From NCBI GenBank assembly GCA_964016885.1, contig OZ024743.1, positions 202,864,001-202,928,000 of the forward strand: a stretch of DNA of 64,000 nucleotides. The letters run 5' to 3'. Positions 1-64,000 of this stretch are shown piece by piece. The translations under genes and the position numbers were made by a program. The notes under the pieces were generated by a model. That model was not told the origin of the DNA. It worked only from the letters and a program-made list of their open reading frames with translations, and did not search any database. How positions within the stretch are numbered: position 1 is the first letter of the stretch; every line of letters starts with the position of its first letter. Origin of the DNA: Eledone cirrhosa. Lineage: Eukaryota.

Positions 1-107
1 CACTAAATCTTAAAATGTTGCTCATTACAAGCAATATGACAATACGACAAGTATGTTTTTTACTCAGTGAAAACGTAGAATCCCTTTATATTGACATACA
101 TATATAC

Positions 108-179
<72 letters not shown>

Positions 180-217
180 GTATATATATTTATATATATA
201 TTTATTTATTTATTTAT

Positions 218-362
218 TTATTTAAATAACAGATTACAGTTTAAGCAAAGAATCGCTGCTTTCACCCTTAACGGGATCTTCTGAATTATATATTTGATAT
301 ACATTTATCCTTATGGAGCCCTCTTTGGATTTTAGTCTCCCCATTTATTATTATTATTATAT
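218..362. mobile_element. PLE-derived mini-element, family B (inverted HHR-bearing arm plus 3' tail, in a (TA)n tract)
   Basis: The minus-strand arm matches the HHR region at 23792-23860 and the plus-strand tail matches 23895-23950. Flanked by (TA)n. Confidence 0.65.
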
Positions 363-446
363 ATATATATTTATATATATACGTATATATACACGCATAT
401 ATATATATATATCATATATATATATGTATATATATACATATATATA

Positions 447-548
<102 letters not shown>

Positions 549-567
549 TTATATATATAATATATAT

Positions 568-718
568 ATTTATTAAAATAAGAGATTAAAGTTTAAGCAA
601 AGAATCGCTGCTTTCACCCTTAAGATCCTGTTAAGTTATCTACGGTTCTTATATATTTGATATATATTTATCCTTATCGAGACTTCTTTGGATTTTAGTC
701 TTCAAATTTATTATTATT

Positions 719-722
<4 letters not shown>
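568..722. mobile_element. PLE-derived mini-element, family B, second copy
   Basis: Same arm (aaagaatcgctgctttcaccctt) and tail (ggattttagtcttcaaatttattattattac) as 218-362. Confidence 0.65.
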
Positions 723-779
<57 letters not shown>

Positions 780-782
<3 letters not shown>

Positions 783-974
783 CGAAGGAAATGTGGTAAG
801 GAACCAGGTGGACCATAACGCACCAAAGTACTCAATACTTAGGGTAGTAGAGTGGGTAATAGGAACGAGTAAGATCCCGATGGCTGAGCTCAAGCCGTTT
901 CGACGGCTAATTCAGTCCAGAATTGGCCGTCGAAACGGCTTGAGCTCAGCCATCGGGATCCTACTCGTTCCTAT
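780..974 (-). mobile_element. Fold-back mini-element of PLE family A (3' tail plus inverted half-HHR arms)
   Basis: 780-913 is the reverse complement of about 20500-20632. 859-974 is a near-perfect palindrome. Flanked by (TA)n. Confidence 0.85.
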
Positions 975-1176
975 ATGTATGTATATATATATATATATAT
1001 ACATATATATATGTTGTTATACTTTGGGAGGGTCATGTTGCCAATAAGAAACACACGCACCAGTTGCTTTCACTTCAATTTATTAGATATTTATAAATTT
1101 ATAAATTTACAAATTTACAAACCTATAAATTTCTGGTTGGTTGGTTGGTTCCACAACCAGATAGTTGTTTATATAT

Positions 1177-1221
1177 AGTCATAGTCCTTTCGTCACACAC
1201 TCTGTGACCTCTTCAGTGACT
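1177..1221 (-). ncRNA. Minimal type I hammerhead ribozyme
   Basis: AGUCA-CUGAAGA-G-GUCACA(gagug)UGUGAC-GAAA-GGAC-UA^UGACU. Stems I and II pair. Confidence 0.85.
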
Positions 1222-1408
1222 GGGGATTCCTTTCTTTGTTTCTGTGCCTTTCCTTTCTTCTATCCTACGCCATTTTGTTTCAGTGTCTGTGTGTGTTTGT
1301 GTTCATTTATCTATTTGTTTATTTATTTATTTATTTATTGTTGGTTGGTTGTTTGTTCTATGTGTGTGTGTGTTTTCATTTTGTCCTGTGTGTGTTTTCA
1401 TTTTGTCC

Positions 1409-2455
1409 TTAATTGTAAGTTGTGATGTTGCTGTTCCACTCATATTTTCTATTTAATTTTGGTTTTAATTCTTTTATGCTTACTGCCTCTGTAATTTGCC
1501 TAAACATTGCGTCTTTTCTGTGTGTGGATTCTATTTTTATTTCTATGTTCTCTAATCTACCCCTGTGTTCTATCTTAGCATGTTGGTAGAGCACAGATGA
1601 TTCTTTATTATCTTGGAGGTCTCGCCAGTGTTCATTTATTCGTTCTCCTATACTACGAGCTGTCTCACCTATGTACACTATATTTTTGTTTCTACATTGT
1701 CCTTCAGTACATCTTATGCTATACACTACATTTCTAGTTTTACAGTTAATATGGGGGCTTATTTTACAGGTTATACATTTCTTATCTATACATGAGGGTC
1801 TTTGGAACGGGTATGTCTTGCTAATAAGTGTTTTTACGGAGGTACCTGGTCTTTCTACTATCTTAATATTGAGATTATGTTTATTTAGGGCCCTTCTAAA
1901 TATGTAGGCTAGTTCGCCTCTAGGGGTTGTATTGATGAACATTACACTCTGGTATTTATTGCTATCATACCATGAGTTTATTCTATTGGCCTTGTTCCTA
2001 GTTCTTTCTATTCTATTCCAAAATTTGCTCATATACAAGGGGCAGGTCCCATTTATGTCATTATTTACCATTTTTTCCCATTTGGTTCTGGCTCCTTTAT
2101 ACACTCTGATTCTATCTCTCTGCTTGTAGCCAGAGAACTGCATACGGTGGATGAAGTGTTGTATGTGTCTCTCTAGTTCTTCGGGGTTGCACATGCGGGA
2201 CACATTTCTCATTACCCGTACCAAATCCGCAATCAGTATGTTGATTTTGGTATGGTCCGAAATGGCCGAGTTTCGGTGGATCAGATGTTTGGAAGTCATG
2301 GGTTTGGCATAATGGGAATGGAGGATTTGTTTTTGGTTGTTAATGGTATCTAACCAGAGCTCTGTGTCTAGTACAGGTAATCGATGGTTGGGGTGTCTAC
2401 TTGGGTAGTCTATAGTAACTCTAATGCTCTGGTGGATGGAGTTTGCTATTTGCTG
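1409..2455 (-). CDS. PLE polyprotein fragment: RT C-terminus, Cys-rich linker, GIY-YIG endonuclease
   Basis: The frame stays open upstream of the annotated Met (ANSIHQSIRVTIDYPS..LPVLDTELW..HSHYAKPM). Contains CxxC linker, NVVYSIRC..VYIGETARSIGERINEH and EAVSIKELKPKLNRKYEW. Confidence 0.9.
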   Translation of the reverse strand, partial: QQIANSIHQSIRVTIDYPSRHPNHRLPVLDTELWLDTINNQKQILHSHYAKPMTSKHLIHRNSAISDHTKINILIADLVRVMRNVSRMCNPEELERHIQHFIHRMQFSGYKQRDRIRVYKGARTKWEKMVNNDINGTCPLYMSKFWNRIERTRNKANRINSWYDSNKYQSVMFINTTPRGELAYIFRRALNKHNLNIKIVERPGTSVKTLISKTYPFQRPSCIDKKCITCKISPHINCKTRNVVYSIRCTEGQCRNKNIVYIGETARSIGERINEHWRDLQDNKESSVLYQHAKIEHRGRLENIEIKIESTHRKDAMFRQITEAVSIKELKPKLNRKYEWNSNITTYN

Positions 2456-2536
2456 ATATATATATATATATAATTACAACAGTGACATAAACAGGTACTT
2501 AAATTTCGTTGGGTGCTAGAGCTTAATTCATTCAGT

Positions 2537-2572
<36 letters not shown>

Positions 2573-2575
2573 CAT

Positions 2576-2652
<77 letters not shown>

Positions 2653-2702
2653 GATAGAGAGAGAGAGAGAGAAGTGGCAACACAATAGTTAGTTCACCAT
2701 AC

Positions 2703-2740
2703 CGAGAACAATTGTTTCACCTTAGCGGATCCTCAGCTCG
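2703..2740 (-). ncRNA. Minimal hammerhead ribozyme in a short PLE-like 3' end
   Basis: CGAG-CUGAGGA-U-CC(gcuaa)GG-U-GAAA-CAAUUG-UU^CUCG, with a palindromic stem III. Confidence 0.75.
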
Positions 2741-2811
2741 TACTGGTCATGGTTACCACTTCTACCTAACTCGTCTCATTGAGTGAGTGCTTTACGACTA
2801 CGGATATTACC

Positions 2812-2876
2812 GTCTCTCTCTCTATTTCTTTCTCTCTCTCTCTTTCTCTCTCTCTCTTACTCTCTCTCTCTCTCTA

Positions 2877-2912
<36 letters not shown>

Positions 2913-2932
2913 CTCTCTCCTATCTCTCTCTC

Positions 2933-2995
<63 letters not shown>
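2812..2995. repeat. (CT)n microsatellite
   Basis: Directly visible. Representative of very many (TA)n, (CA)n, (CT)n, (TACA)n and (GATA)n tracts in the window. Confidence 0.98.
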
Positions 2996-2999
<4 letters not shown>

Positions 3000-3321
3000 A
3001 TATATACATATATAAAAAAATAGTAAAAAGGAAAAAATACAGTAGAAAATGCTAGAGGCATTTTTTCAGTATAATATCAAAACATTCATTTATAAAGAGG
3101 GGATCTACACATTTAATCGTGGTAGCGGTTTCAGCATCATATGCTTTTTCAACGACGGAGGTGTTAAGTGGTGTTAAATTGCATATTTATATGAATAAAA
3201 ATAAAATGAATATAACATGCATATTAAGAAAGGAAAGTTCATGTTTCTGTCCGAGGCTCTCTTTCGTTCACTGTTAGATGACCAGCATAGGCGGTAGTAG
3301 TTTAATTTTTTGATTCCACCT

Positions 3322-3392
<71 letters not shown>

Positions 3393-3437
3393 ACATATAT
3401 ACCAGCATACACACACACACACACACGCACACACATA

Positions 3438-3521
<84 letters not shown>

Positions 3522-4259
3522 TAAACGTCACAACATCAAGAATACAGAATAGATATATTAAATAATTTAGATACATGGGAACCTCTGAAAAATTTGAATC
3601 TTTTGAGTTCGTTTTCGATATAAATTCAAATCTGTTTGAAACAGCTAACTGAATTGTTTGAAAGTAGAAAAGAAAACTTTCCTGAAATTAGATTTCTCAA
3701 TTTTACTGTGCATCTGTCTAAGACCTTTTCAACAAATTCTTCTGGGGAAAATCATCAAAGTCTTCTGAACGACTATTGATCAAGTTTATTGAACTTTAGA
3801 AGACAAGAAAGAAAGTCGAGTTTCGTATGCAATACTAAATCACTTATGGTCACTTCTTTTACTACTATCCATACATGGAATTTCCACAAGCTTTAGAAGC
3901 TTTCATATTTAAATCAATTTCGTTTTTATTTCCTAGACAACTACGAGAGATACGGCTTATAAATTCCCATGCTTCTATTTATAACCAAGTTTCATTCAAT
4001 GCATTATTTATTAGAAAGCTGTAACGATATTTCCTTACAGAAAGATCTAACGATACAATGATATGAAGATTTGTACATATAAAGATCTATGGACACAATA
4101 TATGTAGATATATAATGGATGTGAAGGTGCCTGTCTTAGCGATTAACGTACAAGGCTTATGATCGTATCGTCGTTAATTCGATTCCAGAACAGGCGGTGA
4201 GGGCACTTAATTTGTACGTGTACCTCCAGTCTACTCAGCTGCAGATAAAGGAGCTCCAA

Positions 4260-5350
4260 CAAGATTGGCCTAAAACTGTGAGTGTTCCAGGTCCTGGAAT
4301 CAATTCATATATTCTTCAATTTCTCCTTCAATGCAAATTTGAACCTTTTCTTTGGCAACTTCTCCATAATTTGCTTAGAAATAAGCTCAGTAGCCATGCG
4401 GACAATACATCCAGACTACCGCAGTTGGTTTGACAAAATTATTGGCAGAATGGAACAAATTCCTGGTGCAACTAAACATCACAGTCAGGTATGAACAAAT
4501 TCCATTTTATTTTCAGAATATGGCGTATTTTTGATGGAATCATTGTTGAAAGCGGTATTTGTGACACATCTAAGTGTCAGAAGAATACAGAAAAAAAGAA
4601 TATAAAACAAGATCTATCAACAGAAATTGTTGTTTTATTCTTGATATATCTTTGTGACAAAACCAAAGATTCTAATCTGCCGAAATATTTTGCTGCCTTT
4701 TGAATCCTTAGAGATATTCCTCTTTCGAATTTTCCATCTTTGTTCGCTGCATTCCTAAGTTATAAAAAGTGTTCAACAACCTTAAAATGATTACTGTTCA
4801 CATAAATGTTATATTGTTGCAAGATTTCTACCAGTGCATGTTGACATAAAACTACTGTTTTGTTTAAATTCATAATCAAACCAAAGATATCACCTGCCGA
4901 ATCAAATTCAGAAATCAACAATTGCAATTCATATTCAATACGACTGAAAAGATCACAGTCATCAGCATGACTCTTATTAGTGAGGTGAACTCTTTCTTTT
5001 TAAATATCATCCTTGCTAAATTAAAGATATTTCCTGTGAAACGATATTTTATATATACATTTTCATTGTTATTTTGGAAATCATGATAGAGCATGGCAAC
5101 AATATATATTGCAAAGCAAGTAGGTGCGTAATCGTTTGCTTCTTTTCACACTCTTTTCCACTGCAAACGTTTCAGAGTGTGTGCACAAACTTTTTCTCTG
5201 GCTTTCATGAAGAGCTTTCAATATATTTACAAACGTTTGAGGGCATCCAAATGTAAACCAATCATAAGATATCCCTATTCACTGAATCGAATACGTTACT
5301 GAGATGAACAAAATGGTAGAAAGCGAGGTTCTGTTAATTATATGCTTGCT
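4260..5350 (-). pseudogene. Decayed RTE-clade LINE reverse transcriptase
   Basis: Minus-strand peptides FGCPQTFVNILKALHE, HADDCDLF..FGLIMNLNKTVV and ISLRIQKAAKYFGRL, with stops and frameshifts. Confidence 0.75.
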
Positions 5351-5449
5351 GCAGTTATGTGATTGGGAGGTTCAAATTAGTAGTGAGTCTTTTCACAAGA
5401 AATCCAGATTGTCACTGTGATACGACTATTGGCACTATAAATGTATTTA

Positions 5450-5724
5450 GCCGTGTAATCACATGCGGTGGCTGTCGACATACCTATATAGGACAGATGG
5501 GTGTGTCATTACGCAAAAGAATGACCACCCATCGCCAACAAATCCGAGACGTAAACACAAGGAAAATCCCCTTAAGTTGCCACATTGCAGATTGTGCAGG
5601 AATGACTCTACCCAACTTTAAAATCTACCCCCTTTACAAGTGCTCCGATTCTTTCACTCAACAGCAAAGAATAAATAAGGTAAAACTATTTATTAACAAA
5701 TTTAAGCCAAAACTAAATATGTAA
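5450..5724 (+). pseudogene. PLE GIY-YIG endonuclease C-terminal fragment
   Basis: VITCGGCRHTYIGQ..LRKRMTTHRQQI..FINKFKPKLN*. Confidence 0.8.
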
Positions 5725-6094
5725 TCATCCGCCATTAGACACTCCCCTACACACACATACACCACAACATAAGAGAGGAACAATTACTCATTCCAGAAGG
5801 TTCCAGTTTGAGAGCCACTGCTCTGGTTGCTTTATTTTTCTTTTTAAATTAAACATTTTTTTTTATTTTCTTCATTTTTTAAAATTCTAGGAACTATTAG
5901 TTTTTGAGAATTTTCTGAATATTTGCAAAAAAAATATTTTTAATTTCCCACCACGAAGAGACCTGTGACAGATAGGCTGAAAAACATACACACACATACC
6001 ACAAACCTCCACACACACACACGTGTGTGTATTGTTATATATATATATACACACACCACAAAATAAGAGAGAAAAAAATTACTCATTCCAGAAG

Positions 6095-7199
6095 ACAAAG
6101 GAATTGGGAATAGGCTATGGAATGTTTGGTGTGGATTGGATGGGAGGAGGTGAAAGTCGAGATAAGATTGGGAGTAAGTTGGTTTAATGAAGATGGAAGT
6201 AGAGAGGGTGCAGTCAGAGTGATTAATAGTTAGAGAGATATCTAGAAAAACGACAGAAGAATCGGAGACGGAGGCGGTGAAATTGAGAGCTGGCTGGAAA
6301 GATTGAACAAAAGAAAGAAAACAGTCGAGCTGTTCTCGTGATAGAGAGGTGGCGATACAGTTGTCAATATAACGACCGTATAGCTCAGGAGTCGGTCCAG
6401 CGTACTGGGAGAAGATCTGGGCTTCGACGCAGCCAACAAACAAGTTGGCATATGTTGGACCCATTCTGGTCCCCATCGCTACCCCAGAGACCTGCTGGTA
6501 AAATTCACCCGAAAAAGAAAATCAATTAAGGGTGAGAACAAGCTCAGCCAGACGGAGAAGTGTGGTAGTGCTGGGGAAAGAGGTTGGGCGTAAATCTAAA
6601 AAGTGCTGGAGAGCGCGGAGGCCGTCATCATAAGGGATGACGGTATAGAGAGAAGTGATGTCCTAGGTAAAGAGAAGGCGGCAGGGACCAGGAGAGAAGG
6701 AGAAATAGTTGAAAAGTCTAAGGGCATGATTTGTATCGCGGATGTGGGAGGGGAAATTGCCGAGTATGGTGTCTAAATATTCAGAAATTATTTCCGTGGG
6801 GCAGTTGCACGCCGAAACGATAGGACGGCCATGATTATTTTGGTTGTGTATTTTGGGGAGGAAGTAGATGGTGGTGTGCGAGGGGTGCGTACAATAAGGT
6901 TGGTGGCTGTGGGGTATTTGAGAGGAGGTGATGAGCTTGTGGATGGTGGGTGACACGAGTTGTTGGTAGCCAGGAGTGGGGTCGGAGGATAAAGGGCGGT
7001 AAAATAGGTTATTGTGAAGTTGGCGGAGAGCCTCAGCCCTATAGAGGTCAGCGCTCCAAGCCACCGCAGCGCCACCTTTGTCAGCGGGTTTGATGACAAT
7101 GTCATCGCGACACCGAAGGTTGCGAAGTGCGGAGAACTCAGTTCGCTTGATGTTAGAGCGACGGTGGAAAGGGAACCGATTCACAGTACGCCGGCAAGT

Positions 7200-7200
<1 letters not shown>
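6095..7200 (-). pseudogene. PLE reverse transcriptase fragment (frameshifted)
   Basis: IVIKPADKGG, YFLPKIH..GRPIVSAC, DITSLYT, GVAMGTRMGPTYANLFV and RYIDN (decayed YIDD). Confidence 0.9.
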
Positions 7201-7273
<73 letters not shown>

Positions 7274-8104
7274 TGATATATATATTGATTGTAATCAACA
7301 CAATAATTGTTTCTACCATATATACAAGGGGGGCGTTTTACTCTGTTATATCCAAACCAGTATTTCATTGATACTTCAATTAATCGATTCCACAGGGATG
7401 AAAGGTCAAGTTGACCTGGGTAGGACTTGAATTCAGGGCGTAAAGGACGTAAGTCAAAGAATTACGTCCATCGCACACTACTGATATTGCTAATCGAATA
7501 AAAAAGATGAGGATTTCTGACATAAGCGCAAGATCACAAATTTGGGAAGAGATGAAATATCGACTACATTTATGATAATAATGATTTTTATTGCCTAAAT
7601 TGTGACGTATGGGTGAAAAATTACAGAAATCGTTCTATATCAAGTATGATTAAAAAAGTAATATTTTAACCACAATGATCAAAATCGATTTCCGGTCATA
7701 AGTTCTTCATTTCAGTTTGCTGCACATCGGTTCCGCTGCAATTCAGTTAAGTTGCACTTTTGTTACGCTAAATATAATCTCCACATATACCATTATGTTC
7801 ATAAACTTTTACGTTTCAGAATCTTTAACGGATTTTATCTATAAATTGATTACCCATGTGTCAACACCAGAGATCAATAGTCTTCTTTCATATATAAATT
7901 ACTCTCAACAACAATCATCGATTAAATTAAATTTACTTCATTTATTTGACGATGATATACACGTAGGGAGGCACAAGTGTACGGAGGAACATGATATATA
8001 TATATATTTAAGAGATGTCAACATGAATGGACCTGTTATTTTTATCTAAAACATTTTTTCCCATTCCAACCCGTCCGTCCCCTCAATCTATCTTATTTCT
8101 CATT

Positions 8105-8150
8105 CTTTCTTCTGATGAAGGACTAGCGTCCGAAAAGTTGAGGCCCTCTT
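8105..8150 (+). ncRNA. Hammerhead-like motif (same family as 54250-54290)
   Basis: CUGAUGA-A-GGAC(uagc)GUCC-GAAA. The 3' part is degenerate. Confidence 0.6.
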
Positions 8151-8224
8151 CCTGCTATATCAAGCCTTGACCTAATATATCCTTCCATATACTGTACCGA
8201 TTGTGTTGTTATTTCTGTTTACCA

Positions 8225-8795
8225 ATATATATATAAAACAGAGGATGTTTGTCTGTCTGTCTGTCTGTGTAAATCCCTACAACTCGAGAAGTACCCGACC
8301 TATTTTTTCAAAGTTTACACATGCGTTACATATATTTCTTGTAGTGCAATGGGCTAAACAAGTTTTAACTTTTTCTTCTCTAGCGCCGACATTAGGCGAA
8401 AAACCGCATTTTGGGGCATTTTTAGGCTTTTTTGAGGTGTAACTTAAAGATAATCTAGCCGATTTCCAGCCTATTTGAAGAAATGAGGAGGACATTAAAA
8501 TTGTTGTCGGCCCCTGCGTATGACTGGGTGCGAGTCTATAAAATTCGAAATGTACCTAACCGATTTTCTCCATATGGAAGAATAATACTCTGAGATTTAG
8601 TACGCTTAAAGAGTATCCAGCTGATTTTATTCATATTTGCACATGCATGCAGATGTTTCGCGATTCGTGCCTGCTGGGTTCTACGTTTCCACTAGATGAA
8701 CAATCATTCCCTGAGAATAAGGGAATTCAATCTTTGCATATGCGTGGTCTATTTCACGTTTCCCACCCTGTGTAACGCCCGGGTCCTGCAGCTAG
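8225..8795 (+). mobile_element. Non-autonomous Helitron
   Basis: 5' TATATATAAAA..(GTCT)n head. 3' GC-rich gtgtaacgcccgggt followed by CTAG-T. Confidence 0.7.
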
Positions 8796-8822
8796 TATAT
8801 ATATATATATATAGAGAGAGAG

Positions 8823-8875
<53 letters not shown>

Positions 8876-8907
8876 TACACGGGTGTGTATGATTGTGTAT
8901 ACAAGAT

Positions 8908-9295
8908 TATATTAATAAGAGGAATTCCAACTTTGTCTGATTTACTCGTTTTATTTACAATCCTTTAAAATTTATAATGGTATTATAATGAAATATTATG
9001 ATAGAATATTCAATGTTAAGTGTTGATTGAACAAGTACTTTCATGCTTTCGCAATCTTCAGGTTCATAATGTGTGGTGACAGTCAAGTTTGCAATTTTCA
9101 ACTGTGAAAATTGCAAACTTGACTGTCACCACACATTATGAACCTGAAGATTGCGAAAGCATGAAAGTACTTGTTCAATCAACACTTAACATTGAATATT
9201 CTATCATACTTTTTCATTACAATACCATTATAAATTTTAAAGGATTGTAAATAAAACGATTAAATCAGACAAAGTTGGAATTCCTCTTATTAATA

Positions 9296-9297
<2 letters not shown>
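8908..9297. mobile_element. About 390-bp fold-back element with an HHR in each arm
   Basis: Near-perfect inverted repeat centred on 9101-9104, ending in (TA)n. Confidence 0.9.
9139..9177 (+). ncRNA. Minimal hammerhead ribozyme (mirror copy at 9028-9066, minus strand)
   Basis: UGAAC-CUGAAGA-U-UGC(gaaa)GCA-U-GAAA-GUAC-UU^GUUCA. Confidence 0.8.
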
Positions 9298-9354
<57 letters not shown>

Positions 9355-9359
<5 letters not shown>

Positions 9360-9525
9360 GAAACGAAAAATCAGTGATAAATCTGAACTCAATTTATTGT
9401 GTGTTACAATTGTTTCGCCGGCGGACAGCTCGAGACACGATCATTGTGTGGATCTGTCTGATTCTGGATCCGCAGGTTCGATGGACACGTATAATGATTT
9501 CGGAGCAAATTGTCTCACTGTGGTG
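9355..9525 (-). repeat. Interspersed repeat, inverted partner of 10762-10922
   Basis: Shares about 160 bp, ending GAAACAATTGTAACAC..AATAAA..(TA)n, which resembles a PLE 3' end. Confidence 0.7.
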
Positions 9526-9907
9526 TTAGCGTCAAAAACATTCTCTTCGCGCGTCCTGTTATTGGCTGGTGTTTTTCTACGTCATCGTAATCTGACCAAC
9601 AGGTGTCATTCGACTGAACATCAGCTGTCCCTTTCTGCCACACTTCGATGAATTGCTACTGGGTTTGGTAGTTCACACGTGCACGCGTGCACGCGCGCAC
9701 TCACACACACACACACACACACACACCCCCACACCCACACCCCCCCCACACACACACACACACACACACAGATAACAACATCCATACGCATAGACCCCCG
9801 CTATACACACACACTTAAGGAGAACATATAACAAAATATAGACATACGCATACACAGACGCCTGCCTACTTGCCCATATACAGGCACAGATACAGACTCG
9901 CTCACAA

Positions 9908-9998
<91 letters not shown>

Positions 9999-10147
9999 TG
10001 TATATACATATATACACACACACAAACAACCCCTTTCCCTACATTGGGTGCTTGTACACACACCCACACACAGACTGGCTCATATACACTCTTACAAATA
10101 TGCGCATATTCACATACAGGCCCATGCACGCCTACAAAGATATATAC

Positions 10148-10212
<65 letters not shown>

Positions 10213-10761
10213 AAGATGATATATACACAAAGTCATATAAAGATACACAATGGGTCATACGATGGGTCATACATGAAATGATGCATCTTGCTATAAGCAT
10301 ACACATATATAAACAATATAACCATACACACACATATATGCACATACATATATCTGCATATATATATACATCTATATATACACATACGTATATACACATA
10401 TATAAAATAAATATGCAATATATTAAAAGTATAGATATAACGTCACATAGAGATATATAAAAAAGAAGGAGGAACGTGTATGCGTATGAGACAGTACACA
10501 GGAGAAGCTTGAGATAGACAAAAAATATATGTGTTACAAGATGGAGTATGGACTCTCTATTGAAAAGATACACATGCATGGGGGTGCGTGGACCGGCCTT
10601 ACTGGAGTATGTTACTGTGGTTGAGATATATTGTCCTATAGGTGTAATGCATTTGACTGAAAGTCAGTGGAATCCGGGTCAACCTGCCTCGGCTCAGGCG
10701 ATGTTCTTGCCTAGGGTGACGTACAGAGGCGGGTATGCATCCCGGGTTATTTCGGTTTACC

Positions 10762-10922
10762 CCAGTGAGAGATTTTGCTCCGAAATCATTAGACGTGTCC
10801 GTCGAACATGCGCATCCAGAATCAGACAGATCCACACAATGATCGCGTCTCGAGGTGTCCGCCGGCGAAAAAATTGTAACACAATAAATTGAGTTCAGAT
10901 TCATCACTGATTTTTCGTCTTA
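10762..10922 (+). repeat. Interspersed repeat, partner of 9355-9525
   Basis: Reverse-complement similarity seen directly. Confidence 0.7.
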
Positions 10923-11850
10923 TATTATATCATACTCGATAATTACCCTAAATGTATATACACTTACTGTATACCTATACCTAATATATACATATATAAC
11001 AAGCGCAAGCAATCATCGAAAAATTCGCATGGAAAACCATTGCAACAATACAATCAGCATCCAGTTGACAAGACCGTCGGATTCCTAACTCGTAAAAGTT
11101 GCATTCAGAAAAACCGAGCCAATCATATATATGTATGTATAAAGCAAGGTCGATAAAGCAAGTTCAAATATATACGGAGATCCATTTCCACTGTGCATTT
11201 CTTTTTTACTTCCTCTCTTTCACTTTCTATGTTACGCTGGAAGAAATCTTCCCAAGTAACGCTGTATGCCATTTCGGCGCTCCTACGCTCCATCGGGAGT
11301 TACAGAACGATACCATACCTACATATACTTCAATACATACAGAAGCATACAGCGATTCAAGTGGGTTTTTCACAAACATACGCATATACGGATTCTTGAA
11401 TTGCCTCCACAAATGCAAATTAATATAAGTATTTTTCTATGCTTCATTACCTAAAAATACATTTAGATATTTTTTTTATTAAAATATACATATATACATA
11501 TAAATACAACGATATATATGCGTGTGTGTGTAGCTTACAGACACGCAAACACCTCCTATGTATAAATATAGAGAAATAGCGCTATACATAGAGAGGGAGA
11601 GGAGGCGATAGGGAGGGAGAGAATAGAAGTGATGTGAAGGAAAGAAACGTTATAAAATATATAAATATTGATCAACACCAGATGGTGATTAAGTTTAATT
11701 CATATACCTCAGCACACACAAATACATGAAATGATGTATATAAATATAAATCTAACGATCTCTCTCTCTATATATATATATATATGTCTGTGTATGTGTG
11801 TGCGTATAGGTATATACATACACACGCACACACACATATATATATGCATA

Positions 11851-11883
<33 letters not shown>

Positions 11884-11884
11884 G

Positions 11885-12027
<143 letters not shown>

Positions 12028-12079
12028 AATACATATATATATATAAATAAACATGTATACATATATATATATGAATATG

Positions 12080-12162
<83 letters not shown>

Positions 12163-12384
12163 CACACACACACAATATGTTTATGATTCTACATTCATTT
12201 TCACTGACTTTTAATCAATAAGATTAAAATATATCGATGTTTCTGAAAACATCTCTCTGGTATATAAGTAAATTTCTTCATTTAACCTAATAAATTTCTT
12301 CTGAAATGTAATAGCAATACAACCAACACCGCACCACTATACCCATCATATATCCTACTATCAACTGTAACAATAGCATTGCCT

Positions 12385-12625
12385 TAGGGCTACCTGTCTA
12401 CTCAACTCCATAGGCGCTGAGCTGGTAGCCGCAGGTGTTAGCTTCGCGAGATAGAATGGCTCTTCCAGCGCATCTCCCTCACCATTATATGGAGAAACAC
12501 CTTTCTCTATTCTGTCCGCCGGGGCCGTGGAACAGCCAGTATGTGGGACCCCATTTTCTCATAATAGTGCAAGATGGGGAGGTCGATGACCGTGAGAGTT
12601 TGGCTTCTCAGTGTCCGGACCATGT
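12385..12625 (+). mobile_element. CRE-like LINE 3' fragment
   Basis: Similar to 23225-23365 (ataggcgctgagctgg..ctgtccgccgggg). Confidence 0.75.
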
Positions 12626-12669
12626 GTACATGTATGGATATGTTTACTTCTATTCACCCTTCATAAAAA

Positions 12670-12970
12670 TTACCTCAACTATGACCAACATTGTCACGAG
12701 CATATTCAACAATACCACCAACGGGCCAACCTGCACCAACACCACCTCCACCGTTACTAATAACAGCATCGCCACCGCCACCATCACCACAACGCCCCAC
12801 TAGCATCACCATCGTCAGTAACATTACGACAATCGCCTCCAGCAACACCACCGCCACTATCAGCACACTGCCGCACAATCATCACGACCACCAGTAACAT
12901 TACGACAACCACCAGCACCTCCCACATGACTACTATTTACATCACTACCACCACCGTCAATACCAGTAGC
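12670..12970. repeat. Degenerate (ACC)n/(CAN)n low-complexity tract
   Basis: Trinucleotide-periodic C/A-rich sequence. Confidence 0.8.
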
Positions 12971-13142
12971 ATTACTGGCGGCAATGAGTGGAGAGCGAGG
13001 AGATCAACACTTTTGTACTTGTTTATTTATTTGTATTTAACTAACAAGTTGTTTAAACCTATTGTAAAATAGACAACAGCCAACAACAAAAAGTATACAT
13101 TAAAAAAAAAGAAAACTACAACTACTATTTTTATTTTTATTT

Positions 13143-13300
13143 ATAATTGTTTTTACTTTTGGCACAAGGCCAACAATTATCACAGTACATTACTGGTACT
13201 TTATTTTATCGACCCTGTAAGGATGAAAGGCAAAGTGAACCTCGGCGGGATTTGAACTAAAGCCATAAAGGGGCGTAACTCTATGCTGCAAAGCATGTTT
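13143..13300 (-). mobile_element. tRNA-derived SINE (5'-truncated)
   Basis: Matches 51174-51364. Confidence 0.85.
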
Positions 13301-13789
13301 TGATTTATAATGCCACTTCCTGCACATCAATCTATAGGGGTAACTTCGTGACGTACTGTGTGACACGGGCATTTAAGCCTGATAGAGCCAGCTTTTCTCA
13401 TGATATGAATATGAGAGATTTCTTTCAAAAAAATAGAAAGGGAGAGAGAGAGAGTGGGTGAAATTTAAAGGAAGAATCGATACCAGTATTGGTCGATACC
13501 CGTTATTTATCGACCTTGAAACGATGAATATCAAAGTTGGCCTCGGTGGGATATGAAATCAAAGCCCAGAGAGCCGGAACGAATGAAGCAAAGCACACTA
13601 GCTAATGATTGTACAACGTGAAATAGAGTGTTTACCATCAAAATACAATAGTAAATATAGAGTAATGTAAACGCTAAAGGATTAAATACTTTCTTGAGTA
13701 TAGAGATTATCATCTGTTTCTTATATCATTGATGCCTGAACTAGTACAGGGCAATATAATGAACTCTATCGATAATGAACACAGCCACA

Positions 13790-13910
13790 AGGATATGGTC
13801 CGAACGTGGAAGAGCCGAACTCCCACTGTCATCACCTCCATCTCTCTGTATGGTGAGCAAATGGGGTCCCACGTGCTGGCCTCCCCACAGCCCCGGCGGA
13901 CAGAATGTGG
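13790..13910 (-). mobile_element. CRE-like LINE 3' UTR fragment
   Basis: Reverse complement resembles 12510-12625. Confidence 0.65.
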
Positions 13911-14545
13911 CCTTATAGTGTTTATGTGTATATGTGTCGGAACAAACTGATCGTAAAATTAGTTTGCTAGTGTCTGAGCATTTCACAGACACGTGACCAA
14001 TTAACGTAGTTCTTAAGGAGATTGAGTGTGACACAAAATGTGAGAAGTCTGGCTGAGTTTGTTAGAGTAACGAGAAATAAAGTTTCTAGCTAGGAACTCT
14101 CAGCATAAGTGGGAATTGAAATCACGAACATACGATCACAAGACGAACTCCATATCCTCTAAGCTACATGCATTCATAGGCACATACACATACACAGATA
14201 CATGCACACACTGCTGCATACATATATACATATTAGTGCAGAAGAAATATTGAAGTTAATTATATCATTGATGATGAATATAACGTTTAAATTCCATATA
14301 CAGAGGTCGTTAGGTGTAAATAAAATTGTTAATCTAAAATTTATTTCAAGGAAACATAAATCCGTTATGGATTTATCTCTTTATTTCTTAACTTTTGACT
14401 TCCATGATATATATCTCAGTATTGTAGAAGTCTTCCTTATTAACCTCCCTGTTATTTGTTGAAAACGAACGGAGAGAAAACAAGAGAACAACACCATTTT
14501 AACTACATTTATTTAAATATATATATATATTATATTTATATATCA

Positions 14546-14633
<88 letters not shown>

Positions 14634-14785
14634 AAAATAATCGCTGCTTCATTTTAGTGTTCAAATTTATTATTATTACTATATATATATATGAGTGTAT
14701 GTGTGTGTCTGTGTGTGTATGTGCGCGGTGTGTGTCTGCGTGTGACCGTATAAGAACATATATATATGAATAAAGGTATATATGG

Positions 14786-14870
<85 letters not shown>

Positions 14871-15265
14871 TATTTTACTACTACTACTACTGAATGTTTT
14901 CAATATATCTCTGGAGATGCATGTTTGTATTAACTTAATGAACAATAAGAGAGATTATATGAGAGCAAATACAATTATTTAACAAAGCATTCTGTACAAA
15001 ATACATCAAAGCCAAAAACATTGTTTTAAAGATACAATAATATGAACATTTAATACATGCTTTCTCTCAAGGTTTAGGTTCAACGGAGATAACATAATTG
15101 TATTTACTTGATATCTTTCAAATAGCTGTTCGCCTTTTTCGAATGCGAACATTATATCATTATAATTGGGAAACCAAAACAACAAAACAACAACCCTCTG
15201 TCTTACTCTTTCTGCCACCCTCATATATATACACACACATACACACACACGCATATATATATATG

Positions 15266-15318
<53 letters not shown>

Positions 15319-15323
<5 letters not shown>

Positions 15324-16742
15324 AACCGGTAAGACCCCGACGGCTGAGCTCAAGCCGTTTCGACGGCTAATTCTGGACTAAATGAAAATTTATCCTGGTA
15401 TTTAAATAGCCGATCTTCTCAAGGGGTAATTCCATATATGGTCAAAGCGATTGTCAAAAGTCAGTAGTAATTCTGTGATTGCAAATTAGTAGGGGAGATG
15501 GTGGCTAAACCTGCCAGTAGGAGAAAGAGGGGATGGGGTGGAGTAGACCCAATCAAGCGTTGGTGGTGCCAGCTACAGCTGGGCATGAGGTCAAAGAAGA
15601 TACTGGGGAGGGGGAGGGGGAGGAGGTCGGAACGGTAGGTAGAACAATGAGGGGTAAAAATATATATGAAAGAAAAAATACTGAGAGTGAAGAAAAGCGA
15701 ATAAGTGTAAAGAAACGTGTAAAGCAAGTTCTACGACCTAAGTCTCTAGCTATTGTTAGGCTAGATAAATAAATAAAGAAAGAAAGAAAGAAGTAAAGAA
15801 AGAAAGAAAGAAATAACGAAATAAGTAAATAAGTAAATGAACTGGGTGGGACGGAATAGGCAAGGACCCTTTTAAGAGGTATAAGTACGTAAATCATACG
15901 GTGACGGGTCAACAAATGGGGCCAAAGTACTAAAGAGACTACTACGAAATAAATAATAAAGGTTTCTATCCCGGGCACAATGCCAGCAACCACCCAGTGC
16001 AGCAAAGTAAACTAGTACGAGATAATAATTCTGAGTCCCGAAAAAAATATATACTAATGCTAACTCTAAAAGATATTATACAAGCTACATGAAACTTCGT
16101 ACGAAGTAAAGGTAGAATACGGAAAAATAAATTCAGAATCCACCCCGCCCAAAAGAAAAGCGAAGAAAGAAATACGGAAACGAGAAAAAGGCATAAGTGC
16201 CACTAAGAAATATAGAATGCACGGAAAATAGTGGGAGCGGTCGGAAAAGGGGGCAAGTATCCGGGGTCAAAACCAACTGCTATAAAAAGCGGAGTCCGCC
16301 AAATCTATCATAGACTAGGGGAGAGGGTGGGGGTACTAAGGCTACAAGGGGCCAAAGGGCAGCCTCGGGTGGGCGAGAAAAGACGCCGACAAAGAAGAAG
16401 AGCTGGGGTAGAAGGACTAAGGAGGGATGGGGGGAAGGAAATAAAGGAAGCGATAAAAGAATAAAAAGAAGATCTTACGTCTCCCTTGGCAAGGAGGGGT
16501 AACCCATTGCAAAATCGGCAAGTGGGGTGTTATAGCCCTAGTCTACCCCCACCCCCCGAGTCATTATGGGGTTTGAGGGCGAGATAAGTCCTAGCAATCT
16601 ATGTTTACATACAGTAACCAGTTCATCTTTCTTGTTTAGGAGTTGGTCCGTCGAAAACAGCATTTGTAAAGTTTCCTCCGAGCATAAATTGCACGGACGG
16701 CGTCCTCCCGTGTAAGAATTGGCTCTGGACAGTAATCTCCAA
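15319..16742 (-). mobile_element. PLE family A copy: ORF C-terminus plus about 1.2-kb 3' UTR with HHR, lacking the tail
   Basis: Reverse complement of about 19153-20554 with modest divergence. Encodes [23 protein letters not shown]. Confidence 0.92.
15334..15427 (-). ncRNA. Variant hammerhead ribozyme (U3:A8 core)
   Basis: Same fold as 20446-20539. Stem III is fully Watson-Crick here (ACGGCU/AGCCGU). Confidence 0.75.
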
Positions 16743-16744
16743 TC

Positions 16745-16792
<48 letters not shown>

Positions 16793-16813
16793 TATAATTA
16801 CACACACACACTC

Positions 16814-16851
<38 letters not shown>

Positions 16852-16864
16852 GTATATATATAAA

Positions 16865-17066
16865 TATAGAGGATAAAGTATGACCCCGACAGCAGAGCTC
16901 ATGCTTTATGCATATATTTATAAGTGCTGAATTCATAAATAGCCGTCGAAACGGCTTAAGCTCTGCCGTCGTGGTCATACTTTCTCCTATTACCCATTCC
17001 ACTACCCTAAGTATTGAGTACTCTGGTGCGTTATTGTCCATCTGGTTCCTTACCACAACTCCTTCG

Positions 17067-17068
<2 letters not shown>
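16865..17068 (+). mobile_element. Family A-related mini-element (short inverted arm, HHR 3' half, tail)
   Basis: tagccgtcgaaacggcttaagctctgccgtc..tccttcgtt(at)n. Confidence 0.8.
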
Positions 17069-17130
<62 letters not shown>

Positions 17131-17165
17131 ATATATATATATATATATATATAGGAACCAGTAAG

Positions 17166-17259
17166 ACCCCGACAGCTGAGCTCAAGCCGTTTCGACGGCT
17201 AATTCTGGACTAAATGAAAATTTATCCTGGTATTTAAATAGCCGATCTTCTCAAGGGGT
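17166..17259 (-). ncRNA. Variant hammerhead ribozyme in the inverted pLTR arm
   Basis: Reverse complement of 20446-20539. Confidence 0.75.
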
Positions 17260-17908
17260 AATTCCATATATGGTCAAAGTGATTGTCAAAAATCAGTAGT
17301 AATTCTGTGGTTGCAAATTAGTAGGGGAGATGGTGGCTAAACCTGCCAGTAGGAGAAAGAGGGGAGGGGGTGGAGTAGACCCAATCAAGCGTTGGTAGTG
17401 CCAGCCACAGCTGGGCATGAGGTCAAAGAAGATACAGGGGAGGGGGAGGGGGAGGAAGTCGGAACGGTAGGTAGAACAATAGGGGGTAGAAATAGGAAAG
17501 AAAAAATACTGAGAGTGAAGAAAGGCAAATAAGTGTAAAGAAAAAAGTAAAGTAAATTAAATTCAACGACCTAGGTGTCAGGCTATTGTTAGGCGAGAAT
17601 AAAATAAAGAAAGAAAGAAAGAAGTAAATAAATAAATAAATAAATAAATAAGGAAATAAGTAAGAGAACTAGGTGGGACGAATAAGGCAAGGACCCTTTT
17701 AAGAGGTATAAGTACGTAAATGATACGGTGACGGGTCAACAAAAGGGGCCAAAATACTAAAGAGACTACCACGAAATAAACAATAAGGGTTTCCATCCCG
17801 GGCCAGCAACGACCCAGTGCAGCAAAGTGAACTTGTACGAGATAATAATTCTGAGTCCCGAGAAAAATATATACTAATGCTAACTCTAAAAGATCTAAAA
17901 CAAGCTAC

Positions 17909-19348
17909 ATGATAAATATGGAGGATAAACGAGAAACTAAATTCATACAGTTCGACATAGAGAGCTACTATGCTTCAATCACCTTACCGCTACTTACTGC
18001 CGCCTTGGACTTCGCCGAAACACTCGTGCCCATCACCGACCAGGAAAGAAAAATCATCCTCCACGCCAGGAAGACAGTCTTACTCTTTGACAACTCTAAA
18101 TGGATAAAAAGAGCTCCCGACTCACCCTTCGAGGTCAGCATGGGCGCCACGGATTCGGCGGAGGTCACTGATCTTATAGGATTATTCCTAATAGCCAAAC
18201 TCACTGATATGTTTCCTGCATTCGGTGGTGGATTGTACCGTGATGATGGGCTCCTTACCCTTAAAGGGTACAACCCCAGTAGTACAGATCGGGTCCGGAA
18301 ACAATTAATCAGATTCTTCCGCGACTGGGGATTTAAAATAACCCTACAAACGTCCCTGACCCGAGTAAACTTTCTGGACGTAACCCTCGACCTCGAAAAC
18401 GACCTGTACTACCCATACAGGAAACCTAATGACAATCTGCACTACATCCACCGCCGATCAAACCATCCTAGGAACATCACAAACAACCTGGTCAAAAACA
18501 TCTCCCTCCGCATATCCCTTTTGTCAGCTAATGAGCGGATATTCGATGAACATGCGCCTTATTACAATCAGGCCCTCAAGCGGAGTGGTTTCCGGGAGGA
18601 AATATCCTACTGTCCAGCTCCCATTAGCGGAACCAGCAGGAGACACCGCCGCTCACGCAATGTAACATGGTTCAATCCTCCCCACAACGCAGAGGTGACT
18701 ACTCCCATCGGGAAACTATTCTTTAGGCTCATTGAAAAACACTTCCCATTACAACACCGCTACCACAACATAATTAACAAAAATACCATCAAACTCTCTT
18801 ACAGCACTACACCAAACTTCGCACAAAACATCGTCTCCTCTAACAACAAAAAACTCAACCCCGATGGCAGAAATAACCTAATTAGCAGTGGAGAACCGAC
18901 CAGGAGGTGTAACTGCCCGGATAGATCTATTTGCCCACTCGACAATAGATGCAGAGACCGTAATGTGATCTACCAGTGCAACGTGAGGACGGATACCTCC
19001 AACAAAGCCTATATAGGACTTACCGCATGTGACTTCAAGACCCGGCTATACCAACATAGACATACCTTCCGAAACCCGGCCCGGCGTCACGCCACTACAC
19101 TTTCGGGACACATATGGGACCTCAAGGACAACAACATCACCTATGATCTCACTTGGAGATTACTGTCTAGAGCCAATTCTTACACGGGAGGACGCCGTCC
19201 GTGCAATTTATGCTCGGAGGAAACTTTACAAATGCTGTTTTCGACGGACCAACTCCTAAACAAGAAAGATGAACTGGTTACTGCATGTAAACATAGATTG
19301 CGTAGGACTTACCTCGCCCTCAAAACCCATAATGACCCGGGGGGGTAG
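17909..19348 (+). CDS. PLE RT (from motif A) plus Zn-linker plus GIY-YIG endonuclease, N-terminally truncated
   Basis: FDIESYY, VSMGATDSAEVTDLIG, YRDDGL, VNFLDVTL, YIHRRSNHP, WFNPP, CNC..CPLDNRC and NVIYQC..YIGLTACDFKTRLYQH. Confidence 0.95.
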   Translation: MINMEDKRETKFIQFDIESYYASITLPLLTAALDFAETLVPITDQERKIILHARKTVLLFDNSKWIKRAPDSPFEVSMGATDSAEVTDLIGLFLIAKLTDMFPAFGGGLYRDDGLLTLKGYNPSSTDRVRKQLIRFFRDWGFKITLQTSLTRVNFLDVTLDLENDLYYPYRKPNDNLHYIHRRSNHPRNITNNLVKNISLRISLLSANERIFDEHAPYYNQALKRSGFREEISYCPAPISGTSRRHRRSRNVTWFNPPHNAEVTTPIGKLFFRLIEKHFPLQHRYHNIINKNTIKLSYSTTPNFAQNIVSSNNKKLNPDGRNNLISSGEPTRRCNCPDRSICPLDNRCRDRNVIYQCNVRTDTSNKAYIGLTACDFKTRLYQHRHTFRNPARRHATTLSGHIWDLKDNNITYDLTWRLLSRANSYTGGRRPCNLCSEETLQMLFSTDQLLNKKDELVTACKHRLRRTYLALKTHNDPGG

Positions 19349-20445
19349 ACTAGGGCTATAACACCCCAGTTGCCGATTTTGCAATGGGTAACCCCTGCTT
19401 GCCAAGGAAGACGTAAGATCTTCTTTGTATTCTTTTATCGCTTCCTTTATTTCCTTCCCCCCTCTCTCCTTTGTCCTTCTACCCCAGCTCTTCTCCTTTG
19501 TCGGCGTCTTTTCTCGCCCACCCGAGGCTGCCCTTTGGCCCCATGTAGCCTTAGTACCCCCCCCCTAGTCTTTGATAGATTTGGCGGACTCCGCCCTTTA
19601 TAACAGTTGGCTTAGCCCCCGGATACTTTCCCCCTTTTTCCGACCGCTCCCACTATTCTCTGTGCCCTCTATATTTCTTAGTGGCACTTATGCCTTATTT
19701 TTTCGTTTCAGTATTTCTTGCTTCGCTTTTCTTCTGGGCGGGGTGGATTCTGAATTTATTTCTCCGTATTCTACCTTTATTTCGTACGAACTTTCATGTA
19801 GCTTGTTTTAGATCTTTTAGAGTTAGCATTAGTATATATTTTTCTCGGGACTCAGAATTATTATCTCGTACAAGTTCACTTTGCTGCACTGGGTCGTTGC
19901 TGGCCCGGGATGGAAACCTTTATTGTTTATTTCGTGGTAGTCTCTTTAGTATTTTGGCCCCTTTTGTTGACCCGTCACCGTATCATTTACGTACTTATAC
20001 CTCTTAAAAGGGTCCCTGCCTAATCCGTCCCACCTAGTTCTCTTACTTATTTCCTTATTTATTTATTTATTTATTTATTTACTTCTTTCTTTCTTTATTT
20101 ATTTTATTCTCGCCTAACAATAGCCTGACACCTAGGTCGTTGAATTTAATTTACTTTACTTTTTTCTTTACACTTATTTGCCTTTCTTCACTCTCAGTAT
20201 TTTTTCTTTCCTATTTCTACCCCCTATTGTTCTACCTACCGTTCCGACTTCCTCCCCCTCCCCCTCCCCTGTATCTTCTTTGACCTCATGCCCAGCTGTA
20301 GCTGGCACTACCAACGCTTGATTGGGTCTACTCCACCCCTCCCCTCTTTCTCCTACTGGCAGGTTTAGCCACCATCTCCCCTACTAATTTGCAACCACAG
20401 AATTACTACTGATTTTTGACAATCACTTTGACCATATATGGAATT

Positions 20446-20539
20446 ACCCCTTGAGAAGATCGGCTATTTAAATACCAGGATAAATTTTCATTTAGTCCAG
20501 AATTAGCCGTCGAAACGGCTTGAGCTCAGCTGTCGGGGT
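20446..20539 (+). ncRNA. Type I hammerhead ribozyme with U3:A8 covariant core and 37-nt loop II
   Basis: ACCCC-UUGAGAA-GAuCGGCUA(37 nt)UAGCCGUC-GAA-ACGGCU(ugagcuc)AGCUGU-C^GGGGU. Confidence 0.8.
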
Positions 20540-20630
20540 CTTACTGGTTCCTATTACCCACTCTACTACCTCAAGTATTGAGTACTTTGGTGCGTTATGG
20601 TCCACCTGGTTCCTTACCACATTTCCTTCG

Positions 20631-20702
<72 letters not shown>

Positions 20703-21045
20703 GTATCTGTGTGTGTAATTATATATATGTACAGACATACAGACACGCATACATATATACATACTGTATATGTGGGGGTGAGAGCGAAACAGTTTAAGAG
20801 ATTGGGTGGTTGTGTTTAGTATTTGTATGTATGTATATATCTATGTATATATGTATGTGTGTGTGTGTATGTATGTATGTGTGTATGTATGCATGTATGA
20901 CTAGAAGCAGCGGATTGGCAGAGTTAGTTGGACTCCATTATAGAAAGCATGGTTGATGATGATATAAAGACCAGGTAATATGCAATGCGAATATGTTCAT
21001 ATATCATATGATTGTACATTCATACATACATACATTCATACATAC

Positions 21046-21148
<103 letters not shown>

Positions 21149-21831
21149 TGTGTGCGTGTGTATATCGATATATATACATGCATATATATAGAGAGAGATA
21201 AATTGTTAGATAGATAGATGTATACACACACACATACACACACACACATACACACATACACACACACATATATATATATATATACAGATGCATGTGTGTT
21301 TATGTATGTATGTGTTTATGTTTGTTGTGCAATGAAAACAAAAGGTGAAATTTAGTGCTTAATTATTTCATTGTGTTACAATCGTTTCAGAAGATTAATT
21401 GATCATGACTAATTAACATAATGAATACTAGTTATTGACATAACCGATACTAGTTAAGTCCCTCCATATTATTACTTTCGATAATATATGTCTTTCTTTC
21501 CTTCATGAATACGCTGCGGTGAATCTATAGTAGCGAGACGAATAATAAGTAGTTATATAACTACTATTGATTAGTCATTATACTGATATATTTTGATCAA
21601 TCAATGTTCTGAAACAATGAACTAATAAGAACAAAATGTTGCCTTTTGTTTTCATTGATCAACATATGTATATGACACTGTAGATTTTTTGACTTCTGAA
21701 CTAAATCTAATATGATGAAAGTATGCTACAAATATGATGACTCTCACCACCTATTCTCGTTCTAATTATTAATTGTGTACTATATGAATTCTCAAAGCGT
21801 CATTGGTCTTAACATGTAAAAGTTGATACCA

Positions 21832-21997
<166 letters not shown>

Positions 21998-22030
21998 GTT
22001 AAATTAACAGATTAAACTTTAAGCAAAGAA

Positions 22031-23398
22031 AGGAAAAAAAGCGAGGCGTGCGGTCCATACTCCGCCAGGTTTAGGTGACCCCCAAAGAGGATGTCCTCAT
22101 CCTCGGCTCACCGATCCACCCCTGGCCATCTACTCCACCATCAGGTCCAGGGTGAACAGCTCCAGACTCACGAGCCGACAGGGATTGATTGACGGCCACC
22201 CAGCTATCTTTCTGCTGAGGAACTGCTTCGCCATGCCGAAGCTCCTCTATACACTCCGCCACGCTCAATGCTACACCCAGACATCTCTCCTCGCTGACCT
22301 CGATACTTGTATCCGAGCAGCAGCCGAGGGGATATGCAACGTCAAGTTTGACGATATAGGGTGGCAACAGGCCACTTTACCGGTCAGGTATGGCGGCCTA
22401 GGCCTCCGATCCCTTGATCTCGCTAGCTTTGCCGGCGTATCTTTCGTCGGTAACCTCGGGCCGCGTCCTCGTCAGCATGTTTCTTCAAAACACAACAGAA
22501 CCCTCTGTGTTCAGAGAACGTAAGGCCGCCTGTGAGACGTGGGACCGGCTGGGACTTAGCCCAGTACACTTCCCTCCTCCTTATTCCCCTATTGAAGTCC
22601 CCCCAACGCACTTGGGATGCCATCCAGTGCAGCCTGGCCTCAGACAGGCTCACGTGCCAGCTCGTCCAGCACCGCCTTGCTTGTTTTCGTGCGGCCTCCA
22701 AACCCCACAGTGGTGTCTGGTTCCATGCTCTACCCTCCTTCTCCACTGGCACGCAGCTAGACAACCATAGCCTGCGAATCGGCGTTTCCCTGAGTCTCGG
22801 CCTCCGAATCTGCCAGCCACACCAATGTCGCTGCGGTTCCACCGTGGACTCTTTCAGCCTCCACCCGCTTTCCTGTCGCCACAGTACCGGCCGCATTCCA
22901 CACCATACTGCCCTCAACGAGGTAATTAAGCATGGCTTGGACGCTGCAGGCTTCCCTTCCCAGCTCGAGCCGGTGGGGCTGGATCGAGGGGACGGCAAAA
23001 GGCCAGATGGCATGACCAATTTCCCGTTCCGCGGTGGCAAACCCCTCGTCTGGGATGCCACTTGCACCGACACATTCTGCAGCCGCAACCTGGTGCAGTC
23101 TGCGACTGACCCAGGTTCTGCTGCACCTCGAGCTGAGGGGGCCAAACTCCTCAAATACCTGTCGCTCTCCGACAGGTTTGCGGTCGTTCCCCTGGCAGTG
23201 GAAACGTCTGGTGTCCTCGGCCCCAGGGCTACCTCCTTACTCACCACCATAGGCGCTGAGCTGGCCAGCCGCAGGTGTGAGCCCCGCGAGTTGGAGTGGC
23301 TTTTCCAGCGCGTCTCCCTTGCCGTCCTCCGGGGAAACGCCTTCTCCATTCTGTCCGCCGGGGCTGTGAGTGGGCCACATCGCGTACCAATACATTAG
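22031..23398 (+). mobile_element. 5'-truncated CRE-clade non-LTR retrotransposon (RT thumb, Zn knuckle, RLE endonuclease), frameshifted
   Basis: QATLPVRYGGLGLRS, CRCG..HPLSC, KRPDG..LVWDAT, VPLAVETSGVLG and QRVSLAVLRGNA. Confidence 0.9.
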
Positions 23399-23791
23399 TT
23401 AAATACCATTCTTTCATCGATGTTCAATGGTATAACTGAAGTCGTAGACTAAAATGTTTGTGTCTTCTTTCTTTAGATTACAATTAGTTTTGTTTTGTGT
23501 TTTCGTTTTGAAGAAAGAAATTAATTTATTGCACTTTTAGCCTTCTTTTCATTAGTTGTTCTCATGTCTATTTTTATTGCTTCGCACACATAATAATTTG
23601 GAATTTATAACAGAAGATTCTTCCAGTCTAAGAATACGTCATTATGTGGAACGATGAGAACAGTTTGACGTTTTTTTTTTCGTTCATTGCCCGGGAACGT
23701 TTTCACGAACCAAAGTATCGCTTTCCTGTTTTCCTTCGGTTGCAACATTTTTTGAAATATTTATTTCGCGTCCACAGATTGATTTTCTTTT

Positions 23792-23950
23792 AGTTTCAGA
23801 AGATCCCGTTAAAGGAGAAAGCAGCGATTCTTTGCTGAAACTTAAATCTGTTATTTTAATAAATATTTGCTCTATACTTATATATATATATATATATTAT
23901 CCCTATCGATCCCTCTTCGGATTTTAGTCTTCACATTTATTATTATTACT
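23792..23950 (+). mobile_element. PLE family B 3' end with HHR-like motif (23792-23842) and tail
   Basis: AGUUU-CAGAAGA-UCC..GGA-GAA-AGCA..UGCU-G-AAACU. The tail is shared with 290-362 and 650-722. Confidence 0.65.
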
Positions 23951-24271
23951 ATATATATATATATATATTTAAAAGGTAAGCAGAAATAACAACGCAATCA
24001 TATCCAGGGAATGTAACGTGAAGTTAATGTAGGTTCACCCAGGTGAGCACTCGATGTTTAGGTTCACGTCTGTAGCGATGTGTGACGATGTCCGACGAGC
24101 TTTTGATTCTAGAGTCGTGCCAGATCGATACAGATCGAACCATGAGCTAATTAATAGCGAAATGCGCGTCACCAATCAATAAACGTAATGAAGGCTTAAC
24201 AAATCGCCCTTGTATTATATATATATATATACATAAAGAGATAGATATAGAGAGAGATATAGTGAGAGAGA

Positions 24272-24307
<36 letters not shown>

Positions 24308-24508
24308 TTTGCGTGTATAAGTATTTTTGAATGAGTTTGTAGAACAGATAAAGAAAACTAAGTGCTCTATGAATTATATAGAGATGGAATATTATAGTAT
24401 AGTTATCTTTGATAAATTTGATTTGCTACCATTAGCTTCTCATCCAGCATATGGTTTAGACTGATGGTTTGCACAACCGCATGCGACGAGACATTCTTAA
24501 GATAACTA

Positions 24509-24543
<35 letters not shown>

Positions 24544-24562
24544 CTATATATATATACATTTT

Positions 24563-24751
24563 ATTAATTGTTTCTACTTTTGGCACAAGGCCAGCAATTA
24601 CCTCAGTACATTACTAGTACTTTATTTTATCGACCCCGTAAGGATGAAAGGCAAATTTAAACTCGTCGAGATTTGAACTCAGACCATAAAGTGCCGTAAC
24701 TCTGTGCTACAAAGCATGGCGTCCGACCCTCTACCGATACTGCCAATCCAC
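24563..24751 (-). mobile_element. tRNA-derived SINE
   Basis: A box TGGCAGTATCGG, B box GAGTTCAAATC, and a conserved central gcctttcatccttacggggtcgataaaat. Confidence 0.9.
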
Positions 24752-25360
24752 AATAATGCTTTAGACTTGACGACTAATGCCATCAATTTGAACTTGACGG
24801 CAAAGTCGATCAAATCGACGCCTCTACGTGACAGGCGCTTTATTTTATAAAAACTGGATAGGTAACGTTGAAAGGTAACGTTGACTTGAATGGAATTTAA
24901 ATTGTTACGAAGAGTAACAAGTAATAGTTTCTAAATTTGGCCAGGTATTTTGGGGGGAAGGAAATGGCTACTTAAATTTATTCCAATCCAGGAGGAGGAA
25001 GGACAATTTTTAACTAGGCGGGATTTGAATTCAGAACGTAGGCGGCCGTCAATAGATGGCACGAGATATGATTTCCGATTAGCTAACAAATCTGGCATTT
25101 CATAGACCTTAGCCAAAGTAACAATAACAGCTCAAATATTTAATTATCTCCATTACTTAGTATTCATAGCTATAAAGACAGGTATGTATGTTTTATGAAG
25201 GCACTTATTTTGATGATAAAGAGAGGGATGATTATAGAGTTGTCAATACGTTGAACAACAAATAAACATAAATATTTTCAACTAAAATGTTTATGTATTA
25301 TGATGTTTAGAAAGCGATGAATTAGGCACAACATGACCTATATATATTTACATATATGAA

Positions 25361-25513
<153 letters not shown>

Positions 25514-25554
25514 CTGACTGAATACACTAGTGGTTTTTCTTTTTTTATCGGTTG

Positions 25555-26020
25555 GGGGTCAGCTCATTCATCTTCTCAAAGAACACTTCAACACACAATG
25601 ACATTTACAAGCGCAGAAACGCCAACAAAATTATAACAGTCAATATTAAAGCCACGGACAGAAAAGTTGGCAATTTAAGAATAAAGGAAACCACGCTTAT
25701 ACGTAGGTTCGGCATACAAATCAATAACAGGATGGAACTCAACACACAATACTTGACATAAAAAAACACACCGACACACGCACACACAACCTAAACACAA
25801 CAAATTACATGAGAAATTCGATTCCATGAAATAATACATACGTCGACTGACGCCATCCTTCATCTTCTCGTGAATTCTCAAGCAAACATAAATGACGCTT
25901 GAAATCGTTTTATACATTTTAAACTTAAATCTAATTTCAAAGCGAATAGACCGGAATATGTTTGGCTGAGGGTTCCCATACTCTGACGAAGGAAATGTTA
26001 AGTACCAAAATAGTAGGACA
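25555..26020 (+). mobile_element. PLE 3' fragment (GIY-YIG C-terminus plus UTR with decayed HHR near 25983)
   Basis: VNIKATD..LRIKETTLIRRFGIQINNRMEL, followed by CTGACGAAGG in the UTR. Confidence 0.55.
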
Positions 26021-26324
26021 AAAAGAAAACGAAAAAAAAAATAATGTTTACCAGGTAACTAAGTGTTTCGTTGCCTTCATCTTAGTATCTATTTTGCATT
26101 GATTTAGTCCTCTAACATATATCACTTTTCATATTAAATATTATATACAATGTTTCAAGCGATCTACAGCATTCTTATATATATATATGTATATATATAT
26201 ATCATCATCACGATGATGATGATAATGAGGATATATATATACATACACTTACTCTATACTTATACCCGATATGTATATATATAACACACGCAATCAATCA
26301 TATATATATATATAAGTTTATAAG

Positions 26325-26377
<53 letters not shown>

Positions 26378-26689
26378 ACATACACATACACATGCACCAC
26401 ATACACACGCACACACACACACATATATATAGTGTGTGTGTGTGTGTGGGGGGGGGGGTATAAACACATTATATAATTATGAACCAATCAAGCTGTTCCG
26501 AATTTCAGAAAATGTATATATATTAGGTTAAGACAAAGCAAACGGAACACAAACAATAGATAGTTAAAAACATAAACATTAAAGTCGCCATTAATAATCT
26601 ATTTGGTTCAAATAATGAATAATGTTTATGATAATTTAAATTTAAATATACATATATACATAGATACATAATTACAAACATTCACACAC

Positions 26690-26778
<89 letters not shown>

Positions 26779-26899
26779 CTTAAATATACTAGCAGTGTAT
26801 CCCGGCGTTGTACGGTTATGAACATTGGTAATAGCACCTCCAATTTAGAAAGGTGTATTTGTGAGTACCTGTTAAAAACTCACGAACTGGACATGCTTA

Positions 26900-27123
26900 C
26901 TGACATCCAGAGTTGACTCTGCACTCAGTGCTCCTGCTGGAGCCCCTGCATGGACACATTGGAAGAGGAAGACCGAAGTTCACATATGTTGATGCCCTAA
27001 GGACAGACACGTTTGTTAGAGACGCAGGAGATGGCAGCAATAATGAGGGACAGAGACCGCTGGAGAGAACTCGTCCAAGGATCTCGGGAATTTTACCCGC
27101 CCTAGATAGATAGATAGATAGAT
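26900..27123 (+). mobile_element. RTE-type LINE 3' end with (TAGA)n tail
   Basis: [29 protein letters not shown] followed by (TAGA)n. A second short copy lies at 28102-28163. Confidence 0.75.
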
Positions 27124-27148
27124 TTTTGTGTGTATATTTATATATATA

Positions 27149-27261
<113 letters not shown>

Positions 27262-27354
27262 GTGTATGTGTGTGTGTGCATATGAGTTTGTATATGTATG
27301 TATATCTATACTTACATATAAAAGTGAAATTGTCTGTGCCTGTGTGTGTCCTCA

Positions 27355-27880
27355 TTTTTGCACCGTCAAGGAAGCACCAGAGATGTCGCATCCTCGTCGC
27401 GTGTTTGCGCATCATCAGCCACGGCAACCCCAGCCGTCGACGCAACGGGTTTTGACAGCAAATGGATCGTCTGAACGTGGGAGGATGTCCCTTCCATAAA
27501 AAGCGGAAGAAGAAGCGCTCCATTTTTGTCAGAGTTGGGCCGGGGCAAGGCACAATGGTTAAGTGGTAGCAGATGATGGATGCAATGAACGCAATCGCCA
27601 CCTCTGCCCGATCTTTCAGGGACAGCTTCCTCTCGGGCTATTTCTGGGTGAGAGAGGCCACCCTGTTCGTCACCTCGCTCCAGTTTTTCTCCATCAGGAG
27701 GTCCGGACCGAACCAGACCCCGAGCAATTTAACCGGTATTTCCCTCCAGCCCCCACGACGATATCGGGTGGCATGGACTTGCCTCTCCAGGTGCCGAGCT
27801 GGAAGCCCACCGACTTTTCCTTGTTTAACTTTGCTCCTGTCACTGCTTCATATTCCTTGAGAGCAGTGCCGAACATCTAG
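27355..27880 (-). mobile_element. Tx1/L1-like LINE RT fragment
   Basis: YEAVTGAKLNKEKSVG and FRFLWKG..RRSICCQ..LGLPWLMMRKHA. Homologous to 44740-45200. Confidence 0.85.
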
Positions 27881-28678
27881 ACATTTCCGGCGCTTGACCG
27901 GGCCGCTCTGATTATGCGCCTGTAGACTGAGGAGTGTAAAACTGAGAGAGGGCGCTTGCCCTGGTGGTCAGGGTGGGCGTGGTCTTTTGTGTGGTTTTCG
28001 CCACGAGTGACCCGCAGAAGTTTCACCTCTATTGCGGAATTTTTGAATTTTTTCATATTTCTATCTTCTTGTTATAACCATTTTTACACGGCCAAAACCC
28101 ACGCTGGAGAGAACTCGTCCATGGATCTCGGGAGTTTTACCCGCCCTAGATAGATAGATAGATATTTATATGTATATTTATATATATGTATATGTGCAAA
28201 CTGGATACTTCTAAATTGTTAGCAGCAGCAAGATATAAGCTGACCACTACAACAACAACAGTACCAAAATAATGGTGGTGGTCAAATGTACTGAACAATA
28301 GCAGGCAAAAACACTACAGGGAGCCTCACCCCAGAAAGAATTCTAAAGACTTCTGACTGAGGAATGCTCTCAGAACTGAACAATGGGAAGTTTGACACTT
28401 TTTTTGTTATTTTGTTCCTTTAACACCTTGTCTCTTCTACCATTTTATCAATGTTTAAGCTAACTCCAACAATAACAACAGTTAGAATGAGGAATGTTCT
28501 AATAACTGACCAATGAGAGGAGAAGGGGACCTGTGACACGAAAATTCGTTTGTTTGAATTCATATGACTCCAGTTCCCCAGTGAATTAACAACCCAACAA
28601 GGAACTGGGCATATCAGAGTATTGACAATATCATACACCTAAATAACATATGTACTTGTCTATACCATACTAATTCAA

Positions 28679-28733
28679 ACTGCCTGAAGAGGTCACAACC
28701 AAAGATGGCTGTCACTGAAATATATATAGCAGT
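28679..28733 (+). ncRNA. Hammerhead ribozyme in a PLE-like 3' end
   Basis: ACUGC-CUGAAGA-imperfect stem II-GAAA-UAUAUA-UA^GCAGU, followed by AATAAA. Confidence 0.7.
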
Positions 28734-28881
28734 AATAAACGAAGCTAAATTTTAATCATTTGACTTTTATTTAACTTTATTTTACACTACTCCGGAGTAA
28801 CCAAACCAACCTGCGCACTTCATCGAGTGCTCCAGCCTGCATATTGAGGTGTTGGTATACAACCAACATAAACTCAAAATC

Positions 28882-28929
<48 letters not shown>

Positions 28930-29178
28930 CATGTGTTTGAATATGTATGTATATCTATACATACAAATAAAAGTTAAATTGTCTGTGTATGGTTGTCCTC
29001 ATTATTGCACCGTCAAGGAAGCACTAGAGATGTCGAAGCCTCAGCGCGTGTTTGCGCATCATCCGCCACGGCATACCTAGATAGATAGATAGATAAATTT
29101 TTATGTGTATATTTATATATAAGTATATGTGTATATATATATGTGTGTGTATATGTGTTTGTATATGTATGTATGTAC

Positions 29179-29264
<86 letters not shown>

Positions 29265-29325
29265 GTATGTATATGTGTGTATATGTATATATGTATATAT
29301 ATATATATGTATATTTATATATAGG

Positions 29326-29367
<42 letters not shown>

Positions 29368-29611
29368 AATGTGGCGAAGATAATACGTCAGCAATGACGT
29401 GTGGGTCATAATGGCGTTATGCAGACAGTCAGGCTTACAGATAGATATTATAAGGGCGCGACGGAGATCGATAACCGGCGCCTAACACTACTTTAACTAC
29501 AGAAAATTGAAAAATAAAAGCTGCAGTTAATATCTTTAGACCGCAAGGAATATATATATGCAAGTTTGAAGTCAATGTGAGTACAAATGTTGATTTGTAT
29601 CGACTTTGTTA

Positions 29612-29642
<31 letters not shown>

Positions 29643-29658
29643 ACTACAGTTTTATATT

Positions 29659-29739
<81 letters not shown>

Positions 29740-29742
<3 letters not shown>

Positions 29743-30660
29743 TATTAAAAAAATAATGAATAAACAAAGAAACAGTTCCTTATATTAAACAAAAAAGTTC
29801 ATTATTTTACGATCGTTTCTAGGACATATATGTGTTAGAATTGGTATGCATATTCAAAAGATCTATGTACAAAATTATACAAACTATCAGAGAGAATATA
29901 CATACCTTCACATATATATGCTGTCTTCAGAAATAATGATGCTTGTTTATTGATAATAACAACAATTCAAAATAATAGATCTGTTTGGGAACAGATTTTG
30001 AATAGACCAATGAAATAAAGATACATAAAAATTTATCAAGAAAATACAGTTAGGTGTGTATATATGTATGTAAATACGCTCACTGATGTGCATAAAAGTG
30101 TATGCTCATATGTATACGTATAGTGAAAAAGTGTATGCAAATATAAAATTTAGGGCTAATGTATCTGTATGTCTGTAATCAACAGACAGAATATATATAT
30201 ATATATATATATAATAAGTATATGAATATTGAAGCGCTCACATAAACACGCCCACACACACTTACATTTAGATGCGGATGTAAAAGATGTAAGGGAGTAT
30301 AGTAATTAAAGGAAAGTGTCAATCTCGACATACTTATAAAAATGTATCAATAAATAAGAAATACAAAATTTTTTTATAGAAGGAAAAAACTCAAGAAAAG
30401 AAGACAAAAAAAGACAAAAAAAGGGTGGGGGGTACGTACATACACAGACACGCATGTCTCACAAAAGAAACATAAAAAAACATAAAAGAGAGACATAAAA
30501 TATACATGCTTATATACACACGCACATTTACACATCCATACGTTCGATATGTACATACATACACACACACATACACATACTTACACTCACGCATATTGAC
30601 CTGTTTGTATGCACACACATAAAAATAAGTAAAACATATACCCATACATATAAATATACA

Positions 30661-30710
<50 letters not shown>

Positions 30711-30849
30711 TACCCATGTATATATACAACAACACACACACACACACTCAGACATACATATATATAGACATATACACACATATATACACAGTCAGACACA
30801 TATACACATATATACACATACATACACACAGCTCTACACATACATGTAC

Positions 30850-30948
<99 letters not shown>

Positions 30949-32560
30949 TATACATATATATGCACACATATGTATTTTTAAACTCACATACAAACACACA
31001 TACATACATACACACTTACATACACATACACACATCCACGCTTACATATACATATAATTATTGGGGGGGGGGATTAAATTTATTAGTGGGAAATAGTAAA
31101 TATATAGGTTTCAAGGAACATAGAATACTAACCTGCAGTTAAAGCATTATATGTGTTTACTTAGTGGTATCAGTTTTAGGAAATGGTATTTGAAAGAAGG
31201 AAAGCCAAATTATGTATTTTAATATAAGTAGAATATTAATTATAGGTTAACTAAAATAAAAATAGTTAATATATTAATTTCTAAGGTGTATACTAATTAG
31301 GTTTATAATATTTAAAGTGGAATTTTGAAGTTAAACAGTAGTAGAGTATTAATTATAGCATAACTAAATTAAAAATAATTACATATATTTACATGATGGT
31401 ATCAATTTTAGGAAATGAATTTTGTAAGAGGGAAAGCCAAATTAAGTAGTTCATCGGTAGTAGATTATTAATTATAGGTTAATTAAATTAAAAATGATAT
31501 ATTAATTTCTATAGTATATGTTAATTAGGTTTATAATAATTAAAGCAAAATTTTGTATTCTATCTATAGTAGAATTTTAATTATAGGTTAACTAAATTAA
31601 AATTAATCTATATATTAATTTGTAAAGTGTATATTAATTAGGTATATATTTAAAAGTTTTTCTCAGTTTATGATTACACGATATTTTGCATTTAATCTGT
31701 ATTAGAATTTTAATTATAAGCTAACTAAATTAAAATTATAGGTTAACTAAATTAAAATTAATTTATATATTAATTTCTAAATTGTATATTAATTAGGTTT
31801 ATAATATTAAAAAGTATTTCTCCGTTTTTAATTACACGATATTTTGTTGTATTTCATCTGTAAAAGAATTTAAATAATAGGTTAAATAAACTAAAATTAA
31901 TCTATATATTAATTTCAAAAGTATATATTAATTAGGTTAATAATATTTAAATGTTTTTCTCAGTTTATGATTATACGATATTTTTTATTTCATCTGTAGT
32001 AGAATTTTAATTAAATTAAAATTATAGGTTAACTACTTTAAAATTAATTTATATATTAATTTCTAAAATATATATTATTAATTAGGTTTATAATATTTAA
32101 ATGTTTTTCTCAGTTTATGATTACACGATATTATTAATTCTTGTCGCTTATTTAATAGGATATCCTTAGATTTCATTATTTCAAATAGTTCTTGGGAACA
32201 CAATCTACATTCATTTCTATTATTTTGATAAGTGGTGGCTCTTTTGAGCACACTCCAGGTCATATCATATTCTATATTCCTCTTTCTATAATTATTAATT
32301 TTTTCTGCTAGAGATGTTGTATTAGCCAGTGCGGCATTTTTAAAACTATGTTTGTGGGTATTAAATCTTACCTTAAAATTGTTAGAAGTAGCTCCTATAT
32401 ATCAGCAAATAGAATCCTTAGTTTTAACTTTACATTTATATACTATGTTGTTAATGGGCAGTTTGCCTTGTTTCTACAGTTACAACCTTTCGTTAATTCT
32501 GTATTTGAGGAGATATTATGGCTAGTTTGATGTACTGGTGGTATACTTATGGTTTTTTTA
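29740..32560 (-). mobile_element. PLE family C, 5'-truncated: Zn-linker/GIY-YIG remnant plus long repetitive 3' UTR with HHR
   Basis: [11 protein letters not shown] and WSVLKRATTYQNNRNECRLCSQE..LLNKRQELIISCNHK. Second copy at 46715-49680. Confidence 0.85.
29800..29938 (-). ncRNA. Hammerhead ribozyme with a 104-nt stem-loop II
   Basis: CAUUAUUU-CUGAAGA-[104 nt]-GAAA-CGAUCG-UA^AAAUAAUG. Confidence 0.75.
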
Positions 32561-32566
32561 CATATA

Positions 32567-32639
<73 letters not shown>

Positions 32640-32657
32640 CCATACAAATATTAAGAT

Positions 32658-32712
<55 letters not shown>

Positions 32713-32789
32713 TGTGTGTGTTTGTGCATTGTATATACATGTATGTGAGGTTTGTATATATCTAATTCCCTGAATGAGTAATAGTATTA

Positions 32790-32893
32790 AGGATTTTTCC
32801 TTCTCCTGGAATTCTGCATTGACAAAGGCTAAGGTGTCATCTCTCCCGGTGATTTTGGATGGCCATTGACTCTTAAGAGCTCCTTTGCCCTTT
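32790..32893 (-). mobile_element. Fragment of bipartite RTE-derived element
   Basis: Matches 40945-41043. Confidence 0.75.
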
Positions 32894-32894
32894 C

Positions 32895-32950
<56 letters not shown>

Positions 32951-32952
32951 TG

Positions 32953-32999
<47 letters not shown>

Positions 33000-33017
33000 G
33001 TATATATACACACGCAA

Positions 33018-33048
<31 letters not shown>

Positions 33049-33317
33049 GTAAACAGATTATACTCTGTGTCATTTTGTATCTTTCTCACACGATCTATCT
33101 TTCCCAATTTCTTCAATATTATGAGAAGGACAGACACATCTTAATAGCATTATTCATCATTTAAATTGTAATAAAGCAGCCGTGTAGTAATTTAAATGGA
33201 GATTATACACAGCATAAAAATAATAGATTGATTCTATGATAGCATCCTTTCACATACATACATACATACATACATACATACATACATACATACATACATA
33301 CATACATACATACATAC

Positions 33318-33830
33318 ATGGTGGTGGCTGCCAACTCGTTTTCGAGTATGGCCACTACTTTATATCCATGTAGGAGAACCCCTACCGATGCGCTGAACGA
33401 GTGCGACTTTTTAGTCCAGCCAGCGACTTGAAAACTCTGGTACAAACACTACACTTTTGACAATTACTGACACATAGTGCTGGGCCCATGGTACCATGTA
33501 ACGACAAGTGCAGAGAGATCTCCAGATATAAAGCAATGCCTGTGCCGTGAAGCTTTTATAGTGAGCAAAGGCACTGCACAAAGCCACTCCCACTCTCTTA
33601 ACCAAGATGATATTTACCAAAAAGAAGAATAAGTCAACATCATTGGATACCATCAGGGTTGCAGGTGTTATATCAGAGTTTTCCTTCTCCTAGAATTCTG
33701 CCTTGACAAAGGCTAAGGGGTCATCTCTCCCGGTGATTTTGGATGGCCATTGACTCTGAAGAGCTCCTTTGCCCTTTGACAGGTTTTGTCAAAGGGCAAA
33801 AGAGCTTCCAAGAGTCAATGGCCATCCAAA
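33318..33830 (-). mobile_element. Non-autonomous bipartite RTE-derived element with (TATG)n tail and 5' fold-back
   Basis: Near-identical to 40589-41055. 33738-33830 forms an inverted repeat. Confidence 0.8.
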
Positions 33831-33920
33831 ATATATATATACATATATATATATATACACATACATACATACATATATATACATTCACATACATACATAC
33901 ATACATCCATACATACATAC

Positions 33921-34175
33921 ATGAAGATTAGCGAAAAGGAGAATATTTATGCAGAACTGATGAGAAATCTGCAGATATTCCACCCTGACAATACCTTCAG
34001 ATTTATGCCTGTGATTATTGGGGCACTGGGGTATGTTAGTAACTGCCTCAATACATATCTTGAGAATCTAAGCTTCACAGGAACAGAAAGAACACAACTA
34101 GTTAGGAAATTACAAGTACAATCCATTATGGAACAGTAAAAATATGTAAAACATTCCAAAAATGTTGCATTTAAT
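33921..34175 (+). pseudogene. R4/Dong-like RLE endonuclease C-terminal fragment
   Basis: EKENIYAELMRNL..FMPVIIGALG..LENL..LVRKLQVQSI/GTVKICKTF. Confidence 0.7.
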
Positions 34176-34807
34176 AACTGCATATACACATGTACAGATA
34201 CAGAGCATATACCCATGCCCACATACAACTCAAAACATACACATCCACACATACAATAACATCCATATCTACACATGCATGCATGCATACATAAACTACC
34301 TAGTTGATGTTGTGTAAATTCCAATGAGCGAGTCTTGAGTCTTTCTTAGAAGATGACCCTCTCTCTATTGGGAAAAAAATTTGTGAAATTATAAAACCAG
34401 AAGAACATACATATATATACATACATACATACCCGCACGCACAAACACATTCACACATATATATGCGTGTGTGTGCGTGTGTGTGTGTGTGTGTATTTAT
34501 GACTGCCTGTGTCTAAATGTGCCCGTGTATATGTGTGTATGTGTGTGTATATGTATATACACAAACATACACACATACACACACACACACACTCACACTC
34601 ACATACACACACGCACATATATATATATACGTATATATATATATATATATATACGTATATATATATATATATGTATATATACACACATATATACACACAT
34701 ATATATAGAAACATATATATACATATATATATATATGTATATATGTATATACACACAGACAAATATATAAATATATATATATATCGTTTTTTAATTTGTT
34801 TTGCAAG

Positions 34808-34843
<36 letters not shown>

Positions 34844-35671
34844 ATTAGAGTGTATGTGCTTGCTTTTCTATGCGTGTGCATACATACATACATCACTTTA
34901 CATGCAATAGAGTGATGGTTCACTTTAAAAGTATTGCTCTATACACTTATTTTTTAAATTTAAACTAATTGTATCTGAAAGTTAATACGCACCAAAAATA
35001 GAAGAAGTGGGATCATAGAGAATGTGCTGAACCAATGGCATATCAGATGTCACCGTTGATTTAACTCTAAACTTATCGTTGTACGTCCCTTTCCCTTTAA
35101 ATGCAATGTCGAATGAATCTTATTCCCTGGTGTGAACTTAGATCATCAAATCAAAGGTATGCTTGATTCGTTACGTGAATCACGAATCTACATTTATATA
35201 TGCAAGTAAGAGCAATCCCACACATCTGTCTAATTATGTATGACAACGAAACATGGATAAACATTATGTTTTCAATAATAGAGTGAATCTTGTGTTAAGG
35301 CAATAAATACATAGAAAGAAAAAGTATTTCTAGAAAAGATATTGTTTGCAGGAAGCTTTGGGTGATACGTAATATATAACAGGGTGTTCGGAAAGCTAGT
35401 ACAATGCTGATAGAAATATAAAGATGGTACTGTGGTATTATGATGTCAAAACAAGAGAAAATAATGTTTTTATACAATACATTCCATGATATTAAATGTA
35501 ATGACAATATTTTCAAATGAGCGGTGAACTCAGATCGGAACTATATAGAACAGAGTGGCTGTTGTTACTCACACACAAAACACAGGAAAAGTTCGTGAGA
35601 ACCGAACGTCCCATTGTTTCTTAGTTCATCGTTTACCATTTGAGAAGAAGGGTTTTACCTTAAATGTCATA

Positions 35672-35855
35672 TAATTGTTTCTACTTTTGGCACAAGGCCA
35701 GCAATTACCCAGTGCATTACTGGTACTTTATTTTATCGACCCCGTAAGGATGAAAGGCAAAGTCAACCTCGGCGGGATTTGAACTCAGATCGTAAAGGGA
35801 CGTAACTATGCTGGAAAGCATGGCGTCCGACCCTCTACCGATACTGCCAATCCAC
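35672..35855 (-). mobile_element. tRNA-derived SINE
   Basis: Full-length match to 24563-24751 and 51174-51364. Confidence 0.9.
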
Positions 35856-35979
35856 ATGCATTGGGTAAATATATTTCATAATATTTAAGGTAGAACATGT
35901 TCAACGAGAGAAATTAAAACGTTTTCTAAAACGAGAATCATTCCAAACCAAAAGAATGTTGTAAAACATTAAATGTCGA

Positions 35980-36600
35980 GATTGCGCATCGGCGTTTCTC
36001 TGAGGCACGGCCTCCGGATCTGCCAGTCATACCCATGTCGCTGCCGTTCCACCGTGGACTCCTTCGGCTTCCACCCGCTTTCCTGTCGCCACAGTATCGG
36101 CCGCATTACACGCCATGCTGCCCTCAACGAGGTCATTAAGCATGGATTGGACGCTGCAGGCTTCCCTTCCCAGCTCGAGCCGGTGAGGCTGGATCGAGGG
36201 GACGGCAAAAGGCCAGATGGCATAACCATCTTCCCGTTCCGTGGTGGCAAACCCCTCGTCTGAGATGCCATTTGCACCGACACTTTCTGCAACCGCAACC
36301 TGGTGCAGTCTGCGACTGACCAGGGTTGTGCTGCACGTCGGGCTGAGGAGGACAAACTCCTCAAATACCGACCGCTCTCCGACTGGTTTGCGGTCGTACC
36401 CCTGGCAGTGGAGACTTCTGGTGTCCTCGGCCCCATGGCTACCTCCTTACTCACCACCATTGGCGCTGAGCTGGCCAGCCGCAGGTGTGAGCCCCGCGAG
36501 TTGGCGTGGCTCTTCCAGCGCGTCTCCCTCGCCGTCCTCTGGAGAAACGCCTTCTCCATTCTGTCCGCCGGAGCTGTGAGTGGGTCCCATCGCGTACCGT
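35980..36600 (+). mobile_element. CRE-clade LINE 3' fragment (RLE domain, premature TGA)
   Basis: Highly similar to 22772-23390. TGG to TGA change at 36261. Confidence 0.9.
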
Positions 36601-37026
36601 TGTAGTTGTTGTAGAAGAAACAGGAAGACAACATCTAAACTAAAACTTTATATTCTTATATTAACCATTATGATACCAACCTGCGTCAAACTGTAGGCTA
36701 GATAATTTTCCACACCTTCCATAAAATATTTGAACCGAACTATTTAGACATTATTTTGATAAATTCAGATATACACCTCTAACACTGTTGCATTATATTA
36801 GTACATAGAATATCTAAACATCAACTACCTCACACTGAAGGGTGATTCCCGGCTCGGAACTCTAAACAACTAGATGTAAAATAATCGGAACTAAAATACA
36901 GAAAATATTTACTCTAAAAATAGTAACATTCCCATTTATTTGGTCCGTAGAATTTTGCGAGTAGAAACGCTGGCAAATTACATTGAGACTATGTGAATAT
37001 ATATATATACACACATATTTTATATA

Positions 37027-37100
<74 letters not shown>

Positions 37101-37156
37101 ATTATATATATAAATATATATATATATATATAATATTTATATATATATTATATATT

Positions 37157-37211
<55 letters not shown>

Positions 37212-37663
37212 ATGTGTGTGTGTGAGTGGGTTGCGTGTGCGTATGTGGCTATACATCTCTGTACTGTATTTATAAACATACACAGATTTATCACAGAATT
37301 TGAAGAATCAAAATTACTTTGTCAATCGATACCATATAATTTTATTCGGGAATATATTTATTTTTCCTTCTTCCTATTCTATATATTTATAATAGTATTA
37401 ACACATACGTTTTAAACTGTGTCAGAATTTATCGAACATTTATACAAAGTCAGTGATATAGATTACGATTTCATTTTGTTTCCCTCTAAAGAACAAACCT
37501 CATAAATACATACATATGTATATATATATATAAATATATATACATGCGTGTGTGTTTGTGTGTCAGAATGTTAGTGTGTGTGAGTGTGTGTGTGTGTGTG
37601 CCAATATATATGCATGTATATATTAGATAAATACATATATATATATAAATATATGTATGTATT

Positions 37664-37697
<34 letters not shown>

Positions 37698-38514
37698 TTA
37701 CACATGTAAATATATATATTTTATATATATATACTTTCATACATATAATCATGAGTGTGGTTTGTCTATGTAGACCTGTAAATTCATTATACGATAACGC
37801 TGTCTTTTTGGTCTATAATCTCTTAGAGATTTCCAATAACGATCGTGTGTTTAATCAAGAAGAATATCGAAATTGAATCAAAGGATTGGTATCGTCTTTT
37901 TCTTCCTCGAAAAAGCTCACAATATATTTTCTTTGTCGTGATTGAAGTTTACAATTGTAAGTTTGAAGTTAAGCCGTTGTCGATATTTGATTTATATCAT
38001 CTTCAATAGCGAGAGTATTACCAATATTATTAGTAAATTGAAATATTCGATTAAGCTTAAAACGAACAAATATAAACAAAAAGAAACATATTCGTTATCT
38101 CTTGAAATACAACAAAGTGAAATTATATAGTAAAATAGAAAGCAAATATATATTATATATTTGGGTTTTCAGTTAAAATAAAATAAAAAAAAAACAGTTG
38201 AGTTTGTTCTATTATCTTGTTATATGTCATTTTTCAAAGTATAAGTCAAGACCGATTAGTGTGTTTACACCTATTACTGACTGTCCATGGGTTTTTTGTC
38301 TCTCCGAAGCACAAGACTGTGCAATGTATTTTTTTAGAACAGCAGTCGCTCATACATATAAGTCGCTCCTTCCCACCACACCAATGTTATCCAATGTAAA
38401 CGCTAACCCGGATAAAGATTTGCAGGCATCAGTGTAGTCACAGCATATATTCTCCAATTGAGTGTACTAGAGGAAAATGAAATTATGAGTCAAAATAAAT
38501 GATATATTACACCT

Positions 38515-38580
38515 ATTGGACCGGGACTCGAACTCACGCCCTCACAAAAATTTTCCCAACACCCTAACCACTATATCGCG
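38515..38580 (-). other. Decayed tRNA-like sequence or SINE head
   Basis: TAGTGGTTAG A-box-like and GAGTTCGAGTCCC B box. The cloverleaf is not intact. Confidence 0.45.
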
Positions 38581-38951
38581 AGCCTTACTTTCCAACTATA
38601 TACGTATTTAATTCAAGCGGAAACTGATAGGGTGTGGCAAATACAATGGTAGGATTTATTATCGATTGGTGTACAAGCTACCTAGTCGATTTTTTTTATT
38701 TTCAATGAGGAAGCTGAAGCTGATCAAAAGAAAATTGAAAGCATCGATATATTGCAATTCTGGTGCGTTCCTCAGTATTTATTATCATACCTCTATCGTA
38801 ATCTTACCTCAGAGGATTACATATATACACACATACATATATAAATACATACATACATACTTACATACATACGTACGTAAATGCATACATACATTCATAT
38901 ATACATATGTAATTAGGCATATATATATATATATATGCATACTTATTTGTG

Positions 38952-39043
<92 letters not shown>

Positions 39044-40168
39044 CATATGTGTCTGCGCATGTGTATGTGTGTGTATGTCACGTATACTCTAATGGAAAAC
39101 TTGATTTAATAGGAAAGTAAATGATACGAGCATCATGTTTCCTCCACCTCTTCAGTGGTTAATGGACAGCCCAAGTGTATCAGAAAGTCTTCTGTCCGCT
39201 TCTTACCTAAAATTATTTAAGTTTTTTTCTCTCCCTCTCTCAAAATGGTTTAAACGGCTTTTAGATGGCATAAGTAAATGGTTATGAGCTGATAATATGG
39301 ACTACAAAAGGAGCGAAATATTATCACCATTCACTTCAGATTAATCTCGCTTTCAGTTAATCACATTATCAGTTAGAGGTTCTAACCCATTACAGAATTT
39401 GTTCACTGGACACATAGATCGAATGTCCATATATTGGTCATATATTGATTTATAAAGCGGTGGATAGGCAAAGAAAGGAATATTTCCTAGTAATAGATCA
39501 AATTTCTTTCTTTCTGTGTATTCTCATCAAACTCGGCACACATACATACACAGATACTAGCTTATATTCTTATATTATTACACATAAAAAAATACACGCT
39601 CATAAATATCCTCCACATGAAGGTTCGTATAAATAGCAACACAATATAAATTAAATATACTTCCATACATGTATACACAAACAGGTATACACACAAATAT
39701 AAATCGTTTCTTACCCTAACTGATATATATGTATGTCGTGCACGACATACCTAGGTAAGCCAAATATATACAGACACACACACGCACACACACACACACA
39801 TATATATATGTGTGGGTGTGTGTTTGTTATATAATTGTGTTTCTGTGCGTGCGTGCGTGTATGTATATGTATGAGAGTGTCTGTATGTATAGACATGTGT
39901 AGCATAAGCAGATGTTTGCTATCATCGTAACGTGAAAATGTGTCTATGCACATTATCATATGCAATTCACCATATTTAAGTGAGTGTAATACAAACTTCA
40001 TTAGCATAAATGCAATCAGAGGTGTGCAAATTCCGCTTTAAAATTATTTTAATGATATTGCTTGCGCCGCAGATTCCCATCAAACTATAAACATCATTTC
40101 CACATATATTCATATCATGTACAGACATGCTTGGCGTTTTATACATACATACATGCATACATACATAC

Positions 40169-40450
40169 ATGATGATGATGGTTGCCCCCTCCTTATCGAG
40201 TATGGCCATTGCACGATATACCATTATTAATAATAATTTATTAATTCTATCGTGCAATGCCTGTGCGTGAAGATATTTTTTAAAGTGACGAAAGACTGGG
40301 CACTGAGCCAATCCCACTCTCTGAGCGACAGTAGCTATAACCCGAAAAGAAGAAAAGATCAACATCATCGGTAACTACTGAGCCGCAGGTTTTATATCGG
40401 AGTTATCCCAGTTTCCTGAGTTGCCTTCTCCTAGAAGAATGCCCTGAGAC
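40169..40450 (-). mobile_element. Diverged RTE-derived element between (CATA)n tracts
   Basis: Patchy similarity to 40589-40960. Confidence 0.6.
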
Positions 40451-40588
40451 ATACATACATACATACATACATACATACATACATACATACATACATACAT
40501 ACATACATACATACATACATACATTTATACATATATATATATTTGTATACATACATACATACATTTATACATATATATATTTACATAC

Positions 40589-41200
40589 ATGGTGGCTGCC
40601 AACTCGTTTTCGAGTACGGCCACTACTTTATATCCATGTAGGAGAACCCCTACCGATGCGCTGAACGAGTGTGACTTTTTAGTCCAGCCAGCGACTTGAA
40701 AACTCTGGTACAAACACTACACTTGTGACAATTATTGACACATAGTGCTGGGCCCATGGTACCATGTGACGACAAGTGCAGAGATCTCCAGATATAAAGC
40801 AATGCCTGTGCCGTGAAGCTTTTATAGTGAGCAAAGGCACTGCACAAAGCCAGTCCCACTCTCTTAACCAAGATAATATTTACCAAAAAGAAGAACAAGT
40901 CAACATCATTGGATTCCATCAGGGTTGCAGGTGTTATATCAGAGTTTTCCTTCTCCTAGAATTCTGCCTTGACAAAGGCTAAGGGATCATCTCTCCCGGT
41001 AATTTTGGATGGGCATTGCCTCTTAAGAGCTCCTTTGCCCTTTGACAGGTTTTGTTTTTAGTCCTGCAGGATGTCAAAGTCCCCCTCCTCACTAAGAAAC
41101 CTTGGTGGGGTTGCCAGTTTAGTCGCCAACGACCCGACCATGAGACAGGTTGTACTGGGATACATGTTACCAGTAGCACCAACTGGTGACCTGACATAAA
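40589..41200 (-). mobile_element. Non-autonomous bipartite RTE-derived element (about 610 bp)
   Basis: RTE 5'-UTR-like ggcag..ctaggagaaggaaaactctga joined to a terminal C2H2 finger CSVCTRVFKSLAGLKSHTRSAHR* and a (TATG)n tail. Confidence 0.75.
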
Positions 41201-41514
41201 TACATACATACCTACATACTACTCTCAAAGAAATACGAACAAAATTAAATGCTGTAGAAATTGAACGTGGATATAGACACATGGACACAAACACTTAGAA
41301 GCATGTCGAAAACTATGCTACTCTTAAAGAACTACAAATACAAACCTTCGCATCAATACATTCACATGAATACACATACACGCTAACTCACTAACTCGCA
41401 GGTACACGAATGTCATAGAAGTCACAAACACGTAAAACTAGACTTACATATACAGTTACACATTTTCACTCGTGTTAATGCATCTAAATACACTTAAATA
41501 CATATGTACAGACC

Positions 41515-41775
41515 TACATTCGTGTAAAAAAACATAAAACGTATGGGTGCATATACATAAAATCGTTCGCACACCTAGACACTTATGTTCGAGTAAAAAG
41601 ACAGAAAGCACACACACGCGTACGTAACATATTACATGCATGTAGACATACACACACGTACATTCGTGTAAAAACACATAAAACGTATGGGTGCACATAC
41701 ATAAAATCGTTCGCACACCTAGACAATTATGTTCGAGTAAAAAGACAGAAAACACACACACGCGTACGTAACATC
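41515..41775. repeat. Tandem duplication, about 143-bp unit, two copies
   Basis: tacattcgtgtaaaaa..cgcgtacgtaacat occurs twice. Confidence 0.9.
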
Positions 41776-42054
41776 TTACATATATGTAGATATACACACA
41801 CGGACATGCTGGCACTCGTGTAAGAGCTTATAAAATACATATTAGAAATGCGTAAAACCAAGAAATAATTTTTTTTTCTCAGTTGCATTTAATTGCTAAA
41901 AAGCTTTGGCAAAACTTTGAAGAAAACAGATTAGAATGAGATAAATTGTATATATTCTACAAATTCCATTGATTTCTTCATTCGCTGTTGTTAGGGACGT
42001 GACACAATACCACACGCACGCACGCATGGATATATAAACACACACATATATATG

Positions 42055-42090
<36 letters not shown>

Positions 42091-42125
42091 CACTGCCTAT
42101 CTGTTTTTATTCCCATTCCAGTTTT

Positions 42126-42196
<71 letters not shown>

Positions 42197-42237
42197 TCTG
42201 TAGATAAGATGGACTTTCCTGTCGATTTCGGTGCATC

Positions 42238-42274
<37 letters not shown>

Positions 42275-42610
42275 AATGGAAAATATCTTTATAAAACCAT
42301 TATTATTTTATTATACATATTTCAAGGGTACCAATATTTTAGTACGCTTTCCTCAGATAAAATACTATATTTGGTTTAAAGATAGTGACATATCTTCATA
42401 TGAACTTTATGTTATAAGTTCATTGAAGATAGTGAATTGAAATATGTTTAATAAAATAAATATAGTTTTATAAAGATATTTTCCATTTATTAATATTATT
42501 GATATTAATTATACTCCGGAAATATGTTGAGTGCTTCTAATCTGTTATACATTAACTTTCTCGAATAATCAATAAAACAAATAACTCATTGTTTATATAT
42601 ATATATATAT

Positions 42611-43607
42611 TAGAGTTACGTCAATTAATCGGCTGATAATTGGCAGCGGTTAGGTTGTCGATTAGTCGCTTTTGATAATCAATCTGTAGGCACGTTTACT
42701 TGAACAAGAAAAGCACGGGAACACATTGTTTTCAACATGTAGAAACATTATTTCCTAAGGCACGAAATATAAACCCACCAGTACAATGTAACCCTATTTC
42801 TACTGTTCGAATGTGGTAATCTACACAACTGGAAATCATTAGGTCTGACTAGAGCAGGCATGGGCAACCTTTTTCAAGAATCGGGCCGCCCACATGAGAT
42901 ATGGCTCATCATCAGGCGAGCTGCAAACGCTAATTTCCGTTCGTACCCACATTAAAAAAAGGGCGGTAACTCAGGTTGTTTTGATTTGTTTCTTCAGAAT
43001 TCGTACACGTTGTTTTCCTCGATCGTAAACATGATAGAATGTTAAATTACGACTGAAAAGTTGGGGTAAAAAAGCAGAAAGATTTCACTTAGGTGACCTA
43101 CGTGAGCCATTCTAAAAGTTTCGCGGGCCGCAGGTTATCCATGACTGGTCCAGAGAATATAACTGTGATTAAGCGTTTGTCAAATAGACACAAGACATTT
43201 GAGAAGATGTGAGCTTAATTGATCTTTCATAAATGAATTGATTTTAAAATGTATATTAATTCCGATTTCATTTATTTAATGGTAATCAAAACATCTGTAG
43301 CAATAATGATTTCTTCGATATTAACTTCAACAAAAATATAACTGTATAATCGGAGGTTCGTAACTTCCAATATAGAGACTTCAAACTTTGTTCATTTTCA
43401 GTGCATTGCTGATGTTTTTGGAGGATCGTATATCTCAATTTCTACGGGAAAGTCCTCCTAGTCATCATGTGTTGCTTCAAATTAATCATAATACGCATTT
43501 TCGTACAATTGCATTAGAGAATATCAGCGGCCGACAAATCGGTTTTGGCCGATGAGGCAAGGCTTAAGATATTGGTAATTGGCTTATTTAGTTGTGGTAA
43601 CCCTTAT
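42611..43607. mobile_element. Possible hAT-type non-autonomous DNA transposon
   Basis: Imperfect termini TAGAGTTAC../..GTAACCCTTA with subterminal atcggc/ccgat motifs. Confidence 0.4.
42855..43147. mobile_element. hAT/Charlie-like MITE
   Basis: TIRs CAGGCATGGGCAACCT / AGGTTATCCATGACTG. 8-bp TSD-like gactagag / gtccagag. Confidence 0.75.
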
Positions 43608-43654
43608 ATATATATATATATATATATATCGAGAAAGCAAGGGAAAGAGGGCTA

Positions 43655-45610
43655 GATAGATCGACAGATAGATAGATGTCTTTATTTGCCACAGGGGCGT
43701 ACAAAAATGGGACATTACAAGACATGACGGCGGGGCTTTTACGTAAAAATCATATAACTTAAACATTAATAAATAACAATAAACTGTATATAATAAAATA
43801 ACAATTGGAATCCCCAATAGGAGGGAACGTTACTGTAGGGTTGTTTTACACCCCGTACATAGAACAACCCTCAACACCAGGAACACCTTCCCACTGTTTA
43901 TCTTCCTCACCCTACGAGTTTATATACAGAGAAGGCCCATACACTCGGGCCATTTTCGCCACATTCCCCCACCTTTCAGCGAATTTATTGGGGTGTAGCA
44001 CCTCTCTGTCCACTCTCACCTTCCTTCTGAAGTGATACTTAAAGAAGGGGGTGAGTTGTTGTCCGAAGAGAAAGGGGTTTGCCCTCAGTCCTTTCAACCT
44101 CGTCCACCATAGTACCTCTTTCGCCATAGCCACCAGACAGAGGAAAACCGCCTCTCCTTCGTTCTTAAATGAAGGCGGCGGGGTGATCCTCACGACGGAC
44201 TCGGCTGACAACTGGATGCGTCCCACACGTGACAGCACCTGTTCGACAAAATTCCACAGGTCGATCACCCCTGGGCACTGAACAATTGCGTGCAGAACGG
44301 TTTCGATGTCCTGCTCGCATCTTGGACAGGTCCTTTTGGCAGGTTCTCTGCCAGGGCGTCCGTGCCTGTAGATTTTGTCTCGAACTGGTAGAGCTCCTCG
44401 GTAGCACTGCCAGGCTAGAGACCTCTGGAGGTTATCCATAGGCCCTGGACGGAAAGTCCTCCCGAACAGACTGGTCAGTTCGTCCTCTTCGATGCCTAGT
44501 GTTTCCCCGAGAACGTCGTCGCACCTATCCTTCACTAATCCTGTAGAGTATGTCGAAATGGAGTATCCGCTGATTGCCGTTTCCGCTTGGTAGAGGGCTG
44601 TGAGCGCCTGTAGGCACTCGAGGTGCCGGCACACGTTTTCGATCTTCGCTTGACCCAAGACAGCAGCTCTATTAGTGAGACGAGTTGTGGAAGAGCTCCT
44701 CTCACAAACGACAGCCACACCGGTTCACCGGTCAGGAATACCTGGAGATGGCATAGCCTCAGCGCATGTTTGCGCATCATCAGCCACGGCACGCCCAGCC
44801 CTCCGTTAGAAGGGTGTTGACAGCAGATGGATCTCCTCACCAATGGAGCCTGTTTCTTCCATAGGAACTTGAAGAGTAGGCGTTCCATTTCGGTAAGGTA
44901 TTCGCGGGGGCAAGGCACGACTGTCAAGCGCTAGTAGATGACGGACGCTATGTAAGTGTTCGCCACCTCCGCTCGACATTTCAAGGAGAGTTTGCACTCA
45001 GCCCACTTCTGGGTGAGCGCAAACACCTTCGCCGTGACCTCGTTCCAGTTCTTGTTCACCTCGAGCAATTTCACTGGTCCTTCCGTCCAGCGTCCAACGA
45101 CACTGTCGGAAGGCATGGGTTTGCCTCTCCATGTAACGAGTTGCAAACCGACAGACTTGTTTGGGTTTAGTTTTGCTCCTGTCAACGTTTCGTATAGGTG
45201 GCCGATTACCCTGATTTCCGAGGCTTTCGACACCATAACGGTTATGTCGTCGGCATAGGCCGACGTTGCTTTCCGCAGTCCTGGTTCGATCGGTATGCCC
45301 TGCAGCAGCTCCAACTTCCGCAGTAACGGTTCTAGAGTCAGTACATACAGAATGGAGGAGAGAGGGCATCTCTGACGGATGGAACGCATGAGTTGGAATG
45401 GCTCTGATAGGTAGCCATTCACCTTGACTGCCGAGCAGATGCTGGTGTGCATGGCAGCGATCCAGCCTCTGAAGACGGGACCGAAGCCTTAAGAACTGCT
45501 TCCAAGTATTGATGGTCGACCCAATCAAATGCCTTAGACTGATCTAAATTGATCAGAGCCCCACCGAAGCCACGTTTACACCCTACCCTCTCTATGATAT
45601 ATCGCATGAG
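43655..45610 (-). mobile_element. 5'-truncated Tx1/L1-clade LINE (RT plus C-terminal Zn finger), frameshifted, with (TCTA)n tail
   Basis: NLDQSKAFD, SIRQRCPLS..LEPLLRKL, AYADDITV and CPRC..ETVLHAIVQC, then AATAAA and (TCTA)n. Confidence 0.92.
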
Positions 45611-45704
45611 GATAGATAGATATGTTTCTTTAATAGCCACAGGGGCACAAAAGAAGGGGACAAAGGGGGAAGTTTACATACAATAAAAACGTGTAAAATG
45701 ATAG

Positions 45705-45755
<51 letters not shown>

Positions 45756-46152
45756 ACAGAGAAGCATAATCATAGCTAGTTATAAGTATAGATATATGCT
45801 GATATGGAAAGATATGTAGAAAGAGATACGACTAAATAAATGTATAGAAGTAAATCACAATATACACTCATACAGATGGCTAAATTGGCAAATACAAAGA
45901 GAGACACATCTTTAATTAAATAGTTAATAGCAATAAGGCTGCAACGAAATTTTATCTCGAGATAATGTTTACAAATTTGCAATATACGTGCTTGATTAGA
46001 ACATTTGCACGTTTTCCTCAGTTTTCTAAATGTAATTATAAACATATCTTTTATTTAACCTTCAATTATTGCACTAAATATACGTGGTTACTTTCTAAAT
46101 TACTATCTGATGTTCTTGTTTAACATCTTGATTGTTTTATAACAAGCGTTTT

Positions 46153-46681
46153 ATTATATATTATATTTTTTGTATTCACATTAAGAATAGATTAAACTGC
46201 AGCATAATATATACAGACACACAAACACAGACATATATAAACACATACATAAAAACGTACACTTGTCAATATATTTCTAATGACCAGAATTTTTATTTCA
46301 TTGTTTTAACTTATATCAGGACTCTGTTTTCCTTTTAATGTTTTATTGTTTTCCGGGATTTATTTTAACCAACAACATTTTCAACATATGGATTACATTG
46401 AGTTCTTCATGTAGACTGGACCCCATAACTTACCGTGGATATCTCTGTGTGTGTGTATATATATGTTGAAAATGTTGTAGTTTAAAATAAATCCCAGAAA
46501 ACAATAAAACATTAAAAGGAAAACAGTCCTGATATAAGTTAAAACAATGAAAAAAAAATTCTGGTCATTAGAAATATATTGACAAGTGTATGTTTTTATG
46601 TATGTGTTTATATATGTCTGTGTTTGTGTGTCTGTATATATTATGCTGCAGTTTAATCTATTCTTAATGTGACTACAAAAA

Positions 46682-46695
<14 letters not shown>
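46153..46695. repeat. Fold-back inverted repeat, about 235-bp arms and 70-bp spacer
   Basis: 46153-46389 is the reverse complement of 46461-46695. Confidence 0.9.
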
Positions 46696-46714
<19 letters not shown>

Positions 46715-46719
<5 letters not shown>

Positions 46720-47296
46720 TAAAAAAATAATGAATAAAACAATGAAACAGTTCCTTATATTAAACAAAAAAAGTTCATTATTTAACGATCGTTTCTAGGA
46801 CATATATGTGTTAGAATTGGTATGCATATTCAACAGATCTATGTACAAAATTATACAAAATTATACAAATTATCAAATATAATATACATACCAACACATA
46901 CATATGCCGTCTTCAGAAATAATGAAATATATTTATTGATAATAACAACAATTCAAAATTACAGGTCTGTTTGGGAACAGAGTTCAAATTGACCAATGAA
47001 ATACACAAAAATATATCAAGAAAATACAGTTAGGTGTGTGTATATATGTAAGTAACTTCGTTCACAGATATGCATAAAAACATATGTTCACATGCATACG
47101 CATGTCGAAAAACTGTATGTAAATACAAAAATTCAGGGCTAATGTCTCTGTATGTTTATAATCTACAGATAAAATACACATACGCATATAAACATATATA
47201 GATTCATATATACACACATATATACACACACATTCACACACACACGCGCATATACACATAAACATACACATACCCACGAACATACACACACACACT

Positions 47297-47327
<31 letters not shown>

Positions 47328-47588
47328 GTATATATTAATATTATAACTATATGGATATTTAGGCACACACATAAACACTGCCACATATGTTTTTACATCC
47401 AAATGCAGAAGTGGGTAAGGGGTTCAGTAATTACTAAGGGTGTCAGGGAAACAGCCTATTTATAAAATGTATCTATAAATTTAGAAATAAAAAAGAAATA
47501 TATTAAAAAAATATATATATAAACAAGTAAAATATACTCATACATAAAATACATACCGATATACATATACATACATATACACATACAC

Positions 47589-47643
<55 letters not shown>

Positions 47644-47871
47644 CATACACATATACATACACACGTACATACATAGATACACATACACATACATATATAA
47701 ATACATAGACACACATACAAACACACATATATATATATACATATATTCACAACTCAATACATATATACACATATATGTACAACACATAGACACACATATA
47801 TATATACACATATATACATACAGACACATATATATACACATATATACACACATATATATATACATACACAC

Positions 47872-47904
<33 letters not shown>

Positions 47905-48129
47905 CACACAACACACACACACACATACATATACGTATATATACACACACATACACATATCCATGTATGTATATACACATACAACCACACGCTCACACAA
48001 CTCAGGCATACATAAATAAAGAGATATACATACATACATATACACATATATATATATATATATATACACATGCACATAGATATATATACACAACCACACA
48101 CACACACATATATACATACACTCATATAT

Positions 48130-48196
<67 letters not shown>

Positions 48197-49098
48197 CACA
48201 CATACACATAAATATATATAAAAAAAGAAATAGATAAATAAATAAATAAATACACACAGTCAGACAATTATGCACACATATATATATATACACACATACA
48301 CATACACACATCTCTACAAATATATATACACACATATACACACGCACGCATACATATATACATACACACATACTTATATATAGAGACATACATATACATA
48401 TATATATATACATACATATACATATATATACACACATACATACATATATATACATATATATATATATATACAATCATAGACACTTATTTACATGCGCACA
48501 TATGTATTTTTATACTCACATATAAACACCCAAACATACATACCTACTTACATACACATACATTCATCCACGCTTACAAATATAAATAATTATGGGGGGG
48601 GGGGATTAAAATTATTAGTGGGAAAAAGTAAATATAGGTTTCATGGAACATAGAATATTAATCTGCATTTAGATCATAATATATGTTTACATAGTAGTTT
48701 CAGTATTAGGAAATGTAAGAAAGCAGGCAAAATTATGCATTTTAATATAAGTAGACTATTAATTAAAGGTTAACTGAAATAAAATTAGTTAATATATTGA
48801 TTTCTTAGGTTTATAATATTTGAAGCGGAATTTTGAAGTTAAACAGTAGTAGAATATTAATTATATCATAACTAAATTAAAATATTAACATTATGGTATC
48901 AATATTAGGAAATGAATTTAGTAATAGGGAAAACCAAATCAAGTATTTCATCGGTAGTAGAATATAAATTATAGGTTAACTAAATTAAAGAATTATATAT
49001 TAATTTCTATAGTATATGTTAATTAGGTTTATAATAATTAAAACAGATTTTGTATTTTATCTATAGTAGAATATAATTATAGGTTAACAAAAATTAAA

Positions 49099-49151
<53 letters not shown>

Positions 49152-50365
49152 TAATTGTAAAAAATATATTAATTAGGTATATATTTAAAAATTTATCTCA
49201 GTTTATGATTACATGATATTCTGCAATCCATCTGTATTGGAATTTTAATTTTAAGCTAATTAAATTAAAATTATAGGTTAACTAAATTAAAATTAATTTA
49301 TAAATAAGTTTCTAAATTGTACATTAATTAGGTTTATAATATTAAAAAATATTTCTCTGTTATTGATTACACGATATTTTGTTATATTTCATCTATAAAG
49401 GAATTTTAATAAAAGGTTAAATAAACTAAAATTAATCTATAAATTAATTTACAAAGTATATATTAATTATGTTAATAATATTTAAAAGTTTTTCACTATT
49501 TATGATTACACAATATTTTTTATCTCATCTGTATTAGAAATTTAATTAAATTAAATTTATAGGTTATCTACATTTAAATTAAATTATATATTAATTTCTA
49601 AATTTCTAAAATATATATTATTATTTAGGTTTATAATATTTAAATGTTTTTCTCAGTTTATGATTACACGATATAATTAATGATCCACCCCTTATCAAAA
49701 TAATAGAAATGAATGTAGATTATGTTCCCAAGAACTATTTGAAATAATGAAATCTAAGGATATCCTATTAAATAAGCGACAGGAATTAATTATATCGTGT
49801 AATCATAAACTGAGAAAAACATTTAAATATTATAAACCTAAATAATAATATATATTTTAGAAATTTAGAAATTAATATATAATTTAATTTAAATGTAAAT
49901 AACCTATAAATTTAATTTAATTAAATTTCTAATACAGATGAGATAAAAAATTTTGTGTAATCATAAATAGTGAAAAACTTTTAAATATTATTAACATAAT
50001 TAATATATACTTTGTAAATTAATTTATAGATTAATTTTAGTTTATTTAACCTTTTATTAAAATTCCTTTATAGATGAAATATAACAAAATATCGTGTAAT
50101 CAATAACAGAGAAATATTTTTAAATATTATAAACCTAATTAATGTACAATTTAGAAACTTATTTATAAATTAATTTTAATTTAGTTAACCTATAATTTTA
50201 ATTTAATTAGCTTAAAATTAAAATTCCAATACAGATGGATTACAGAATATCATGTAATCATAAACTCAGATAAATTTTTAAATATATACCCAATTAATAT
50301 ATTTTTTACAATTAAAAAAAAAAAAAATATATATATATATATATTATTTTTAATTTTTGTTAACT
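46715..50365. mobile_element. PLE family C inverted pair: minus arm 46715-49680, plus arm 49692-50365
   Basis: The plus arm begins YQNNRNECRLCSQE..KYYKPK*. About 49080-49680 is mirrored by 49787-50365. Confidence 0.85.
46775..46925 (-). ncRNA. Hammerhead ribozyme with a 114-nt stem-loop II
   Basis: UCAUUAUUU-CUGAAGA-cGGCAUAUguAUGUGUUGG..CUAACACAUAUAUGUCcua-GAAA-CGAUCG-UU^AAAUAAUGA. Confidence 0.75.
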
Positions 50366-51173
50366 ATAAAACAAGTGTATAGCTCTATATACAGGCGTTA
50401 GGATAAAAGAGTTGTGGACAATATAATACAGAAATAACAGACGGACAAGTAGATTGAAAGATATATTGAGAGATAAAGGCTTAATAGGTGATGATGCAGT
50501 AGGGGTGTAGATTGAGGGTGACCATGGCAATAATGGATGATTGATATATGTGAGGGAAAGAGAGTTGAAGGGGTGTGTCTATACAGAAGGAATACTTAAT
50601 CACTGTGGGAGTGTTTTTAGAGTGTCAGCTACTTTTGGGTCCGATTAGTAAGGAGTTCGTTTTTTGCAATCTCAGGCATAAACTTTGAAGTATTTCGATT
50701 ATTTGTTTGTTTATTATTGTTTTTGGTGGTAGAGTGTCCGTGTTCATAGCGTGATTTAGCAGGGCGGTTTCCTTTAATGATGATAAGAGGATCTTAGAGT
50801 GGTTCGGTGGCGCCAATTTTGAAAACGTTATAAGTTTGGGGAATTATAACAATTTCGCTGGTGGGAACTGGACTTAAAATGGATTGTCATGCTAGCACTA
50901 CGGATAGCGATTTTTAGCCACACAGGACCAATGAAAGATTTGTTAATATTAGGAATAAACCCTACTGTATAGCTGATTCGCGTTATTCTTCACTCCTTTA
51001 TACATATATATATTTGTTGGTAAAATCATATTTATAGAGTGATTATGTAAACTTTAATGAAGTGGTAAAGAGAGAGAGTGAGTGAGTGAGAGAGAGAAAT
51101 ATAGTCAGATAGAGAGAGAGAGATCAGTATATTTCCTGTGTTTAATTAGTAAGACCATTATTTACCTGAGTAC

Positions 51174-51364
51174 CTGAGGGCGGTAGATTGCCAGAATCGG
51201 TAGAGGGTCGGACGCCATGCTTTGAATCATACAGTTATGGCTCTTGCCATTCTGAGTTCAAATCCCGCCGAGGTTAACTTTGCCTTTCATCCTTACGGCG
51301 TCGATAAAATAAATACCAGTAATGCACTGGTTAATTTGCTGGCTTTGTGCCAAAAGTAGAAACA
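51174..51364 (+). mobile_element. tRNA-derived SINE with 17-bp target-site duplication
   Basis: A and B boxes present. ATTATTTACCTGAGTAC at 51157-51173 and 51365-51381. Confidence 0.92.
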
Positions 51365-51536
51365 ATTATTTACCTGAGTACTCGATACTTGGGATATTGA
51401 AGTGTAAATATAGACAGTTTTAACAGCAAATTCTGTCTCTCTCTAACACACACACACACACACATACAAACATGTATATATCTATATATATAGAGAGAGA
51501 GAGAGATAGAGAGAGAGAGAAGATTCATATCTACAC

Positions 51537-51582
<46 letters not shown>

Positions 51583-51634
51583 ATATATATATATATATAT
51601 TGGAAAATGTGTGTAATCCTTGGTACAGTTAGGT

Positions 51635-51878
51635 ATATTAAGACAGGAGGGGGAAGAAAAAATGGCTTCATTTGTGCTTTCAACAAATTTATTTTCTTCA
51701 CAAAATCCAAAAATAATTTAAAAAATTTGTTTAGAAATTGAGTCGACTCAATTTATAAAATTTTATTTAATAAAATTTTTTTTAATCCGGAAAAAAATTA
51801 TTTTTGGATTTTGTGAAGAAAATAAATTTGTTGAAAGCACAAGTGAAGCCATTTTTTTCTTCCTCCCTGTCTTAATAT
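51635..51878. mobile_element. MITE with about 85-bp TIRs
   Basis: tattaagacaggag..aaaataattt is mirrored at the right end. TA flanks. Confidence 0.75.
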
Positions 51879-53992
51879 ATATATATATATATCGAGAGAG
51901 AGAGAAAGAGAGAGCAAAAGAGAAATATATATATATATATATATTACGTATGGGAATGAAACATTCTTTCCGTTACAAAGTATGCTTCCAGAATCTCGAG
52001 AAACCAAAGAGAATTTGTTTCCCCATGTAAATCGCAGTTCAATATTATCGCACTATATCAGTGTTTTTGTAGATGTCTCTTGATCCGGAGAAGACAAAGA
52101 ATAACAAAATGGCGCTGAGTGAAATTTGAACTGTATAAACTGAAGTTGTATTAGGAAACGGTAAGGGAAACACGAGCATCTTTTATATTTCCCTATATCA
52201 AGATTTCAATTAATCATACAGAGATCTTGTCAAATATAGCTCTTATATAAATGTATCAGTGTATGTTATTCTTTATTTTCTATTTAAATATTTGTAGAAG
52301 CAACATAATATAATATATAAAATAAAATAAAATATTACGGTGTCGACAAATTTTACGTTTAATATACATTTTTTTTTCTATTTTATTATTTGAACATTTA
52401 TTTTACTATTTCTCCTCTTTCCTTTTAATCGTTACACAACTCGGTTAATATGTCATAGCAAAACTCCGTCTGATGCTGGTCTCACCTGACGCAAGTGATA
52501 TCATTGGTGTCAATTTCTTTTTGACATAATGTCGAAGAATATTTACTATGTAACTCGATCTGCTACAAATATCAGCAATTTTTTCAAATCCTGAGGACGG
52601 ATTGTATGTTAATATAGTTATACAAAATAAAACTAGGTAATTATGCCTTTAATAAATTTGCTCGATTAGGCTGACATTTGCAAGTAAACAACAACGTACA
52701 TTCATTCGACATATTCGAGTCGGCAATCAAGGGAAATATTTGACAGATGTAGATGCTTGCATATGGTTTAAGATTATCGATTGTGAGTTCAAAGCCAATA
52801 TATTTATTTCCATCAATCTTTCACATATAATTCTTTATAAGTAAATCAGTGTAAGATGACCAGGTCCATTTCAGTCCCTCCGGCAATAAAATAATGAATC
52901 TGAAACACAACGCGCTCTTATGTAGTTCAACTTTGGAATATCTATCTCAAGACGACAATCGACCCGGTTATCTGGACTGAATACTTGCAACGGTGTAAAT
53001 TCTACTAAAGGAACAAAAACAAGAAGTTGTGATTTTTGTTTGAGCTAACATTCTACGTTGGATCTTTTGACATGTTTGTAAGGAATAGAAGGGGAATCAC
53101 TGAAAAGATAATATAAGTTAGTCTGTCTTCCTCATGTGCCTGATATATATATATATACATTGCACTCTTCATCTTTAATGTTATGATGGCAGAAATAAAC
53201 GACACAACATTTTTATCGGGATTTTGAATATAGCTATATAGTAAAGTAACAATAAAATTATCTTGAAATATATTCTTCCTACATTGTCCATATATCCCTA
53301 TCTCACTCGCTCTTCAAATTTCTCGCAAGCATAAATTGTCCCCGGTAATGGAAATAGTTCTTAGCTGACGGTAGGATACGAAACACTTCATCGTTATTTT
53401 GTAGGAACGTGTTTGCTATTCTAGCTACAGTACTGTTTACATACAACATAGAACTATAATTAACATCTTTTAGTGCAAATCATTGTGATCCTTGAAGCCT
53501 GATGAAATTGTAGATGCCCTGTTATGATATTTGAACCTGGCGGGGCTTATATTTCTCCAGGGATGAATGCAGCCTATTTCGTCAAGAGAAATAGAAACAG
53601 ATATAGAGGAAGAATCACCCATATTATTAAACAGGTACATTATGTACCCACGTCAAAGGAATGAAAGACAAAGTTGAGGTAGTCGAGATTCCAACTCAAA
53701 TTACATAGAGCTGGAACAAATATTGCAAATATTTCCAATCAGCAGTCTAAAGTCTCTCCTATTTCACCGTATAATAGCACAAAATGTTAATTTCACAGAT
53801 GATTGCTCCTTGATTTAATTACTCGAATAGACTCGATTCCTCCTTTTAATATGATTAAAACGTTAACTCAGTAATTACCCTAAAATATATGAGAATGTTC
53901 CAAACATGAAATCAATATTCTTCATTAAGATTATACAGATTTGCTTCTCCCAAAAAATATATATATTGCCCTTATAGGTATGTGTATATCTA

Positions 53993-54031
<39 letters not shown>

Positions 54032-54082
54032 TATGTGTGTGTGTGTGTGAGTGTTTGTGTGAGTGTGTGTGTGGGAGGGGTG

Positions 54083-54156
<74 letters not shown>

Positions 54157-54249
54157 CGTGTGTACGCGCGCAAAGACAAACAGAAATAACAAAGCAAACG
54201 ACATAGTACGATGAAGAAATATATTAGATTTACGTTTGATATAGTAGGA

Positions 54250-54290
54250 GAAGAGACTTAACGTTTCGGACGCAAGTCCTTCATCAGGAA
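54250..54290 (-). ncRNA. Minimal hammerhead motif of PLE type
   Basis: CUGAUGA-A-GGAC(uugc)GUCC-GAAACGUU-AAGUC, with palindromic AACGUU. Stem I is not clearly intact. Confidence 0.7.
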
Positions 54291-54803
54291 ATATAATGCG
54301 AAAATAAAGAATACAAAGATCGAGGGAGGAGATGGGCAGGTAAGAAAAATGGAAAAAAAATGTGGGGGATAAAAACAGGTCTATTCCCGTACACCAATCT
54401 AGGAAAACTACATATAATATATAAAGAGATTGAGAGGGGGAGGGAAAGCGTTTACAAAAAATAATATATGCATATTGTGTGTAAATATTGGAGCGAATTT
54501 ATATTTTAGTTAATGTATATCATGCTCAATGATATAGAATATTGTAAAATATATTATGAAATATATATTATTACAGAAAAAATTAATTATTCCCGAAGTG
54601 TATCGATTTAAATATTAACTTATATTATAAGTTTTATACTGTAAGTCTGATGTAAAAAGAAATATTTCTCAAACAGAAATAACAGAAGTCATATGAAGAA
54701 AGAATATACATGAGAATATATACATATAAACACACGGAAAACAGACAGAAACACTCATATATATATACACACACACACATATATATATATATACATATAT
54801 ATG

Positions 54804-54954
<151 letters not shown>

Positions 54955-56128
54955 TCAGAGAGAAGGAGGCAGATAGAGAGACAGATGCATGATAGACGCG
55001 TGGATGTATATATAATTTTGAAACCTGAGAGCTTCTGTACACCTGTATATATATGTGTGTGTGTGCGTGCGCGTGTGTGTATATGTGTGTGTGCGTGTGT
55101 GTGTGCGTACGTGTGTGTGTGTATGTGTGTGTGTGTGTATGTGTGTGTGTGTGTGTGTACATGTGTGTGTGTACGTATATATATATATAGCAAATTTAAT
55201 ATAGAAATGGCTTCTACAGGATTGAGACTTTGGTGACGAGTTCCTTCGATTTCCTTGCCTGAAACTGCTAACCTTGTATCGTTATAGGAAAGAATTATTA
55301 TTATATGGTGTGATTACTTTTTGTTGTTGTTAAGGTGGTGTATTGTCAGTATCGGTAATGAATTTCAAAAAATGCTTTACTGTATTTACTTACGACTTTC
55401 TAAGTTGTAAATACAAAACTCTTCGAGTTCAACACTGTGTTGCATCTTACGTGTCCGATGAAATAAAATACAATTTAAGTACTAGGATTAATATAACCGA
55501 ATTATCCTTTCCACAAATTATTGGCTTTGTGCCACTGTTAGACATAATTATTATGGTTTTAAATATTTTGTTTGTGAAATGACCAGAAATATGCCTCCTA
55601 TCTATCAAAATACAAGATAAATATATGATTCTTTGTATTTTACCTTAAAATGTTTAGAATATTATAGAATGCATAACAAAATTCTTTGTTATAATTTTTC
55701 ACAACAAACCAATATATTTTTCTTCCTCGTAACACAATATTAACATAAACTAAACTTAATCGTAAATTAATCAATTCTTAAGCAACAAAGAATATAGTTC
55801 AGATGAGAAACATATGAGATGTTTCTATTTATTATTCAAATATTTCAGCTTTTTTATTTCCACAAATATCTTTCGGGAATTTTTATATGAATAACATATA
55901 TTCTCTATTTCATATGTATAGAGTTGTATGGATATATATGTTGCATGTATGTATGTATGTATGGGTGTATTTGTGTGTGTGTGTGTGTGCGTGCGTGTGT
56001 GTGTGGGGGGGGGGGGTATAGATAATATAATTTAGAAAATCACAAACACAAGAATATATATGCATTTAAAAAGTCTTTGGACAGTTTTTGCATATTCTTT
56101 CATGTATGAATGTTTGTATGCCAACATT

Positions 56129-56191
<63 letters not shown>

Positions 56192-56196
<5 letters not shown>

Positions 56197-56328
56197 AAAA
56201 TGTTTAATCCCACGGCGGAGCTCAAGCCTTTTCGACGGCTATTTCCTATTACCCACTCTACTACCCTAAGTATTGAGTACTCTGGTGCGTTATGGTCCAT
56301 CTAGTTCCTTACTACACTTCCTTCGTTA
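56192..56328 (+). mobile_element. Family A mini-element (inverted arm plus tail)
   Basis: ataggaaa..gagctcaagccttttcgacggcta followed by ttcctattacccac..cttcgtt(at)n. Confidence 0.8.
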
Positions 56329-56356
56329 TATATATATATGTATATATATATAACGA

Positions 56357-56736
56357 AGCTCAAAAGAGCCACAGAATGTTATAATAAACCTTCAAAAGTG
56401 TGGGACTAGAGTTGTTACTCAAACATATTGTAATCATTATCTATCGTACATTCTGTGGCATCCTTTATGAAAATATCACAATAAATACATCTATATTTAA
56501 TAATATTACGTAATTATTTATAGCTGTTATTATATTAAACATAGATGTATTTATTGTGATATTTTTATAAAGGATGCCACAGAATGTACGATGGATAATG
56601 ATTACAATATTTTTGAGTAACAACTTTTGAAGGTTTATTATAACACACTTTTGAAGGTTTATTATACACACTTTTGAAGGTTTATTATACACACTTTTGA
56701 AGGTTTATTATAACATTCTGTGGCTCTTTTGAGCTT
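56357..56736. repeat. Fold-back element with a tandem 22-23-bp expansion in the right arm
   Basis: Arms mirror around about 56515. acttttgaaggtttattata occurs four times. Confidence 0.85.
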
Positions 56737-57273
56737 GCGCATTTTTCATGTCTAGTTTAATATTTTTTTAAGGCAACGCTTGTAATAACTCTAGTTAAAC
56801 ATGATATATATTAATAATAAATTATCGTTGTAATGTAATTAGATTATATAATTGTTATTATAAATGATCTTATAAATATTAGTGTAAGATGTATAAAAAT
56901 ATTTTCAGACTTTTAATATAAACAACAACAAAAAACAATCAATATTAATAGAAAACATAACATAAATAAACAATATAAAAATAAAATATTTACATACAAT
57001 TGCAATTATCATTCTATATACATTTTCTTTATTCCCTGAGCAAATTAATGAGTTTTGTTCTTATTGCACATAATTTGATGACTTTTTGGAGTGTATTAAA
57101 AGATAACAACAATTTGTGATTAAATTGTTATCTTAAGCAACTCTCTTTTTAATAGTTGTTGGCTGAGCAAATATTTTAAAAAATACACAAACTACATTTC
57201 CCTGTATTGTTGCAACATTAGATAAAATAATTGAGCAATGTCGTGAGATTTTGCTCTTATTGCACATTAATAG

Positions 57274-57440
57274 TGTTTCTATTTTAGGCACAAAGCCATT
57301 ACCTCAGTCCATTACTGGTACTTTATTTTATCGAACTGGTAAGGATGAAAGGCAAAGTTAACCTCGGCAGGATTTGAACTTAGAACGCAAAGGGCCATAA
57401 CAATGCTGCAAAGCATGATGTCTGACGCTCTACCAATACT
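57274..57440 (-). mobile_element. tRNA-derived SINE
   Basis: Matches the other copies. Confidence 0.85.
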
Positions 57441-58525
57441 TGTGTTGAGCTGGTCACCAATGTGTGGTGGTCGTGCGTCGAGTAGAACAACAAGCGCTAG
57501 TCGAAATAGTATGAACAAAACATTTTTATTTGTCGAAGAACATATTTTCAATACTGTTTGTGAATGGGCATCTACTTATAGTGACAGTGTATTACTGGTA
57601 CTTTATTTTATCGACCCCGTAAGAATGAATGGCAAAGCTAATACTGACAATAATGCAAATGTGTAATAGTGAAAATTTGCGCCTTTTCAATAATTTATCG
57701 TTTGCTCACGTCGCATTAAAGGGAAATAACTCGTCTCTTAACTGCATTTATACATTTTAACTGAAACATCAATATTACACATTCGATTTGAAATTTAATT
57801 TGACCGATCTCTCCGCTGGAGCTTAATCGATAAGTTTAGATGTGTGGCGACCGTTTTAGTAGAGAGACAGACAGACAGACAACCTCAGTTTTATATATAT
57901 ATACATATCAAAGACTTTTAAACGCGTGTGACACAGATTTTTACAATGTTTTTAGAAACATTATTTTTACAAATATTTACAAAGTGCAGTTAGTATTACA
58001 ATCGGAACTCTGCCTATAATCGATTGCAATATATAAAGATGAACAAGATACAAAAATATATTTCTTTATTTGGCACAAGGGCGCACAAGACATTACAGAA
58101 CATGTATATACGCTATTTTGAAGTGTTTAAATATTTTTTACAAACAAAAATTTAGAATCGTTTTGTACAAACGATAAATTTTAAAATATTTGTACAAACT
58201 TTTACGATAGACTTTCATGTTATCTATTGACCGCCTAACCCTAACCCTAACGTCAATATATTACATTTGTTTTAAAAATAGTTAATATAATTTGTTTAAA
58301 TCATATAACGACGAAATAACAGAAATAAATGAACTAGGAATACAAACAAAAAAACATAGCGGATGTTTTTGAACAACACTTACTCTGATTGGTTGAAAAT
58401 TAGCAAATGGCATGTAATCACCACGACCACGGCCATACCTTGAACAAAAAATTGACGATCTACACATATAGGTTAGAACACTAAAGTGACTAAAACATTC
58501 TGTTGTTAGTCACTTCGTGTCTAAT

Positions 58526-58560
<35 letters not shown>

Positions 58561-58719
58561 ATTTACGTAGTTATGTATTTGCATGCAATTGTTCTCTCCA
58601 CTCCACATAATGACGTATTATCTTCGTTTTTTCCGTTCATTGCCAGAGAACGTCTCCATGAACCACCTAATAGAATATTAGTCTACGTCTAATATAGCAT
58701 AAACGTGGTTTTGTCTTTG

Positions 58720-59330
58720 CGTGTAATTGTTTAACACAAGCTATCGAGAAGAAAGATTTTTAATTGGCAGAAAAGTTTTGAAAGAGGATCGAGAAAATAT
58801 TAAAGTCAAACCTCGTTCTGGAAGGACAATCTCATCAGCAAATAAACAAAATTTGGAAGTGGTGTCGGTGGTGTTGGCGAAAATCGGTGATTAAGTTTTT
58901 AGGATGACCACAGCAGAAACGGGCTTGGTGAAAGGTGCAGTTCAGAGAATTTCAAAAGACCATTTGGACATGCAACGATTTATGCAAAACAAGCGCCTAA
59001 ACTAGTCTGTGGAGCAAAAAGCGAAACTGTTGGAAATTTGTCTGGATTTGCAAGTAAGACTCGAAATTGTACCAAGGTTCGTGGATAACAGGAGATGAAT
59101 CATGGGTGTTCGAGTAAGATCAAGAGACACAACGGTAACATTCTTTTCGTCCGAAAAATGACGCTTGAGCATATTCAGGATGAACCGATGATTTTCATTC
59201 TTTTTTCAATACAGAGGGATGAATGTGTGGTAAAAAGGATACCCGTCAAAAATGGCAACACTAAATCTGAATATTATAGTTTTATGGAGAATGAATATCC
59301 ACAAATTTGGGGACATAAGAAGTAGTATAA
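58720..59330 (+). pseudogene. Decayed mariner transposase
   Basis: LSRRKIFNW..KPRSGRTISS, VQRISKDHLDM and ITGDESWVFE*DQET. Confidence 0.8.
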
Positions 59331-59789
59331 CGTCATTCCTGGGGAGGTTGTGGTGTCGCAGCACAAGTAATACAAAATGTGGATTAGCAATAGCTCTATC
59401 TAAGCGTGATTCGGAAGAGAGCGCCGTTGAGAGGTTTCTTATATTTAAACATTTTATATATGCTTTCTTGTAAGCCTCTATTAAAACTGTGGAGTTATTT
59501 GTTTATTAACATGGGGGTGGATTGTAACGTGAATACATCTAAAGTCACGAGGCTCTTCACTACACCATGTTTTCTTTTATACACTCAAGATGTGTTTAGA
59601 GTATAAGAATATTTTCTATATATCAGTATTACTCTAATGTGCAATAATCATCATCACTTCAGAATGGTATAGACATCTAGTTTCAATTTGCTGCTTTGTT
59701 AAGGAAAAGAAATCAAAGATATAAGTAGTCTATGTAAAATTTAAAAAAAATAAATTTCATTGTGAAGACAAAGACAAATAACGTGTTGA

Positions 59790-60520
59790 TTCTGTTTTAT
59801 CAGAGAAACTAAGGTAGGAATCCGAATCATATCACCATCAAGTTTACATGGATTGTTAATGTGGTTTTCGAAGCATTTCAAAATTTCTTTTGTATAGTCA
59901 CATATGACGAACAGAGATTAAACCTTATAATTTCCAGGTGAAATCCCAAGTTATAGATCAGATATTAGCATAAAAATGGCTTCACGAAAAACTAAAGCTT
60001 TCTTACAATTTTCATTAAATTGATTATTAAGGAAAGTTAATTGCCTATATATGTAGGAAAGGAGCAGAAATGAGGACTCTCAAGTTCTCCCGATTATTCA
60101 TATATTATCACAAGATAAACGGAAACAGCCAGCTGATATAGATCGATTTGTTTGTATTGAGATTTCGGATGAAGAACGATGCTCTGATTCATAGATATCG
60201 TGAGCCCGGTGGACATATCATTTTCAATAGTCCATCCAATAGTCTATTTAAGGAAGTAAACTTGAGAAACGATTTCTGAAAAAACTTACAACAAAACTAT
60301 TGCGACTGAAAATTCCAATTCAATTTGCAGACGATATAATCTGATGAATATGGTAATTACGCAAACGTGAGTTCAAAGTAGACAATTCATAATGTATAGC
60401 CCTACACGCAATAGAAAAATGAAGATTATATCAAATATTGGAAGTGTGGCTACGGTGAAGTCAGTAAATTATCGCTACAACTAGATTATCACAATATTGA
60501 ATCATGTGATAATTTAAATA
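59790..60520 (+). pseudogene. Highly decayed Helitron Rep domain
   Basis: VGIRIISPSSLHG (cf. IILPSSFTG), PGEIPSYRSDI (cf. DRPD), DIDRFVCIEISDEE (cf. DID..VSAEIPD) and TVKSVNY. Confidence 0.65.
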
Positions 60521-63129
60521 ACGTATTGAGGAGAGGTCCCATATGAGTCCCAAACACTTGTCAATGCATGATATATTAAAACTTCCTTTATCTGTGAGTT
60601 TCCTATATAAAAGCAATGTTCACCAGTGCATATAACTGCATTGCATCTATAGAATAAACAGATTTTTCTTTTTTAGTTTTACAAAAGAACTCAATGATGT
60701 AGCTGCGACGCTGAATAGTATCATTTGCCCAGAAACCTTCCACTGTTAAGGATAATTGAATATTGTGATTGTGAAAGTTTAAGCAGTTGGAAAAAACAGA
60801 TTTGGAGAGGCTGTACAAATGAATGACATGGTGGGAAGCTCTCTGTTATGAATCTGAATGATCATCACAGGTTGATTTGTATTAACTACTTCTCAATGGG
60901 CTTGGAAAAGTATCGACCTGCTGGATTGTATAACAAATGTTCTGAAACAGATAGTAGGATCGACGTCTCTTATTCCAAATGCATAGATGTGAGCACATTA
61001 AAGAGAGAAGCGAGTGAAAATTAATTGGCGTGTAGGCTCAAGAAAGAGAAACCAAAAGTTTCGTATTGTTGAATATGCTTGATAAGGGATGAAGATCATT
61101 CTTACTTAAGCAATATGATTGCCACAGCAATTCTTCTTGTTAGCTTTTCCATGCCCTTTCTGAAGTGGAAATTTCTAAGCTTATGATTTATGGAGATTTG
61201 GTTACTATTTCTTTCGTGCATTGTGTTTGCTTTTATTGTTGTTGTTGATTAGATTATCGTCATCGTTGACTCAGTAGAAATGTGGTCAATGGAATTCGTC
61301 GTGGCCATCTTAGATATTCTAAGTAAAAATGCCTATCAGATTTTCTACTGCGGTAGGATGTAATATCAGGTGAAATTTGTTACATTTTCAAGAGAAGAGT
61401 CAACGTCGCATTGCACACAAGTATATAGACATCAATCAAAGAGAAACTTCCCTTTTCTAAAATTAGCCAAGCATTCTATATGTGGCAAGTAATATTTGCT
61501 GTTAAAACACTCTGAAAGCAAGATGGCCACATAATTATAGTAGTACAATCTTCGAAATACTAAGAACCATCAGACGTTTGACCTACGACATTAAAGCGAT
61601 CAGCTATACACATCTTGAAGAACATTTAAAATTAAATTGCAGACAGTATTTCAAAGGTTAAAGACACAATTGATAACAGAGTAAAAGTTTCATTTCGAGA
61701 TAGATTAAAGGTAAGTTCTGTCCGACGCACAGAGACTCATTAAACCCGTCCCTACATCAGTTTTATCGGAGTTAAGGTGACAGATTTTGCAAGATTTCAC
61801 ATTGGAGCGTATACTAGTCCGTTGAAGGAGGAACACCCTAGCCGATGCTAGTACACATTTCAAGTATCAAACCCACAACCTTTAAATCAGGAGCCTAAAT
61901 ATTCGACTATTAATCCCGGGTAACTAAAGTTTGTGGCGAGTTAATGATCATAAGTCTGTGCCTCCAATCACTGAAGCGTCCAATTTCATGTTGCAGCAGT
62001 TTACACTCAGGAGAAAGACAATTAATAGCAGCATTATCTGAGATTTAACCGTATAATGTGACAGTTAGACACACTAAAGTAGTGTAAGCTCTTGTCTGAT
62101 AAACCTTCTTGCTTCAATTTGAGTTTCAAGTAGATGAATAAAATGTTACATATCGCTATTAAGTAAGGTAATATATAGCTCGAACACACTATACTCGCTT
62201 GTATATATATATATATATATATATATGTGTGCGTGTGTGTATATATATTTATTAATTTTAAACAAAAGTTGTATCTCATATCGCTCTATTTCTGATGTGA
62301 ATGGACACCGGGATATTACAGTGATTGCATAACCCGACTAGTAATTGCGTAAGCATCTAACGAAGTCATATGAACAGAGATATATATAATGCAATAAAAA
62401 ATTATGTTAATTTAATCGCGTCTTAACTACCATTATTTTATATATATATATATATAAAGTAAAGCATGTCCATAGAATCATTTGATAATATATATCATTT
62501 CTTCTCCCAATTAGCACAATTAACCACACAAAATATCAATTAGACCAGGCTATAAGATTAGAAGGCACCTATGAAGAAACAGTAAATAAATAAACGATAG
62601 CAGCGTCTTCGCGACCAACCGCTATAGAATATTTACCCAACATTTCAACAGCACGTGGAAATTAATTAAATGCTTATATACATACCAGGATTAAATTCCT
62701 AAATCCCGACCCATGGGTTTCGTTCTCATTTTAAGATATCCTATTAAGGATAAATCTCGAGTCTTCAGGGGACAAACTCGCTAGGACAGATTATTTTCTG
62801 AAGTGGCCCCCGCCAAACACGAATTCAAAATGGCTGAGAACTGTGACGTCGCAGTGGTCAAGTCAGAAAGAGTGTGATTGGTTGCTTACGGCGAGAAGAA
62901 ATGATATATATTATCAAATAATTCTATGGACATGCTTTACTTTATAGTATTTTGCTCTGATTATTTAATTTATTAATTCTTCATTGAGCCACATCGTGAA
63001 TAGTTGGCAAAACACATATATATCTGTGTCTTTGTTTAATTGGTGTATATGTAAATATTTATATGTAAGTATGTATGTCTACGTACATACATATATGTAT
63101 ACAGACGTACAGTAGCATGCATATACATA

Positions 63130-63962
63130 AGTAAGTGCCGTACTAAGAGTTAGAAATGAAATTTCGTTTTCATTTTATTACAACTTATCCTTTTCGGTGC
63201 GCGTGGCCGACTGAACTCACTCGATATGCAAATTAGGTTGCCCAGCCGTTAATTTTCATAAGGAAATTATATACTTTCGAACGTTCAACCATCTGGCAGA
63301 AGGGTATACGGTGCTGATGATAGCTAAGAAGCTTGAAACTAGTACATCGTTCCTGTGTCAGTGTTGAACAAAAAGGTGACGTGGTTGCCTTAAAACCGTA
63401 CGGCATAAATTCAGGCTGTCAGTTTGTTTACAAACGGAGCAAGCGGGCGTTATAATAAACGTCCGCTAAACTGATACGTACATATATGTATGTGTACCTG
63501 TATGTATATATATATATATATATGTATATGCATGCTACTGTACATCTGTATACATATATATATATGTACGTATACATACATACTTACATTTAAGTAAGTG
63601 CCGTACTAAGAGTGAGAAATGAAATTTCGTTTTCATTTTATTACAACTTATCCTTTTCGGTGCGCCTGGCCGACTGAACTCACTCGATATGCAAATTAGG
63701 CTGCTCAGCCGTTAATTTTCATAAGGAAAGTATATACTTTCGAACGTTCAACCATCTGGCAGAAGGGTATACGGTGCTGATGATAGCTAAGAAGCTTTAA
63801 CTAGTACATCGTTCCTGTGTCAGTGTTGAACAAAAAGGTGACGTGGTTGCCTTAACACCGTACGGCATAAATTCAGGCTGTCAGTTTGTTTACAAACGGA
63901 CAAAGCGGGCGTTATAATAAACGTCCGCTAAACTGATACGTACATATATGCATGTGTACCTG

Positions 63963-64000
<38 letters not shown>
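63130..64000 (+). repeat. Tandem 463-bp HHR-containing unit, at least two copies, running off the window
   Basis: 63130-63592 is repeated from 63593. Preceded by an inverted piece (63063-63128) of the unit end. Confidence 0.9.
63309..63349 (+). ncRNA. Minimal hammerhead ribozyme (second copy at 63772-63811 has a broken GAAA)
   Basis: CGGUG-CUGAUGA-U-AGCU(aaga)AGCU-U-GAAA-CUAG-UA^CAUCG. Confidence 0.85.

What the first reader, a model, noticed from the sequence alone, without database searches (positions are those of the whole stretch)
780..974. Stereotyped (TA)n-embedded mini-elements: inverted arm always stops at CCTAT, sense arm keeps a 78-nt tail
Seen: all sense ends of family A finish ..CCTTCGTT-(AT)n (780, 17068, 20632, 56328). 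The inverted arms finish 78 nt earlier at ..TTCCTAT-(AT)n (974, 15319, 17151, 56192), about 20 nt downstream of the predicted HHR cut. The same design spans 137 bp to 3.5 kb. Known: PLEs have a pLTR plus tail and often inverted 5' pLTRs. Inference: two fixed priming sites, each using TA microhomology with a (TA)n target, prime two cDNAs that meet head-on. This would be a readable footprint of the integration mechanism.
Basis: partly seen in the sequence, partly recalled or inferred. Interest (0 to 1): 0.75.

Follow-up and report, generated by a model that had tools for sequence, protein, structure and literature searches.

The report
Penelope copies primed from both ends
These repeats are copies of a very abundant Penelope-type jumping gene in which almost every insertion has one short end and one 80-base-longer end sitting in TA repeats, a pattern that likely arises because both broken DNA ends start copying at two fixed spots on the element's RNA, and the tiny copies likely form when both run off the RNA's capped start.

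Summary
The element has the motifs of a Hydra-clade Penelope-like retrotransposon (3531-bp unit, intact 717-aa ORF; 52,348 exact hits of one 24-mer). Copies end at two fixed points 80 nt apart, each on a TAT that fits the (TA)n flank. Of 13,064 minis counted, 12,530 have one short and one tailed end (111 short/short, 423 tailed/tailed); 31 of 31 long elements do too. Best reading: obligate twin priming at two RNA stems; minis are double run-offs. Tail, inverted arm, (TA)n bias and two start sites are published; I did not find the strict pairing or cap footprint in five searches. This scan noted both before on other DNA of this genome. No RNA or biochemical proof.

The parts
779..913 (-). Mini-element, tailed arm: from 4 nt upstream of hammerhead stem II 3' strand to the tailed end (TAT at 781-779) in (TA)n
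914..974 (+). Mini-element, tailless arm: begins exactly at the A of the initiator-like motif (likely RNA start), ends at CCTAT in (TA)n; shares private changes with the other arm
15319..16742 (-). Tailless arm of 1.4 kb (3' end of ORF plus 3' UTR), no tailed partner found
16864..17070 (+). Older, decayed mini of another subfamily: tailless remnant about 16864-16904 (-) and tailed arm 16934-17070 (+)
17151..17912 (-). Long element, tailless arm (762 nt of 3' UTR)
17915..20634 (+). Long element, tailed arm (5'-truncated ORF, 3' UTR, hammerhead, tail); 2-nt filler at the junction with the tailless arm
17855..19348 (+). Open frame of 497 aa: C-terminal two thirds of the RT / GIY-YIG-type ORF (YRDD, CxCx5C, CxxC, CxH); full-length 717-aa form is P0001 from L112
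20440..20551 (+). Type-I hammerhead-shaped fold with U3-A8 core (UUGAGAA, 20451-20457) and predicted cut after GUC at 20534; activity untested
20491..20497 (+). Initiator-like TTAGTCC inside hammerhead loop II; its A (20494) is where mini arms stop genome-wide, often with an extra G: inferred capped transcription start
20552..20554 (+). Short-end site (TAT), 18-20 nt after the predicted ribozyme cut
20560..20583 (+). Bulged stem (4 bp, 2-nt bulge, 4 bp) 5 nt beyond the short-end site; a stem of the same shape lies 3 nt beyond the tailed site in read-through copies (not present in the window)
20632..20634 (+). Tailed-end site (TAT); read-through copies continue TATCTAG, insertions continue TATATA
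56192..56329 (.). Mini of 138 bp: tailless arm 56192-56245 (-) and a tailed arm (+) whose inner end lies at the short-end site

Best explanation
Each insertion of this Hydra-type Penelope-like element has two outward-facing arms ending on TAT triplets 80 nt apart in (TA)n, and these arms are likely two first-strand cDNAs, each primed by one broken end of the TA repeat at its own fixed site on the element's RNA and then joined head to head. SHOWN in sequence: the two end sites, TAT at both, one end of each kind per insertion, both arms from the same source lineage, either arm longer, mini arms stopping at the A of an initiator-like motif with a frequent extra G. INFERRED: (1) the GIY-YIG-type domain nicks both strands of (TA)n; (2) the protein, probably as two subunits, docks at two bulged stems, and each DNA 3' end pairs with the TAT just upstream; (3) on the capped 5' end of the transcript both cDNAs run off after 61 and 141 nt, copy the cap as C, and are end-joined, giving the roughly 200-bp mini; (4) long arms, which pass that start point without stopping, come from templates with no end there (downstream repeat of a read-through or multi-unit transcript, a ribozyme-made circle, or jumps after the cap); I cannot choose among these; (5) each cDNA serves as template for the other's second strand after joining.
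For: Pairing: 12,530 mixed vs 111 and 423 like pairs where about half would be like pairs if ends were independent; 121 of 121 and 31 of 31 in fetched loci. TAT at both sites in read-through copies; a second family in the window (about 50% amino-acid identity in loci that carry its ORF) has TAT at its tailed site and uses two TA-compatible registers at its short site, 12 and 13 arms of 49. Either arm longer (9 vs 22 of 31 long; 28 vs 45 of 86 minis). Same source: 1.06 vs 3.9 differences in a 22-nt tag within vs between 77 minis; long arms of one element mostly differ by 0-5 per kb against a median of 12 per kb between loci. Inner ends: none of 305 short arms goes more than 5 nt past the A, mode at the G and A of AGTCC; base before AGTCC is G in 0 of 88 long arms and 26 of 102 short arms; G on both arms in 242 of 478 (53 expected if A, C, G equal); hand count of the first 50 listed: G 70, C 29, A 1 of 100 arms. 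The A-to-A joint is the deepest listed opposite-strand joint in contigs of DNA-like run X2. Literature (passages read): two RT start sites bound the tail, both strands are cut and extended, dimer predicted (PMC11167929); extra G marks the cap in L1 (PMC11702581); Penelope starts at an initiator inside the pLTR (PMC2377424).
Against: No RNA evidence: the one RNA run gave a single contig. The shared TAT cannot show whether it pairs or is merely copied; PMC11167929 reports initiation without homology to the cut DNA and no strand difference in start site for Poseidon. The stem after the short site is nearly invariant in this family, so there is no covariation. Tailed arms stopping at the short site (9 of 43 short arms within 11 nt) or at the ribozyme cut (5 of 43 within 5 nt) are weak clusters. 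Target duplications are unreadable (1 of 121). Long junctions show 1-2-nt overlap in 7, blunt in 1, filler in 7 of 15: no clear microhomology excess. 29 of 100 extra bases are C, explained by copying of the partner or by one subfamily's template, so part of the G class could also be partner-templated. 423 tailed/tailed and 111 short/short minis exist. No full-length arm ending at the cap was found (3 candidates were short cap-then-jump tandems, vs 111 pass-throughs), which a simple linear capped template would predict. The hammerhead fold is not more stable than shuffles (z -0.35).
Confidence: 0.68

Rival explanations
1. Both arms start at the tailed site (or one cDNA is duplicated), and the short end is made afterwards when the endonuclease cuts the intermediate at CCTAT and joins it to the target ('EN-mediated resolution', Craig et al. 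2021).
For: Stated as the likely origin of the tail in PMC8557442 (passage read). 423 tailed/tailed minis outnumber 111 short/short. An AT-cutting nuclease would also pick TAT.
Against: PMC11167929 maps two RT starts bounding the tail in vitro. A stem of the same shape follows both sites in two families. Some tailed arms end at the short site, as if blocked by a primer there (weak).
Confidence: 0.15
2. One cDNA folds back on itself (snap-back), or an antisense RNA self-primes (Arkhipova et al. 2013), so the inverted arm is a copy of the first arm.
For: Arms share private changes; some junctions are perfect palindromes; proposed in PMC3846280 (passages read).
Against: A fold-back copy of the tailed cDNA cannot reach further upstream than it, yet the tailless arm does so in 9 of 31 long elements, by up to 16 kb, and in 28 of 86 minis. 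Both arms often carry their own extra G, which points to a sense, capped template read twice.
Confidence: 0.07
3. Twin priming is right, but mini arms stop because the RT stalls in hammerhead loop II, not at a capped start.
For: The stop lies inside a predicted stem extension of loop II; no transcript data.
Against: Long arms pass the same structure 111 times against 3 stops; the extra base is G 70, A 1 of 100, not the A usually added by RTs (own knowledge); motif fits an initiator (recalled consensus).
Confidence: 0.07
4. Minis are a self-copying MITE-like family, or arise by recombination between neighbouring single-armed insertions.
For: They look like inverted-repeat elements in TA and are the majority (106 of 124 anchored arms short in the loci taken from the first hits).
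Against: Ends are asymmetric; 87 distinct junctions among 107 minis; recombination predicts 1:2:1 pairing and mixed subfamilies, not 111:12,530:423 and matched tags.
Confidence: 0.03

Closest known systems
Hydra clade of C-terminal EN+ Penelope-like elements (Craig et al. 2021, PMC8557442; passages and section 11 read, supplements not opened)
   Same: Single ORF with RT then GIY-YIG-type domain; DKT, CxCx5C linker, CxxC and CxH, no CCHH; (TA)n insertion; hammerhead in the terminal repeat; inverted arm and one-sided tail.
   Different: RWR for RWK; unit 3.53 kb against 'generally <3 kb'; tail 80 nt against 30-40; U3-A8 hammerhead core; at least 13,064 minis. The paper's passages do not give a strict one-of-each pairing or a cap footprint.
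Poseidon_Ac internal initiation (Frangieh et al. 2024, PMC11167929; parts 1-2 of 4 and passages read)
   Same: Two RT start sites bound the tail; both strands cut and extended; AT-rich target; stem-loop near the start; dimer predicted.
   Different: There, no homology between cut DNA and start site and no strand difference; here TAT matches at both sites and each insertion takes one of each.
L1 twin priming (Ostertag and Kazazian 2001, recalled; as described in passages of PMC11702581)
   Same: Second DNA end primes internally on the RNA, two cDNAs are joined head-on; extra G marks the cap.
   Different: In L1 it is occasional, the second site varies, and the arms barely overlap; here it is near-obligate, both sites are fixed and internal, and both arms copy the same stretch.
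Inverted pLTR plus tail of Adineta vaga Penelopes (Arkhipova et al. 2013, PMC3846280; passages read)
   Same: Head-to-head inverted arms, optional tail on one, initiator-like motif in the pLTR.
   Different: Explained there by self-priming on an antisense template; arm lengths and the extra G here argue for a sense, capped template.
U3-A8 minimal hammerheads of Cercyon PLEs (Cervera and de la Pena 2014, PMC4209133; passages read)
   Same: U3-A8 core, palindromic helix III, proposal of circular RNA templates for more-than-unit copies.
   Different: Here stem II is long and holds the likely RNA start, so minis keep only the 3' half of the ribozyme.

Membership tests
Hydra-clade PLE | Single ORF, telomerase-like RT followed by C-terminal GIY-YIG domain | tested here: met
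   717-aa ORF; model pLDDT 93, top Foldseek hit TERT 3du5; VIY..YIG at 591. Pfam and PDB sequence searches gave nothing; the nuclease fold was not searched on its own.
Hydra-clade PLE | DKT instead of DKG; GxKF/Y not conserved | tested here: met
   DKT at 117, in 112 of 120 homologs; no GxK[FY] in the first 120 aa.
Hydra-clade PLE | RWK motif | tested here: met
   Present as RWR at 37; RW[KR] in 114, RWK in 84 of 120 homologs.
Hydra-clade PLE | CxCx5C linker; CxxC and CxH flanking E and N; CCHH absent | tested here: met
   CNCPDRSIC 572, CNLC 670, CKH 698; no CxxC inside GIY..YIG.
Hydra-clade PLE | Insertion into (TA)n | tested here: met
   360 of 363 fixed ends; background 7.6%.
Hydra-clade PLE | Canonical hammerhead in the terminal repeat | tested here: inconclusive
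   Type-I topology in the fold; core UUGA-N-AA in 42 of 47 long arms with N variable, GUC in 43 of 47; U3-A8 variant, no Rfam hammerhead among the 150 best listed of 288 matches; cleavage untested.
Hydra-clade PLE | Phylogenetic placement with named Hydra families | not tested
   No reference sequences were available to the tree tool; assignment rests on motifs.
L1-type twin priming | Second primer with short homology at an internal RNA site | tested here: met
   TAT at both sites; pairing itself inferred.
L1-type twin priming | Variable second site, first primer at the poly(A) end, nearly non-overlapping arms | tested here: not met
   Both sites fixed and internal; arms overlap by up to kilobases. 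Works like it, is not the same process.
L1-type twin priming | Discrete target-site duplication | tested here: inconclusive
   Hidden in (TA)n; 1 of 121 with a flank duplication, in a tandem context.
MITE / non-autonomous DNA transposon | Terminal inverted repeats at both termini and a uniform internal sequence | tested here: not met
   Ends offset by 80 nt; 87 distinct junctions of 107.
Non-LTR retrozyme | Complete type-I hammerhead in each tandem unit | tested here: not met
   Minis are head-to-head and lack the 5' half of the ribozyme; definition from 10.64898/2026.07.22.740005 (passages read).

The most novel reading that the evidence does not exclude
Penelope-like elements integrate by design without a second-strand primer: a two-subunit RT-nuclease docks on two RNA stems 80 nt apart, gives one broken DNA end to each, and makes two first strands that are spliced head to head. 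Run-off at the cap yields dead minis, while jumps after the cap or ribozyme-made circles regenerate the pseudo-LTR and promoter, which would answer how pLTRs, inverted arms and the one-sided tail all arise from one reaction.
Probability: 0.35. Interest if true: 0.8.

Novelty: new variant of a known kind. Interest (0 to 1): 0.6.

Why it matters
How Penelope-like elements, the sister group of telomerase, make their inverted arms, one-sided tail and pseudo-LTRs is described as open in the papers read (PMC2377424, PMC3846280, PMC8557442, PMC11167929). This family gives tens of thousands of young copies with base-exact outer and inner ends and intact ORFs, so each step (two start sites, stem signal, TAT pairing, capped sense template) becomes a direct in vitro test with one protein and a 250-nt RNA.

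Tried and rejected
DNA search of the own genome returned nothing because common words are skipped. Rfam listed only microsatellite-driven miRNA matches in its best 150 of 288. Searches used a miscounted spacer and count only a minor subfamily (395 tailed, 464 tailless, same stop). Rolling-circle reading of multi-unit arrays: units are ABAB, AABAB or AAB, and in one array the inner units share changes absent from both ends, which fits later DNA duplication or assembly effects as well; not used as support. Two different RNAs per insertion: arm differences were mostly private, so rejected as a general rule. Target duplication and junction microhomology: uninformative. Ribozyme-cut or short-site pile-ups of tailed arms: weak. 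Cap test in the second family: too few arms reach the motif (4 of 15 short arms, none with G by strict match; two loci show G by eye). RNA run X1: one contig, no evidence of expression or start; runs X6 and X7 hold small shares only. In one search a loose rule scored 28 pairs as short/short and 6 as tailed/tailed; the rule misread one subfamily and internal read-through sites and was corrected, which also dropped loci L031-L070 (10 chosen as exceptions, 30 short ORF-hit loci). Empty orthologous sites could not be examined: no relatives are held for this genome.

Full report
Observation. The eight ends are in the window, two of them one base off. They belong to four insertions with two arms (779-974, about 16864-17070, 17151-20634, 56192-56329) and one lone tailless arm (15319-16742); 15319 and 17068 are not one element. 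The window lies in a 3.0-Gb animal genome in which one 24-mer of the element has 26,170 + 26,178 exact hits and the reversed control none.

Identity. A protein search found many intact copies and tandem arrays. One natural unit is 3531 bp with a 717-aa ORF. Pfam and PDB sequence searches gave no hit, but 2049 homologs were found among 7996 scored, the model is confident (pLDDT 93) and its best structural match is telomerase RT. Motifs match the Hydra clade as defined in section 11 of PMC8557442: DKT, RWR for RWK, CxCx5C, CxxC, CxH, no CCHH. No tree was made.

Outer ends. In read-through copies the sequence runs TTCC-TAT-TAC at the short site and TCGT-TAT-CTAG at the tailed site, so both ends share three bases with a (TA)n flank, 80 nt apart. 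Of 403 anchored arms, 192 stop at the short site, 171 at the tailed site, 12 read on and 28 stop elsewhere; by my reading about nine of the 28 are alignment breaks in diverged subfamilies that still end at CCTAT. These loci were chosen: first hits, minis, ORF hits, and ten exceptions, so shares of long and short copies are not genome-wide. Three other TATs nearby are hardly used, and a 4-bp/2-nt bulge/4-bp stem follows each used site by 5 and 3 nt; I looked for these stems after reading earlier scan notes. Within the family the first stem is almost invariant, so covariation cannot be shown. A second family in the window has TAT at its tailed site, a GCTC..GAGC stem after both ends (one read-through copy for the tailed one), and two TA-compatible registers at its short end (12 and 13 of 49 arms).

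Pairing. Genome-wide patterns for minis with both arms intact and 0-30 nt between them gave 12,530 with one end of each kind, 111 short/short and 423 tailed/tailed (like pairs are counted on both strands and were halved). 'Tailed' here means reading on past CCTAT, so some may be mis-scored. In fetched loci 121 of 121 pairs and 31 of 31 elements over 330 bp were mixed. Arms of one element come from one source lineage, which excludes chance joining of neighbours.

Inner ends. Short arms pile up just upstream of hammerhead stem II: none of 305 extends more than 5 nt past the A of TTAGTCC, with the mode at its A and next G. Long arms have T or C before that A (0 G of 88), short arms often G (26 of 102). 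Among minis in which both arms reach the A and carry a non-T next base, 242 of 478 have G on both; my hand count of the first 50 listed is G 70, C 29, A 1. An extra G is the accepted mark of cap copying in L1 (PMC11702581, passage), and Penelope starts at an initiator inside its pLTR (PMC2377424, passages); the initiator consensus is recalled. Contigs of run X2 show the A-to-A joint as the deepest listed opposite-strand joint, TA loose ends at both sites, and far more depth on this segment than on the 5' ORF, so the minis are not an assembly artefact (X2 may be the assembly's own sample). I wrote this idea down before opening earlier notes; they say the same and are not independent evidence.

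Long copies. Arms that have copied a whole unit pass the start point 111 times; only 3 stop there with a non-T base, and those 3 are short tandems in which a cDNA reached the start and jumped 200-300 nt downstream; two more such jumps are in L162 and L168. Apart from these two, no long arm was paired with a start-stopped arm among 31. So minis and long copies likely use different templates. Circle, multi-unit transcript and jumping remain open; array patterns do not decide it.

Ribozyme. The region folds as a type-I three-way junction with core UUGAGAA and GUC 20 nt before the short end (z -0.35); position 7 varies as expected. The U3-A8 core is published (PMC4209133, passage). The likely RNA start lies 41 nt before the cut, inside loop II, so the capped 5' copy lacks half the ribozyme. 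Activity is untested, and PMC11167929 found cleavage unnecessary in vitro.

Comparison and novelty. Published: inverted arm, one-sided 30-40-bp tail, (TA)n bias (PMC8557442, PMC3846280), two RT starts bounding the tail, cutting and extension of both strands (PMC11167929). Not found in five literature searches or the passages read: the near-strict one-of-each pairing, the TAT match at both sites, the cap footprint. Supplements were not opened and most subscription papers are not held, so absence from print is not established. This scan has reported the pairing, the twin stems and the capped start on other stretches of this genome. Verdict: real, a Hydra-type PLE by motifs, with a sharp and testable footprint of twin priming; interest 0.6.

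Noticed in passing
window 182-379, 535-743, 14630-14692, 23795-23971: Second Penelope-like family with the same two-end design in (TA)n; ORF pieces about 50% identical to P0001 in L102, L106, L184; short end uses two registers; its arms also seem to stop near a TTAGT motif just before a hammerhead-like core.
   Followed up: partly
L116:1171-4742: A 55-bp piece of the ORF (unit 1745-1802) is repeated about 65 times between the two arms of one element.
   Followed up: no
L211, L212, L213, L162, L168: Short tandems where an arm reaches the likely RNA start and resumes 200-950 nt downstream: template jumps after the cap.
   Followed up: partly
L111-L113, L114-L116, L125-L126: Arrays of 3-4.5 intact units with alternating or blockwise variants (ABAB, AABAB, AAB); origin unclear.
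   Followed up: partly
window 8849-9352, 46155-46693, 49077-50369, 51634-51879, 56380-56666: Long palindromes, some centred on or near TA runs; L013 and L160 show elements inserted at the centre of such palindromes.
   Followed up: no
window 13140-13297, 24560-24752, 35670-35856, 51183-51369, 57266-57440: Another dispersed repeat of about 190 bp, five or more copies, not identified.
   Followed up: no
L163, L184, L158, L088: Lone tailed arms that begin at or near the short-end site with TA-rich or simple-repeat sequence on both sides (tail-only inserts).
   Followed up: partly
window 20544-20552 and 20606-20614: A 9-nt direct repeat (CTGGTTCCT) lies just before the short site and 62 nt downstream inside the tail; role unknown.
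   Followed up: no
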